NCBI RefSeq assembly: GCF_011045215.1
Contig: NZ_CP049201.1
Reading direction: 5' to 3' (one strand)
From: Escherichia coli
Lineage (GTDB): Bacteria > Pseudomonadota > Gammaproteobacteria > Enterobacterales > Enterobacteriaceae
DNA length: 64,000 nucleotides
Shown: piece by piece, positions 1 through 64,000 of the stretch
How the letters are laid out: the number at the start of each line of letters is the position of its first letter
Numbering within the stretch: position 1 is the stretch's first letter
Position numbers and translations under genes: made by a program
The notes under the pieces: model-generated
What the model was told of the DNA's origin: nothing
Seen by the model: the letters and a program-made list of their open reading frames with translations, nothing else
The model's database searches: none

Positions 1-1437
1 CCTGCAGCTGGCGCAACTGGTCGATGCGCGCATCGTAACGCGCTTGTTGCAGGCTGCCTAATTTCACCTGCGAACTGGCGCTACTCAACAGCGAAATGGC
101 CTGATCGAGTCGCCCGGCGAGCGCATAACCTTCTGCTCGCGCAGCCAGTTCCTGATCGCGGTTATTTAGCGCGGCTTCCGCCTGTGCCAGCAAATCCCAG
201 CCGTTGCTGTCATCTTTATTATTAAAGGTGTAGCGATTCAGAATATTGGCCGCTTCTTGTGGTTGACCGCCTTGCAGATAAGCGTTCGCCAGGTTGAGCT
301 GCAACACAGGATTGGTGCGTAAATCGCGGGCATTTTTCAGACGATTGATCGCCTCATTGGCTTTGTTTTGCCCAAGATCGATATCAGTAGCCAGATCGAG
401 ATACCATGCGTTGCCAGGTTCTGCCGCCAGTAACGGTTGCAGCGTTTTACGCGCCTCGTCGTATTTATTGGCTTCCATTGCCTGTAAAGCACGACCATAT
501 TGTGCTGCTCGTTGCTGACGAACGTTTCCTTTCGCCCATTCATCCAGCAAATCACTGGTGAGCTGGTTACGTCCGGAATTATACATCCCCAGTGTGCGCG
601 CTTTCGCCAGATAGAAATCTTCCGACGACTGCACCACCATCGGGCGCATCTGATTAGCACGGTTGCGGGCATCTGCCAGACGACTTTCCGGCAACGGGTG
701 AGTCAATAAAATTTCCGGCGGGCGCGAGGAGTAACGCGCCTGATCGAGTAATTTTTCGAGGAAGGTTGGCATCGCCTGCGGATCGAATCCCGAGCGTTGC
801 AGCACCTGAATACCAATGCGGTCCGCTTCCTGTTCATTTTGCTGGGTGAAACTGATCATCCCCTGACGCGTTCCCGCCAGTGTACCGGTCAGCGCCGCCA
901 TCCCCGCCTGCGGACTGGCCATCGCCAGTAAAATAGAACCTAACGCGCCGACCCAGGTCAGCGGCGCGCTGCGCTGCTGATCTTCCATCGCTCGCGCCAG
1001 GTGACGTTGGGTGACGTGGGAGATTTCGTGCGCCATAACTGAAGCCAGTTGACTTTCGTTATCGGAATAACGGAACAGGGCAGAGTGCAGCACCACGTTG
1101 CCGCCAAAGAAAGCAAAGGCGTTAATTTCGTCGTTGTTGATCAGAAAAAAATGAAACGGTGTCTTAACCGAATTGGCATGCGAAACCAGACGCATCCCCA
1201 GCGAATTAATATATTGCGTTAACAGCGGGTCATTAATTAACGGCGCGCTGCCGCGTAGCTGGCGGACATAATAGTCGCCCATCTGCATTTCCTGACCAAT
1301 GGAAAGCGTGCTTCCTGCGGAGGTTCCCATATCCGGCAAGGTGTCTGCGCTGTCGGCAAACGCCGGGGCTACCTGACCAATGGTCATAGCAGCAATGAGG
1401 GTTGCAACCAGGTTTTTTTTCAACTGCCTGAACATAA
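1..1437 (-). CDS. bepA: Periplasmic TPR-containing M48 zinc metalloprotease BepA (YfgC); 3' end lies beyond window start
   Basis: Minus-strand ATG at 1437 reads [20 protein letters not shown] (signal peptide); HEISH (HExxH) zinc motif encoded around 1013-1027; not in ORF track because it runs off the window edge. Confidence 0.85.
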
Positions 1438-1647
1438 CCTCTATCCTGTATTTCTGGAGATAGTCATTTGACCGATACTGTGAAATATCGTTCCCACCGC
1501 GCCGCCTTTGAGTGTAACGGCGAAGATTAGCCCACTCAAATGACTTTTCAGTTTCCTGAATCCGTCATAAAAAGCGAAGTCTTTTTTGTGACATTTCGAT
1601 ACAATTGCGGATCGCAATCCCGCTCTTGAGGTTCAGGGAAGGTCTTT

Positions 1648-2709
1648 ATGCTCGAAATGTTGATGCAATGGTATCGCCGCCGTTTTAGCGACCCGGAAGC
1701 GATTGCCTTGCTGGTTATTTTAGTTGCCGGATTTGGCATTATCTTTTTCTTTAGTGGCCTGCTTGCTCCGTTGCTGGTGGCTATTGTGCTGGCCTATTTG
1801 CTGGAATGGCCAACCGTGCGCCTGCAATCTATTGGCTGCTCCCGCCGCTGGGCGACGTCGATTGTATTGGTGGTTTTTGTCGGTATATTGCTACTGATGG
1901 CGTTCGTGGTACTGCCTATCGCCTGGCAACAGGGCATCTACTTAATCCGCGATATGCCGGGGATGCTCAATAAGCTTTCTGACTTTGCCGCCACGTTGCC
2001 GCGCCGCTATCCGGCGTTAATGGATGCGGGCATTATTGATGCAATGGCCGAAAATATGCGCAGTCGGATGCTGACCATGGGCGATTCGGTGGTGAAAATT
2101 TCCCTCGTCTCGCTGGTCGGTTTGCTGACCATAGCCGTCTATCTGGTGCTGGTGCCATTGATGGTCTTCTTCCTGCTGAAAGACAAAGAGCAGATGCTGA
2201 ATGCCGTTCGCCGGGTACTGCCGCGTAACCGTGGACTGGCAGGACAGGTGTGGAAGGAGATGAATCAACAAATCACCAACTATATCCGCGGCAAAGTGCT
2301 GGAGATGATCGTGGTAGGGATCGCCACCTGGCTGGGGTTCTTGCTCTTCGGGCTGAACTATTCGCTGCTGCTGGCGGTGCTGGTCGGCTTCTCGGTACTT
2401 ATTCCGTACATTGGCGCATTTGTGGTGACCATTCCGGTGGTTGGCGTGGCGCTATTCCAGTTTGGTGCAGGCACGGAATTCTGGAGCTGCTTCGCAGTGT
2501 ATCTGATTATTCAGGCGCTGGACGGCAACCTGTTAGTACCGGTGTTGTTCTCCGAAGCGGTTAACCTGCATCCGCTGGTGATTATTTTATCGGTGGTGAT
2601 CTTCGGTGGTTTGTGGGGATTCTGGGGCGTATTCTTCGCCATTCCATTGGCGACGCTGATCAAAGCCGTGATCCACGCCTGGCCCGATGGGCAAATAGCG
2701 CAAGAATAA
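1648..2709 (+). CDS. perM: AI-2E family inner-membrane transporter PerM (YfgO)
   Basis: 353-aa ORF, multi-pass hydrophobic profile; divergent from bepA as in E. coli. Confidence 0.8.
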   Translation: MLEMLMQWYRRRFSDPEAIALLVILVAGFGIIFFFSGLLAPLLVAIVLAYLLEWPTVRLQSIGCSRRWATSIVLVVFVGILLLMAFVVLPIAWQQGIYLIRDMPGMLNKLSDFAATLPRRYPALMDAGIIDAMAENMRSRMLTMGDSVVKISLVSLVGLLTIAVYLVLVPLMVFFLLKDKEQMLNAVRRVLPRNRGLAGQVWKEMNQQITNYIRGKVLEMIVVGIATWLGFLLFGLNYSLLLAVLVGFSVLIPYIGAFVVTIPVVGVALFQFGAGTEFWSCFAVYLIIQALDGNLLVPVLFSEAVNLHPLVIILSVVIFGGLWGFWGVFFAIPLATLIKAVIHAWPDGQIAQE

Positions 2710-2713
2710 TCTT

Positions 2714-2747
2714 CAGCCCGACGAACTGTTTCGCCGGGCTGATTTTT
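2714..2747. terminator. Hairpin (cagcccg / cgggctg) plus T-tract between convergent perM and focB
   Basis: 7-bp inverted repeat 2714-2720 / 2735-2741 followed by atttt; sits between two convergent stop codons. Confidence 0.45.
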
Positions 2748-3595
2748 CAGGATTCCTGACGTAAATAAATAGCCCGATAACAAATACTCACCAGCACTGC
2801 ACCGCCGATAATATTACCCAGCATCACCGGGAGCAGATTGGCGGTAATAAAATGGCTGACCGTCAGTGCAGGAAAATTGTCTGCGCTACTGTGCGCCAGT
2901 TGCCAGAAGGGGCGTGGGGCAAAATGGCGAATGGCAATGGCGAACGGAATCACAAACAAATTGGCGATACAGTGCTCAAAGCCACTGGCGACAAACAGGG
3001 TGATGGGCAAAATCATGGCGACGATTTTGTCGCATAATGAACGCCCGCAATAACTCATCCACAGCGCCAGGCAAACCATCAGATTGCACATAATGCCGAG
3101 GCTGACAGATTCAGTAAATGTATGATGCATTTTGCCCTCGGCGCAGTGTAAAACCGCGACTCCCCACATCGCGTTTTCACTCATCACCAGCCCGGAAAAC
3201 CAGATTAACAAACTGAAACAGGCAATACCTGCCAGATTACCGCAGGCCACCAGAAGTGCGTTAATCAGCCAAGTTCGCCAACTAATAACGCCCCGACTTT
3301 TTGCCATCACCGTCATTACCGACGAGGTGAACAGGCTGGTGCCGCAAACCGCCAGCAAAATAAAGCCGAGTGTAAAGCAAAGGCCGCCCACCAGATGGGT
3401 TAATGCCTGTGAAGACGGGGCATCGGCGATAACGGAAAGGTAAAAAGTAAATCCGATCGCCATAAACACGCCAGCGGACATCGCCATTAAAAAGACCGAC
3501 ACTTTACTGCGGGCAATTTTATGGGCGGCAATCCGTTCAGCGATTGCCGCTTTTCTGGCGCTCAACTGCAAGTCGAAAGAGAGTTTGTTTCTCAT
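2747..3595 (-). CDS. focB: Formate channel FocB (FNT family)
   Basis: 282-aa membrane ORF at the distal end of the hyf operon; length and position match FocB. Confidence 0.85.
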   Translation of the reverse strand: MRNKLSFDLQLSARKAAIAERIAAHKIARSKVSVFLMAMSAGVFMAIGFTFYLSVIADAPSSQALTHLVGGLCFTLGFILLAVCGTSLFTSSVMTVMAKSRGVISWRTWLINALLVACGNLAGIACFSLLIWFSGLVMSENAMWGVAVLHCAEGKMHHTFTESVSLGIMCNLMVCLALWMSYCGRSLCDKIVAMILPITLFVASGFEHCIANLFVIPFAIAIRHFAPRPFWQLAHSSADNFPALTVSHFITANLLPVMLGNIIGGAVLVSICYRAIYLRQES

Positions 3596-3616
3596 GCATA
3601 CTCCTGCAAAAGCAGA

Positions 3617-5632
3617 TTACAACACCTCGCGAACCGAGATCCCCAGACGCTGCATTCGTGACAGCAGCGTGGTGCGCTTCATCCCTAATCGTGTCGCCGC
3701 GCCACGGGGCCCGGCAACAATGCCATTGGTTTCTCGCAATACCTGAACAATGCGCTGACGTTCTTCTTCGTCATTCTCTGGCGTCGTCGGGTGCAGCAAC
3801 TGCGCCATTGAACTGCGAAGCGCTGAATCTTCATTTAGCGTCGGCAGTAAACGGCTTTGTCGGACATTTAGATGTAAATTCAGACTGTTACCACGAGTCA
3901 ACAGTACCGCCCGCTCAATCACGTTTTCCAGCTCGCGCACGTTGCCCGGCCAATCCCACGACATCAACTGGCGTAGTGCCTCGGTCGGGATGGCGTCAAT
4001 TGCGCGATTCATATGGCGCGCCATTTTTTGCGTGAAATGCTTTGCTAAAAGAGGGATATCTTCCGGACGATCGCGTAGCGGCGGCAATTCCAGTGGGAAG
4101 ACATTCAGGCGATAAAAGAGATCGCTGCGAAACTGGCGATCTTCAACCATTTGCCACAAATCACGGTTGGTGGCGGCAATGACTCTGACATTCACCGGGA
4201 TCGTTCTACTCCCGCCGAGACGCTCAATCTCCCGCTCCTGCAATACGCGCAGCAATTTAGGCTGAAGTTCTAACGGCAGATCGCCAATTTCATCGAGAAA
4301 CAACGTGCCGCCATCGGCAATTTCAAAACGACCACGATGGGTATTAATCGCACCAGTAAACGCCCCTTTGTCATGACCGAATAACTCACTTTCCAGAAGA
4401 CTGGCGGGGATGGCAGCGCAGTTGATTTTGACCAGCGGCTTGTCGCGTCGCGGGCTAAGTTGATGGATCGCTCTGGCGATCACCTCTTTGCCAGTTCCGG
4501 TTTCACCGCAAATCAACACCGTACTGTCGCTCTTCGCCACAATATCTACCTGCTGGAGCAGGTCTTCCATTGCCTGGCTTTGATAGATAATGTCACCGAC
4601 GCCCAGATTCGAAAGGAGCTGCTCGCTAAGCTGGTGGTTTTCTTGCTGCAAACTTTCCTGCAAATCGGTCATGCTACGCCAGGCATCGGCATTGCCAACG
4701 GCAATAGCGATGCGATCGGCTATGTGTTGTAGTAGCTGGCAGTTTTCCTCACGAAAGAGAGTGGAAGAGGTATGCGCCAGCAACAATGCACCCGGTGTAT
4801 GGTTGCCAAAGGTAAGCGGTATCAGGAGCGCAGATTCGCAGCCGTTAGATGCAAGTAAGAGTAATAACGGGTCGCGTTGCCAGAGAAACAGATCGTCTGC
4901 ACGGTGCGTCAAGGTCGGTTGTCGGGTTTGTAGCGTTTGTGTCAGCAATACACTGTCGCCAGGCATATTGCGTGGCAGACACGCACAATGTGAGGCAGAA
5001 AGATCGCTGCACCACAGGCTGAACTTCTCGTTCTTTCGATGATCGCCCAGTACCATACTGACTGAAGCCAGACCGAAAAAATGATGGATCTCACGAGCGA
5101 CGTCAGCGATCAGATCGTCGAGATCAAGATGTGACAGCACTGCATTAGTGATATCCACCAGTACCCGATGATGATCGCGATCTTTCTCCAGCAAACGCAG
5201 CGCCACCTGTTGTTCTTCATCATTGAGCCATGATTGCAGAACCGGGGTGATAATGCGTGCCAGCCAGTTAAACAGTGTGCAATCCTGGGGAGTAAAACGG
5301 CTGCCGTGGGTACGAATAAAGCGTAGCTCCGCCATTCCACTACTGCCGAGAAGGACGGCGTGACGCGAATAATCGACCATCTCGCCCTGATACTCTACTG
5401 TTGCCGTCACATCGCTGCCATCATCATGGTAGCGGTAATAGAAGTTGCTTTTGAGAACATGCAGTTCAATAAGTTGTACCGGGCTGAACGGCGGCGGCAG
5501 CGGGATGAAGGCGCGTAATAAAGACGCCTTGCCGTGTTTCTGCGCTAACCGCTCCGCGAGCATTCCGTTTACCGCTTCAATTGTTATTCCTTGCGGCGGG
5601 GCAAACATCGCCTCGTCTGACATAGCCATCAA
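3617..5632 (-). CDS. hyfR: Sigma54-dependent transcriptional activator HyfR (FhlA-like)
   Basis: 671-aa ORF with AAA+ Walker A GETGTGKE and the sigma54-contact motif GAFTGA ([15 protein letters not shown]). Confidence 0.9.
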
Positions 5633-5658
5633 CAGTCCTTATTAATGAGAAATCCTTC

Positions 5659-6072
5659 TCACGCAATTTTTCTGGCCATCAGATAGATGGCCGGTTCCTG
5701 CACAATTTCATCCAACAGATGAATGAATTGAATGCTACGCGCCTGCCACACAGACGTCGCGTCATCTGCCAGTGGCGCGAATGCCCGGGTCAACAGGGCG
5801 GTGTGGCTGGTGTCAATAACAATCTCACCAAAAGTCATCACCCCCAGCATCTTACGTCGGGCTTGCTCCTCTTCGACCAGTGCAAGCCAATCTTTGTATT
5901 CCGTCAGTGGGCAGCGGAAGGCGACATTCAGACAATCAATCACGCCAACGTGATGGCCGATAGCTAGCGAGTAATACATTACCTGAGAGCTGTGTTCCGG
6001 CATCTCGTCGCTACTGGCGACAAACTTTTTTCGCAGCGTCCAGAAAACAATTTCCCCGCACTCTTCAGTCAT
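5659..6072 (-). CDS. hyfJ: Hydrogenase-4 component J (HycH-like maturation factor)
   Basis: Track ORF 5659-6135; start trimmed to internal ATG ([10 protein letters not shown]...) to give the 137 aa expected for HyfJ. Confidence 0.75.
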
Positions 6073-6823
6073 GTAACCCCCGGAGTACGCGAAAGAGTTG
6101 CTGAACGATACTATTGAGACGTGGATCGTCGGCATCGCGCAACCAGGTGTTAACCCGATTTCCTGTAGGATCGTCGCTTAAATGGCGCAGGAGCCGATCG
6201 CAAATTTCTCGCCCCTGACGATAGCCCGCCAGCCGCCGCGCTTCTCGCTCAATGGCGATACGCTGTGATGGCGGGATCTGCGGCCACAACGGTTGCATAG
6301 TCACCCCGGTGGGATCGCGATAATCCACCGCGTGAATCTTCTGTTGCAGCAAACCGAGCGCCACGGCGAAACCGTGAATGGTGGCGGCCGGTGTTGGCGG
6401 GCAGCCGGGGATCCAAACATCAATGGGGACAATGGTGTCGCTGCCGCCCCAGACGCTGTAGAGATCGTGGAAAATACCGCCGCCGACGCCGCACGCGCCG
6501 TAGGAAACACAGATTTTATGATCGGGGGCAGACTCATACGCCCGAAGTGCAGGCATACGCATCGCCCGGGTGACTGCGCCAGTAAATAACAAAATATCGG
6601 CGTGACGCGGTGATGAAACAACCTTAATGCCAAAACGTTCTGCATCGAATACTGGTGTGATGGCGGCAAAAATTTCGATTTCACAGGCGTTGCAGCCACC
6701 GCAATCGACGCGATAAACGTAAGCCGAGCGACGGATATCCTGTAGCAAATGCCGCTTCATCTTTTGCGTTTGCTCGTCCAGCGTGATGGGCTGGCTGACA
6801 TGTTGTGTAAGCACTGGACTCAT
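6065..6823 (-). CDS. hyfI: Hydrogenase-4 small subunit HyfI (NuoB-like Fe-S subunit)
   Basis: 252-aa ORF with a conserved cysteine pattern ([10 protein letters not shown]...CPPTP) typical of NuoB/HycG-like subunits. Confidence 0.85.
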
Positions 6824-7365
6824 AGCTGCTCCTTAGCCACCAGCGGTACATCTGTATCGTCGTTGATCAGCGTCGCGCGTTGTTTGCACTCGGGGCAGAC
6901 GCTCGCTTGCGCCCGCAACATTTCGCGGTTTTGTGGCGCATTTTGTTGCTGTGCCAACAATTCAGCAGCCAGTGCGACGGTTTTTTGCGGGGCAAACGGG
7001 CGTTCGCAACGGCTGCAACGTTGTAGATGGAACGTCGCGCGGGTATAGAGATCGGCTTTATTGGTGACGGTCAGTTCAAAGTTATTGGTAAGCTGGATGG
7101 CTCTGGTCGGGCACACTTCTTCACAACGTCCGCAGTAAATACAACGCCCCAGATAGAGCTGCCAGGTGCGCGAATTTTGCTGGTCGTCGGTCTGGATAGT
7201 CAGCGCATTTGCCGGACAAGCACAGGCGCAGGCACCGCAGGCAATACATTGGCTGGGCATCAGGTCCGGTTTCCCGCGAAAGCCTGGGCTGACCTCCAGT
7301 GGCGCGAAGGGATATTTCACCGTCGCGGTTCCGGCGCGCATAATAGTTTTCAGTAACTTCAGCAT
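6820..7365 (-). CDS. hyfH: Hydrogenase-4 4Fe-4S ferredoxin-type subunit HyfH
   Basis: 181-aa ORF with two CxxCxxCxxxCP ferredoxin motifs. Confidence 0.85.
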
Positions 7366-7374
7366 CTTCTGTCC

Positions 7375-9090
7375 TTACTTCAGCGGCGAACGGTTACGAT
7401 CAATGCCGTAGCGTTCGATCTCTTTATACGGCACGGTTTTTGACTGGCGCTTGCGCACATCAACCAGCGTCACACGGTCGGTACAGGAGTAGCAGGGATC
7501 AAGGCTACCGATAATCAGCGGTGCGTCAGAAACGGTATTGCCGCGCAGCATGTAACGCAACACCGGCCAGTTGGCGTAGGTGGCGGCACGGCAGCGCCAG
7601 CGGAACAATTTTTGGTTATCACCGAGCATGCTCCAGTGCACGTCTTCACCGCGTGGCGCTTCAACAAAGCCCAGCGCGAATGCGTGAGGTTTATAGCTAA
7701 AGCCTTCGGTCAGCAGTGGGGTATCCGGCATGTTGTCGAGAGCAAATTCCAGCATTGCCAGCGAATCAAACGTCTCTTTGACACGGACCATCACGCGGGA
7801 GAAAACATCGCCGCCGGTGAAGGTAAACAGTGTTTTTGGAATATTGCCGTAGTCGGCGTAGGGGTGATCAAAGCGCAAATCACGGGCAAAACCACTGCCG
7901 CGGATCAGCGGCCCTACAGGGCTATAATCACGGGCGATTTGTCGGTCGAGAATGCCAATGCCCTGAGTGCGTTGTTCCATATTCGGCGTGGCAAGCAGCA
8001 TCTCTACCAGCTCCGACACGTCGGCGCGCATCTCGCGCACCAGTTTCAGCGTTTGCAGACGTTGCTCTTTGAGAATATCGCGGCGAACACCACCAATCAG
8101 ATTCAGACCGTAGGTTTTACGCGACCCGGTCAGCAATTCCGCCATCGTCATCGACTTTTCCCGCACGCGGAAAAATTGCATAAAGCCGGTATCAAAACCA
8201 ACAAAATGGCAGGAGAGGCCAAGGTTGAGCAAATGACTGTGTAGCCGTTCGACTTCCAGCAGAATCGAGCGAATGGTATGCGCTCGTTGCGGCACCTCAA
8301 TCCCCAGTGCATTTTCAACCGAGTTGGTATAGGCCACACTGTGGGCAAAACCGCAAATCCCACACACGCGGTCCGATAAGAAGGTCACTTCGTTGTAGCC
8401 CATCCGCGTTTCTGCCAGTTTCTCCATGCCGCGATGGACATAAAACAGACGGTAATCAGCATCGACAATTTGCTCGCCATCCACAAACAAGCGGAAGTGA
8501 CCCGGTTCATCGGAGGTGATATGCAGCGGGCCGACAGGGATCACCCGCGCATCGCTGTTGCCCTCATTGATAAACGGATACGTTTCGGAATCAGTCGTCG
8601 GTTCAGGGCGCAGTCGATAATCCATCGCATCTTTGCGCAGCGGATGCATATCTTCCGGCCAGTCATCGGGCAACACCAGGCGACGCTGATCCGGCAGGCC
8701 AACCGGAATCAGCCCGTACATATCGCGAATTTCTCGCTCGCCCCAGACCGCGGCAGGGACGCGCGGTGTGACTGACGGAAACTCCCGACTGTCGGCATCG
8801 ACCAGTGCCTTCACCACGATCCAGCATTTTTCGGCCCCTTCCATAGAAAGGGCATAATAAACCGCGTAATGACCGTTAAGTGTCCGCTCGTCGTTGCCAA
8901 ACAGGACCGGAAGCCAGCCATCATGTTGATAATAAAGATACTGTACAACGTCAGGCAGCAGATTGATTTTCACCGTAATGGTGACCTGTTCAGGCGTTTG
9001 TCGCTCTTCATCCAGCACCGCGCCGGGGAACTGCGTTTTCAGGGCGGCGAGAATCGCTTCGCCACGATTTGACGATGAATTAACGTTCAC
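7375..9090 (-). CDS. hyfG: Hydrogenase-4 large catalytic subunit HyfG (NiFe)
   Basis: Track ORF 7375-9135; probable GTG start at 9090 giving [14 protein letters not shown]...; NuoD/HycE-like; C-terminal DPCxxCxDR Ni-binding motif. Start uncertain. Confidence 0.8.
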
Positions 9091-10660
9091 TTTGTTTCTC
9101 CGAAACAGATGCGGTGCCTGAAGGCAAAAAATCATGCCAGGTGCTACGTTGTGCAGACAGGTCGTGCGTCCCTGAGAGGACTATAGTGGAAGCGCCCGCC
9201 AGGATCCTGATGACAGGTTGTGGAATATGCGTTCCCATCGCCAGCATCATGACCAGCAGAATCACCATTGGCGAGGTGGTCAACCAGCCGAGATCACCCC
9301 GGTTAACGGCCTGCGGCGGTTTCGCCATTAACACCCGCGCAGCCATCCGTACCAGGCCCGCCAGCACCAGCGTTAACAGCAATAACAGCAGGACGATAAT
9401 CAGCAGATGATTACGTGCCAGTCCGGCGGTAACGGTCATAAATTCGCTAAGAAAAATGTTGAAGGGCGGCATCCCTGCCAGCGCCAGCGCACCGCCGCCA
9501 AACAGCACGGCGGTAAATGGCATGATTTTAAGCATTCCGCAGACGACGTTGAGATCGCGCGTGCCGTACTTGAGCAGTACATTGCCGGAACCGCAGAACA
9601 GCAGCGTTTTTGCCAGACTGTGGTTTAAGGTGTGCAGCAGCGCGGCAAAAATTCCCAGCGGCCCGCCAATGCCTAGCGCCACCGCGACCAGTCCCATGTT
9701 CTCCACGCTGGAGTACGCCAGCAGACGCTTAATGTCCCGCTGTACCAGAATGAAAAATGCCGCCACGGCAACCGACAACATGCCGAAGATGAGCAACAAC
9801 CGGTTGGGGAAATCGCTGCCGATGGCCTGGCAAATAATGATGTAATAGCGAATCAGTACCAACAGCGCACAGTTCAGCAATACGGCGGAGAGTAGTGCGC
9901 TGACCGGACTCGGCGCTTCACTGTGAGCATCCGGCAGCCAGGCGTGCATGGGAAATAGCCCGGTTTTGGTACCAAAGCCAATTAGCACAAACACAAAGGC
10001 CAACAGCATTAATGTTGGATCAAGCAAGGACGATTGCTTAAGAACCTCGCTCCAGAATATCGCCATTTCTGCCTGCGGCATAACGCTGGCGGCGTTGGCG
10101 TATACCAGCACGGTACCGAACAGACCAAAAGCGACACCAACAGTACAAATAATGATGTACTTCCATGCTGCTTCCAGCGATGAACGCTGACCGTAAATGC
10201 CTACCAGAAACGCCGAGCTTAAGGTGGTGGCTTCGATCGCCGCCCACATCACAATCAGGTTATTGCTGGTAACAACCAGCAGCATGGTGAACAAAAACAG
10301 ATGGAAGAAACCGTAGTAATCGCACAGCGTAACGGGTGAAAGCTCGCCGTGCTCAACTTCATGACGCATGTAGCCAATCGAGTAAACACCGGTGAGAAAG
10401 CCAATCACACCAAGAATGGCGAGGAACAAACCGCCCAGACCATCAATATGAAGCCACAGTCCCGCAGCGAATATTTCTCCTGCATCAGCGGCAGTTTGGA
10501 CCACCCAGAGTGCCAGAATCAGCAGCAGTGTGATCCCTAAGCTATGTAATACTGTCACCGTGCGAGTCGCAGAGTGCCCTCGTTTCCGGCAGGCAAAACA
10601 GAGCAGCGAAAAAAGCAGCGGAGTGAGCAGGAGTAAAGCGAACATCACAGAATAACTCAT
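9080..10660 (-). CDS. hyfF: Hydrogenase-4 membrane subunit HyfF (NuoN/Mrp-antiporter-like)
   Basis: 526-aa polytopic membrane ORF in operon position. Confidence 0.85.
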
Positions 10661-10664
10661 CTCA

Positions 10665-11314
10665 TTATCCCTTCAGCGCGGTCAAGTTGTTCACGTCCAG
10701 CGTGCCGTGGGTACGCCATATTTTTCTTGCCAGTAACACCATCACAATGACGGCGAAGATGGCGTCGGTAGCGATACCTATTTCCACCAGTTCCGGTGCT
10801 CGCCAGGCAAGAAGCGCCAGCACCAGATGGGAGCCGTTTTCCATCAGGCAGTAACCAAAAATTTGCCGCAGGATATTGCGCTGGCTGACAATGCACAGCA
10901 GGCCAAGCAGAAAATGACCTAACGCTACCGCCAGCGCTGGTTTCAGCCCGGTAGCCATCGGTAGCTTCACGGGCTGAACGACAAATGCGCAAAGCAGGAC
11001 AATTAACGCGCGAGCAGTGCCATCATTGCCGGACCGAATAACGCTTTTTCCGGGATGTTCTGGGGAATATTTCGTGCAGCGTAAGTCATGATTAACGGTA
11101 CCAGCAGCACTTTGGTGATAAAGGCGCTGGCGGACCAGATCAGCAGTTGCTCTGCGGCGAACAGGCACGAGAGGGTGGCGAAAATAGACACCAGCACCAG
11201 TGACTGGCAGGCGTAAAATCCGCATGACAGGCGATAGCTTTTGACGCTAATCACAAACAGCGATGTCAGCATCATCAGTCCCGCCAGATTATTTACGATC
11301 ATAGAACCGGTCAT
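10665..11314 (-). pseudogene. hyfE: hyfE (hydrogenase-4 membrane subunit) interrupted by an apparent 1-nt frameshift near 11003-11012
   Basis: Track splits it into 11003-11314 (103 aa, ...GPAMMALLAR*) and an overlapping different frame 10665-11225 whose last 114 aa (ALIVLLCAF...TALKG) continue HyfE; 102+114 = the 216 aa I recall for intact HyfE; break lies in a gcgcgcg run. Confidence 0.6.
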
Positions 11315-11325
11315 TCATCATCTCC

Positions 11326-12765
11326 TTACTGCAACCAGGTCGCGGCGATTACGCTGGAAATCAGCGACATCACAATCAGTACAATCAGCACCAGGCGCAT
11401 TGACCCTGGCAGCGGTGCGGCATCGGCGACGGCCTCGCTCGGTTTGCCGGGGACGACGCGACCAAACCAGCGAATAAACCAGGCGAAACTGGCGACCGAT
11501 TCAATCATCAGCAGAATCATGGCGGGCAGCAGGATCCAGTACTCCACTGACAACGCAAAACCGGCAGCAAACAGCGGGAATTTACTGAAGAAGCCGTTGA
11601 ACGGCGGTACGCCGGTAATCGCCAGCGCTGCCACGCAGAAACCCACGCCTGGCAACGGCAGGGTGTGCAATACGCCACGCAGACGCGGCAACAAGCGCGT
11701 GCCGCAGCTGTAACTCAGCGCACCTGCTACAAGGAAAAACAGGCTTTTAGCGAACGCGTGGTTGACGATGTAGGCGATGCTGCCCTCCAGCGCCAGCCGC
11801 GAGCCGAAGATGGAGAGCGACAAACCGAAGAACATCCAGCCAAGTTGAGTGATGGTCGACCAGGCCAGCAACCGCTTCATATCCTGCTGTGGCAAATACA
11901 TCAGAAATCCATAAAGAATGGTGACCAGTGCCATGACCATGCCAACGCCGCCAATCACATGCGGGATATTGCCGCCGTCGATAATGGCGCGGGCAAAAAT
12001 GTAAACGCCCACTTTCACCATCGATGCGGCGTGGAGATAGGCACTGATCGGTGTTGGTGCTTCCATTGCATCCGGTAGCCACGCTTGCATCGGTAGCTGG
12101 GCCGATTTCCCCCACGCGGCAAACAGGATGCCGCCATAAACCAGATAACGTGCGTCGCCGTGTAACTCGCTCATCGCGCTAAGCGCAAACGTTCCGGTCT
12201 GCAAAAACAGCGTGGCGGCGGCAAGATACAACCCCAACGAGCCGATATGAGTGATAAGTAACGCTTTTAGTGCTGAACGCTGCGCTTTATCGCTCTGGTA
12301 ATAACTGATCAACGCCCAGGAGCAGCCGCCCGTAATTTCAAAAAACAACAACTGACCGAGCAGCGTCGAGGAGAGTACCAGTCCCGCCATCGCGCCGATA
12401 AACACCAGCAAAAATGCGTAATAACGATTCGTGCCGTTATGCGGGTGTTCGCGATTTTTATCCGTCAGATAACCCGTGGAGTAGATCGTGACCAGCAAAC
12501 CGAGAAACACCACCACAAACAGAATCAGCGTACTCACGCGATCAATGACCAGGCCAAACAATGCCACATCCCCCACGTTGACCAACGTCAACGTGACGGC
12601 AACTTTATCGGCCTGATAAAACGCGGAGATCAGCGACAACATGCACAGTGTGGTCAGCGCGGCGAACAAAACCCCCCATTCGGCGGCCCGACGTTGTGGC
12701 GAAAACGAAACGACCAGTGCGCCGATAAAAGGCAGCATTAACGTCGTCAGAGCAAGATTTTCCAT
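11326..12765 (-). CDS. hyfD: Hydrogenase-4 membrane subunit HyfD (NuoL/M-like)
   Basis: 479-aa polytopic membrane ORF. Confidence 0.85.
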   Translation of the reverse strand: MENLALTTLMLPFIGALVVSFSPQRRAAEWGVLFAALTTLCMLSLISAFYQADKVAVTLTLVNVGDVALFGLVIDRVSTLILFVVVFLGLLVTIYSTGYLTDKNREHPHNGTNRYYAFLLVFIGAMAGLVLSSTLLGQLLFFEITGGCSWALISYYQSDKAQRSALKALLITHIGSLGLYLAAATLFLQTGTFALSAMSELHGDARYLVYGGILFAAWGKSAQLPMQAWLPDAMEAPTPISAYLHAASMVKVGVYIFARAIIDGGNIPHVIGGVGMVMALVTILYGFLMYLPQQDMKRLLAWSTITQLGWMFFGLSLSIFGSRLALEGSIAYIVNHAFAKSLFFLVAGALSYSCGTRLLPRLRGVLHTLPLPGVGFCVAALAITGVPPFNGFFSKFPLFAAGFALSVEYWILLPAMILLMIESVASFAWFIRWFGRVVPGKPSEAVADAAPLPGSMRLVLIVLIVMSLISSVIAATWLQ

Positions 12766-12781
12766 ATTCCGTCAGTGCTCC

Positions 12782-13729
12782 TTACAGACCGGTTAACCAG
12801 AAGACCCATGCAAGCGCAGCAAGGCTGAAGCCAAGCCAGGTCACATGGTGAATGAGTAAAAAACGCCCGCGTGCCAGCGTGTTTTCTGCGATAGAGGCCA
12901 GTACAAAAATCAGCAAAACCTTGAGCAGCGTAACGACAAGTGAAGTCAGCAGGCAGGCGAGAGAAAGTTCTTGCGCGCGCCCAAAGGGCAGAAACAGGGC
13001 CACAAACAGTGCTGCCATCACGACCTGTTTCAGCCCCAGCCCCCATTTCGCCAGCGCCAGCCCGGCACCGGAATATTCTGTCAGCGGGCCTTCCTGTACT
13101 TCCTGTTCTGCTTCAGCAACATCAAAGGGAATTTTTCCCATCTCAATGAAGCAGGCAAAACCACAGGCCAGTAACGCCAGTACGGTGGTTAGCGGCGAGT
13201 TCCAGCCCATCGCCAGCGTATTGCTGATCATCTCGATATGCGTGGAATCCGCTATCAGTGCCAATACCAGCAGTGAGAGAATGAGCATGGGTTCGACCAG
13301 AATGCCGAGCGTCAACTCGCGACTGGCACCGACTCCCGCAAACGGGCTTCCGGTATCCAGCCCGGAAAGAGCAAAGAAAAAACGAAACAGGGCAAGAAGA
13401 TAGATAAGGGTGATCAGATCGCCGCCGCCCGCAAAAGGGGAAACGGTAATAAATAGTGGTAGGGCCATCGCCAGCACCAGCATGCTGCTGATTAATACCC
13501 ACGGCATCAGGCGGAACATCAGACCTGAAGATGTCGGCGCAACTTCCTGGCGTTTAAACAGTTTGTGGATATCGCGATAATCCTGCCAGATCCCCGGTCC
13601 GCGGCGGGAGTGCATTCGCGCGCGTATCTGCCGGGAAATACCCGTAAAAAGTGGGGTTAGCATCAGCAGAATCACGGCCTGTGCTAACGCAAAAATGACC
13701 AGATATCCGTCGCACAGAGTTTGTCTCAT
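12782..13729 (-). CDS. hyfC: Hydrogenase-4 membrane subunit HyfC (NuoH-like)
   Basis: Track ORF 12782-13750; trimmed to ATG giving MRQTLCDGYLVIF... (315 aa). Confidence 0.8.
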   Translation of the reverse strand: MRQTLCDGYLVIFALAQAVILLMLTPLFTGISRQIRARMHSRRGPGIWQDYRDIHKLFKRQEVAPTSSGLMFRLMPWVLISSMLVLAMALPLFITVSPFAGGGDLITLIYLLALFRFFFALSGLDTGSPFAGVGASRELTLGILVEPMLILSLLVLALIADSTHIEMISNTLAMGWNSPLTTVLALLACGFACFIEMGKIPFDVAEAEQEVQEGPLTEYSGAGLALAKWGLGLKQVVMAALFVALFLPFGRAQELSLACLLTSLVVTLLKVLLIFVLASIAENTLARGRFLLIHHVTWLGFSLAALAWVFWLTGL

Positions 13730-13739
13730 GGTGATTTCC

Positions 13740-15758
13740 TTAGACGGCAATAGCGATTAGCAGCACAACCAGTGCGGCGACCACATACAGGCAATAGAGA
13801 CGAAAGTCGCCGCTTTGCAGATGCTGTATTTCTTTGGCCAGCCGTTGGGTGGCGCTCACGATGGGGCGGATCACCCGCTCATCCCAGAAGGGTTCTGTGC
13901 TCTGAGCCCTGGCGGTGACGTGCGCAAGACCTTTATTTAGCCTCAGCGTAGGGTCGAGCTGTTGTCGTAGACGAAATAGCGCAGAGAAGACCACACGCAG
14001 CGGCTGCATCACGCCATTGCCTGACGGGGCCATCGCATTTTCCCAGCCGTAGCCGCATGCCCAGGCATCTCCTGTGCGACGAAACGCTGCGCGGCGCGAA
14101 CGACACCACAGCCAGTAAAGGCCAGGCAGCAAAGGCATCGCCAGTAGTAACAGCAACAGTAATGAGGGAGTGACCCGTGTATGAAACGTGCCGGGTACAA
14201 GTGCTATTCCGCTGGCGACAGTGACGGGAGGGGTATCGGTAAACGCATGGGCAATATGCATTATCTTCGGTGCCAGCCAACTGGCACTAAGCGCAATTAA
14301 TACGCAGAGTGCCGCGAGCAGTAGCATGGCGACGATCATCGTATTTGGCACTTCCTGTGCCTCTTCAGCGTGTGTACTGCGCGGCGCACCACAGAAAGTA
14401 ATACCGTACATTTTTACGAAGCACATTACTGCCAGCCCACCAGTGACTGCCAGCATTACCATAGCAATAGGACCCGCAAGTTGTAGCGCTACGGCTTCCA
14501 CACGACTTAGTGAGAACAGCGACTGCCAGGTGTACCATTCGCTGATAAAACCATTCAGCGGAGGAATGGCTGATATCGCGAGGCAACCAATCAGGCATGC
14601 TGCGGCTGTCCACGGCATCCGTTTTGCCAGTGCCCCCATTTTTTCCATGTCGTGGGTATGCAAACGCGAAATAATCGCGCCCGCGCCGAGAAATAGCAGC
14701 CCTTTGAACAGCGCATGGTTGAGCAGATGAAACAGTGCGCCGAGCAGTCCAACCACGGTGAGCAGCGGGTCGTGCAGTGACAGACCGACCATCGCCACAC
14801 CGACTGCCAGCAAAATAATGCCGACGTTTTCGACGGTACTCCAGGCCAGCAGCCGTTTGATATCCTGTTCCGCCAGCGCATATAGCACGCCCAGGAGCGC
14901 GGAGATTGCGCCGATCGCCATCACCAGAATGCCCCACCACAGAGGCAAACCCGTTTGCGCCAGCAGATCCATCGCTACTTTCAGGATGCCGAAAATACCG
15001 ATTTTGACCATTACGCCAGACATCAACGCCGAAGCGTGCGATGGTGCGGCAGGGTGAGCGCGCGGCAACCAGCTGTGCAACGGCATCATCCCGGCTTTCG
15101 CGCCAAAACCGAAAAAGGCCAGCAGGAACACCGCCGACGCCAGCCCCGGAGAAAGTGAAAGCGTGCGGAAACTGGCAAAATCGAGGCTGCCGCTTTCGCG
15201 CCCCATCAGCAAGAAGGCGATCATAATCAGCACCGATCCGGCGTGGGCGATAAAAAAGTAGAGCATGCCAGCGTTGATTGACGTTTTATCCTGCCTGGCA
15301 ATGACCAGAAACCAGGAAGACAGCGACATCATTTCAAACAGCACGATGAACCAAAAAGCGTTGTCCATCACCAGCAGGGCAACCATCGATGCGATGAAAA
15401 GATTCATAAAGAAGCCCATCGCCGCCGCGCCTTTGCCCTCGTATTCGCGCATATAAGTCAATGAATAGAGCGAACAAACCACCACAAGCAAGGAGATAAC
15501 CAGCACCATAAATGCCGAGAGGCTATCTATTCGCAGGGTTAAATCGGCAAATTCAAAAGGGGTGGCAAAACGGGCGACTAAAGTTACGCCTGCATGTAAT
15601 TGCGTAATTCCGCTGATGATGCCAATCACGCCGCCCACCAGCGATGTGATGCCGGAAAGCTTAATAGCCAGTCTGTCCAGACCGAGTAAAAACAGCGAAG
15701 CCAGACTGGCAAACAGATAGAGGATCAGCGACCAGGTTAATAATTGCAGGGCATCCAT
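13740..15758 (-). CDS. hyfB: Hydrogenase-4 membrane subunit HyfB (NuoL-like)
   Basis: 672-aa polytopic membrane ORF. Confidence 0.85.
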   Translation of the reverse strand: MDALQLLTWSLILYLFASLASLFLLGLDRLAIKLSGITSLVGGVIGIISGITQLHAGVTLVARFATPFEFADLTLRIDSLSAFMVLVISLLVVVCSLYSLTYMREYEGKGAAAMGFFMNLFIASMVALLVMDNAFWFIVLFEMMSLSSWFLVIARQDKTSINAGMLYFFIAHAGSVLIMIAFLLMGRESGSLDFASFRTLSLSPGLASAVFLLAFFGFGAKAGMMPLHSWLPRAHPAAPSHASALMSGVMVKIGIFGILKVAMDLLAQTGLPLWWGILVMAIGAISALLGVLYALAEQDIKRLLAWSTVENVGIILLAVGVAMVGLSLHDPLLTVVGLLGALFHLLNHALFKGLLFLGAGAIISRLHTHDMEKMGALAKRMPWTAAACLIGCLAISAIPPLNGFISEWYTWQSLFSLSRVEAVALQLAGPIAMVMLAVTGGLAVMCFVKMYGITFCGAPRSTHAEEAQEVPNTMIVAMLLLAALCVLIALSASWLAPKIMHIAHAFTDTPPVTVASGIALVPGTFHTRVTPSLLLLLLLAMPLLPGLYWLWCRSRRAAFRRTGDAWACGYGWENAMAPSGNGVMQPLRVVFSALFRLRQQLDPTLRLNKGLAHVTARAQSTEPFWDERVIRPIVSATQRLAKEIQHLQSGDFRLYCLYVVAALVVLLIAIAV

Positions 15759-16375
15759 TAGCGTTGCTCCTGAGTGAGGGAAAGGGGATCCTCCCCGCCA
15801 TTGGCAAACCAGCTTGCGGCAAGGCGCTGTTTTTCTTTCATCTGGCGTTGCAGTCTATCGTCGGTGATCAGCCGTAACGCCTGATTCGGGCAAGCGCGAA
15901 CGCAGGCCGGACCTTCTGGCAAGAAATCACACAGGTCGCATTTCACCGCGACGGTCTGGACACCCGGTTCCCAGCGCAGCAAAGCATGTTGGGTTGGCGC
16001 GTTTTCTTCGCCGTCTTTGAGTGAGCCTTCAGCCTGAAAAACATATTGCGCAGGGGCATTCACCGGACGGCTTCCTGAAGCGCTGATTGCGCCAAATGGG
16101 CAGACCACGGCGCAAAGCTTGCAGCCAATACAGAGGCTTTCGTTGAGTTGGATCGCATCATCCCTCTGGGAGATGGCATTGACCGGGCAGACCTGCAGGC
16201 ACGGGGCTTCCTCACAGTGATGACACACGACAGGGGCAGTGAGTGTTGACGTCTTCGCCAGGGCCAGGCGCGGGTGTTGCTGTAAACCTTGCGTTTTATG
16301 CACGTCCGAACAGGCAGCGAGACAGGTATTACATCCTATACACCACAGTGGTTCGGCCACCACAAAGCGGTTCAT
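15758..16375 (-). CDS. hyfA: Hydrogenase-4 4Fe-4S ferredoxin subunit HyfA
   Basis: Track ORF 15758-16414 trimmed to MNRFVVAEPLWCIGCNTC (205 aa); multiple CxxCxxCxxxCP clusters. Confidence 0.85.
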   Translation of the reverse strand: MNRFVVAEPLWCIGCNTCLAACSDVHKTQGLQQHPRLALAKTSTLTAPVVCHHCEEAPCLQVCPVNAISQRDDAIQLNESLCIGCKLCAVVCPFGAISASGSRPVNAPAQYVFQAEGSLKDGEENAPTQHALLRWEPGVQTVAVKCDLCDFLPEGPACVRACPNQALRLITDDRLQRQMKEKQRLAASWFANGGEDPLSLTQEQR

Positions 16376-16412
16376 GTCGGCTCCTTGAAAATGATATGAA
16401 ACATTGCATTTC

Positions 16413-16430
16413 ATATTGCATAAAGGATGC
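16413..16430 (-). promoter_or_regulatory. Sigma54 (-24/-12) type promoter candidate for the hyf operon
   Basis: Minus strand reads TGGCATcctttATGCA (GG and GC elements at consensus spacing) about 40 nt upstream of hyfA ATG; operon ends with sigma54 activator hyfR. Confidence 0.5.
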
Positions 16431-16627
16431 CAGTATGATTAATTTAATATATTCAATAAGTTATGAATTAACTGGATTCTGAACGGTACAAAAATGATGG
16501 TCATTAACGTTCAGCAAAAAATGGATTCGACACCCGTGTCGCAGGGGAAAGCGAGAATGTGATCTTGATCACGATAAGTGAGGTGTGCTGACCGCAAGCG
16601 CAGCCAGCACGGAATGGAGCAAAGTAA

Positions 16628-17098
16628 TCAGGCGTGTTCTTTCAGCCAGTTCAGCACAACGTCGTGGTGATTGCTGGTTTTGAAATCGTCAAAGACATGT
16701 TCGATTTTGCCATCAGCGTCAATCAGGAAGCTGATGCGATGAATACCATCGTAGGTTTTGCCCATGAAGGACTTTTCACCCCAGACGCCGAATTGTTCGC
16801 ACACCTGGTGGTCCTCATCAGACAGGAGCGTAAAGTTAAGCAGCTCTTTTTCCGCAAAACGGGAGAGTTTTTCGGGTTTATCGGTGCTGATACCCAGCAC
16901 ATCAACGCCCGCTTTTTTCAACTCATCCATGTTATCGCGTAAGCCGCAGGCCTGTACGGTACAGCCGGGGGTCATGGCTTTCGGGTAGAAATAAACCAGA
17001 ACACGCTGTCCCTGGAAGTCGGTCAAATTAACTTGTTCTCCGTCTTGATCCGGCAAGCTAAATTTCGGTGCGATATCACCGGCTTTCAGTGGATTCAT
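16628..17098 (-). CDS. bcp: Thiol peroxidase Bcp (peroxiredoxin)
   Basis: 156-aa ORF with peroxiredoxin active-site context (FYPKAMTPGCT). Confidence 0.9.
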   Translation of the reverse strand: MNPLKAGDIAPKFSLPDQDGEQVNLTDFQGQRVLVYFYPKAMTPGCTVQACGLRDNMDELKKAGVDVLGISTDKPEKLSRFAEKELLNFTLLSDEDHQVCEQFGVWGEKSFMGKTYDGIHRISFLIDADGKIEHVFDDFKTSNHHDVVLNWLKEHA

Positions 17099-17670
17099 TA
17101 CTTAACTCCATCCTGTTCATCATGTTGGGAATAATTGACGACGTTAATACTGCCTTGTGCATTGAGTTCTGTACATAGGGCTTTGAACGCTTGCTCAATA
17201 TTTGCTGCGTCCGCAGATGCGGGGCTGTGGGCAGTAATCTGAATATGCAACTGCGCAGCCCGTTCATTTTCAGCAGGTTGTGTGCGCGACACCAGCTCCG
17301 CAATGTTCATATGATGCGCGTCGAAAAGTGCTGTGAAGCGTTCAATTAAATGCGGGGAGTCTGCCACATCGACCTGAACCCAGACAGATGCTGGCATTGG
17401 CGGACGCGGACGCGCCGTCGTGCGCTTCATCACGATTAAAAGATCCAGTTCTGCACCTTTCAACGGTAACGTTGATTCAATCAGAGTGATGGCATTCCAT
17501 GAACCGGAAAGCAGCATGATAAACGTGAACTCTTCTCCCAGCATCGCCAGGCGACTGTCTTCAATATTACAGCCGCAACTACTGACATGACGGGTGATGG
17601 TGTTCACAATTCCAGGGCGATCGGCACCCAACGCAGTGATCACCAGATAATGTTGCGATGACAGTGTCAA
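17098..17670 (-). CDS. gcvR: Glycine cleavage system transcriptional repressor GcvR
   Basis: Track ORF 17098-17736; start trimmed to TTG at 17670 giving (M)TLSSQHYLVITALGADRPG, 190 aa; two ACT-like domains. Confidence 0.8.
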   Translation of the reverse strand: MTLSSQHYLVITALGADRPGIVNTITRHVSSCGCNIEDSRLAMLGEEFTFIMLLSGSWNAITLIESTLPLKGAELDLLIVMKRTTARPRPPMPASVWVQVDVADSPHLIERFTALFDAHHMNIAELVSRTQPAENERAAQLHIQITAHSPASADAANIEQAFKALCTELNAQGSINVVNYSQHDEQDGVK

Positions 17671-17815
17671 ACTGGTTATTCCTTTAAGGGGTGAGTTGTT
17701 CTTAAGGAAAGCATAAAAAAAACATGCATACAACAATCAGAACGGTTCTGTCTGCTTGCTTTTAATGCCATACCAAACGTACCATTGAGACACTTGTTTG
17801 CACAGAGGATGGCCC

Positions 17816-18694
17816 ATGTTCACGGGAAGTATTGTCGCGATTGTTACTCCGATGGATGAAAAAGGTAATGTCTGTCGGGCTAGCTTGAAAAAACTGATTG
17901 ATTATCATGTCGCCAGCGGTACTTCGGCGATCGTTTCTGTTGGCACCACTGGCGAGTCCGCTACCTTAAATCATGACGAACATGCTGATGTGGTGATGAT
18001 GACGCTGGAGCTGGCTGACGGGCGCATTCCGGTGATTGCCGGGACCGGTGCTAACGCTACTGCGGAAGCCATTAGCCTGACGCAGCGCTTCAATGACAGT
18101 GGTATCGTCGGCTGCCTGACGGTAACCCCTTACTACAATCGTCCGTCGCAAGAAGGTTTGTATCAGCATTTCAAAGCCATCGCTGAGCATACTGACCTGC
18201 CGCAAATTCTGTATAATGTGCCGTCTCGTACTGGCTGCGATCTGCTCCCGGAAACGGTGGGCCGTCTGGCGAAAGTAAAAAATATTATCGGAATCAAAGA
18301 GGCAACAGGGAACTTAACGCGTGTAAACCAGATCAAAGAGCTGGTTTCAGATGATTTTGTTCTGCTGAGCGGCGATGATGCGAGCGCGCTGGACTTCATG
18401 CAATTAGGCGGTCATGGGGTTATTTCCGTTACGGCTAACGTCGCAGCGCGTGATATGGCCCAGATGTGCAAACTGGCAGCAGAAGGGCATTTTGCCGAGG
18501 CACGCGTTATTAATCAGCGTCTGATGCCATTACACAACAAACTATTTGTCGAACCCAATCCAATCCCGGTGAAATGGGCATGTAAGGAACTGGGTCTTGT
18601 GGCGACCGATACGCTGCGCCTGCCAATGACACCAATCACCGACAGTGGTCGTGAGACGGTCAGAGCGGCGCTTAAGCATGCCGGTTTGCTGTAA
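17816..18694 (+). CDS. dapA: 4-hydroxy-tetrahydrodipicolinate synthase DapA
   Basis: ATG at 17816 gives [19 protein letters not shown], 292 aa. Confidence 0.9.
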
Positions 18695-18710
18695 AGTTTA
18701 GGGAGATTTG

Positions 18711-19745
18711 ATGGCTTACTCTGTTCAAAAGTCGCGCCTGGCAAAGGTTGCGGGTGTTTCGCTTATTTTATTACTCGCTGCCTGTAGTTCTGACTCACGC
18801 TATAAGCGTCAGGTCAGTGGTGATGAAGCCTACCTGGAAGCGGCACCGCTTGCGGAGCTTCATGCCCCGGCTGGAATGATTTTGCCGGTGACCTCCGGTG
18901 ATTATGCAATCCCGGTGACCAACGGTAGTGGTGCTGTCGGTAAGGCGCTGGACATTCGTCCACCAGCCCAGCCGCTGGCACTGGTTTCTGGCGCGCGTAC
19001 CCAGTTCACGGGCGATACCGCTTCATTGCTGGTGGAAAATGGTCGTGGCAATACTCTGTGGCCGCAGGTGGTTAGCGTGCTGCAGGCGAAAAACTACACC
19101 ATCACCCAACGTGATGATGCTGGTCAGACACTGACCACCGATTGGGTACAATGGAACCGTCTGGACGAAGACGAGCAGTATCGTGGTCGTTATCAAATCT
19201 CTGTTAAGCCGCAGGGTTATCAGCAGGCGGTTACGGTTAAACTGTTGAACCTGGAACAGGCGGGCAAACCGGTTGCAGACGCGGCTTCCATGCAGCGTTA
19301 CAGCACGGAGATGATGAACGTTATTTCCGCCGGTCTGGATAAATCTGCCACTGACGCCGCGAACGCTGCGCAAAATCGTGCCTCCACCACTATGGACGTA
19401 CAAAGTGCAGCTGATGACACCGGTTTACCAATGCTGGTCGTACGCGGGCCGTTCAATGTGGTTTGGCAACGTCTGCCAGCGGCGCTGGAAAAAGTGGGCA
19501 TGAAAGTGACCGACAGCACCCGTTCGCAGGGCAACATGGCCGTAACTTATAAGCCGCTGTCTGACAGCGACTGGCAGGAACTGGGCGCGAGCGATCCAGG
19601 CCTGGCATCCGGTGACTATAAACTGCAGGTTGGCGATTTAGATAACCGCAGCAGCCTACAGTTCATCGATCCGAAAGGTCATACTCTGACTCAGAGTCAG
19701 AACGACGCGCTGGTAGCTGTCTTCCAGGCTGCGTTTAGCAAGTAA
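18711..19745 (+). CDS. bamC: Outer-membrane protein assembly lipoprotein BamC (NlpB)
   Basis: [27 protein letters not shown] lipobox signal; 344 aa; immediately downstream of dapA. Confidence 0.85.
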
Positions 19746-19848
19746 AAATACAGGGCTGGAATCATCCGGCCCTTTTTTCTGATATGATACGCAAACGTGT
19801 GCGTCGGCAGGAAAACGCGATTTTAGCGGTAATTCGCACGAAATTTGT

Positions 19849-19895
<47 letters not shown>

Positions 19896-19957
19896 CATCC
19901 GGCACACCAGACAGCAAAAGATTTTAAAACGTTAATTCACACCCAGGAGTGATAAAG

Positions 19958-20671
19958 ATGCAAAAGCAAGCTGAGTTGTATCGTGGTAAAGCGAAAACCG
20001 TATACAGCACGGAAAACCCGGACCTGTTGGTGCTCGAATTCCGCAATGATACGTCAGCAGGGGATGGCGCGCGCATTGAGCAGTTTGATCGCAAAGGTAT
20101 GGTGAACAACAAGTTCAACTACTTCATTATGAGCAAACTGGCTGAAGCGGGTATCCCGACTCAAATGGAGCGTCTGCTCTCCGATACCGAATGTCTGGTG
20201 AAAAAGCTGGATATGGTACCGGTTGAGTGTGTCGTGCGTAACCGTGCTGCGGGCTCTCTGGTGAAACGTCTTGGAATCGAAGAAGGTATTGAGCTGAACC
20301 CGCCGCTGTTCGATCTGTTTCTGAAAAACGACGCCATGCACGATCCGATGGTCAACGAATCTTACTGCGAAACCTTTGGCTGGGTAAGCAAAGAGAACCT
20401 GGCGCGTATGAAAGAGCTGACCTACAAAGCGAACGACGTGCTGAAAAAACTGTTCGATGATGCTGGTCTGATTCTGGTCGACTTCAAGCTGGAGTTTGGT
20501 CTGTACAAAGGTGAAGTGGTACTGGGCGATGAGTTCTCCCCGGACGGCAGCCGCCTGTGGGACAAAGAAACGCTGGAGAAAATGGACAAAGACCGTTTCC
20601 GCCAGAGCCTCGGTGGCCTGATCGAGGCCTATGAAGCCGTCGCCCGCCGCCTGGGTGTACAGCTGGACTGA
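19958..20671 (+). CDS. purC: SAICAR synthetase PurC
   Basis: ATG at 19958 gives [28 protein letters not shown], 237 aa. Confidence 0.9.
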
Positions 20672-20838
20672 TTTTTCTGTTCATCATCTTGCCGTGCTGC
20701 TGGCACGGCAAGACAACCATTCTCGTAAGATGTGCATTGAACGCTCATTCCTCCGCCATTTCATCCCGCTTTCCTGTGGTAATCTTCCTCTGAACCACCT
20801 ACGATCATTTCTATAATGAATATATTGTTGAGGTATCT

Positions 20839-21702
20839 ATGCGTTGGCAAGGGCGACGTGAAAGTGACAATGTTGAAGACAGGCGCAACAGCTCTGGTGG
20901 TCCGTCTATGGGCGGTCCCGGTTTTCGCCTGCCGAGCGGTAAAGGCGGGCTGATTTTACTGATAGTCGTGCTGGTTGCAGGCTACTATGGCGTTGATTTA
21001 ACCGGGTTGATGACCGGGCAGCCGGTTTCTCAACAGCAATCAACGCGGTCAATTAGCCCAAATGAAGACGAAGCCGCAAAATTCACCTCGGTGATTCTGG
21101 CAACCACGGAAGACACCTGGGGACAACAGTTCGAGAAGATGGGTAAGACCTATCAGCAACCGAAGCTGGTCATGTACCGTGGAATGACGCGTACCGGATG
21201 CGGGGCGGGCCAGTCCATAATGGGGCCGTTCTATTGCCCGGCGGATGGCACGGTTTATATCGATCTCTCCTTCTATGATGACATGAAAGACAAACTTGGC
21301 GCGGATGGCGATTTTGCCCAGGGGTACGTTATCGCCCATGAAGTCGGTCATCATGTGCAGAAACTGTTAGGCATCGAGCCGAAAGTTCGTCAACTGCAAC
21401 AAAACGCGACGCAGGCGGAAGTGAACCGCTTATCTGTGCGTATGGAACTCCAGGCCGACTGTTTTGCCGGTGTCTGGGGGCATAGTATGCAGCAGCAAGG
21501 CGTTCTGGAAACCGGCGATCTGGAAGAGGCGCTGAACGCGGCGCAGGCCATCGGCGATGACCGTTTACAACAGCAAAGTCAGGGGCGAGTAGTACCAGAC
21601 AGTTTCACTCATGGCACTTCTCAGCAACGCTACAGCTGGTTTAAACGTGGTTTCGACAGCGGCGATCCGGCACAATGCAATACTTTTGGTAAAAGCATTT
21701 AA
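20839..21702 (+). CDS. ypfJ: Putative zinc metalloprotease YpfJ
   Basis: 287-aa ORF with N-terminal TM segment and HExxH motif ([10 protein letters not shown]). Confidence 0.8.
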
Positions 21703-21716
21703 CTTCCGGGGCAGGG

Positions 21717-23732
21717 ATGGCTGAACTGACTGCGCTTCATACATTAACAGCGCAAATGAAACGTGAAGGGATCCGCCGCTTGCTGGTGTTGAGCGGGGAA
21801 GAGGGTTGGTGTTTTGATCATGCGCTTAAGTTACGTGGTGCCTTACCTGGCGACTGGCTGTGGATTTCGCCGCAGCCAGATGCTGAAAACCACTGTTCTC
21901 CCTCGGCACTACAAACTTTACTTGGGCGCGAGTTCCGGCATGCGGTATTCGACGCCCGCCACGGCTTTGATGCCGCTGCCTTTGCCGCACTTAGCGGAAC
22001 GTTGAAAGCGGGAAGCTGGCTGGTTTTGTTACTCCCTGTATGGGAAGAGTGGGAAAACCAACCTGATGCCGACTCGCTGCGCTGGAGTGATTGCCCTGAC
22101 CCTATTGCGACGCCGCATTTTGTCCAGCATTTCAAACGCGTACTTACGGCGGATAACGACGCTATCCTCTGGCGGCAAAACCAGCCGTTCTCGTTGGCGC
22201 ATTTTACTCCCCGTACTGACTGGCACCCCGCGACCGGCGCACCACAACCAGAACAACAGCAACTCTTACAGCAGCTACTGACCATGCCGTCGGGCGTGGC
22301 AGCGGTAACTGCTGCGCGTGGGCGCGGTAAATCGGCGCTGGCAGGGCAACTCATTTCTCGTATTGCGGGTAGTGCGATTGTCACTGCGCCCGCAAAAGCG
22401 GCAACGGATGTACTGGCACAATTTGCGGGCGAGAAGTTTCGCTTTATTGCGCCGGATGCCTTGTTAGCCAGCGATGAGCAAGCCGACTGGCTGGTGGTCG
22501 ACGAAGCCGCAGCCATACCTGCGCCGTTGTTGCATCAACTGGTATCGCGTTTTCCTCGAACGTTGTTAACCACTACGGTGCAGGGCTACGAAGGCACCGG
22601 ACGTGGTTTTTTGCTGAAATTTTGCGCTCGCTTTCCGCATTTACACCGTTTTGAACTGCAACAGCCGATCCGCTGGGCACAGGGATGCCCGCTGGAAAAA
22701 ATGGTTAGTAATGCACTGGTTTTTGACGATGAAAACTTCACCCATACACCGCAAGGCAATATTGTCATTTCCGCATTTGAACAGACGTTATGGCGAATCG
22801 AGCCAGAAACGCCGTTAAAGGTTTATCAGTTATTGTCTGGTGCGCACTACCGGACTTCGCCGCTGGATTTACGCCGCATGATGGATGCACCAGGGCAACA
22901 TTTTTTACAGGCGGCTGGCGAAAACGAGATTGCCGGAGCGCTGTGGCTGGTGGATGAGGGTGGATTATCTCAAGAACTCAGTCAGGCGGTATGGGCAGGT
23001 TTTCGTCGCCCGCGGGGTAATCTGGTGGCCCAGTCGCTGGCGGCGCACGGCAGCAATCCACTGGCGGCGACATTGCGTGGACGGCGGGTCAGCCGGATAG
23101 CAGTTCATCCGGCTCGTCAGCGGGAAGGCACAGGGCGGCAACTTATTGCTGGTGCTTTGCAATATATGCAAGACCTCGACTATCTTTCGGTAAGTTTTGG
23201 TTACACCGGGGAGTTATGGCGTTTCTGGCAACGCTGCGGTTTTGTGCTGGTGCGAATGGGTAATCATCGTGAAGCCAGCAGCGGTTGCTATACGGCGATG
23301 GCGCTGTTACCGATGAGTGATGCGGGTAAACAGCTGGCTGAACGTGAGCATTACCGTTTACGTCGCGATGCGCAAGCTCTCGCGCAGTGGAATGGCGAAA
23401 TGCTTCCTGTTGATCCACTAAACGATATCGTGCTTTCTGACGACGACTGGCTTGAACTGGCCGGTTTTGCTTTCGCTCATCGTCCGCTATTAACGTCGTT
23501 AGGTTGCTTATTGCGTCTGCTACAAACCAGTGAACTGGCATTACCGGCGCTGCGTGGGCGTTTACAGAAAAACGCCAGTGACGCGCAGTTATGTACCACA
23601 CTTAAACTTTCAGGCCGCAAGATGTTACTGGTCCGTCAGCGGGAAGAGGCCGCGCAGGCGCTGTTCGCACTTAATGATGTTCGCACTGAGCGTCTGCGCG
23701 ATCGCATAACGCAATGGCAATTTTTTCACTGA
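21717..23732 (+). CDS. tmcA: tRNA(Met) cytidine acetyltransferase TmcA (YpfI)
   Basis: 671-aa ORF with P-loop region (TAARGRGKSALAG) and a C-terminal GNAT-like region. Confidence 0.85.
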   Translation: MAELTALHTLTAQMKREGIRRLLVLSGEEGWCFDHALKLRGALPGDWLWISPQPDAENHCSPSALQTLLGREFRHAVFDARHGFDAAAFAALSGTLKAGSWLVLLLPVWEEWENQPDADSLRWSDCPDPIATPHFVQHFKRVLTADNDAILWRQNQPFSLAHFTPRTDWHPATGAPQPEQQQLLQQLLTMPSGVAAVTAARGRGKSALAGQLISRIAGSAIVTAPAKAATDVLAQFAGEKFRFIAPDALLASDEQADWLVVDEAAAIPAPLLHQLVSRFPRTLLTTTVQGYEGTGRGFLLKFCARFPHLHRFELQQPIRWAQGCPLEKMVSNALVFDDENFTHTPQGNIVISAFEQTLWRIEPETPLKVYQLLSGAHYRTSPLDLRRMMDAPGQHFLQAAGENEIAGALWLVDEGGLSQELSQAVWAGFRRPRGNLVAQSLAAHGSNPLAATLRGRRVSRIAVHPARQREGTGRQLIAGALQYMQDLDYLSVSFGYTGELWRFWQRCGFVLVRMGNHREASSGCYTAMALLPMSDAGKQLAEREHYRLRRDAQALAQWNGEMLPVDPLNDIVLSDDDWLELAGFAFAHRPLLTSLGCLLRLLQTSELALPALRGRLQKNASDAQLCTTLKLSGRKMLLVRQREEAAQALFALNDVRTERLRDRITQWQFFH

Positions 23733-23805
23733 CTCCTTCAATTTTCTCCCATGGTCATTGTGAGTCAGCGGCGTAAAATTAATGACATCAGTTAAGGAGT
23801 TCGCC

Positions 23806-24504
23806 ATGAAACATGACCATTTTGTTGTTCAAAGCCCGGATAAACCTGCGCAACAGTTGTTACTGCTTTTCCACGGTGTCGGGGATAACCCGGTGGCAAT
23901 GGGGGAAATAGGCAGCTGGTTTGCGCCGCTATTTCCTGATGCGCTGGTGGTGAGTGTCGGAGGCGCGGAGCCGAGCGGTAATCCGGCGGGGCGTCAGTGG
24001 TTTTCGGTGCAGGGTATTACGGAAGATAATCGCCAGGCGCGTGTGGATGCCATCATGCCGACGTTTATTGAAACGGTACGCTACTGGCAGAAACAGAGTG
24101 GAGTAGGGGCTAACGCCACGGCGCTAATTGGTTTCTCACAAGGCGCGATTATGGCGCTGGAGAGCATTAAAGCCGAACCGGGCCTTGCTTCGCGCGTCAT
24201 TGCCTTTAACGGACGCTATGCGAGCCTGCCGGAAACCGCGTCTACAGCCACGACAATTCACTTGATTCATGGTGGTGAAGATCCGGTTATCGATCTGGCG
24301 CATGCGGTTGCGGCGCAGGAAGCGTTAATCAGTGCCGGTGGTGACGTGACGCTGGATATCGTGGAGGATTTAGGCCATGCGATCGACAATCGCAGTATGC
24401 AATTTGCCCTGGATCACTTGCGTTATACCATTCCGAAACATTATTTCGACGAAGCGCTAAGCGGCGGTAAGCCTGGCGATGATGATGTGATTGAAATGAT
24501 GTAA
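23806..24504 (+). CDS. ypfH: Esterase YpfH (alpha/beta hydrolase)
   Basis: Track ORF trimmed to MKHDHFVVQ (232 aa); GFSQG nucleophile-elbow motif. Confidence 0.8.
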   Translation: MKHDHFVVQSPDKPAQQLLLLFHGVGDNPVAMGEIGSWFAPLFPDALVVSVGGAEPSGNPAGRQWFSVQGITEDNRQARVDAIMPTFIETVRYWQKQSGVGANATALIGFSQGAIMALESIKAEPGLASRVIAFNGRYASLPETASTATTIHLIHGGEDPVIDLAHAVAAQEALISAGGDVTLDIVEDLGHAIDNRSMQFALDHLRYTIPKHYFDEALSGGKPGDDDVIEMM

Positions 24505-24509
24505 TAATA

Positions 24510-24577
24510 GCCGGGTAGGCCTGATAAGACCGTATCAGGCATCATGGCCGGATGCGGCGTGAACGCCTTATCCGGCC
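24510..24577. repeat. REP element (ypfH-ypfN intergenic)
   Basis: gccggatgcggcgtgaacgccttatccggcc class palindromic unit. Confidence 0.6.
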
Positions 24578-24584
24578 ACTTAGC

Positions 24585-24785
24585 TTACTTCTTCGGTTGA
24601 TCCTTTTTCGGCCAGTCGTCGTCATCGTCCCACTTATCGTTGAAATCACGATGCGGGGGAAGCTCCGGCTTGTTGGCGAGAAATTTCTTATGGTCGACGC
24701 GCTTGAGATCTTTAATCACGTTCAGCAGGACGCCTACCAAAAAGACAATCACCAGAATCCACCAATATTTAGCCAGCCAGTCCAT
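24585..24785 (-). CDS. ypfN: Small membrane protein YpfN
   Basis: [25 protein letters not shown]... 66 aa with acidic C-terminal tail. Confidence 0.7.
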
Positions 24786-24812
24786 GCTTATTTCCTCTTG
24801 CAGAACCACTCA

Positions 24813-25940
24813 TCACGCGACGAGCTGTTCCATGATACGTTGATACATACGGGCAAGTAGCTGCAGGTCGGCAGCGTTCACACATTCATTAATTTTATGA
24901 ATAGTGGCATTGACCGGCCCGAGTTCCACCACCTGCGCCCCCATGCGGGCAATAAAGCGCCCGTCGGACGTTCCGCCTGTGGTCAGTAGCTGCGGTTTAA
25001 TTTCATTATAGTGCTCAACCGCGTTAACGACCGCATCCACCAGTTTACCGCGCGCGGTCAAAAATGGCTGCCCGGAAAGCCACCAGTCCACCGTATAACG
25101 CAGTTGATGTTTTTCAAGCAGGGCAAGCACCTGTGCTTTGATCATCTCATCAGTCAGTTCGGTGCTGAAGCGGAAGTTAAACTGCACAAACAGTTCACCC
25201 GGAATAACGTTGTTACTGCCCGTTCCCGCCTGAATATTGGCAATCTGCATACTGGTCGCCGGGAAGAATTCATTGCCCTGATCCCACTCAATAGCCACTA
25301 ATTCATTAAGGAAAGGTGCTGCGCGATGTACCGGATTGTCAGCCAGATGTGGGTAGGCAACATGCCCCTGCACGCCATGAATGGTTAGGTTGCAGGTTAA
25401 CGATCCGCGACGACCATTTTTCACTACATCACCTACCACTTCGATACTCGACGGTTCGCCGACCAGGCAGTAATCGAGACGCTCATTACGTGCCATTAAC
25501 GCTTCGACGACTTTTACCGTACCGTTGTGTGCACTGGCTTCTTCATCAGAGGTGATCAGAAATGCCAGTCGCCCCGTATGGTTGGGATGTTGTGCGACAA
25601 AACGTTCTGCCGCTACCACCATCGCCGCCAGCGAGCCTTTCATATCTGCCGCACCGCGCCCGAATAACATGCCGTCACGAATGGTTGGTTCAAACGGCGG
25701 ATTGATCCAACGGTCGGCGTCGCCAGGCGGCACCACGTCGGTATGCCCGGCAAAGGCTAACGTTTCACCTTGCCCACGCCATGCCCAAAAATTCTGCGTA
25801 TCGGCAAAGTCCATGCGTTCAACGGTAAAACCGATCGCCTGCAAACGTTCAATCAACAAAGCCTGGCATCCTGCGTCATCAGGACTCAGGGAAGGGCGGC
25901 GAATAAGCTGTTGTGTCAGCTCAATAACCGGGCACGACAT
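24813..25940 (-). CDS. dapE: Succinyl-diaminopimelate desuccinylase DapE
   Basis: 375-aa M20 peptidase-family ORF starting [17 protein letters not shown]. Confidence 0.9.
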
Positions 25941-25943
25941 AGA

Positions 25944-26318
<375 letters not shown>

Positions 26319-26680
26319 TTATGAGAATAAATACTCATTTAAGGGTGAAAACATTTTGCCTGCAAATGATTATCAGGAAATATAACATTATCGAAGTATT
26401 CAAATTAACAGCTATTAAATAATATTAAACATTTTTAACGTAAACATTAAGAATATTCATCTTGTTATCTGTCTGTATTTTAACCAGAATTAAATCAGTA
26501 TTAGATGCCGTATGAATATCTCGAAATGTTGCTGTGTATCACATACAAATTATCACCGCAGGACCATAGTATTTACATAAGGTTTGTCCCCCGGAGGTAG
26601 TCATCGCAGCAATCGAGTAAATTAGCTTCACCACGGTATATTGTTTCCGTAGAATACCCATAATTATAAGAGAGGTTGTT

Positions 26681-26740
26681 ATGATTGAACGTGAACTGGG
26701 GAACTGGAAAGACTTTATCGAAGTTATGCTTCGTAAGTAA
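26681..26740 (+). CDS. ypfM: Small protein YpfM (19 aa)
   Basis: atgattgaacgtgaactggggaactggaaagactttatcgaagttatgcttcgtaagtaa = MIERELGNWKDFIEVMLRK, preceded by SD-like gagagg; below the ORF-track length cutoff. Confidence 0.6.
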   Translation: MIERELGNWKDFIEVMLRK

Positions 26741-26804
26741 TTCCTGAGACAAAGTACAAACAGCAAGAACCCGCTGAGCAGGTTCTTAATCGGAAAGTTG
26801 AAAA

Positions 26805-26838
26805 AGGCGACACATTGGCATGTCGCCTTTTTTATTGC
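26805..26838. terminator. Bidirectional rho-independent terminator (ypfM / acrD)
   Basis: aaaaaGGCGACAcattggcaTGTCGCCttttttatt: GC stem flanked by A-run and T-run, between convergent ypfM and acrD. Confidence 0.65.
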
Positions 26839-29800
26839 TTATTCCGGGCGCGGCTTCAGCGGGAAGCGGCGGCGCACCAGCACAAAGAACAGCGGCACGA
26901 AGTAAATAGCCAGAATAGTAGCTGAAATCATCCCGCCCATTACGCCAGTACCCACCGCATGCTGACCACCGGAACCGGCACCCGTGCTGGTTGCCATTGG
27001 CAATACGCCGAAGATAAATGCCAGCGAGGTCATCAGAATCGGGCGTAAACGCTGACGGCAGGCGTGGAGCGTTGCTTCAAACAGGTCGTGGCCTTTTTGG
27101 TTCATCTCGTTAGCAAACTCGACGATCAGGATGGCGTTTTTCGCCGATAAACCAATGACCGTTAACAGACCCACCTGGAAGTAAACGTCGTTTTCCAGCC
27201 CGCGCATCCAGGTTGCCAGCAGCGCGCCGATTACCCCCAGCGGCACGACCAGCATTACCGAGAACGGTACCGACCAGCTTTCATACAATGCAGCCAGACA
27301 CAGGAATACCACCAGCAAGGAAATGGCGTACAGCGCCGGAGCCTGCGCGCCGGAAAGCCGCTCCTGATACGACATCGCCGTCCACTCCAGACCAAAGCCG
27401 TTTGGCAACTGCTTCACTAACGATTCCATAATATCCATCGCCGTACCGGTACTGACCCCCGGTGCGGCTTCCCCAACAATCTCAACCGCAGAATAACCGT
27501 TATAGCGTTCCAGACGCGGCGAGCCTGTCTCCCAGCGTGAGGTCGCGAAAGCAGAGAAGGGCACCATGCCGCCATCTTTATTTCGGACATACCAGAGATT
27601 GATGTCATCTGGCAGCATGCGATACGGCGCAGCTGCCTGCACATAGACTTTCTTCACGCGACCGCGATCCATAAAGTCATTCACATAGCTCGAACCCCAG
27701 GCGGTTTGCAGTGTGTCGTTAATATCGTCGATAGCAACGCCCAGCGCCTGAGCTTTACGCTGGTCGATATCAATCTGCAACTGCGGACTGTCGTCGAGGC
27801 CGTTATGGCGCACACGGGTTAGCTTCGGGTTTTCCGCCGCCAGCGCCAGCAACTGGTTACGTGCAGCCATCAGCGCATCGTGACCTGCTCCAGCGTGGTC
27901 CTGCAACTCCATATCAAAACCCGCAGAACTGCCAAGACCGCTAATTGCTGGCGGGCTGCTGGCGATAACGCGAGCTTCTTTAATCTTGTTAAACGCCTTC
28001 GTTGCACGCTCGATAATGGCAAACGAGGTGCCGGTCTTACTGTCGCGTTCGCTCCAGTCTTTCAGGCGGATAAACATTCGCGCCACGTTTTGCCCGTTGC
28101 CCCCAGGACCAGAGCCAACGGTGGCAAACACCGACATGATGTTGTCTTTTTCATGGGTGAAGTAATATTTCTCGATTTGCTCAACGACTTTCAGGGTCTG
28201 TTGTTGGGTTGAACCGCTGGGCAATTGTACCGAGGTAGTAAACATGCCACGGTCTTCCAGCGGTAAGAACGACGTCGGCAAACGCAGGAACAGGAACACC
28301 ATGCCGCCAAGCAGCAGGACATAAATCACAATCCAGCGCAGGCTACGGTGGAGAATTTTCGCCACCCCTTTTTCGTAGCGTTCGGCGTTGCGGTTAAACA
28401 TCTGGTTAAACCAGGCAAAAAAGCCTTTTTGCCCGTGATGCTCACCTTTTTTCAGTGGCTTAAGTAGCGTGGCACACAGAGCCGGAGTGAGGATCATCGC
28501 TACCAGTACTGACAGCACCATCGCCGCAACAATGGTAATAGAGAACTGGCGATAGATGGCACCGGTGGTGCCGCCGAAGAAGGCCATTGGTACAAATACC
28601 GCCGAAAGCACCATCGCAATCCCGACCAGTGCCCCCTGGATCTGCCCCATCGATTTACGTGTGGCTTCGCGAGGAGTGAGTCCTTCCTCACTCATAATAC
28701 GTTCGACGTTTTCCACCACCACGATGGCGTCATCCACCAGCAGACCGATCGCCAGTACCATCGCGAACATGGTTAAGGTGTTGACGCTGTAACCGAAGGC
28801 GTAAAGTACGGAGAAGGTTCCCATCAACACCACCGGCACGGCGATAGTGGGTATCAGCGTGGCGCGGAAGTTTTGCAGGAATAGATACATAACGAGGAAA
28901 ACCAGGGCGATAGCTTCCAGCAGCGTTTTCACCACGTCTTCAATGGAGGCTTTAACAAACGAGGTGGTTTCATACGCCACCTTGTATTCCAGTCCATGCG
29001 GGAAGTACTGCGCCAGCTCGTCGAGACGATTGAGCACCAGCTCCGCTGTCGCCATTTCGTTTGCGCCGGAGGCCAGTTTTACCCCCAACCCGGAGGCTGG
29101 CTTACCATTGAAGCGGCTAAGATAATCGTATTTCTCCGCCCCCATTTCGACGGTGGCGACATCGCCCAGCCTTACCTCTGAGCCGTCCTGATTCACCCGC
29201 AAGGTGATATCGCGGAACTGTTCTGGTGTTTGCAGCAGTGACTGGGCGTTAATGGTGGCGTTGAGCGCCTGCTTATCGACGGAAGGTGTACCACCAAGTT
29301 GCCCAACCGCAATCTGCGCGTTCTGTGACTCAATGGCATCAGTGACATCTTTAGCCGTCATCTGGAAACTGTTGAGTTTCGCCGGGTCCAGCCAGATACG
29401 CATGGAATATTGCGAACCATAGGCATCGATATCCCCGACGCCATTCACGCGGCTTAACGGGTCCTGAATATTACTGGCAACATAATCGGCAATATCCTGT
29501 TTATCCATCGAACCATCGGTAGAGACGAAAGCAATGGTCAGAATATTGGTATCGCCGGTTTTACGCACCGTCACGCCCTGATTTTGCACCGCCTGCGGTA
29601 ACTTTCGCATGGCTGATTGCAGCTGGTTTTGTACTTGCTGCACGGCTTCGTCCGGATCGGTGCCTGCTTTAAAACTTAAAGTGACAGATGCCTGACCGGT
29701 GCCACTGCTCTGAGATGACATATACATGAGATTATCGAGGCCGGTCATATTTTGCTCGATAACCTGGGTCACGGTGTTTTCCAGCGTCTGGGCCGATGCG

Positions 29801-29952
29801 CCGGGATAGTTAGCGGTCACTCGCACATTCGGTGGCGCGAGATCGGGGTATTGTTCAACGGGCAATGAAAAAATCGCCAGGGTCCCTGTCAGACACAACA
29901 GGATTGCCAGCACCCAGGCAAAAATGGGGCGATCAATAAAGAAATTCGCCAT
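26839..29952 (-). CDS. acrD: RND multidrug efflux pump AcrD
   Basis: 1037-aa ORF starting [23 protein letters not shown] (AcrB/AcrD family). Confidence 0.9.
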
Positions 29953-30115
29953 TAAAAGAGGACCTCGTGTTTCTGTGTATCGTTGTAGGCTTGACTTGCT
30001 TCACTGTAGCGGCAAGGTACGAGCCAATCGTGGAGAAAAAAAGGAGTTAATGTAAATTATCATGCCCTTTTATACTGAACCTTAAGTGCAAGTATTCTTT
30101 GGTCAGTAGGTGGCA

Positions 30116-31816
30116 TTACATCAACTGACTTTCCTCACCCTCCGCAGAGCGAAAGCTAATACTCACTAACGTGCCGCCGCCGGAAGGTTGTGAAAAAGTC
30201 AGCGTCCCACCCAGACGTTCCGCGCGTTCGCGCATGATATTCAGACCATAATGACCTTCGGGTTCTTTCGGTTCACCGATACCAATCCCGTTATCACGGA
30301 TATAAACCGTGTGATTGCCGTCCGGCGCGGTGACGCAACTGACGGCGATTTCGCTGGCGTTGGCGTGCTTCATCGCATTCAGCACCGCTTCGCGAATAAT
30401 TTGCAACAAATGCACCTGCATTTGCGCATCCAGTGCCAGGGTTGGCAGACGGCAGTCGAGGGTCAGTTTGGCGCTGGTTTGATTTTGTAACGTATCCAGC
30501 ATTTCCCTCAACGCGGAGGGGAGATCCGCCTGCTGCAGCGTCAGGCGAAAAGTAGTCAACAGCTCGCGTAACTGCCGATAAGCATCATTCAACGCCTGGG
30601 AAAAATCGGCCATGATACTTTGTGCGGTGGCGTTATCTTCCGGTATCGAACGCTTCAGTAACGTCAACTGGATACGTAAGTAAGAAAGTACCTGAGCCAG
30701 CGAGTCGTGCAATTCGCGGGCGATGGTTGCACGTTCTTCCATCAACAATAACTGCTGAAAATGCTTCTGCGCCTGATTAAAGTACAAACCACGTCCCAGC
30801 ATCGACGAAACGCTGTTAAGCAGCGGTTCTGATGATGAAACGTGACTATTTTGCCAGTGCAGTTCGCCGTAAACCGTCTCTTGCATTGTCACCGGTAAAA
30901 TCTGCATCGGCAATTCCGGGTTTGGTTGCCCTTCGCTAATCCGCCAGTTTTCACCGACATTTAACTCCAGATATTCAGCCGCTTCATTGTCGCGAACAAT
31001 CTGCAAAATATGGCGGAAACAATGCACATCAATCTGGCTGGTGTTCAGCGCCTGCGAACACTGATACAACACCTCCAGACGACGCTTGGCCTCGTGGAGA
31101 TCGCGGGTCTTTTCTTCTACTGACGCTTCCAGCGAACGGTACAATTTATGCAGCTCGCTCGACATCTGGTTAAAGGTTTTTGCAAGTAGACCAAGCTCAT
31201 TCGGCAGACTGGTATCCAGCGGCGGCGAGTCGAACTGCCCGTGTTCAATACGCTGACTGGCGGTAACCAGCTGATTCAGCGGGGCAACCACCTGATGGCG
31301 TATGCGGCGCAAAGTAAAAAAGACCAGCGTGAAAATACCGATGCCGCCAGCCAGGGAAATCGCCACCACCAGCAGCATTTTGCGTTCAGCGTAGTGCTGT
31401 AAAGCCAGCACGAACAGGTCTATCTGATTAACATAATTATTAATATTGGCCTGATACCACGGCAAATCGCCCTTGCTGAGCCGATTATTCATCTCCAGCC
31501 AGTTGGCATTCAGATGCGCATAGCGGGTTTTTACTGCTTCTGGCACATACCAGACGTTGAGATTGGTTAATACTGGTGAATGCAGTGCCTGCTGAAATAA
31601 CTGGCGATGTGCATTGAGTTGTGGACTGCCACTTTGCAAGTCGTAGCCCAGGCGGTAACTCTGCATACGCAGCGATCCGGCAATATTGATAGCCTCAGCG
31701 TCGCGCAAACTGCTCGCCAGAGTTAGCAGAGCGATACCCGTGGAAAGAATCGACAGCAGCACAATGTAAAAAAAGGCCCGGGCCAGACTGGCCGAGACGG
31801 GTCGTTTAACAATCAC
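30116..31816 (-). CDS. narQ: Nitrate/nitrite sensor histidine kinase NarQ
   Basis: Track ORF trimmed to GTG start giving (M)IVKRPVSASLARAFFYIV (566 aa); HAMP plus histidine kinase (ELHDSLAQ H-box). Confidence 0.9.
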   Translation of the reverse strand: MIVKRPVSASLARAFFYIVLLSILSTGIALLTLASSLRDAEAINIAGSLRMQSYRLGYDLQSGSPQLNAHRQLFQQALHSPVLTNLNVWYVPEAVKTRYAHLNANWLEMNNRLSKGDLPWYQANINNYVNQIDLFVLALQHYAERKMLLVVAISLAGGIGIFTLVFFTLRRIRHQVVAPLNQLVTASQRIEHGQFDSPPLDTSLPNELGLLAKTFNQMSSELHKLYRSLEASVEEKTRDLHEAKRRLEVLYQCSQALNTSQIDVHCFRHILQIVRDNEAAEYLELNVGENWRISEGQPNPELPMQILPVTMQETVYGELHWQNSHVSSSEPLLNSVSSMLGRGLYFNQAQKHFQQLLLMEERATIARELHDSLAQVLSYLRIQLTLLKRSIPEDNATAQSIMADFSQALNDAYRQLRELLTTFRLTLQQADLPSALREMLDTLQNQTSAKLTLDCRLPTLALDAQMQVHLLQIIREAVLNAMKHANASEIAVSCVTAPDGNHTVYIRDNGIGIGEPKEPEGHYGLNIMRERAERLGGTLTFSQPSGGGTLVSISFRSAEGEESQLM

Positions 31817-32021
31817 ACGCGTCTTCTCCACAAAAAATCATTAATGTTCCAGTTCGCTGAAACGCAATTTAGTCAGTGATGGGATTATTTGATCTGCCAC
31901 AGTTTATAGCGAAATAGTTACTTATTCTGGGCACATGAACATTGCCGATTCCCCTGTAAGTCGGGTAATAACAACACTCATATAAAGAATAAGGTTTTTA
32001 CAACCAAAAAAGAAGGTCGTT

Positions 32022-34001
32022 ATGAATCGTTTTATTATGGCCAACAGTCAGCAATGTCTGGGTTGTCATGCTTGTGAAATCGCTTGTGTCATGGCTCACA
32101 ATGATGAGCAACATGTCCTGAGCCAACATCATTTTCATCCCCGAATTACGGTTATCAAACATCAGCAGCAACGTAGTGCAGTGACCTGTCACCATTGTGA
32201 AGATGCGCCCTGCGCCCGTAGCTGCCCTAATGGCGCAATCAGCCACGTTGATGACAGCATTCAGGTCAATCAGCAAAAGTGTATTGGCTGTAAATCCTGC
32301 GTGGTGGCCTGTCCGTTTGGTACGATGCAAATCGTCCTGACACCCGTCGCAGCGGGCAAAGTTAAAGCCACGGCGCATAAATGCGACCTTTGTGCAGGGC
32401 GCGAAAACGGTCCTGCCTGTGTCGAGAATTGCCCGGCGGACGCGCTGCAACTGGTCACTGATGCCGCACTCTCCGGCATGGCGAAATCCCGCCGCTTGCG
32501 CACCGCACGTCAGGAACATCAACCGTGGCATGCCAGTACCGCTGCACAAGAAATGCCGGTAATGAGTAAAGTCGAACAAATGCAGGCAACGCCCGCGCGT
32601 GGCGAGCCGGATAAACTGGCGATTGAAGTGCGCAAAACCGGTTTTGATGAAATTTATCTGCCATTCCGTGCCGATCAGGCACAACGGGAAGCCTCGCGCT
32701 GCCTTAAATGCGGCGAGCACAGCGTTTGTGAATGGACCTGCCCGCTGCATAACCATATACCGCAGTGGATTGAACTGGTGAAAGCCGGAAACATCGACGC
32801 CGCCGTCGAGCTTTCTCACCTGACCAACACCCTGCCGGAAATTACCGGACGCGTTTGTCCGCAAGACCGTTTGTGTGAAGGTGCCTGTACTATTCGCGAT
32901 GAGCACGGTGCGGTAACTATCGGCAACATTGAACGCTACATTTCAGATCAGGCGTTGGCGAAAGGTTGGCGTCCTGACTTAAGCCATGTCACCAAAGTGG
33001 ACAAGCGGGTGGCGATTATCGGTGCTGGTCCGGCAGGGCTGGCCTGTGCGGATGTTCTGACCCGCAATGGCATGGCGGTGACGGTGTACGATCGCCATCC
33101 AGAAATCGGTGGCTTGCTCACTTTCGGCATTCCTTCTTTCAAACTGGATAAATCCCTGCTGGCACGCCGTCGGGAAATCTTCAGCGCGATGGGGATTCAC
33201 TTCGAACTCAATTGTGAAGTGGGTAAAGATGTCTCTTTGGATTCGCTTTTGGAACAATACGACGCGGTCTTCGTTGGCGTAGGCACTTACCGTTCCATGA
33301 AAGCGGGTTTACCCAATGAAGATGCGCCGGGCGTTTATGACGCGCTGCCGTTCCTCATCGCCAACACTAAACAGGTGATGGGGCTCGAAGAGCTACCGGA
33401 AGAGCCGTTTATCAATACCGCCGGACTTAACGTCGTGGTACTGGGCGGCGGCGACACCGCGATGGACTGTGTGCGTACTGCGCTGCGCCACGGCGCGAGT
33501 AACGTCACCTGCGCTTATCGTCGTGATGAAGCTAACATGCCAGGCTCGAAGAAAGAGGTGAAGAACGCCCGCGAAGAGGGGGCCAACTTCGAATTTAACG
33601 TCCAGCCGGTGGCGCTTGAGCTGAATGAACAAGGTCACGTTTGCGGGATTCGTTTCCTGCGTACGCGTCTTGGCGAGCCGGATGCCCAGGGGCGTCGGCG
33701 TCCAGTACCGGTGGAAGGCAGTGAATTTGTCATGCCAGCCGACGCGGTGATTATGGCGTTTGGCTTCAATCCGCACGGGATGCCGTGGCTGGAGTCGCAC
33801 GGTGTAACGGTAGACAAATGGGGCCGCATCATCGCGGATGTGGAAAGCCAGTACCGTTACCAGACCACCAATCCGAAAATCTTCGCCGGTGGCGACGCCG
33901 TGCGTGGTGCGGATCTGGTGGTTACCGCAATGGCAGAAGGACGTCATGCGGCACAGGGGATTATTGACTGGCTGGGGGTAAAATCAGTCAAATCTCACTG
34001 A
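32022..34001 (+). CDS. aegA: Fe-S/FAD-binding oxidoreductase AegA (GltD-like)
   Basis: 659-aa ORF with N-terminal 4Fe-4S clusters and a GltD-like NAD(P)/FAD domain; divergent from narQ. Confidence 0.85.
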   Translation: MNRFIMANSQQCLGCHACEIACVMAHNDEQHVLSQHHFHPRITVIKHQQQRSAVTCHHCEDAPCARSCPNGAISHVDDSIQVNQQKCIGCKSCVVACPFGTMQIVLTPVAAGKVKATAHKCDLCAGRENGPACVENCPADALQLVTDAALSGMAKSRRLRTARQEHQPWHASTAAQEMPVMSKVEQMQATPARGEPDKLAIEVRKTGFDEIYLPFRADQAQREASRCLKCGEHSVCEWTCPLHNHIPQWIELVKAGNIDAAVELSHLTNTLPEITGRVCPQDRLCEGACTIRDEHGAVTIGNIERYISDQALAKGWRPDLSHVTKVDKRVAIIGAGPAGLACADVLTRNGMAVTVYDRHPEIGGLLTFGIPSFKLDKSLLARRREIFSAMGIHFELNCEVGKDVSLDSLLEQYDAVFVGVGTYRSMKAGLPNEDAPGVYDALPFLIANTKQVMGLEELPEEPFINTAGLNVVVLGGGDTAMDCVRTALRHGASNVTCAYRRDEANMPGSKKEVKNAREEGANFEFNVQPVALELNEQGHVCGIRFLRTRLGEPDAQGRRRPVPVEGSEFVMPADAVIMAFGFNPHGMPWLESHGVTVDKWGRIIADVESQYRYQTTNPKIFAGGDAVRGADLVVTAMAEGRHAAQGIIDWLGVKSVKSH

Positions 34002-34068
34002 TAGCCTGCGCAGACAAACCCGACTTCACAGCGTAAGATAATTGTTCATTTCGCGCTGTGGAGTCGGT

Positions 34069-34644
34069 ATGACGCAACAAATCACCCTCATTAAAGACAA
34101 AATTCTCTCCGATAACTATTTCACCCTGCACAACATTACTTACGATCTCACGCGCAAAGATGGCGAAGTTATCCGCCATAAACGTGAAGTTTACGATCGC
34201 GGTAATGGTGCGACGATCCTCCTGTACAACGCGAAGAAAAAGACCGTGGTTCTGATTCGTCAGTTCCGTGTCGCTACCTGGGTTAATGGCAATGAAAGCG
34301 GGCAGCTGATTGAAACCTGCGCCGGGCTGCTGGATAACGACGAACCGGAAGTGTGTATTCGCAAAGAAGCGATTGAAGAGACGGGCTATGAAGTGGGCGA
34401 AGTGCGCAAATTATTTGAACTGTATATGTCGCCAGGCGGTGTGACTGAGCTAATCCACTTTTTTATCGCCGAATACAGTGACAATCAGCGCGCTAACGCC
34501 GGTGGCGGTGTCGAAGATGAAGATATTGAAGTGCTCGAGCTGCCGTTCAGCCAGGCGCTGGAGATGATCAAAACCGGCGAGATACGTGACGGTAAGACGG
34601 TGTTATTGCTTAACTATTTGCAAACGTCACATTTAATGGACTGA
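34069..34644 (+). CDS. nudK: GDP-mannose pyrophosphatase NudK (Nudix)
   Basis: Trimmed to [18 protein letters not shown] (191 aa); Nudix box region. Confidence 0.85.
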
Positions 34645-34769
34645 AAAATAACAATAATATTTCGTTGTTTATTGTTGGCTCAATCCGACAAATCCGATTG
34701 AGCCGCGCTACCTGCGCAACGAAGATACGACTTGTGCTGTTTGTTTGAACTTCTGGGGTCGTACCGTCC

Positions 34770-35813
34770 ATGCGCTATCGCATTTTCCTTCTCTTTTTTT
34801 TCGCTTTGTTGCCGACGTCTTTGGTGTGGGCGGCACCAGCGCAACGGGCGTTTTCCGACTGGCAGGTCACCTGTAATAACCAAAACTTCTGCGTGGCGCG
34901 TAATACGGGCGATCATAATGGACTGGTGATGACCCTGAGCCGCAGCGCCGGGGCGCATACCGATGCCGTTTTACGTATTGAGCGCGGCGGGTTGAAGTCG
35001 CCGGATGCGTCTGAAGGGGAGATAGCGCCACGGCTGCTGTTAGATGGTGAGCCGTTGGCGTTAAGTGGTGACAAGTGGCGGATTTCACCATGGTTATTAG
35101 TAACCGATGATACGGCAACCATCACCGAGTTTTTGCAGATGATTCAGGAAGGGAAGGCGATCACCTTACGCGACGGCAATCAGACCATTTCTCTGAGTGG
35201 CTTAAAAGCGGCGTTGTTGTTTATTGATGCTCAGCAAAAGCGCGTTGGCAGTGAAACCGCCTGGATAAAGAAAGGGGACGAACCGCCGCTCAGCGTACCG
35301 CCAGCGCCTGCGTTGAAAGAGGTCGCGGTGGTTAACCCAACGCCGACGCCACTCTCACTCGAAGAACGTAACGATTTGCTGGATTATGGAAACTGGCGGA
35401 TGAATGGTCTGCGCTGCTCGCTTGATCCGTTACGTCGTGAGGTGAATGTCACTGCGCTGACTGATGATAAAGCGCTGATGATGATTAGCTGTGAGGCAGG
35501 GGCCTATAACACCATTGATTTGGCATGGATTGTGTCGCGTAAAAAGCCACTAGCCTCGCGCCCGGTTCGGTTGCGTTTGCCGTTCAACAACGGTCAGGAG
35601 ACGAATGAACTGGAACTGATGAACGCAACATTTGATGAGAAATCGCGTGAACTGGTGACCTTAGCGAAAGGGCGCGGATTAAGCGATTGTGGCATTCAGG
35701 CGCGCTGGCGCTTTGACGGTCAGCGTTTTCGCCTAGTGCGTTACGCCGCAGAACCGACCTGCGATAACTGGCATGGGCCAGATGCCTGGCCCACGTTGTG
35801 GATCACCCGTTAA
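34770..35813 (+). CDS. ypfG: DUF1176-family periplasmic protein YpfG
   Basis: 347-aa ORF with signal peptide MRYRIFLLFFFALLPTSLVWA. Confidence 0.75.
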   Translation: MRYRIFLLFFFALLPTSLVWAAPAQRAFSDWQVTCNNQNFCVARNTGDHNGLVMTLSRSAGAHTDAVLRIERGGLKSPDASEGEIAPRLLLDGEPLALSGDKWRISPWLLVTDDTATITEFLQMIQEGKAITLRDGNQTISLSGLKAALLFIDAQQKRVGSETAWIKKGDEPPLSVPPAPALKEVAVVNPTPTPLSLEERNDLLDYGNWRMNGLRCSLDPLRREVNVTALTDDKALMMISCEAGAYNTIDLAWIVSRKKPLASRPVRLRLPFNNGQETNELELMNATFDEKSRELVTLAKGRGLSDCGIQARWRFDGQRFRLVRYAAEPTCDNWHGPDAWPTLWITR

Positions 35814-35820
35814 ACAAAAT

Positions 35821-35910
35821 AGCGGGACATGTAGGCCGGATAAGACGCTGTAGGCCGGATAAGACGCGTCAGCGTCGCATCCGGCAATCAGCGTCCGGCA
35901 ATCAGCATCT
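35821..35910. repeat. REP/BIME array (ypfG-tktB intergenic)
   Basis: Tandem gtaggccggataagacgc units and inverted gccggatgcgacgctgacgcgtcttatccggcc-type sequence. Confidence 0.65.
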
Positions 35911-35921
35911 GCCGGTCAGTA

Positions 35922-37925
35922 TCAGGCATCTTTCACTCCCAGCACCTTATGCGCTTTTGCCACAATATTCTCGGCGGTAAAGCCAAAGAACGGGAACAGC
36001 TTATCCGCCGGAGCAGATTCCCCGTAACCCGTCATCCCGACAATTGCCCCTTTCAGACCAACATACTTGTACCAGTAATCGGCAATACCTGCTTCCACCG
36101 CCACGCGAGCCGCAACGTTAGAAGGCAACACCGACTCCCGATATTCCTCATCCTGGGCGTCGAAAATATCGGTCGAGGGCAGGGAAACTACGCGAACATT
36201 GCGACCTTCTCCCGCTAATTTCTCTGCCGCTTGCAGGGTGATTTCCATCTCTGAACCGGTGGCAATCAAAATAATATCTGGCTTACCGCCGCTGTCTTTC
36301 AGCACATAACCGCCACGAGCAATCTCTTTAACCTGATCCGGCGTACGTTCCACCTGGGCCAGATTCTGCCTGGAGAGAATCAGTGCCGTCGGTCCGTTGT
36401 GGCGCTCAACCGCCAGCTTCCAGCCCACCGCCGCTTCCACCTGATCGCACGGTCGCCAGGTGCTGAAATTTGGCGTTAAGCGCAGGCTGGCCAGTTGCTC
36501 AACAGCCTGGTGCGTCGGACCATCTTCGCCCAGGCCAATTGAGTCGTGGGTATAAACCATAATCTGCCGCGCTTTCATCAGTGCCGCCATCCGCGCGGCG
36601 TTACGGGCGTATTCAACAAACATCAGGAACGTCGCGGTATACGGCACAAAGCCACCGTGGTGCGCAATGCCATTGGCGATAGCGGTCATGCCAAATTCAC
36701 GCACCCCGTAGTGAATGTAGTTGCCCGCCGGATCTTCCTTCAGCGAAACAGAACCTTTCCAGATGGTCAGGTTGCTGGGAGCCAGATCCGCCGAACCGCC
36801 GAGCAGCTCCGGTAGTATCGGCCCGTAAGCGTTAAGCGTATTTTGCGAAGCCTTACGGGTAGCGATTTTCGCCGGATTCGCCTGCAACTCATTGATATAT
36901 TTCTGAGTCGTTTTCTCCCAGTCCTTCGGTAAACCACCGCTCATCCGACGGGTAAACTCTTCTGCCAGTTGCGGATGAGCCTTTTTATAGGCGGCAAACT
37001 TCTCATTCCAGCTCTGCTGCGCTTTTTCGCCTTTTTCGCGGGCATCCCAGGCGTGATAAATCTCTTTAGGGATCTCAAATGGCGGATGGTGCCAGCCCAG
37101 TTTTTGCCGTGCCAGCGCCACTTCTTCTTCCCCCAGCGGTGCGCCGTGCGCCTCTTCCTTACCTGCTTTATTCGGCGAACCAAAACCAATCACCGTACGG
37201 CAGATAATCAGCGACGGCTTATCTTTCACGCTTTGCGCTTCAAGGATCGCTTCCTTCACCGCCTGCGGATCGTGACCGTCGATTTCATGGATCACATGCC
37301 AGTGATAGGCTTCAAAACGTTTTGCCGTATCGTCGGTAAACCAGCCTTCGGTTTCTCCATCAATCGAAATACCGTTGTGATCGTAAAAACCAATCAGCTT
37401 GCCCAGTCCCAGCGTGCCCGCCAGCGAACAGACTTCGTGGGAAATACCTTCCATCAGGCAGCCGTCGCCCATAAACACATAGGTGAAGTGATCGACGATC
37501 TCATGGTCTGGCTGGTTAAACTGTGCAGCCAGCGTACGTTCCGCTATCGCCAGCCCGACGGCGTTCGCCAAACCTTGTCCAAGAGGACCGGTGGTGGTTT
37601 CAACTCCGGGCGTATAGCCGATTTCCGGGTGGCCAGGGGTTTTCGAATGCAGTTGACGAAAGTTCTTCAGCTCTTCCAGCGGCAGGTCGTAACCGGTCAG
37701 ATGCAGCAAACTGTAGAGCAGCATCGATGCGTGACCGTTGGAAAGAATAAAGCGGTCGCGATCATACCAGGTTGGGTCGGTAGGGTTATGTTTAAGAAAA
37801 TCGTTCCACAGCACTTCAGCAATATCAGCCATGCCCATCGGCGCGCCGGGATGACCAGAATTGGCTTTTTGTACCGCATCCATACTGAGTGCGCGAATCG
37901 CATTGGCAAGGTCTTTTCGGGACAT
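35922..37925 (-). CDS. tktB: Transketolase 2 TktB
   Basis: Track ORF trimmed to [33 protein letters not shown] (667 aa). Confidence 0.9.
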
Positions 37926-37944
37926 ATAACACTCCGTGGCTGGT

Positions 37945-38895
37945 TTATAGTTTGGCGGCAAGAAGATCTTCCAGTTTGCGTTGATCAACGGCGAACAGAC
38001 GAATGCCTTCAGACAGTTTTTCTACCGCCATCGCATCCTGATTGTGCTCCCAACGGAACTCCGCTTCGCTCATGGGAGCTGGGCGTGGGAACGTCTGAGA
38101 AGGTGGGATTAATTTACGTACCACTGGCGAAACTTTTTCCTGCAGCTCCTTCAGCAAATTCGGTGCGATAGTCAGTCGATCGCAGCCGGTTAAGGCGAGG
38201 ATTTGTTCGGTGCGACGGAAGCTCGCGCCCATCACAATGGTTTCATAGTGGTGTTGCTTATAGTAGTCGTAGATATTGCGCACCGATTTAACGCCCGGAT
38301 CTTCTTCCACCACATATGGGTCCATCGGCTTGCGTGCCTGATACCAGTCATAAATACGCCCGACAAACGGCGAAATCAGAAAAACGCCCGCTTCTGCACA
38401 GGCCCGCGCCTGTGCAAAAGAAAACAGCAGCGTCAGGTTGCAGTTAATACCTTCTTTTTCCAGCTCTTCTGCCGCGCGAATTCCTTCCCAGGTCGAAGCC
38501 AGTTTGATCAGAATGCGTGATTTCTCAACGCCTTGTTGCTGATACAAGTCCACCAGATGGCGCGCCTTCTCAATACTCTTTTCTTTATCAAAAGAGAGGC
38601 GTGCATCAACTTCTGTTGACACGCGACCGGGTACGATTTTGAGAATTTCAGCACCGAAATTGACCGCCAGTTTGTCACACGCTGCGACCACCTGTTGTTC
38701 CTGGGTCTTGCCATTTTTTTTACCCCAGGCGATAGCATCGTCTATTAAATGCTCATATTGTGATAATCCGGCAGCCTTGAGTAACAGCGAAGGATTGGTG
38801 GTGGCATCCTGGGGATGATAATGGCGAATGGACTCAATATCGCCGCTGTCTGCCACGACAGTGGTGAACTGTTTGATGCCGTCTAACTCGTTCAT
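37945..38895 (-). CDS. talA: Transaldolase A TalA
   Basis: 316-aa [26 protein letters not shown], operon with tktB. Confidence 0.9.
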
Positions 38896-39183
38896 AGGAA
38901 ATACTCCTTGAAAAGTAAAGTGTTAGATGAGTGCGTTAATTCACACTTCTGAGAAATTTCGCTAAACGCATCAAAAAAGCATAGCAGACAGGCATGGTAT
39001 TGCTGGATTAAGCAGGTAACATCAGTGTTATAGGATTATTACCAAAACATTATATTAATGGTGAGAGTTTGGACTTGCTCAAAGTCTGTAGACTCCGGCA
39101 AGGTAATAATGTGCGCCACGTTGTGGGCAGGGGCTGTTGCCCACACACTTTATTTGTGAACGTTACGTGAAAGGAACAACCAA

Positions 39184-41463
39184 ATGGATGACCAGTTAAA
39201 ACAAAGTGCACTTGATTTCCATGAATTTCCAGTTCCAGGGAAAATCCAGGTTTCTCCAACCAAGCCTCTGGCAACGCAGCGCGATCTGGCGCTGGCCTAC
39301 TCACCAGGCGTTGCCGCACCTTGTCTTGAAATCGAAAAAGACCCGTTAAAAGCCTACAAATATACCGCGCGCGGTAACCTGGTGGCGGTGATCTCTAACG
39401 GTACGGCGGTGCTGGGGTTAGGCAACATTGGCGCGCTGGCAGGCAAACCGGTGATGGAAGGCAAGGGCGTTCTGTTTAAGAAATTCGCCGGGATTGATGT
39501 ATTTGACATTGAAGTTGATGAACTCGACCCGGACAAATTTATTGAAGTCGTCGCTGCGCTCGAACCGACCTTCGGCGGAATCAACCTCGAAGACATTAAA
39601 GCGCCAGAATGTTTCTATATTGAACAGAAACTGCGCGAGCGGATGAATATTCCGGTATTCCACGACGATCAGCACGGCACGGCAATTATCAGCACTGCCG
39701 CCATCCTCAACGGCTTGCGCGTGGTGGAGAAAAACATCTCTGACGTGCGGATGGTGGTTTCCGGCGCGGGCGCCGCAGCAATCGCCTGTATGAACCTGCT
39801 GGTAGCGCTGGGTCTGCAAAAACATAACATCGTGGTTTGCGATTCAAAAGGCGTTATCTATCAGGGCCGTGAGCCAAACATGGCGGAAACCAAAGCCGCA
39901 TATGCGGTGGTGGATGACGGCAAACGTACCCTCGATGATGTAATTGAAGGCGCGGATATTTTCCTCGGCTGTTCCGGCCCGAAAGTGCTGACCCAGGAAA
40001 TGGTGAAGAAAATGGCTCGGGCACCAATGATCCTGGCGCTGGCGAACCCGGAACCGGAAATTCTGCCGCCGCTGGCGAAAGAAGTGCGTCCGGATGCCAT
40101 CATCTGTACCGGCCGTTCCGACTACCCGAACCAGGTGAACAACGTCCTTTGCTTCCCGTTCATCTTCCGTGGCGCGCTGGACGTTGGCGCAACCGCCATC
40201 AACGAAGAGATGAAACTGGCGGCGGTACGCGCGATTGCAGAACTGGCCCATGCGGAACAGAGTGAAGTGGTGGCTTCAGCGTATGGCGATCAGGATCTGA
40301 GCTTTGGTCCGGAATACATCATTCCAAAACCGTTTGATCCGCGCTTGATCGTTAAGATCGCTCCTGCGGTCGCGAAAGCGGCGATGGAGTCGGGCGTGGC
40401 GACGCGTCCGATTGCTGATTTCGACGTATACATCGACAAGCTGACTGAGTTCGTTTACAAAACCAACCTGTTTATGAAGCCGATTTTCTCCCAGGCTCGC
40501 AAAGCGCCGAAGCGCGTAGTTCTGCCGGAAGGGGAAGAGGCGCGCGTTCTGCATGCCACTCAGGAACTGGTAACGCTGGGACTGGCGAAACCGATCCTTA
40601 TCGGTCGTCCGAACGTGATCGAAATGCGCATTCAGAAACTGGGCTTGCAGATCAAAGCGGGCGTTGATTTTGAGATCGTCAATAACGAATCCGATCCGCG
40701 CTTTAAAGAGTACTGGACCGAATACTTCCAGATCATGAAGCGTCGCGGCGTCACTCAGGAACAGGCGCAGCGGGCGTTGATCAGTAACCCGACAGTGATC
40801 GGCGCGATCATGGTTCAGCGTGGCGAAGCCGATGCAATGATTTGCGGTACGGTGGGTGATTATCATGAACATTTTAGCGTGGTGAAAAATGTCTTTGGTT
40901 ATCGCGATGGCGTTCACACCGCAGGTGCCATGAACGCGCTGCTGCTGCCGAGTGGTAACACCTTTATTGCCGATACATATGTTAATGATGAACCGGATGC
41001 AGAAGAGCTGGCGGAGATCACCTTGATGGCGGCAGAAACTGTCCGTCGTTTTGGTATTGAGCCGCGCGTTGCTTTGTTGTCGCACTCCAACTTTGGTTCT
41101 TCTGACTGCCCGTCGTCGAGCAAAATGCGTCAGGCGCTGGAACTGGTCAGGGAACGTGCACCAGAACTGATGATTGATGGTGAAATGCACGGCGATGCAG
41201 CGCTGGTGGAAGCGATTCGCAACGACCGTATGCCGGACAGCTCTTTGAAAGGTTCCGCCAATATTCTGGTGATGCCGAACATGGAAGCTGCCCGCATTAG
41301 TTACAACTTACTGCGTGTTTCCAGCTCGGAAGGTGTGACTGTCGGCCCGGTGCTGATGGGTGTGGCGAAACCGGTTCACGTGTTAACGCCGATCGCATCG
41401 GTGCGTCGTATCGTCAACATGGTGGCGCTGGCCGTGGTAGAAGCGCAAACCCAACCGCTGTAA
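39184..41463 (+). CDS. maeB: NADP-dependent malic enzyme MaeB (malic enzyme + PTA-like domain)
   Basis: 759-aa [38 protein letters not shown]. Confidence 0.9.
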
Positions 41464-41755
41464 TTTTTTTTAACTCTCACGCTTACCCTGAATATTCAGG
41501 GTAAGCAGTTTAGCTGCAATATATTAGTAAAGCTTATTACTGAGTTTGCGAATAATAAAAAAAAGCAGTCTATATAATATCTCGATATTATTTTATTTAT
41601 ATTCATGCGTTGCATATGAAAGTTTATGCACCACAGCGAATATCTCTCCATTCTTAGTGATCTACCTCACCTTTTAAACGCGCTTGCCGAATTTTGTTAT
41701 TTACTCTGACGAAAAATTGTCACGATACACGCAAGTTTTTCACAGGCGGCGACTC

Positions 41756-42091
41756 ATGGATAAAGAACGCATCATTCAGGAATTTGTGCCCGGCAAACAG
41801 GTCACGCTGGCGCATCTCATCGCGCATCCCGGCGAGGAACTGGCGAAGAAAATCGGCGTTCCGGATGCTGGCGCAATCGGCATTATGACGCTAACTCCTG
41901 GCGAAACGGCGATGATCGCCGGTGATTTAGCATTGAAAGCCGCCGATGTGCATATCGGTTTTCTCGACCGTTTTAGCGGCGCGCTGGTGATTTATGGCTC
42001 GGTGGGTGCAGTAGAAGAAGCGTTATCACAAACCGTCAGTGGTTTAGGTCGCTTATTAAATTATACGCTTTGTGAAATGACCAAAAGTTAA
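41756..42091 (+). CDS. eutS: Ethanolamine microcompartment shell protein EutS (BMC domain)
   Basis: ATG at 41756 gives [25 protein letters not shown] (111 aa); first gene of eut operon. Confidence 0.85.
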
Positions 42092-42103
42092 TACGAGGCA
42101 TTC

Positions 42104-42583
42104 ATGAAACGAATTGCGTTTGTGGGTACCGTCGGGGCAGGGAAAACAACGTTATTTAATGCGTTGCAGGGGAATTATACCCTCGCCAGAAAAACACAGG
42201 CCGTGGAATTTAATGATAAGGGCGATATTGATACGCCGGGTGAATATTTTAGCCATCCCCGCTGGTATCACGCCTTAATTACCACGCTACAGGATGTGGA
42301 CATGCTGATCTATGTCCACGGCGCGAATGACCCGGAAAGTCGGTTGCCTGCCGGGTTGCTGGATATTGGCGTCAGCAAACGGCAAATCGCCGTCATCAGT
42401 AAAACGGACATGCCAGATGCTGACGTCGCCGCAACGCGAAAGTTATTGCTTGAGACTGGCTTCGAAGAGCCGATTTTCGAGCTAAACAGCCACGACCCGC
42501 AAAGCGTGCAGCAACTGGTGGATTATCTGGCATCTCTCACCAAACAGGAGGAAGCAGGTGAAAAAACTCATCACAGCGAATGA
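42104..42583 (+). CDS. eutP: Ethanolamine utilisation acetate kinase/GTPase-like protein EutP
   Basis: 159 aa with P-loop GTVGAGKTT. Confidence 0.85.
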   Translation: MKRIAFVGTVGAGKTTLFNALQGNYTLARKTQAVEFNDKGDIDTPGEYFSHPRWYHALITTLQDVDMLIYVHGANDPESRLPAGLLDIGVSKRQIAVISKTDMPDADVAATRKLLLETGFEEPIFELNSHDPQSVQQLVDYLASLTKQEEAGEKTHHSE

Positions 42584-43259
42584 TATTCGTGAAGCACACG
42601 CGCGCGGCGAACAGGCAATGTCCGTGGTTCTGCGCGCCAGCATTATTACCCCGGAAGCCCGTGAAGTGGCGGATCTACTGGGTTTTACCATCACCGAATG
42701 TGATGAATCGTCCCCGGTAACGGCGTCCGTTCCCGCCAGCGTGCCAGCCGATAAAACCGAAAGCCAGCGCATCCGCGAAACCATTATCGCCCAACTGCCG
42801 GAAGGCCAGTTTACCGAAAGCCTGGTCGCGCAGCTGATGGAAAAAGTGATGAGGGAAAAACAGTCGCTGGAGCAGGGTGCAATGCAGTCGAGCTTTAAAT
42901 CGGTGACCGGCAAAGGCGGCATCAAAGTGATTGATGGCAGCAGCGTCAAGTTTGGTCGTTTCGATGGCGCAGAGCCGCATTGCGTGGGCTTAACTGATCT
43001 TGTGACCGGAGACGACGGCAGCAGCATGGCCGCTGGTTTTATGCAGTGGGACAACGCATTCTTCCCGTGGACCCTGAACTACGACGAAATCGATATGGTG
43101 CTGGAAGGGGAGCTGCATGTTCGCCACGCAGGAGAAACCATGATCGCCAAAGCGGGCGATGTGATGTTTATCCCGAAAGGCTCCAGCATCGAATTTGGTA
43201 CGACATCCAGCGTGAAATTCCTGTATGTCGCCTGGCCGGCTAACTGGCAATCCCTATGA
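42558..43259 (+). CDS. eutQ: Ethanolamine utilisation cupin-domain protein EutQ
   Basis: 233-aa ORF overlapping eutP 3' end; operon position. Confidence 0.8.
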   Translation: MKKLITANDIREAHARGEQAMSVVLRASIITPEAREVADLLGFTITECDESSPVTASVPASVPADKTESQRIRETIIAQLPEGQFTESLVAQLMEKVMREKQSLEQGAMQSSFKSVTGKGGIKVIDGSSVKFGRFDGAEPHCVGLTDLVTGDDGSSMAAGFMQWDNAFFPWTLNYDEIDMVLEGELHVRHAGETMIAKAGDVMFIPKGSSIEFGTTSSVKFLYVAWPANWQSL

Positions 43260-44059
43260 AAGATTTCATCACCGAAGCATGGCTAAGAGCGAACCATACG
43301 CTCAGCGAAGGCGCAGAGATCCATCTCCCTGCGGACAGTCGCCTGACGCCCTCTGCCCGGGAGTTACTGGAAAGCCGCCATCTGCGCATCAAGTTTATTG
43401 ACGAGCAGGGCCGCCTGTTTGTTGACGATGAGCAGCAGCAGCCACAGCCCGTTCACGGGCTGACCAGTAGCGATGAACATCCGCAGGCGTGCTGCGAACT
43501 GTGCCGCCAGCCGGTGGCAAAAAAGCCGGATACGCTGACTCATCTGTCGGCGGAAAAAATGGTTGCCAAAAGCGATCCGCGTCTGGGTTTTCGCGCGGTT
43601 CTCGACAGCACCATTGCGCTGGCTGTGTGGCTGCAAATTGAACTGGCGGAACCGTGGCAGCCGTGGCTGGCGGATATCCGTTCGCGTCTTGGCAACATTA
43701 TGCGTGCCGATGCGCTGGGGGAACCGCTGGGCGATCAAGCGATTGTCGGGCTTTCTGACGAAGATCTGCATCGGCTTTCTCACCAGCCGCTGCGCTATCT
43801 CGACCACGATCATCTGGTGCCGGAAGCCAGCCACGGGCGCGATGCTGCGTTGCTCAATCTGCTACGCACCAAAGTGCGGGAAACCGAAACCGTAGCGGCG
43901 CAGGTGTTTATCACCCGCAGCTTTGAAGTATTACGCCCGGACATCTTGCAGGCGCTGAACCGCCTTTCGAGCACGGTCTACGTGATGATGATCCTGAGCG
44001 TAACGAAGCAGCCGCTAACGGTGAAGCAGATCCAACAACGACTGGGGGAAACGCAATGA
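43256..44059 (+). CDS. eutT: Cob(I)alamin adenosyltransferase EutT
   Basis: 267-aa ORF, ATGA overlap with eutQ. Confidence 0.8.
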
Positions 44060-45072
44060 TTATTGAACGTTGTCGTGAACTGGCGTTGCGAGCGCCCGCC
44101 AGAGTGGTTTTTCCGGATGCGTTAGATCAACGTGTGCTGAAAGCTGCGCAATATTTACATCAACAAGGTCTGGCAACGCCCATTCTGGTCGCCAATCCGT
44201 TTGAACTTCGTCAGTTTGCGCTCAGTCATGGCGTAGCGATGGACGGGCTACAGGTTATTGATCCGCATGGCAACCTCGCAATGCGGGAAGAATTTGCTCA
44301 TCGCTGGCTGGCCCGCGCGGGCGAAAAAACGCCGCCGGATGCGCTGGAAAAACTTACCGATCCGCTGATGTTCGCCGCCGCAATGGTCAGCGCCGGTAAA
44401 GCGGATGTCTGTATCGCGGGCAACCTCTCTTCCACGGCGAATGTGCTGCGTGCCGGATTACGCATTATCGGCTTGCAGCCAGGCTGTAAAACGCTCTCAT
44501 CCATTTTCCTGATGCTGCCACAGTACAGCGGTCCGGCGTTGGGCTTTGCCGATTGCAGCGTGGTACCACAGCCGACGGCGGCGCAGCTGGCGGATATCGC
44601 GCTTGCCAGCGCCGAAACCTGGCGCGCCATCACCGGAGAAGAGCCGCGCGTGGCGATGCTGTCGTTTTCCAGTAACGGTAGCGCCCGTCACCCCTGCGTT
44701 GCCAATGTCCAGCAGGCGACAGAAATCGTCCGTGAGCGCGCACCAAAGCTGGTAGTCGATGGCGAGTTGCAGTTTGACGCCGCCTTCGTGCCGGAAGTGG
44801 CGGCGCAAAAAGCGCCTGCCAGCCCGCTACAGGGCAAGGCCAATGTGATGGTTTTTCCGTCGCTGGAAGCCGGAAATATTGGCTACAAAATCGCACAACG
44901 ACTCGGCGGATATCGTGCCGTCGGGCCATTGATACAAGGACTTGCCGCGCCGATGCACGATCTCTCTCGTGGTTGTAGCGTGCAGGAAATTATCGAGCTG
45001 GCGCTGGTGGCAGCTGTGCCGCGTCAGACAGAAGTAAACCGTGAAAGCAGTTTACAAACACTGGTTGAATGA
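44056..45072 (+). CDS. eutD: Phosphotransacetylase EutD
   Basis: 338-aa PTA-family ORF, ATGA overlap with eutT. Confidence 0.85.
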
Positions 45073-45110
45073 ACGGTCCCGTTCTGGACCCTGATAAAGA
45101 GGAAAGCACA

Positions 45111-45404
45111 ATGGAAGCATTAGGAATGATCGAAACCCGGGGCCTGGTTGCACTGATTGAGGCTTCTGACGCGATGGTGAAAGCTGCGCGCGTCAAGCTG
45201 GTTGGTGTTAAGCAGATTGGCGGCGGCCTGTGTACTGCCATGGTTCGTGGTGATGTTGCAGCCTGTAAAGCGGCGACCGATGCCGGTGCCGCAGCGGCAC
45301 AGCGTATCGGCGAGCTGGTATCTGTACACGTTATCCCGCGTCCGCACGGCGACCTGGAAGAAGTGTTCCCGATCGGCCTGAAAGGCGATAGCAGCAACCT
45401 GTAA
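45111..45404 (+). CDS. eutM: Microcompartment major shell protein EutM (BMC hexamer)
   Basis: ATG at 45111 gives [26 protein letters not shown] (97 aa). Confidence 0.9.
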
Positions 45405-45510
45405 TCACCCTGTGTGACGTCGATTCGGGCGTCACGCTCTCTCATTTTTCATTTTACCTTCCGCGGAGGGTAGGGGGAGCTTTTACCTGAAATACGCCAC
45501 GGAGGCGGGT

Positions 45511-45798
45511 ATGAAACTGGCAGTCGTCACTGGACAAATTGTTTGTACCGTACGCCATCACGGACTGGCGCATGACAAATTGCTGATGGTGGAAATGATT
45601 GATCCACAAGGTAATCCTGACGGGCAATGCGCCGTCGCCATCGACAATATTGGCGCGGGAACCGGGGAGTGGGTGTTACTGGTGAGTGGCAGTTCCGCCC
45701 GCCAGGCGCATAAAAGCGAAACGTCACCGGTCGATCTGTGCGTGATTGGCATTGTCGATGAGGTGGTGTCTGGCGGTCAGGTAATTTTCCACAAATAA
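45511..45798 (+). CDS. eutN: Microcompartment vertex protein EutN
   Basis: 95-aa ORF MKLAVVTGQIVCTVRHHGL (EutN/CcmL family). Confidence 0.85.
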   Translation: MKLAVVTGQIVCTVRHHGLAHDKLLMVEMIDPQGNPDGQCAVAIDNIGAGTGEWVLLVSGSSARQAHKSETSPVDLCVIGIVDEVVSGGQVIFHK

Positions 45799-45809
45799 GG
45801 CAGAACATC

Positions 45810-47213
45810 ATGAATCAACAGGATATTGAACAGGTGGTGAAAGCGGTACTGCTGAAAATGCAAAGCAGTGACACGCCGCCCGCCGCCGTTCATGAGATGG
45901 GCGTTTTCGCGTCCCTGGATGACGCTGTTGCGGCAGCCAAAATTGCCCAGCAAGGGTTAAAGAGCGTGGCAATGCGCCAGTTAGCCATTGCTGCCATTCG
46001 TGAAGCAGGCGAAAAACACGCCAGAGATTTAGCGGAACTTGCCGTCAGTGAAACCGGCATGGGTCGCGTTGAAGATAAATTTGCCAAAAACGTCGCTCAG
46101 GCACGCGGCACGCCAGGCGTTGAGTGTCTCTCTCCGCAAGTGCTGACGGGCGACAACGGCCTGACTTTAATTGAAAACGCGCCATGGGGCGTGGTGGCTT
46201 CGGTGACGCCGTCCACTAACCCGGCGGCAACCGTAATTAATAACGCCATCAGCCTGATTGCCGCGGGCAACAGCGTCATTTTTGCCCCGCATCCGGCGGC
46301 GAAAAAAGTCTCCCAGCGGGCGATCACGCTGCTCAACCAGGCGATTGTTGCCGCAGGCGGGCCGGAAAACTTACTGGTTACTGTGGCAAATCCGGATATC
46401 GAAACCGCGCAACGCTTGTTCAAGTTTCCGGGTATCGGCATGCTGGTGGTGACCGGCGGCGAAGCGGTAGTAGAAGCGGCGCGTAAACACACCAATAAAC
46501 GTCTGATTGCCGCAGGCGCTGGCAACCCGCCGGTAGTGGTGGATGAAACCGCTGACCTCGCCCGTGCTGCTCAGTCCATCGTCAAAGGCGCGTCTTTCGA
46601 TAACAACATCATTTGTGCCGACGAAAAGGTACTGATTGTTGTTGATAGCGTAGCCGATGAACTGATGCGTCTGATGGAAGGCCAGCACGCGGTGAAACTG
46701 ACCGCAGAACAGGCGCAGCAGCTGCAACCGGTGTTGCTGAAAAATATCGACGAGCGCGGAAAAGGCACCGTCAGCCGTGACTGGGTTGGTCGCGACGCAG
46801 GCAAAATCGCGGCGGCAATCGGCCTTAAAGTTCCGCAAGAAACGCGCCTGCTGTTTGTGGAAACCACCGCAGAACATCCGTTTGCCGTGACTGAACTGAT
46901 GATGCCGGTGTTGCCCGTCGTGCGCGTCGCCAACGTGGCGGATGCCATTGCGCTAGCGGTGAAACTGGAAGGCGGTTGCCACCACACGGCGGCAATGCAC
47001 TCGCGCAACATCGAAAACATGAACCAGATGGCGAATGCTATTGATACCAGCATTTTCGTTAAGAACGGACCGTGCATTGCCGGGCTGGGGCTGGGCGGGG
47101 AAGGCTGGACCACCATGACCATCACCACGCCAACCGGTGAAGGGGTAACCAGCGCGCGTACGTTTGTCCGTCTGCGTCGCTGTGTATTAGTCGATGCGTT
47201 TCGCATTGTTTAA
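45810..47213 (+). CDS. eutE: CoA-acylating acetaldehyde dehydrogenase EutE
   Basis: 467-aa aldehyde dehydrogenase-family ORF. Confidence 0.85.
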   Translation: MNQQDIEQVVKAVLLKMQSSDTPPAAVHEMGVFASLDDAVAAAKIAQQGLKSVAMRQLAIAAIREAGEKHARDLAELAVSETGMGRVEDKFAKNVAQARGTPGVECLSPQVLTGDNGLTLIENAPWGVVASVTPSTNPAATVINNAISLIAAGNSVIFAPHPAAKKVSQRAITLLNQAIVAAGGPENLLVTVANPDIETAQRLFKFPGIGMLVVTGGEAVVEAARKHTNKRLIAAGAGNPPVVVDETADLARAAQSIVKGASFDNNIICADEKVLIVVDSVADELMRLMEGQHAVKLTAEQAQQLQPVLLKNIDERGKGTVSRDWVGRDAGKIAAAIGLKVPQETRLLFVETTAEHPFAVTELMMPVLPVVRVANVADAIALAVKLEGGCHHTAAMHSRNIENMNQMANAIDTSIFVKNGPCIAGLGLGGEGWTTMTITTPTGEGVTSARTFVRLRRCVLVDAFRIV

Positions 47214-47223
47214 GGAGTAACAG

Positions 47224-48060
47224 ATGGCGCACGACGAACAATGGCTCACCCCACGTCTGCAAACGGCGGCAACGCTGTGTAACCAGACGCCCGCCGCGAC
47301 GGAATCTCCGCTGTGGCTGGGGGTGGATCTGGGCACCTGCGATGTGGTGTCGATGGTTGTCGACCGCGACGGTCAGCCAGTGGCGGTATGCCTCGACTGG
47401 GCCGATGTGGTTCGCGACGGCATCGTCTGGGATTTCTTCGGCGCTGTCACCATTGTTCGTCGCCATCTCGACACGCTCGAGCAGCAATTCGGTCGTCGTT
47501 TTAGCCATGCGGCGACTTCATTTCCTCCAGGTACGGACCCGCGTATTTCCATCAACGTGCTGGAATCTGCCGGACTGGAAGTGAGCCATGTGCTGGATGA
47601 GCCAACCGCAGTTGCGGATCTGCTGCAACTGGACAACGCCGGTGTAGTGGATATCGGCGGCGGCACTACCGGCATTGCCATCGTGAAAAAGGGCAAGGTG
47701 ACGTACTCGGCGGATGAAGCCACCGGCGGACATCACATCTCTCTGACTCTCGCCGGAAATCGCCGTATTTCGCTGGAAGAGGCGGAGCAGTACAAGCGCG
47801 GTCACGGTGACGAGATTTGGCCTGCGGTGAAACCGGTGTACGAAAAAATGGCGGACATTGTCGCCCGGCATATTGAAGGGCAGGGCATTACTGATTTATG
47901 GCTGGCGGGCGGCTCTTGTATGCAACCGGGCGTGGCGGAACTGTTTCGCAAACAATTCCCGGCGTTACAGGTGCATTTACCGCAGCACAGTTTGTTTATG
48001 ACCCCGCTGGCGATCGCCAGTAGTGGGCGAGAGAAAGCGGAGGGGCTATATGCAAAATGA
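47224..48060 (+). CDS. eutJ: Ethanolamine utilisation chaperone-like protein EutJ (Hsp70/actin fold)
   Basis: 278 aa with DLGTCDV and DIGGGTTG ATPase-fold motifs. Confidence 0.85.
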   Translation: MAHDEQWLTPRLQTAATLCNQTPAATESPLWLGVDLGTCDVVSMVVDRDGQPVAVCLDWADVVRDGIVWDFFGAVTIVRRHLDTLEQQFGRRFSHAATSFPPGTDPRISINVLESAGLEVSHVLDEPTAVADLLQLDNAGVVDIGGGTTGIAIVKKGKVTYSADEATGGHHISLTLAGNRRISLEEAEQYKRGHGDEIWPAVKPVYEKMADIVARHIEGQGITDLWLAGGSCMQPGVAELFRKQFPALQVHLPQHSLFMTPLAIASSGREKAEGLYAK

Positions 48061-49237
48061 ATTGCAGACCGCGCTCTTTCAGGCGTTCGATACCCTGAAT
48101 CTGCAACGGGTAAAAACATTTAGCGTTCCACCGGTGACGCTTTGCGGTCCGGGCTCGGTGAGCAGTTGCGGACAGCAAGCGCAAACGCGTGGGCTGAAAC
48201 ATCTGTTCGTGATGGCAGACAGCTTTTTGCATCAGGCAGGGATGACCGCCGGGCTGACGCGTAGCCTGGCCGTTAAAGGTATCGCCATGACGCTCTGGCC
48301 ATGTCCGGTGGGCGAACCGTGCATTACCGACGTGTGTGCAGCCGTGGCGCAGTTGCGTGAGTCAGGTTGTGACGGGGTGATCGCATTTGGCGGCGGCTCG
48401 GTGCTGGATGCGGCGAAAGCCGTGGCGTTGCTGGTGACGAACCCGGATAGCACGCTGGCAGAGATGTCAGAAACCAGCGTTCTGCAACCGCGCTTGCCGC
48501 TGATTGCCATTCCAACTACCGCCGGAACCGGCTCTGAAACCACCAATGTAACGGTGATTATCGACGCGGTGAGCGGGCGCAAGCAGGTGTTAGCCCATGC
48601 CTCGCTGATGCCGGATGTGGCGATCCTCGACGCCGCATTGACCGAAGGTGTGCCGTCGCATGTCACGGCGATGACCGGCATTGATGCGTTAACCCATGCC
48701 ATTGAAGCATACAGCGCCCTGAACGCTACACCGTTTACCGACAGTCTGGCGATTGGTGCCATTGCGATGATTGGCAAATCGCTGCCGAAAGCGGTGGGCT
48801 ACGGTCACGACCTTGCCGCGCGCGAGAGCATGTTGCTGGCTTCATGTATGGCGGGAATGGCGTTTTCCAGTGCGGGTCTTGGGTTGTGCCACGCGATGGC
48901 GCATCAGCCGGGCGCGGCGCTGCATATTCCGCACGGTCTCGCGAACGCTATGTTGCTGCCAACGGTGATGGAGTTTAACCGGATGGTTTGTCGTGAACGC
49001 TTTAGTCAGATTGGTCGGGCACTGCGAACTAAAAAATCCGACGATCGTGACGCTATTAACGCGGTAAGTGAGCTGATTGCGGAAGTTGGGATTGGTAAAC
49101 GACTGGGCGATGTTGGCGCGACATCTGCGCATTACGGTGCATGGGCGCAGGCCGCGCAGGAAGATATTTGTCTGCGCAGCAACCCGCGTACCGCCAGCCT
49201 GGAGCAGATTGTCGGCCTGTACGCAGCGGCGCAATAA
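48050..49237 (+). CDS. eutG: Iron-containing alcohol dehydrogenase EutG
   Basis: Trimmed to MQNELQTALFQAFDTL (395 aa); overlaps eutJ 3' end. Confidence 0.85.
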   Translation: MQNELQTALFQAFDTLNLQRVKTFSVPPVTLCGPGSVSSCGQQAQTRGLKHLFVMADSFLHQAGMTAGLTRSLAVKGIAMTLWPCPVGEPCITDVCAAVAQLRESGCDGVIAFGGGSVLDAAKAVALLVTNPDSTLAEMSETSVLQPRLPLIAIPTTAGTGSETTNVTVIIDAVSGRKQVLAHASLMPDVAILDAALTEGVPSHVTAMTGIDALTHAIEAYSALNATPFTDSLAIGAIAMIGKSLPKAVGYGHDLAARESMLLASCMAGMAFSSAGLGLCHAMAHQPGAALHIPHGLANAMLLPTVMEFNRMVCRERFSQIGRALRTKKSDDRDAINAVSELIAEVGIGKRLGDVGATSAHYGAWAQAAQEDICLRSNPRTASLEQIVGLYAAAQ

Positions 49238-49238
49238 A

Positions 49239-49420
49239 TGCCGGATGCGACGCTTGCCGCGTCTTATCCGGCCTACGGGATTGCACATGTAGAGCGGATA
49301 AAGCGTTCACGCCGCATCCGCCAGTGGCGCGGTGCAATTGCCGGATGCGACGCTTGCCGCGTCTTATCCGGCCTACGGGATTGCACATGTAGTGCGGATA
49401 AGGCTTCACGCCGCATCCGC
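49239..49420. repeat. BIME/REP array between eutG and eutH
   Basis: Two identical 54-bp copies tgccggatgcgacgcttgccgcgtcttatccggcctacgggattgcacatgtag (49239-49292, 49339-49392), each followed by a gcggataa..gccgcatccg unit. Confidence 0.8.
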
Positions 49421-49452
49421 TAATAAATAACAACTAACAGGGAGTAAAGGCG

Positions 49453-50679
49453 ATGGGAATTAACGAAATCATCATGTACATCATGATGTTCTTTATGCTG
49501 ATAGCTGCCGTAGACAGGATCCTGTCGCAGTTCGGCGGTTCTGCTCGTTTCCTCGGTAAGTTCGGTAAAAGTATCGAAGGATCAGGCGGTCAGTTCGAAG
49601 AAGGCTTTATGGCAATGGGCGCACTGGGCCTGGCGATGGTCGGTATGACCGCGCTGGCACCGGTACTGGCTCACGTACTCGGGCCGGTAATTATCCCGGT
49701 TTACGAAATGCTCGGCGCAAACCCGTCAATGTTCGCCGGAACGCTGCTGGCGTGCGATATGGGCGGCTTCTTCCTCGCCAAAGAGCTGGCGGGCGGCGAC
49801 GTAGCAGCGTGGCTATACTCTGGGTTAATTCTCGGGTCGATGATGGGGCCAACGATTGTGTTTTCCATTCCGGTGGCGCTCGGCATTATCGAACCTTCTG
49901 ACCGTCGTTATCTGGCGCTCGGCGTGCTGGCGGGCATTGTGACCATTCCGATTGGTTGTATCGCTGGTGGTCTGGTAGCTATGTACTCCGGTGTGCAGAT
50001 CAACGGCCAGCCGGTGGAATTCACTTTCGCCCTGATCCTGATGAACATGATCCCGGTGATCATTGTTGCGATTCTGGTGGCGCTGGGGCTGAAATTCATC
50101 CCGGAAAAAATGATCAACGGCTTCCAGATCTTCGCCAAATTCCTCGTTGCATTGATCACCCTCGGTCTTGCCGCTGCGGTAGTGAAATTCCTGCTTGGCT
50201 GGGAACTGATCCCCGGTCTGGATCCTATCTTTATGGCCCCTGGCGATAAACCCGGTGAGGTGATGCGCGCCATTGAAGTTATCGGTTCTATCTCCTGCGT
50301 TCTGTTAGGGGCGTATCCGATGGTGCTGCTGCTGACCCGCTGGTTTGAAAAACCGCTGATGAGCGTCGGTAAAGTGCTGAATATGAACAACATCGCGGCA
50401 GCCGGCATGGTGGCAACGCTTGCCAACAACATCCCGATGTTCGGCATGATGAAGCAGATGGATACCCGCGGCAAAGTCATCAACTGCGCCTTCGCCGTTT
50501 CTGCTGCTTTCGCCCTGGGCGACCACTTAGGGTTCGCCGCTGCCAACATGAATGCCATGATCTTCCCGATGATTGTCGGCAAGTTGATCGGCGGCGTAAC
50601 GGCGATTGGCGTGGCGATGATGCTGGTGCCAAAAGACGACGCGACCGCAGCTAAAACCGAAGCGGAGGCACAATCGTGA
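49453..50679 (+). CDS. eutH: Ethanolamine permease EutH
   Basis: 408-aa polytopic membrane ORF. Confidence 0.85.
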   Translation: MGINEIIMYIMMFFMLIAAVDRILSQFGGSARFLGKFGKSIEGSGGQFEEGFMAMGALGLAMVGMTALAPVLAHVLGPVIIPVYEMLGANPSMFAGTLLACDMGGFFLAKELAGGDVAAWLYSGLILGSMMGPTIVFSIPVALGIIEPSDRRYLALGVLAGIVTIPIGCIAGGLVAMYSGVQINGQPVEFTFALILMNMIPVIIVAILVALGLKFIPEKMINGFQIFAKFLVALITLGLAAAVVKFLLGWELIPGLDPIFMAPGDKPGEVMRAIEVIGSISCVLLGAYPMVLLLTRWFEKPLMSVGKVLNMNNIAAAGMVATLANNIPMFGMMKQMDTRGKVINCAFAVSAAFALGDHLGFAAANMNAMIFPMIVGKLIGGVTAIGVAMMLVPKDDATAAKTEAEAQS

Positions 50680-52079
50680 ACACTCGCCAGCTACTGAGCG
50701 TCGGTATCGATATCGGCACTACCACCACCCAGGTGATTTTCTCCCACCTGGAACTGGTTAACCGTGCGGCGGTGTCGCAGGTGCCGCGCTACGAATTCAT
50801 CAAACGCGAAATTAGCTGGCAAAGCCCGGTGTTCTTTACCCCTGTCGATAAACAGGGTGATTTAAAAGAAGCGGAACTGAAATCGCTGATTTTAGAGCAA
50901 TATCAGGCTGCGGGCATTGCACCGGAAAGCGTTGATTCTGGTGCCATCATCATCACCGGTGAAAGCGCGAAAACCCGCAATGCTCGCCCGGCGGTGATGG
51001 CGCTCTCTCAGTCGCTGGGCGATTTTGTCGTTGCCAGCGCCGGGCCGCACCTCGAATCCGTGATCGCCGGTCACGGAGCCGGGGCACAAACCCTTTCTGA
51101 ACAACGGCTGTGTCGGGTACTGAATATCGACATCGGCGGTGGCACCGCGAACTACGCCCTGTTCGATGCCGGAAAAATCAGCGGCACTGCCTGCCTCAAC
51201 GTCGGTGGTCGCCTGCTGGAAACCGACAGCCAGGGGCGCGTGGTTTACGCTCATAAACCGGGGCAGATGATTGTGGATGAGTGCTTCGGCGCAGGCACCG
51301 ACGCCCGTTCGCTGACCGGCGCGCAGCTGGTGCAGGTTACCCGGCGGATGGCAGAGCTGATTGTCGAAGTGATTGACGGAACGCTCTCGCCGCTCGCGCA
51401 GGCATTGATGCAAACCGGTTTGCTGCCCGCAGGTGTTACGCCCGAAATCATTACGCTTTCTGGCGGCGTGGGCGAATGTTATCGCCACCAGCCCGCCGAC
51501 CCGTTCTGTTTTGCCGATATTGGCCCGCTTCTGGCAACGGCGCTGCATGACCATCCGCGCCTGCGTGAGATGAACGTGCAGTTTCCGGCGCAAACCGTGC
51601 GTGCCACGGTGATTGGCGCGGGGGCACATACCCTTTCGCTCTCTGGCAGCACAATCTGGCTTGAGGGCGTACAACTGCCGCTGCGCAATTTGCCGGTGGC
51701 GATCCCGATTGATGAAACGGATCTGGTGAGTGCCTGGCAACAGGCGCTGATTCAACTGGATCTTGATCCCAAAACTGACGCGTACGTGCTGGCGCTTCCC
51801 GCCTCGCTGCCTGTGCGTTACGCCGCGGTACTGACGGTCATCAACGCGTTGGTCGATTTCGTCGCGCGTTTTCCGAATCCGCATCCCCTGCTGGTGGTGG
51901 CCGGGCAGGACTTTGGTAAAGCTCTGGGCATGTTGTTGCGCCCACAGCTACAACAACTCCCGTTGGCAGTCATTGACGAAGTGATTGTCCGCGCGGGGGA
52001 CTATATCGACATTGGTACGCCTCTTTTTGGCGGATCGGTTGTGCCGGTGACGGTGAAATCACTCGCATTTCCTTCCTGA
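50676..52079 (+). CDS. eutA: Ethanolamine ammonia-lyase reactivase EutA
   Basis: 467-aa ORF, ATGA overlap with eutH; ends at the island junction. Confidence 0.85.
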   Translation: MNTRQLLSVGIDIGTTTTQVIFSHLELVNRAAVSQVPRYEFIKREISWQSPVFFTPVDKQGDLKEAELKSLILEQYQAAGIAPESVDSGAIIITGESAKTRNARPAVMALSQSLGDFVVASAGPHLESVIAGHGAGAQTLSEQRLCRVLNIDIGGGTANYALFDAGKISGTACLNVGGRLLETDSQGRVVYAHKPGQMIVDECFGAGTDARSLTGAQLVQVTRRMAELIVEVIDGTLSPLAQALMQTGLLPAGVTPEIITLSGGVGECYRHQPADPFCFADIGPLLATALHDHPRLREMNVQFPAQTVRATVIGAGAHTLSLSGSTIWLEGVQLPLRNLPVAIPIDETDLVSAWQQALIQLDLDPKTDAYVLALPASLPVRYAAVLTVINALVDFVARFPNPHPLLVVAGQDFGKALGMLLRPQLQQLPLAVIDEVIVRAGDYIDIGTPLFGGSVVPVTVKSLAFPS

Positions 52080-52172
52080 ATACTGTAGTTATCAGGCGTG
52101 GCGCTGGGTTGCGGGGTGTTAGTGGGATTATATCCGGCTGTGTATCCGGTCGGGGTGATTGGTCTGTATAGC

Positions 52173-52198
52173 AAAACCCGGCGCGGGGCCGGGTGAAC
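52173..52198 (-). terminator. Rho-independent terminator after island gene 52201-52764
   Basis: Minus strand reads ACCCGGCcccgcGCCGGGTTTTG; an identical hairpin recurs at 53821-53843. Confidence 0.55.
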
Positions 52199-52200
52199 TA

Positions 52201-52764
52201 TCATTCAGGGAACAAGTTGATTTGAAGCAAACTGCCAATGTATTTACCAGTGCTTTTAATTTTTCGCTTTGATGGCTTACACGAATTCAGGTTGACACCA
52301 GCCTGGCTAGATATTGGCTTGTATTGCCGCTCCGCCAGTACGATCAGGTCTGCCGCGTCTTTTAGCTTTCCATCGTTAGCCAGTTCCAATGCTCGATCCG
52401 CCATTTGCCCGCATTGTTGAATCAGCTTAAGTTGCGATACCTCCAGTCGCAATTGCTGGATTCGTTCTACCACTTTCGCCCTAATGCGCTTAGTTTCACG
52501 CATTCCCATTCTTAATGCCTGGTTGCCAGTAAGTGAGTAAACCTCTTTTTCTTTCCTGAAGTTTGCGGCTTTACCGTCAGCTTGGACGCGCATTTTATGC
52601 GCTTCCAAGAATTCGCCCTCCAATTCATCCCTGATCTTCGCGTTGAATCTGTCGTTCTTGAGTTCATTTAACCCTTCCGCCTTGCGGATCTGGTTGATTA
52701 ACTCCAACAATTCATCACTGCGGATACGCCACTCGCTATCAACCTGTACCAAGTCAAACATGTT
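52201..52764 (-). CDS. Hypothetical island protein (about 187 aa from ATG MFDLVQVD; track ORF extends to a TTG at 52854)
   Basis: ORF track; SD-like gggag upstream of the internal ATG; coiled-coil-rich; no confident family assignment. Confidence 0.5.
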   Translation of the reverse strand, partial: NMFDLVQVDSEWRIRSDELLELINQIRKAEGLNELKNDRFNAKIRDELEGEFLEAHKMRVQADGKAANFRKEKEVYSLTGNQALRMGMRETKRIRAKVVERIQQLRLEVSQLKLIQQCGQMADRALELANDGKLKDAADLIVLAERQYKPISSQAGVNLNSCKPSKRKIKSTGKYIGSLLQINLFPE

Positions 52765-52920
52765 GTTGCTCCCGTTTTGCTGCCATAGGGCAACGGCTCG
52801 CCAGCCTTTATCACCTCCTTTAGTTGTTGCGATTCTTAACTGAATGGTTATCAAAACGCTGCGTTAATATCATTGATATGTATCAAATTTGTTTTGTGAC
52901 GCGACAATGCCTTGTGAATA

Positions 52921-52948
52921 TCAATAAAAAACCCAGCGCTATGGCTGG
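52921..52948 (-). terminator. Rho-independent terminator after island gene 52995-53723
   Basis: Minus strand CCCAGCcatagcGCTGGG followed by TTTTTTATTG. Confidence 0.55.
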
Positions 52949-52994
52949 GCTTCTCTTGATGGCTGGTTTTGTAGCTAATCGTTGGCTTTAAGGG

Positions 52995-53723
52995 TTAAGC
53001 AACAATATTAATCCCGCTCCTTGTCGCTGCCTCTTTGGCAATTTTCCCCTCGTCCTCCAGTTTAGCTAACGCCTTGTACATCCAGTGGCGGCCCGGTGCG
53101 CCATGCAGCTTGCCATCTTTGCCGATCTTACCGAACGCATGTAACGCCAAATCGTCGATAGTCCCCTTGTATCCGCCTTGCTCCTTAAGCCATTGCTCAA
53201 GCTGTTCTACTTTGAATTTTGCCGGACGTCCGCCAGCCGCTTTTTGTTGTTTAGCTGGTTCTTCTGCAATATCGCTTTTGTTGTTTAAGTCCGTCATGAC
53301 TGGTTCTCCTACAATAGCGTCGCCCTTGGTCTCGATTTGTTGATTAACTGGTTTGTCTACAATATCGATTTTGTTGTTTAGCTGGTTTTTCAACATATCA
53401 ATCTCAGCCTTTAGCGCCTCGTTTTCTCTGGCTAGTTCTTCGCAACGCTTGATAAATTTTTGTTCCATGCCGTCCGGGCTATCAACGTGCGCCGTACCCA
53501 TTACGATCTTCCCGTTGCTATCGAAGATGACAGCTTGCCAACCGACTGCGGCGAGCATTTTAAACACATCATCAGCGGTCTTGTTTGTTGTATCGCGACG
53601 CCCTTTAAACTTGTGGCTAGCAGCGCCTTTGCCTTTGAAGCCCATTGCCTCAGCGACATCTTGCCGCGTCATCTTGCGAGCGCGCTTGTTCATGCCTAAC
53701 TCAACCCAATCCATGTATTCCAT
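52995..53723 (-). CDS. Hypothetical island protein, basic N-terminus plus coiled-coil and internal repeats
   Basis: 242-aa ORF; repeated NNKIDIVDKPVNQQ / NNKSDIAEEPAKQQ segments, mirrored by imperfect DNA tandem repeats around 53280-53400. Confidence 0.55.
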   Translation of the reverse strand: MEYMDWVELGMNKRARKMTRQDVAEAMGFKGKGAASHKFKGRRDTTNKTADDVFKMLAAVGWQAVIFDSNGKIVMGTAHVDSPDGMEQKFIKRCEELARENEALKAEIDMLKNQLNNKIDIVDKPVNQQIETKGDAIVGEPVMTDLNNKSDIAEEPAKQQKAAGGRPAKFKVEQLEQWLKEQGGYKGTIDDLALHAFGKIGKDGKLHGAPGRHWMYKALAKLEDEGKIAKEAATRSGINIVA

Positions 53724-53820
53724 ACATTACCTCATTTTGTCGCTAAACGTTTTGCTTTCTAATTTATCAACAAAAAAGCGGGTGATGGTAGCCGCTTTGA
53801 TGGGGAAGTTGACAGGGATC

Positions 53821-53843
53821 AAAAACCCGGCGCGGGGCCGGGT
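53821..53843 (-). terminator. Rho-independent terminator (second copy of the 52173 hairpin)
   Basis: Minus strand ACCCGGCcccgcGCCGGGTTTTTGATC, just downstream of gene 53861-54091. Confidence 0.55.
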
Positions 53844-53860
53844 ATTAGCAAGTTAGATGA

Positions 53861-54091
53861 TTACTGGGTATCGCTGTCAGAAAGTAGTCCAATTGATTTA
53901 AAGAATTTCATCACATCCTGATAGCGATACATGACGCCCCGCCCGGTTCCCAGCACATCAACAGGGTCGGGGAATGGAGTTCCGTTCTGTTCCCATTTCT
54001 TACGCCACGAATAAAACGTTCCCCTGCTAATTCCGCCCAGCATCCGGCAGATGGCAGGGCGGCTAAGAAGGATTACTTCATTTTTATCCAT
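53861..54091 (-). CDS. AlpA/excisionase-like HTH DNA-binding protein
   Basis: 76 aa; LSRPAICRMLGGISRGTFYSWRKKW resembles the AlpA-family HTH. Confidence 0.5.
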   Translation of the reverse strand: MDKNEVILLSRPAICRMLGGISRGTFYSWRKKWEQNGTPFPDPVDVLGTGRGVMYRYQDVMKFFKSIGLLSDSDTQ

Positions 54092-54110
54092 TGTTTAATC
54101 TCCCGTGTGT

Positions 54111-54299
54111 TTATTTTGCGTAGATTAAGGCAAATGCTCTTTTGGCTTTGCTTAGTTCGTATTCGCGTTTTTCTATGATTGCCATCAGTTCTTGTGCGGT
54201 GGCTGGCACGCCCGCTCTTATCAGCGCAATCTTAGTATCCATAGCGCACACTCTTTCACGCACCATATCGAAGATAATTTCCGCTCTATCGTGTTTCAT
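54111..54299 (-). CDS. Small hypothetical island protein (62 aa)
   Basis: ORF track; co-directional and closely spaced with the AlpA-like gene. Confidence 0.4.
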   Translation of the reverse strand: MKHDRAEIIFDMVRERVCAMDTKIALIRAGVPATAQELMAIIEKREYELSKAKRAFALIYAK

Positions 54300-54502
54300 G
54301 ATTTCACCTCATATTTGTTGCTAAACCTTGTAAACCCTTGTTTGACTACAAAATACACCTGGTTAAGCGACTGATAAAATGATTTAGGTCAATTTATTGG
54401 TTGATGATTTATGTCTGATTGGATTTGTCTACAAATGGCAGGTTAGTCAACAAATGATGAAACCAGGGAATGGCGGTTATAATGTCAGCGGGGATTGTGA
54501 GA

Positions 54503-54545
54503 AAGGCCCGGGTAGGTTGCTAACTGCCTGGGCCTTTATTTTTGG
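54503..54545 (+). terminator. Plus-strand rho-independent terminator candidate inside the minus-strand gene array
   Basis: aaaggcccgggtagg..cctgggccttt hairpin (about 14 bp stem with two G-U pairs) followed by atttttgg; on the minus strand no U-tract follows. Confidence 0.45.
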
Positions 54546-54648
54546 CGCGTGTACGTGAAATCTGGAAAATTTGCAGGGTAGTTGTTGAGGGATTTTTCGC
54601 GTAGGAGCGTGAAGGGTCCGCCAGTCATCGCCCTGACGTAGCGGTGAA

Positions 54649-55050
54649 TTACTTGCGAGGCTCACCCATCGGCCAGGCACCTTCATTGCGACGATAACCA
54701 ATCCGGTACTCTTCCGGCAGCGGCAAGCCCTGCTCACGATATGGACGCAGATCGAAGCCAAAAACAGGATCGTCGTCGTAGGCGAGGAATAGCCCGGCAG
54801 GCTCTGCCACGCGTTCGATAATCAGTTCCCCATCTTCAACGAAGAAGATCAGATTATCGCGAAAGTCCGTTACCTCACTGACGTGATAACATTCGGCATG
54901 TGCGTCCAGCCAGGCTTCTCGGTATTCCTGAATCTCGGCTTCTGACCATGTTGAAACAGGACGCTCCCAAATTCCCAGGCTGGATTTGCCCTGGCGGGAG
55001 AATAATTTTGCCTCTTTGCTCTGCTCTGGTTTTCTGTTTAAAAAGCTCAT
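54649..55050 (-). CDS. Hypothetical island protein (133 aa)
   Basis: ORF track; SD ggagaa upstream of ATG; start overlaps a TAA of an upstream open frame (TAATG). Confidence 0.5.
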   Translation of the reverse strand: MSFLNRKPEQSKEAKLFSRQGKSSLGIWERPVSTWSEAEIQEYREAWLDAHAECYHVSEVTDFRDNLIFFVEDGELIIERVAEPAGLFLAYDDDPVFGFDLRPYREQGLPLPEEYRIGYRRNEGAWPMGEPRK

Positions 55051-55186
55051 TATTCTTCTCCTTTGAACGGATTGTTCTTGCTCTCTAATAACTTAGCGCG
55101 ACCCAGTAACGTCCGGGCAAGCGCCTCCGCCTTCCTTAGCCTAAGCCCTGCGTCTTCTGCGTCCAGATCTACATTCCTGATAGCCT

Positions 55187-55450
55187 CTACAGCCTGCTCC
55201 GCTGCGTCCGGGCGTGAATCCACTTAAATATGCCGATATGCTCACGAAAGTCTGGATGCTCATATTGCCAGCGGCAGATTGTTCTGAAGCTCGGCATGTC
55301 AGGCATGTTGCCAATCTCTCTGAGACTATGGCCTTCAGCTACCAGCAAGCAGATTTCTTCAGCGATAGCGACCCCATACTTAGCGCTTTTTCTGCTTAAA
55401 CTTGTGACATCAACAGGTAAGTTATTGATTTCTTTATCATCACCCTTCAT
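55187..55450 (-). CDS. Hypothetical HTH-like island protein (87 aa)
   Basis: ORF track; SLREIGNMPDMPSFRTICRWQ segment is HTH-like; preceded by the 11-bp repeat array. Confidence 0.45.
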   Translation of the reverse strand: MKGDDKEINNLPVDVTSLSRKSAKYGVAIAEEICLLVAEGHSLREIGNMPDMPSFRTICRWQYEHPDFREHIGIFKWIHARTQRSRL

Positions 55451-55522
55451 AATTACCCCCGAATTGATAGCGAATTGATAGCGAATTACCCCGAATTACC
55501 CCCGAATTACCCCCGAATCACC
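55450..55522. repeat. Array of seven 10-11 bp direct repeats (gaattaccccc / gaattgatagc)
   Basis: taattaccccc, gaattgatagc x2, gaattacccc, gaattaccccc x2, gaatcacc, read directly from sequence. Confidence 0.9.
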
Positions 55523-55527
55523 ATCAT

Positions 55528-55809
55528 TTAACCCTCGCCTACGTCTGCGTCGATGCTTGCTAACTGGCTGTGTAGATCGCGTTCAATCATTTTTACCTTT
55601 TTCACAAAATCCCTTTCCTCGGCGGTGGCGGGCGCGCCCTGGGCTATGTTTTTCGTGAGGTCGTGGAAAGTGCCGAAAACATAAAGGGAGAACAGCCTTA
55701 ATTGTTGCCGCTTCATTGGCAAATCACTGTTGCTATGTTTGATCTCAGCGACGCCTTTCGAAATAACACGGGCCATCCCATGACAAATTCTTAACGTAAG
55801 CGCAGACAT
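55528..55809 (-). CDS. Hypothetical island protein (93 aa)
   Basis: ORF track only. Confidence 0.4.
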   Translation of the reverse strand: MSALTLRICHGMARVISKGVAEIKHSNSDLPMKRQQLRLFSLYVFGTFHDLTKNIAQGAPATAEERDFVKKVKMIERDLHSQLASIDADVGEG

Positions 55810-55930
55810 GATATTTACTCCCCGACTGGTATAATGAACGTGGTTTTAAACGTTGCTATTTGCTAACCATTTAATCTGTTAACTCAATTTCGCATTGTTG
55901 GCCCGGCACGAACACCGGGCTTTTCTTTAC

Positions 55931-56272
55931 CTATTCGAAATAGCTTCCAATATCCGGTGTCCGGGTATCAGTTTTCCGGGTCGGCTCGAAGTACGATTCC
56001 AGATCCGGCGTTTTCGGCCCACGCTGGGCGTTGGCGGCGGGTTGCTTTTCTTCTGGCTGTTCCGGCTGTTTACTACCAAATCGGCGCTCCAGTTGGTCCA
56101 TCAGCACTACCATCATTTCCTGGACCAGCTTTTCATCGGCTTTATCAAGGTTCTCCAATACCATCGCCATCCCTTTGCGGAATTTAAGCTCAGCGTCGTC
56201 CGGTTCCGGTGCTGATTCGTTTGCTTTAACTGCCAGGGCGATCCGGCGTTTTGCTTCATCCAAAAAATTCAT
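55931..56272 (-). CDS. Hypothetical acidic island protein ending in SYFE motifs (113 aa)
   Basis: ORF track; C-terminus DLESYFEPTRKTDTRTPDIGSYFE. Confidence 0.5.
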   Translation of the reverse strand: MNFLDEAKRRIALAVKANESAPEPDDAELKFRKGMAMVLENLDKADEKLVQEMMVVLMDQLERRFGSKQPEQPEEKQPAANAQRGPKTPDLESYFEPTRKTDTRTPDIGSYFE

Positions 56273-56277
56273 TTTGT

Positions 56278-56721
56278 TTATTCCCCCATGTGGAAATAGT
56301 CATCTAAGCGGCGATTAAACTCGTCGCTGCCATCGAAATATTCACGGATACTTTTATTGACCAGATCATCACCGTCGAAATACTGGCGCGTGAAATCGTC
56401 CAATTCCCCATCGAAGTATTGACGTGTGAAATCGTCTAATTCCCCTTCAAAATATTGACGCGCATCAGGCGCTCTGTTTGGCGCTGTAGCAATCTCAGAT
56501 TGATTGCCCTGTAACTTATCGACGTTTGCTAAATACACGCCCAGTGAGCTGTTTGTTCCCATTACCGCAAGCATTTTCCGGCGATCTGCCATGTTCGGCG
56601 CGAGCGATGATAATTGAGCTTTAATTTTGTCCACTTCCTGATTAACAATACGGTCAATCAGTGGTTGATTCGTGCGAATAATTTCCTGTGCCAACTGGCG
56701 AATATATTCTTTGCGTGTCAT
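56278..56721 (-). CDS. Hypothetical island protein with tandem QYF[ED]GELDDFTR repeats (147 aa)
   Basis: ORF track; encoded by 36-bp tandem DNA repeats at about 56376-56463. Confidence 0.5.
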   Translation of the reverse strand: MTRKEYIRQLAQEIIRTNQPLIDRIVNQEVDKIKAQLSSLAPNMADRRKMLAVMGTNSSLGVYLANVDKLQGNQSEIATAPNRAPDARQYFEGELDDFTRQYFDGELDDFTRQYFDGDDLVNKSIREYFDGSDEFNRRLDDYFHMGE

Positions 56722-56739
56722 TTCTTATCTCCGTTCATC

Positions 56740-57123
56740 TCATTTCTGTAAAAAACCCATACCGTGGCCCAGGCGATTTGAAATTTTCCCGGCAAGCATC
56801 CGGCGAATATGTTTTTCGTTGATGATGTCGTGAGTGACCGGATCTTCACCTTTCATACATTCCGGCATCTGGTCAAACAATACGGAAGCGCCTTCATCAA
56901 TAATCTCAGTTAAGACTGCTGGCAGCATATTAATGATGCGTTCTGCTTCGTCGTTCATTGCTTTATCGAACGCTTTTTTATCCATTGCTTCGGCGGATGG
57001 TTTGTAATTGTCGCCAGTCAGGTTAAGGTAAGTGTTGTTTGGGTGATACATGGCATTCACTCCTTTTACTTTGATTGTTGCGATTTCTTTGTTTTTGTTA
57101 ATTGTGGTGCCTTTGACTTTCAT
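56740..57123 (-). CDS. Hypothetical island protein (127 aa)
   Basis: ORF track; ATGA start/stop overlap with the upstream HNH-like gene. Confidence 0.45.
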   Translation of the reverse strand: MKVKGTTINKNKEIATIKVKGVNAMYHPNNTYLNLTGDNYKPSAEAMDKKAFDKAMNDEAERIINMLPAVLTEIIDEGASVLFDQMPECMKGEDPVTHDIINEKHIRRMLAGKISNRLGHGMGFLQK

Positions 57124-57539
57124 GCTGCTTCTTCCTTCAATAATTGTGGCAATTTGCCTGTTAGTTCGATTTCTTCATTAATAGATGCAAGTAACTGTCT
57201 CAGTTTGCGATGTAATAGCTGGTGACGCTCTCTCGGCATTTTTACCAGGTTGCTTAAGCGGTTATTCTGCGGATCGTAGTCCCGGTGATGGATATCATAT
57301 TTTCGCTCATCGTAAACACCGTAGCACCATAACCAGGCAGCCTTTTCTATTGTCATGCAGGTACGTTTTCCGTTGCTTAAACAAATGGTTATACTCAGGT
57401 GACCGCGATGTTTTTCGTTTAAGCTGCCTTTAATTACCTGGCCTGTGCTGCGGTTGTGAAATAAACCAGTTTCAGGGTCGTAGTGATATTTCTGTCGTAA
57501 TATATCAACTGATAACCGTAGTCTTGTAAGATTGTCCAT
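57120..57539 (-). CDS. HNH-family endonuclease-like protein
   Basis: 139 aa; AAWLWCYGVYDERKYDIHHRDYDPQNNRLSNL resembles the phage HNH_3 pattern (from memory). Confidence 0.55.
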   Translation of the reverse strand: MDNLTRLRLSVDILRQKYHYDPETGLFHNRSTGQVIKGSLNEKHRGHLSITICLSNGKRTCMTIEKAAWLWCYGVYDERKYDIHHRDYDPQNNRLSNLVKMPRERHQLLHRKLRQLLASINEEIELTGKLPQLLKEEAA

Positions 57540-57571
57540 GATGTTCTACCTCAATGTGATTGCTGTGTTAA

Positions 57572-57757
57572 TTATCTTTCTTCTTGTGGCCTATTCAGCC
57601 AGGCCTCGATCTCGCTACGCCAGAATAATAAACGACAATTTCGCGGCGTAAATGGTTGGGGTATTGTCTTATCTTTTAATAGCCATCTTCGAATCGTTCT
57701 TGTTGATACCCCCGCTATTAATGCGAAAGCTCGCAGATCTATAACTTCATCTCTCAT
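57572..57757 (-). CDS. AlpA-family transcriptional regulator
   Basis: Internal ATG with SD gaggt; MRDEVIDLRAFALIAGVSTRTIRRWL...LFWRSEIEAWL matches the AlpA HTH signature; the track's N-terminal extension is low-complexity repeat translation. Confidence 0.6.
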   Translation of the reverse strand: MRDEVIDLRAFALIAGVSTRTIRRWLLKDKTIPQPFTPRNCRLLFWRSEIEAWLNRPQEER

Positions 57758-57780
57758 GTTCTTACCTCGATTAAAAAGGA

Positions 57781-57839
57781 CCGCCCCCAGGGAAAGAAGA
57801 AAGAGGAAAGAGGAAAGAGGAAAAACTTCCTGGAGGCGG
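57781..57839. repeat. Homopurine heptamer repeat (GAAAGAR x4) inside an 11-bp inverted repeat
   Basis: ccgcccccagg [agggaaagaagaaagaggaaagaggaaagaggaaaaa] cttcctggaggcgg; 24-82 nt upstream of the AlpA-like start codon. Confidence 0.85.
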
Positions 57840-58537
57840 GTAATTCGGATTCCTTGAATCAATATCCCATGTGATACTTAATATTATAAAGGGCGGCGGG
57901 CTATGTCGCTATTTTTGCCATAGTGTGACACCATTAATTTATTAACAAAAAGTGCTATTTATTAAATCTTTTTTCGGCAGGTGCAAGAAAAATAATTGCG
58001 ACACGGTAGGGTAGCGGGCGATAATAATCATGTAAGGAGTAGCCACCTTACGCCTCCAAATGTGATCGATAAAAATAATAGTCTCAATTCTTTCTCCCGC
58101 TTCTCGGCGGTTTTTTTGCCTGCAATCACACATCAAAAAAACACATCGAATTGATATGCCTTTAAAACGCAATATAACGCATTTTGACGGCCTTAATTTT
58201 TGCCTATCCACTCGGAAGCGTAAGCCTGTTTTGATTCGTCTGGCGTGGAATGGTGCGGCGGTAATATCAGATCTCAGCGTTCTGTGTGGTGGGATGGAAT
58301 AGCCTGGCAGGATCTGCGTGTGATTTCATTCATCCAACCTTGGATGAATGGTCCGATCTGGTCAGTAGTCCGGCACAAATAAAAAGCGCCTGCGGGCGTA
58401 GCAGACGCTTTGTGTACAGGCTTATCAGTACGGGATGTGCACGAATGATTATACCACCCTCAGAAAAACGTTTGCTTTTGCACTTAAACGGATAAGTGGT
58501 ATTTCTTGGTCTTCATTGGTTTTAGCTCACCATAGGC

Positions 58538-58765
58538 TCATTTAGGTGCGCCCCTGTCGATAATTCGGTACATGTTCTCGGTATATCTCCCGTTAATCAC
58601 CGTTCTGGTAACAACAATCACACCGTTTTCCTCCAGAAAGGCAATGGCCCGCTTCACTCCCTGGCGGCTTACACCGGATAGCTGCGCCAGCCTGTCAATG
58701 GAGATGTTGTATTTGTCCGGCTGGCTTGTCAGGATCTGGAATACCGCTCGTGCTGTTTTCGTCAT
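58538..58765 (-). CDS. Winged-helix/HTH DNA-binding protein (75 aa), candidate island regulator
   Basis: ISIDRLAQLSGVSRQGVKRAIAFLEENGVIV HTH-like segment; divergent from the plus-strand cargo module. Confidence 0.5.
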   Translation of the reverse strand: MTKTARAVFQILTSQPDKYNISIDRLAQLSGVSRQGVKRAIAFLEENGVIVVTRTVINGRYTENMYRIIDRGAPK

Positions 58766-59037
58766 GGCAAAAACTCATTGAAATTGGATACCCTTAGAAC
58801 GCTCTCAAACGCTCCGTAATGCGATGAGAATTTTACCTAAGCAAGTGTAGCTCTTTATTAGTTTTATGATGCCGTAGGCCGATAGAAGGTGCGCTCTCTG
58901 AAGTTTCATTGTCTATCAGTGGTGGGTAATGCTGCCTTTACTATTGGCGTCAAGAAAATCACTGGTGTAGATTGGGCGAATAGTTTACTATTCAAACAAG
59001 GCACAATGGCCTTAGCGGATTGATGTCAGGAGATACC

Positions 59038-59385
59038 ATGTCAAAAATAGTTACTTTGTTTGCGACTAAGCGAGAAGGGAAATCCCTTTCTGTGCGCACT
59101 CGTAAGCCAAAAGCTATGACTGGCTTGCGTAAAACAAATCGTCTGACGCATCTTGACGCGTTAGCGTATCGACTAGGATACCAGTTGGTGCGCGGTAAAA
59201 GTGTCATGTTTCGCTACACTGCTACTCTCGATCACGAAGAAAACAAAGTGATGAATGCGGCCTCGCCTATGGCTGTACCACGAGTAAAAAAAATGACGTT
59301 CACACAAGCGTGTGATTTATCAAAAGATTTATTCGATTCACGAGAAGAACGCTTAAAGAGTGTAAGCTTTGATGGTCCAGAATGA
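59038..59385 (+). CDS. Hypothetical basic protein (115 aa), candidate antitoxin or partner of downstream gene
   Basis: ATG at 59038 with SD aggaga 5 nt upstream; stop overlaps the downstream start by 14 nt; AT-rich. Confidence 0.5.
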   Translation: MSKIVTLFATKREGKSLSVRTRKPKAMTGLRKTNRLTHLDALAYRLGYQLVRGKSVMFRYTATLDHEENKVMNAASPMAVPRVKKMTFTQACDLSKDLFDSREERLKSVSFDGPE

Positions 59386-59887
59386 ATTTATTGGTAAGGT
59401 CTACAGTGATAACAAGTTTAAAACAAACGATGAATTAAAGAGCTTTAAGGATTCGTTTATTTATCATTGGAGATATGGACATCATCCTGATTTTGGAAAG
59501 GATACTCTTTTCCATAAACCCCCGTGTGTATATCCTATCCATTTACGTAAAGTCCATGTAAATATTGGTCTTTATACCAATCAGTACGGCTATAGCGGGA
59601 CAGAACAATGCTGGGATGACTGGTCTACTGGTCGTTATGGTCCCGGTGGTTTCGAAAAAGTTACCCCTACATCTGATGCTTATCTTATATACGCTGTATG
59701 TAAAAATAGAAATGCTGGCGTGTTAGACTTCTGGTTTCCTCCCGCACACAAAAACGCTGAGTTCGAATCCTCTGTACAGTTTGTGGCTGAGATGGCTGAT
59801 AAGTTTTATGAGTCTATCAAGGCGGACCCGATGCCGCGCGATCAGAATCCTTGGCATACGGGGTATATAGTTAAAAAACCAGCCTGA
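59372..59887 (+). CDS. YafO-like toxin-domain candidate (171 aa)
   Basis: FIYHWRYGHHPDFGKDTLF...HLRKVHVN...SDAYLIYAV resembles remembered YafO motifs (FISYKRDG..PDTFGRDALY, HIHL, AHLVYC); family assignment unverified. Confidence 0.45.
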   Translation: MVQNEFIGKVYSDNKFKTNDELKSFKDSFIYHWRYGHHPDFGKDTLFHKPPCVYPIHLRKVHVNIGLYTNQYGYSGTEQCWDDWSTGRYGPGGFEKVTPTSDAYLIYAVCKNRNAGVLDFWFPPAHKNAEFESSVQFVAEMADKFYESIKADPMPRDQNPWHTGYIVKKPA

Positions 59888-60438
59888 TCCACGCAATACT
59901 GATTGTTTTTGGCCTTGTATGGTGTGGTCTGATTTGAGGCAAAATTATTTAATCCCTTAAAAAACTAACTTCAAAAGACTAAAACCAGGGGGATGGTCCC
60001 TCTCGCTCCGCTCCAGGTACCATCCCTGTCGGGATGGGTTTATTGTAGAGTTAAAATTAATTACTCACATCGTCACACCTTGCGAAAGTTTTGCTCAATT
60101 ATCATTCAAACATAGCACAAAAAATATTCGATTTAGTTAGTGTGCACTGACTTTTTTATCAATTTACTTTCATTCGAAAGTCATGGGTTAAATATTAATC
60201 ATCTGGCTGTGGCACGCATGGATTCACCGAGGGTATTTTGGACCATTTGGTCAAAATTCATAAGTACATGATTTCATGGTGATTTATTTTTCTGTATCTT
60301 GCTTTCATTCGAAAGTGGAAACGAAGAATTGGCAATTTATTGATTCAGATCATTGACATTGCATATTTGTGGCGGTTGTCACGGTTGTTTTTTGAGCGCT
60401 TCAACCGTCGATATTGAGTATAAACCCGGCCTTATAGT

Positions 60439-61644
60439 TCACGGTTCAAGTGGATTACCGTCACCAGCCAATATTGAATCAATAGCGTCGGCGTAATCCT
60501 GCATCATTGCTCGCCGTTGCTTCAGGTAGGCCGCCTGGTTATAAACGCCGCGCACACCTTTCGGGACGTGGGCCAATTGGATTTCGATCCAGTCTGGTGA
60601 GTATCTGCCAGACTCATTAAGCGCCGTTGAAAAGGTGGTCCGCCAGCCATGACCAGTGGCAATGGATTTATAGCCGATCCTCTCAAGCGCCTTCAGTATC
60701 GCGCTGGCTGAAAGTGGCTTATCCATGAATCGACCAGGGAAGACGAAAGCACTGTATCCGCTCCTTGTAAACTGGTCCTGTAATAGCTCCACCGCCTGCC
60801 GTGATAGCGGGACCACATGCGGGCGGCGGGCCTTCATGACTTCAGCGGGCAATGTGATTGTTGCGTCCTCCAGGTTTATCCATTCCCAACGGCACAAACG
60901 CAGTTCTGCGGTCCTTAATGCCGTTAATATAAGCAAACGTATTGCCGTCTGAATCTGGACGCTCCCGGCCCTCTCAAGGGCTTTGTAGAAGGCCGGAATT
61001 TCACTAATCGGTATCCACGCGTTGTGACCAGGTCGGCGGGCCTTCAGTGCCGTATCAAGATCTGCAACCGGATTCCTCGTTACCAGTTCGGTGATAACGG
61101 CAAACTTGAAGATCTCACCGATGCGCTGGCGTAGCTTGCGGGCCTGCTCCGGTGCGGTACGTTCTTTCTTCTGGAGTAATGCCAGCACGTCACGGGCGGT
61201 TATATCGACAATCGACCGCTTGCCAAGTACCGGATAGACGTCTTTTTCTAGGGCCGATCTGACCTGTTTTGCATAGGATTCCGACCACCCTCCAACCCTA
61301 GTAGCAAACCAGTCTTCCGCCACCTTCTTAAATCCTGCCGCCATGTTGAGCGCATCAATGGCTTTTTCCTTGCGGGCTTGTTCCACTGGGTTAATTCCAT
61401 TGGCAATAAGGGATCTGCTCTCCGTGGCGCGCCTGCGTGCTTCTTTGAGTGTGATTAGCGGGTAAACACCAATAGCCTGCAAAAACTCTCGTTTATTCAA
61501 CCAATACCTGAATCGCCAGTATTTCGAACCGTTGGGATGCACCAGCAAAAACAGCCCCGGCGTCAGTGAATCGGTGAGTTTATAGGGCTTGTCCTGCGGC
61601 TGTGCGGCGTCTATGGCCTTTGCTGTGAGTGGTGTCTTGCTCAA
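60439..61644 (-). CDS. intZ: P4-type tyrosine integrase
   Basis: 401-aa ORF; N-terminal arm-binding-like domain plus catalytic region (HGWRTT...RGVYN); at the island edge next to eutB as for CPZ-55 IntZ. Confidence 0.85.
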   Translation of the reverse strand: MSKTPLTAKAIDAAQPQDKPYKLTDSLTPGLFLLVHPNGSKYWRFRYWLNKREFLQAIGVYPLITLKEARRRATESRSLIANGINPVEQARKEKAIDALNMAAGFKKVAEDWFATRVGGWSESYAKQVRSALEKDVYPVLGKRSIVDITARDVLALLQKKERTAPEQARKLRQRIGEIFKFAVITELVTRNPVADLDTALKARRPGHNAWIPISEIPAFYKALERAGSVQIQTAIRLLILTALRTAELRLCRWEWINLEDATITLPAEVMKARRPHVVPLSRQAVELLQDQFTRSGYSAFVFPGRFMDKPLSASAILKALERIGYKSIATGHGWRTTFSTALNESGRYSPDWIEIQLAHVPKGVRGVYNQAAYLKQRRAMMQDYADAIDSILAGDGNPLEP

Positions 61645-61832
61645 AACCGGATACCTTGATTTAACGACTGGATAACCCCGATCATGTATCCGGCGCGTTC
61701 GGTTGCGTTCGGCAGGATAAGTAACGGGCGTATTAAGTGGAACACCTTACAGGACAAGGGCTAACGATGAAATAGAATTGTTTGCAGGCTGTGAGAAATG
61801 TTAATCGTCACTTCTTCCTGAGGGAACGACTT

Positions 61833-63194
61833 ATGAAACTAAAGACCACATTGTTCGGCAATGTATATCAGTTTAAGGATGTAAAAGAGGTGCTGGCTAA
61901 AGCCAACGAACTGCGTTCGGGGGATGTGCTGGCGGGCGTCGCAGCGGCAAGCTCACAGGAGCGCGTGGCGGCAAAGCAGGTGTTGTCGGAAATGACCGTA
62001 GCGGACATCCGCAATAATCCGGTGATTGCCTATGAAGATGACTGCGTGACGCGGCTGATTCAGGACGATGTTAACGAAACGGCCTACAACCAGATTAAAA
62101 ACTGGAGCATCAGCGAACTGCGTGAGTATGTGCTGAGCGATGAAACCAGCGTGGACGACATTGCCTTTACCCGCAAAGGGCTGACCTCGGAAGTGGTCGC
62201 GGCGGTAGCGAAGATTTGCTCCAACGCGGACCTGATCTACGGCGCGAAGAAAATGCCGGTAATCAAAAAGGCCAATACCACCATCGGTATTCCGGGCACC
62301 TTCAGCGCCCGTTTGCAGCCAAATGACACTCGTGACGACGTGCAAAGTATCGCCGCGCAAATCTACGAAGGGCTTTCCTTCGGGGTGGGCGATGCGGTGA
62401 TCGGCGTTAACCCGGTGACTGACGACGTGGAAAACTTAAGCCGCGTGCTGGATACCATTTATGGCGTGATCGACAAATTCAACATCCCAACTCAGGGCTG
62501 CGTACTGGCGCACGTCACCACTCAGATCGAAGCGATTCGTCGTGGCGCACCAGGCGGGCTGATTTTCCAGAGTATCTGTGGCAGTGAAAAAGGGCTGAAA
62601 GAGTTTGGCGTGGAACTTGCGATGCTCGACGAAGCGCGCGCAGTGGGTGCAGAGTTCAACCGTATCGCCGGGGAAAACTGCCTCTACTTCGAAACCGGAC
62701 AAGGTTCAGCGCTATCCGCTGGCGCTAACTTCGGCGCAGACCAGGTGACGATGGAAGCACGTAACTATGGGCTGGCGCGTCATTACGATCCGTTTATCGT
62801 CAACACCGTGGTCGGCTTTATTGGGCCGGAGTATCTCTACAACGACCGCCAGATTATCCGTGCGGGCTTAGAAGATCACTTTATGGGCAAGCTGAGCGGC
62901 ATCTCTATGGGCTGTGACTGCTGTTACACCAACCACGCTGACGCTGACCAGAACCTCAACGAAAACCTGATGATCCTGCTCGCCACCGCAGGCTGCAACT
63001 ACATCATGGGGATGCCGTTGGGCGATGACATCATGCTCAACTACCAGACCACGGCCTTCCACGACACTGCCACTGTGCGTCAGTTACTCAACCTGCGCCC
63101 GTCACCGGAGTTTGAACGCTGGCTGGAAAGCATGGGCATTATGGCAAACGGTCGCTTGACCAAACGGGCGGGCGATCCGTCACTGTTCTTCTGA
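61833..63194 (+). CDS. eutB: Ethanolamine ammonia-lyase large subunit EutB
   Basis: ATG at 61833 gives MKLKTTLFGNVYQFKDVKEVLAKANE (453 aa); SD gaggga. Confidence 0.9.
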   Translation: MKLKTTLFGNVYQFKDVKEVLAKANELRSGDVLAGVAAASSQERVAAKQVLSEMTVADIRNNPVIAYEDDCVTRLIQDDVNETAYNQIKNWSISELREYVLSDETSVDDIAFTRKGLTSEVVAAVAKICSNADLIYGAKKMPVIKKANTTIGIPGTFSARLQPNDTRDDVQSIAAQIYEGLSFGVGDAVIGVNPVTDDVENLSRVLDTIYGVIDKFNIPTQGCVLAHVTTQIEAIRRGAPGGLIFQSICGSEKGLKEFGVELAMLDEARAVGAEFNRIAGENCLYFETGQGSALSAGANFGADQVTMEARNYGLARHYDPFIVNTVVGFIGPEYLYNDRQIIRAGLEDHFMGKLSGISMGCDCCYTNHADADQNLNENLMILLATAGCNYIMGMPLGDDIMLNYQTTAFHDTATVRQLLNLRPSPEFERWLESMGIMANGRLTKRAGDPSLFF

Positions 63195-63215
63195 TGACGC
63201 GGAGATAACACATCA

Positions 63216-64000
63216 TGGATCAAAAACAGATTGAAGAAATTGTACGCAGCGTGATGGCGTCAATGGGACAAACGGCCACCGCGCCGTCAGAAGCAAAGTG
63301 CACCACCACCACCTGTGCGGCACCGGTGACCTCGGAAAGCTGCGCGCTGGATTTAGGTTCTGCGGAAGCAAAAGCGTGGATTGGTGTTGAAAACCCACAT
63401 CGTGCGGATGTGTTAACAGAACTGCGTCGCAGCACCGTGGCCCGCGTTTGTACCGGTCGTGCCGGTCCGCGTCCGCGTACCCAGGCGTTGCTGCGTTTCC
63501 TGGCCGATCACTCTCGTTCGAAAGATACCGTACTTAAAGAAGTGCCGGAAGAGTGGGTGAAAGCGCAGGGCTTGCTGGAAGTACGCTCTGAAATTAGCGA
63601 CAAAAATCTCTACCTGACTCGCCCGGATATGGGCCGCCGCCTGTGTGCAGAAGCTGTTGAAGCGCTGAAAGCACAGTGTGTTGCTAATCCGGACGTACAG
63701 GTCGTTATTTCTGATGGCCTGTCAACTGATGCCATCACTGTGAACTACGAAGAGATCCTGCCGCCGCTGATGGCGGGCCTGAAACAGGCCGGGCTGAAAG
63801 TCGGCACGCCATTCTTTGTTCGTTATGGTCGCGTGAAGATTGAAGATCAGATCGGTGAGATCCTCGGCGCGAAAGTGGTGATCCTGCTGGTGGGGGAACG
63901 TCCGGGGTTAGGGCAGTCAGAAAGCCTCTCCTGCTACGCCGTTTACTCGCCGCGTATGGCGACCACCGTTGAGGCCGATCGCACCTGTATCTCTAACATT
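63216..64000 (+). CDS. eutC: Ethanolamine ammonia-lyase small subunit EutC (3' end beyond window)
   Basis: ATG at 63216 gives [18 protein letters not shown]; open to window end. Confidence 0.85.

Follow-up and report, generated by a model that had tools for sequence, protein, structure and literature searches.

The window analysed here, a stretch of 64,000 nucleotides of Escherichia coli DNA, contains a 9.7-kb prophage-like island that is rare in E. coli and lies at the eutA / eutB insertion point. Its junctions are located at ~52141 (the eutA end) and ~61685 (the eutB side, where the 5' end of the integrase gene lies). The element comprises int, a variable accessory slot, an alpA-type regulator gene and packaging-type genes, in this order, and HNH and small-terminase-like genes are present in it; no replication initiator, primase or replicase gene was recognised in the island. 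The cargo slot, measured from the hairpin described below to alpA, spans 1.0 to 2.9 kb across islands, and its content differs by strain; a YafO-like toxin pair and a small wHTH protein are among the cargoes seen. One cargo protein of 75 aa resembles the DNA-binding domain of replication initiators. In addition, about seven tandem 11-bp units, CGAATT(GATAG/ACCCC), were found at 55451-55523, directly upstream of the small-terminase-like gene.

As an earlier sequence-only reading of this DNA had stated, the region of interest is flanked by a toxin-like gene (YafO family; 59369-59887, + strand) on the cargo side and by the 3' end of the integrase gene (60439-61644, - strand). The integrase has an arm-binding domain. 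Comparison of islands with different cargo delimited a conserved non-coding module of ~465 bp (59956..60421), located between the integrase stop codon and the variable cargo slot. Homology among the islands starts at ~59956-59981 whatever the cargo and ends at ~60421, so that the left border of the module abuts the slot. On the right, the module extends up to the integrase stop codon in the window; some relatives have an additional 55-150 bp at this border, and several carry a separate integrase terminator hairpin (- strand) between the integrase and the module. In one case, the integrase next to the module is of K-12 type, and the join falls precisely on the stop codon. K-12 CPZ-55, which has a 96% identical integrase and the identical insertion site, lacks the module entirely, and the literature on CPZ-55 / intZ yielded nothing relevant to it.

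The module was found in 51 of 5,426 complete E. coli genomes and in 12 metagenome contigs, and is without annotation in every carrier. Carriers include E. coli ATCC 8739 (locus L008) and the O157:H7 strains F3113 and PV15-279. All 51 genomes cover at least 80% of the query, mostly in one BLAST piece, and iterative BLAST with the most divergent member as query returned the identical 51 genomes. No match to the module was obtained by BLAST against phage and plasmid collections, by exact-pattern scans of viral contigs or by a 24-mer scan of 100,044 species-representative genomes. A scan for the two-repeat pattern gave matches in Bacteroidota, Clostridia and archaeal MAGs, which were rejected as unrelated tandem repeats sharing a 12-mer by chance.

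The module encloses exactly two copies of the 15-bp direct repeat CTTTCATTCGAAAGT on the + strand, at 60167-60181 and 60302-60316, 135 bp apart, as described in the sequence-only reading. No further copies were detected in the 64-kb window with up to 2 mismatches, and two matches occurred in 0 of 100 dinucleotide shuffles. Searches for the 15-/16-mer with up to 3 mismatches found none elsewhere in the island, including the junction regions. The internal palindrome reported for each copy is also present, in the form of a dyad, (A/G)CTTTC-ATTC-GAAAGT, with arms of 5-6 bp and a non-palindromic 4-bp spacer. Copy 1 reads ACTTTC-ATTC-GAAAGT (60166..60181) and copy 2 GCTTTC-ATTC-GAAAGT (60301..60316), each following a T-rich tract. 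The similarity between the copies reaches upstream to ~30 nt (ATTTTT..TTTRCTTTCATTCGAAAG), and farther out amounts to 29%, which is chance level. Since the spacer ATTC is non-palindromic and as conserved as the dyad arms, the copies are better described as oriented direct repeats than as pure palindromes. The half-site CGAAAGT lies at 60083, 60175 and 60310, and occurs 17 times in the whole 64-kb window on both strands; the two dyads and the third half-site are spaced 93 and 135 bp, roughly 9 and 13 helical turns.

Both repeats are kept in all 26 related loci. Absence of the repeats from related islands, which had been proposed as grounds for rejecting the finding, was thus seen in none of the related islands found, and the finding stands. 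The module presents two dyad-symmetric sites of the same sequence, the minimum sought for an operator pair, conserved across 26 loci. Their start-to-start spacing is 135 bp in 17 of the 18 loci where both copies are exact and 134 bp in the remaining one (L024). Among the 15-nt windows of the module, copy 1 ranks highest in conservation (0.987 vs a mean of 0.913), and copy 2 scores 0.971. Among 15 BLAST-derived sequences, 1/14 columns vary in copy 1 and 2/14 in copy 2, giving 3/28 variable columns in these two pre-specified 14-mers, compared with 38.6% in the background (binomial p = 0.0012). No other part of the module varies as little as the two dyad repeats. Changes inside the small repeat hairpins are single-sided or located in the loop, and never compensatory.

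The module as a whole is also conserved. Its mean pairwise identity is 87%, vs 74% at the adjacent integrase four-fold sites, which it exceeds in 220/231 pairs, although this is not a clean rate test because the histories of module and integrase are partly separate (correlation 0.27). The largest indel is 1 nt, and such indels occur at approximately six alignment columns; the full-length module is kept while both flanks undergo large insertions, deletions and replacements. From this pattern, it is possible, though short of probable, that the module is selectively maintained as a discrete ~465-bp unit.

Besides the repeats, we noted several further blocks. The block GCGAAAGTTTTGC (60082..60094), which contains the third half-site CGAAAGT, belongs to a 14-nt run (60082-60095) that is the longest invariant stretch in the module. 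Midway between the repeats, an imperfect dyad, TTTTG(G)ACCA-nn-TGGTCAAAA, could be read from the sequence at 60236..60256; it is kept in 22/24 sequences and diverged in L016 and L024. An invariant block, CAATTTATTGATTnAnATCAT (60333..60353), comprises invariant runs of 12 and 9 nt in the BLAST-derived sequences and overlaps with a dyad, TTGAT-N4-ATCAT (60340-60353), and with a weak promoter-like -35 element. On the - strand, positions 60345-60333 match, by eye, the IHF core consensus, WATCAANNNNTTR. In an informal comparison of the dyads by eye with the FNR, CRP, Fur, ArcA, OmpR and IHF consensus sequences, which does not amount to a test, the match was exact only for the IHF core. Apart from the repeats, variable sites were not significantly clustered (p = 0.24; p = 0.13 for the longest invariant run), so most of these blocks may be due to chance and are not claimed as sites.

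At the cargo-proximal end, the module carries the GC hairpin of the sequence-only reading, whose existence we could confirm; its coordinates had to be shifted by 1-2 nt, with the arms located at 59990-60001 and 60015-60026. The 12-nt arms are 92% complementary and enclose a 13-nt C/T-rich loop. To the left lies a conserved A-rich flank (59956..59989; T-rich on the - strand), in which CTTAAAAAACTAACTTCAAAAGACTAAAACCAGG is kept in most loci with any cargo. The hairpin forms part of a 41-bp unit (59990..60030), recognised as an inverted repeat and composed of GGGATGGT, a 21-nt C/T-rich centre, ACCATCCC and a 4-nt spacer. In related islands, this unit is a variable-number tandem repeat of 0-4 copies: most loci have one, L009 has none, L006 has two, L012 and L020 have three, and L014 has four, its array being scored by Tandem Repeats Finder as 3.9 copies with a period of 41 and 100% matches. 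The stem has 98.9% of cells paired, with compensatory double changes at three pairs in the L007 lineage, and the folding z-score of the hairpin is -2.7 to -3.4. In E. coli, the unit occurs at no other locus, and for this reason a REP-like dispersed repeat was ruled out as its identity.

A third segment, GGGATGG (60031-60037), which the sequence-only reading had missed, can pair alternatively with the 3' arm of the hairpin. A terminator scan detected the resulting alternative hairpin, CCATCCC-TGTC-GGGATGG followed by GTTTATTGTA, at 60020..60046 on the + strand. This terminator-like structure, with GTTTATT after its stem, lies downstream of the cargo (YafO-like) operon, in agreement with the cargo terminator suggested previously. 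An equivalent site is present in L008, and one pair of the alternative stem is compensatory. The long hairpin, with which this structure competes, is more stable and represents the minimum-free-energy fold of the + strand. A second, weak terminator-like hairpin followed by TTGTTTTTTG was detected by the same scan at 60367..60393 (+ strand), where a dyad, TGTGR-N6-TCACG, can be read as well. In most relatives, its stem is GTGAC-GGTT-GTCAC; the window has the weaker GTGGC, the site contains 3 GC pairs, and L003, L010, L020, L021 and L022 show no conservation of it. On the - strand, no site passed the terminator scan, the T-tract beginning 4-5 nt after the stem. Judged by these sequence features, a role of the hairpin as a cargo terminator is plausible.

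We found the region to be non-coding, as had been assumed. No ORF is common to all module sequences, there is no codon periodicity, 1-nt indels are scattered, and substitutions are evenly spread over codon positions with no third-position excess. All long conceptual frames were compared with Pfam and PHROG and gave no match, even at E = 10. Together, ORF conservation, the codon-position test, these searches and the 1-nt indels rule out a protein-coding gene. Regarding RNA, a search of Rfam 15, permissive to E = 10, returned only eukaryotic snoRNA models (E = 0.51 and 2.3), and nothing was found in three related loci at the gathering score. RNAalifold covariation terms outside the hairpin are weak (-2.3 and -1.8 kcal/mol for the two strands), and windows without the hairpin have ordinary folding z-scores of -1.4 to +0.7. 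Weak covariation, ordinary energies and the blank Rfam search rule out a structured RNA outside the hairpin on either strand. The module is neither protein-coding nor a stably folded RNA.

A scan for sigma-70-like promoters over 59700-60600 yielded 0 sites vs 2.4 expected, and the best score with a position-weight matrix (7.7) was below the shuffle mean maximum (9.2). One + strand candidate, TTGATT-16-CATATT (60340-60367), scores below shuffle level in the window; the corresponding TTGATT-16-TATATT of L008 passes the scan, and the -35 TTGATT as well as -11 A and -7 T of the -10 element are invariant. No promoter above chance was located at the dyads or in the interval separating them, which leaves an operator without an evident target. 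Furthermore, the 75-aa HTH protein, considered earlier as a partner of the repeats, is not supported as an obligate one, having been seen in 11/26 loci while 26/26 carry the repeats; it is missing from at least 8 E. coli loci with full slot sequence through alpA. The alpA alleles are only 33-53% identical while the repeats stay invariant. Of 13 island proteins tested, only the integrase occurs at high identity (90-95%) in 25/26 loci, and none of the others qualified as a cognate regulator co-inherited with the dyads. For the repeats, an operator-like role is plausible.

Several other explanations were weighed. The module could be the decayed remnant of a + strand cargo gene with its own terminator and no present function, which we regard as unlikely; the 15-mers would then be relics of an internal duplication, and the conservation would stem from recent shared ancestry and recombinational spread. 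A stop-free + strand frame of 79-103 codons, unexpected at ~36% GC, indeed runs through the module in 11/24 sequences. Both 15-mers share this frame, reading LLSFES, and it ends ~25 nt before the terminator-like site at 60367-60393. A remnant would also be in line with the lack of promoter and RNA structure, the non-significant overall clustering of variable sites and the decoupling of module history from integrase history. However, the frame lacks a usable start codon: in most variants, as read from the sequences, the ATG that lies in frame within the hairpin precedes a TAG in the loop. It also has no family match even at E = 10. Dead bacterial DNA would not be expected to remain at full length in 51/51 genomes with 1-nt indels only, the divergence is approximately half that at integrase four-fold sites, and variation in the pre-specified repeats is significantly lower than elsewhere in the module (p = 0.0012). 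Constraint without a coding signal could, on the other hand, arise from an unrecognised + strand ncRNA gene of ~300-340 nt bracketed by the two terminator-like hairpins, with the small hairpins ACUUUC-AUUC-GAAAGU as repeated recognition or pairing motifs. In a variant of this explanation, a short RNA antisense to the integrase would start from the weak promoter TTGATT-16-(C/T)ATATT (60340-60367), whose invariant positions and passing score in L008 count in its favour. So do the + strand terminator-like sites on both sides of the module and, in several relatives, the - strand integrase terminator beyond the right-hand site, which is the usual layout of convergent units. We nevertheless consider such a gene decidedly doubtful: Rfam has no credible match even at E = 10, the left end is without a promoter (best scores below shuffle level), the consensus folds of both strands are weak and show hardly any covariation, and folding energies are ordinary. 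Moreover, small-hairpin changes are never compensatory, and conservation of the right-hand terminator fails in five sequences.

AT-rich DNA with direct repeats, an IHF-consensus match and several dyads would also suit an island replication origin or a packaging (pac/cos) site, in which the repeats would act as iterons or terminase-binding sites and the GC dyad as the place of cleavage or unwinding. The HNH and small-terminase-like genes of the island and the likeness of the 75-aa cargo protein to a replication-initiator DNA-binding domain point in the same direction. Against this, a pair of full repeats 135 bp apart and a single half-site do not make a regular iteron array of at least three, no initiator or primase gene was recognised in the island, and the 75-aa protein is missing from most carriers. 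In addition, a hairpin copy number of 0-4 is awkward for a cleavage site, and the 11-bp array at 55451-55523 is a much better candidate, which leaves this explanation very improbable. Finally, the leading idea of the sequence-only reading, that the repeats are arm-type sites of the integrase and the module part of an attP-type recombination site, did not hold up, and we now give it hardly any credence. In its favour are direct repeats lying immediately downstream of an integrase with an arm-binding domain, in AT-rich DNA with an IHF-consensus match, and the integrase being the sole tested island protein (of 13) at 90-95% identity in 25/26 loci. However, the junctions lie at the eutA end and, seen from the repeats, past the integrase gene, where its 5' end adjoins eutB, which places the repeats at least 1.3-1.5 kb away, 1.3-1.5 kb from the right-hand junction and beyond the 1.2-kb integrase ORF. 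Both junctions bear another repeated motif, (G)TATCCGG / CCGGATA, and the 15-mer is absent there even with 3 mismatches. Furthermore, K-12 CPZ-55, with its 96% identical integrase and identical site, is without the module.

We then compared the module with known systems. Like intrinsic terminators or insulators between convergent units, it has a GC-rich stem-loop followed by a T-rich tract downstream of a cargo operon, an A-rich tract on the other side, and a second weak hairpin with a T-tract preceding the integrase 3' end, and its two sites were detected on the + strand only. Unlike them, its terminator stem shares the 5' arm with a more stable hairpin that is expected to block it, the unit is tandemly repeated 0-4 times, and one relative is without the hairpin. 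Paired looping operators are found in lac (O1/O3), gal (OE/OI) and deo. The two near-identical dyads 135 bp apart, at ~13 helical turns, the extra half-site 93 bp away and the putative IHF-consensus bend site beside one copy resemble such pairs; the lack of a promoter above chance at or between the dyads, the lack of a cognate repressor gene and the non-palindromic spacer ATTC, conserved like the arms, do not.

Type III toxin-antitoxin loci consist of a ToxI-type tandem RNA repeat, a terminator and then an endoribonuclease toxin gene. The module shares with them an array of ~41-nt units that ends in a partial unit and is followed by a terminator-like T-tract, in the cargo region of a mobile element. 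It differs in having no toxin ORF downstream of the array (no conserved ORF, codon periodicity or Pfam match) and in a unit that is usually present in one copy and can be absent. In phage lambda, sib / tI mediates retroregulation downstream of int. The module is likewise a structured element with alternative pairings downstream of an integrase gene, and these pairings could in principle distinguish terminated from read-through transcripts; unlike sib, its hairpin lies 410 nt from the integrase stop codon and has a 12-bp stem, and in several relatives the integrase has a terminator of its own ahead of the module. The island also resembles PICI-type cargo/defence hotspots in having int, a variable slot with strain-specific cargo, an alpA-type regulator and packaging-type genes. 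In PICIs, accessory genes lie at the element 3' end or between int and the regulator gene stl (PMC6092414). The passages on accessory-gene positions in that paper describe no conserved 465-bp non-coding module with dyads and a variable tandem hairpin at the hotspot border, and the present island is without a recognisable primase/replicase gene and is not a demonstrated PICI.

Taken together, the explanation we tentatively favour, while holding it to be possible rather than probable, is that of a cis-acting DNA module combining an insulator with predicted protein-binding sites. It would form a fixed border between the integrase gene and the exchangeable cargo slot. The hairpin and its flanking T-rich tract would stop + strand transcripts from any cargo in the slot, and the second weak hairpin (60367-60393) would likewise halt cargo transcripts before their antisense entry into the integrase gene. 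A dimeric DNA-binding protein may occupy the two 16-bp dyads and the half-site CGAAAGT on one helix face. Together with an IHF-type bend site beside copy 2, the bound dyads could give rise to a looped nucleoprotein complex, which would either keep the AT-rich, promoter-poor module silent or govern read-through of transcription between the integrase and the operon led by alpA. The dyad-binding protein is probably a host factor; the integrase, a less likely binder, is the only one of the island proteins tested that accompanies the module at high identity in almost all loci. The absence of any hairpin in L009 and the stable alternative fold that competes with the terminator stand against this explanation. 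So do the second terminator-like site that five sequences do not keep, the failure to detect a cognate regulator or a promoter above chance at the dyads, the non-significant clustering of variable sites outside the repeats, and the partly separate histories of module and integrase.

A more specific proposal, which we judge rather unlikely, is that the module is a self-contained regulatory device of the uncharacterised satellite-like islands at the CPZ-55 site, either an activator-dependent ncRNA gene between two terminators or an attenuator of variable copy number. As an attenuator, the 41-bp hairpin array (antiterminator A:B vs terminator B:A') would set the transcription passing between the cargo slot and integrase/alpA. 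In both versions, the in-phase dyads would be docking sites for a switching factor.

Only ~1% of E. coli genomes carry the module, and its general importance is modest. If the favoured insulator with protein-binding sites is indeed functional, it would represent a fixed element for control or insulation bordering an exchangeable slot, in a little-studied family of islands in the eut (ethanolamine) operon, and its hairpin, present in 0-4 copies, would offer a simple handle for probing tunable read-through. It would also help to explain how toxin and defence cargo can be swapped without disturbing the control of the integrase.

The island fills the 9.7 kb between the end of eutA (52079) and the start of eutB (61782), at the site of the cryptic prophage CPZ-55 in K-12. 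Its core genes all lie on the - strand: a P4-type integrase with arm-binding, central and catalytic domains (60439-61644), an AlpA/excisionase-like HTH gene (57572-57862), an HNH endonuclease (57120-57539), a small-terminase-like gene (55053-55450; annotated 'terminase small subunit-like' in L001, one of the related loci, numbered with L, from other genomes or metagenome contigs), an antirepressor-like gene (52201-52854) and several small ORFs. A frameshift near 55208 splits the small-terminase-like gene, which probably makes the window's island defective. The interval between the integrase and alpA holds a 75-aa winged-helix protein and a two-gene YafO-family toxin-like operon on the + strand, which ends at 59887. 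The region under study is the gap from this convergent cargo operon to the integrase 3' end, and contains a non-coding module at about 59956-60421.

Using BLAST, we found the module in 51 of 5,426 complete E. coli genomes, always on the chromosome and with its core never annotated; the most divergent member as query returned the same 51 genomes. It was also present on 12 metagenome contigs, and was not found in phage and plasmid collections, IMG/VR or 100,044 species-representative genomes. The element sits between eutA and eutB in 13 of 14 annotated E. coli loci and between yghO and glcC in the other.

What adjoins the module on the left depends on the strain (the YafO pair, a 54-aa ORF, other small ORFs or nothing annotated), and the distance from its hairpin to alpA varies from 1.0 to 2.9 kb. 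Among islands with different cargo, homology extends from about 59956-59981 to about 60421. On the right, six loci (L002, L003, L005, L006, L010 and L011) have 55-150 extra bp before the integrase stop codon. These inserts contain a REP-like hairpin, GCCGGA-nnnn-TCCGGC. In K-12 this hairpin, with a T-tract behind it, follows intZ, and it probably serves to terminate integrase transcription; its 5' half has been lost from the window. The integrase and eutB of the window (60442-64000) are 95.8% identical to K-12 intZ/eutB. Since this similarity stops at the integrase stop codon (junction 60439-60442) and the module is absent from CPZ-55 of K-12, the module is a discrete unit, inherited separately, and more than the integrase 3' untranslated region. 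Recombination has joined different sequences at that codon, making the island a mosaic. Another conserved patch without annotation, at ~58054-58366 in the window and ~1900-3000 in L007 and L008, is found upstream of the alpA-like gene; in cargo-free islands no gene is annotated over the ~1.5 kb that separates the integrase stop from the alpA start.

Mean identity of the module core (60030-60425) was 87%, versus 74% at integrase four-fold degenerate sites, and the core was the more similar in 220 of 231 pairs; the two measures correlate weakly (r = 0.27), which indicates histories mixed by recombination, so this difference is no clean test of rates. Independent support for constraint comes from the indel pattern: the core is full-length in 51/51 genomes, both flanks show large replacements, and indels among 24 aligned sequences are of 1 nt only.

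The sequence-only reading had described two copies of a 15-bp repeat, each internally palindromic, and a GC hairpin with a pyrimidine-rich loop, all of which we recovered. The window contains two exact copies of the 15-mer CTTTCATTCGAAAGT, both on the + strand (60167-60181 and 60302-60316) and both with the dyad symmetry (A/G)CTTTC-ATTC-GAAAGT. No further copy with up to two mismatches exists in the whole window, none of 100 dinucleotide shuffles contained two matches, and at three mismatches the sole extra match is an unrelated site at 63510, within the eut genes. Likeness between the copies reaches about 30 nt upstream through a T-rich tract, beyond which it falls to chance (29% identity). 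No other 15-nt windows of the alignment are as conserved as the two repeats. Testing the repeats as two pre-specified 14-mers in 15 BLAST-derived sequences, we found 3 of 28 columns variable, against a background of 38.6% (binomial p = 0.0012). Among the 18 loci with an exact match at both copies, 17 had a start-to-start spacing of 135 bp and the other 134 bp. A further lead is the half-site CGAAAGT, which occurs at 60083, 60175 and 60310, three times in 230 bp, compared with 17 times in the whole window on both strands; its spacings of 93 and 135 bp approximate 9 and 13 helical turns (10.4 bp per turn). A pattern search for the two repeats gave matches only in Bacteroidota, Clostridia, Thermoanaerobaculia and an archaeal MAG (L028-L035), which we rejected as relatives, these being unrelated tandem or dispersed repeats with a common 12-mer, TTTCATTCGAAA.

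The hairpin has 12-nt arms (59990-60001 and 60015-60026) that are 92% complementary and a 13-nt C/T-rich loop. A third segment, GGGATGG at 60031-60037, duplicates the 5' arm, so the 3' arm is able to pair either way. The terminator scan picks up the downstream pairing, followed by GTTTATT; the minimum-free-energy fold of the + strand is the long hairpin, which would sequester the 5' arm of this terminator. On the - strand, where the T-tract starts 4-5 nt past the stem, the scan was not passed. Flanked by A-rich and T-rich sequence on opposite sides, the hairpin has the layout of a putative two-way terminator. In the lineage of L007, L008 and L025, three stem pairs carry double changes that preserve pairing, the loop core CTCGCTnCGCTC is invariant, and the third segment shows a matching change, which indicates that both alternative pairings are kept; all compensatory stem changes belong to this one lineage. 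The hairpin forms part of a 41-bp unit (GGGATGGTCCCTCTCGCTnCGCTCnAGGTACCATCCC plus a 4-nt spacer), confined in E. coli to the module locus and present once in most loci, twice in L006, three times in L012 and L020, four times in L014 and not at all in L009. Tandem Repeats Finder reported 3.9 copies at 100% identity in L014. As L012 and L014 share an identical integrase protein and equal core similarity to the window yet differ by one unit, copy number changes fast.

With the repeats excluded, clustering of conserved columns was not significant (p = 0.24), which makes the other motifs leads only. The - strand sequence AATCAATAAATTG (60345-60333), within an invariant run, exactly fits the IHF core WATCAANNNNTTR. 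Three further dyads can be read at 60236-60256, 60340-60353 (TTGAT-N4-ATCAT) and 60368-60383 (TGTGR-N6-TCACG). A weak promoter-like pair on the + strand, TTGATT-16-(C/T/A)ATATT (60340-60367), has its -35 element, -11 A and -7 T invariant in all aligned sequences; it passed the scan in L008 (E. coli ATCC 8739) and scored below shuffled sequence in the window. Promoter-like sites in the module numbered 0, against 2.4 expected.

That the module is a decayed gene remnant plus its terminator is unlikely, if worth keeping in view. This would account for a + strand frame (60032-60340) that in 11 of 24 sequences runs 79-103 codons without a stop and includes both 15-mers, translated LLSFES; it may be what is left of an ancient gene. 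The frame lacks a usable start codon, most variants having an in-frame hairpin ATG followed by TAG in the loop, and no ORF is common to all module sequences. In each candidate frame, variable columns are about equally frequent at the three codon positions (e.g. 37/39/39), single-base indels fall at about six alignment columns, and conceptual translations matched nothing in Pfam even at E = 10 or in PHROGs at E = 0.01. Compared by eye for the single pair of window and L019, conceptual amino-acid identity (~79%, 42 residues) is lower than core nucleotide identity (88%). An unrecognised RNA gene or antisense-integrase RNA seems more doubtful still. RNAalifold gave -36.6 kcal/mol for the + strand and -18.9 kcal/mol for the - strand, with weak covariation terms (-2.3 and -1.8), and z-scores in 100-nt windows were -2.1 to -3.4 over the hairpin and -1.4 to +0.7 outside it. 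Changes in the small 15-mer hairpins among the 24 aligned sequences were one-sided or in the loop, and compensatory in none. Rfam returned just two chance-level matches, to eukaryotic snoRNA models, and none at the gathering score for three related loci.

We consider an origin or packaging site improbable, given a more regular candidate elsewhere: about seven tandem 11-bp units, CGAATT(GATAG/ACCCC), of one helical turn each (55451-55523). This array, also present in L001 and L019, directly adjoins the small-terminase-like gene on its upstream side (- strand) and is a candidate terminase-binding (pac/cos) or iteron site. Least credible of all are the integrase arm-type sites earlier proposed here. 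The integrase alone, of 13 island proteins tested, is kept at high identity (90-95%) in 25 of 26 loci; its junction sites lie elsewhere and have a different motif, and the module is missing from K-12, whose integrase is of the same type. (G)TATCCGG / CCGGATA occurs at both island ends (52131, 52143, 61647 and 61687) and, with the 9-bp direct repeat TGTATCCGG at 52141 and 61685, likely represents integrase core or arm sites and marks the island boundary. The 75-aa HTH protein (58538-58765, - strand), also suggested as a binder, fits poorly as an obligate partner, being detected in just 11 of 26 loci. Its only similarity is to the winged-helix DNA-binding domain found in initiators of phage replication (lambda O-like and DnaD-like PHROGs, E = 6e-8 to 1e-6), and it forms a stand-alone domain in the cargo slot. 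The alpA alleles are 33-53% identical, whereas the repeats are constant. With the HTH patchy, alpA divergent, integrase sites elsewhere and K-12 without the module, a host protein is the most economical candidate for the putative binder.

We tentatively favour a cis-acting DNA module that combines transcription-stop elements with in-phase dyads. Placed where the cargo slot has its fixed border, the stop elements would shield the integrase from cargo transcription, and the dyads would serve as sites for a putative DNA-binding protein. The module behaves like intergenic insulator and operator regions, and a likeness can also be seen to the conserved flanks that border accessory-gene hotspots of phage satellites (PMC6092414). 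The one family trait that it shows clearly is the generic 'two identical dyads', and no named family was matched. Carried by about 1% of E. coli genomes and putative in its role, it would be of modest significance, as an apparently new, uncharacterised example of the conserved intergenic DNA that acts in cis in mobile elements.
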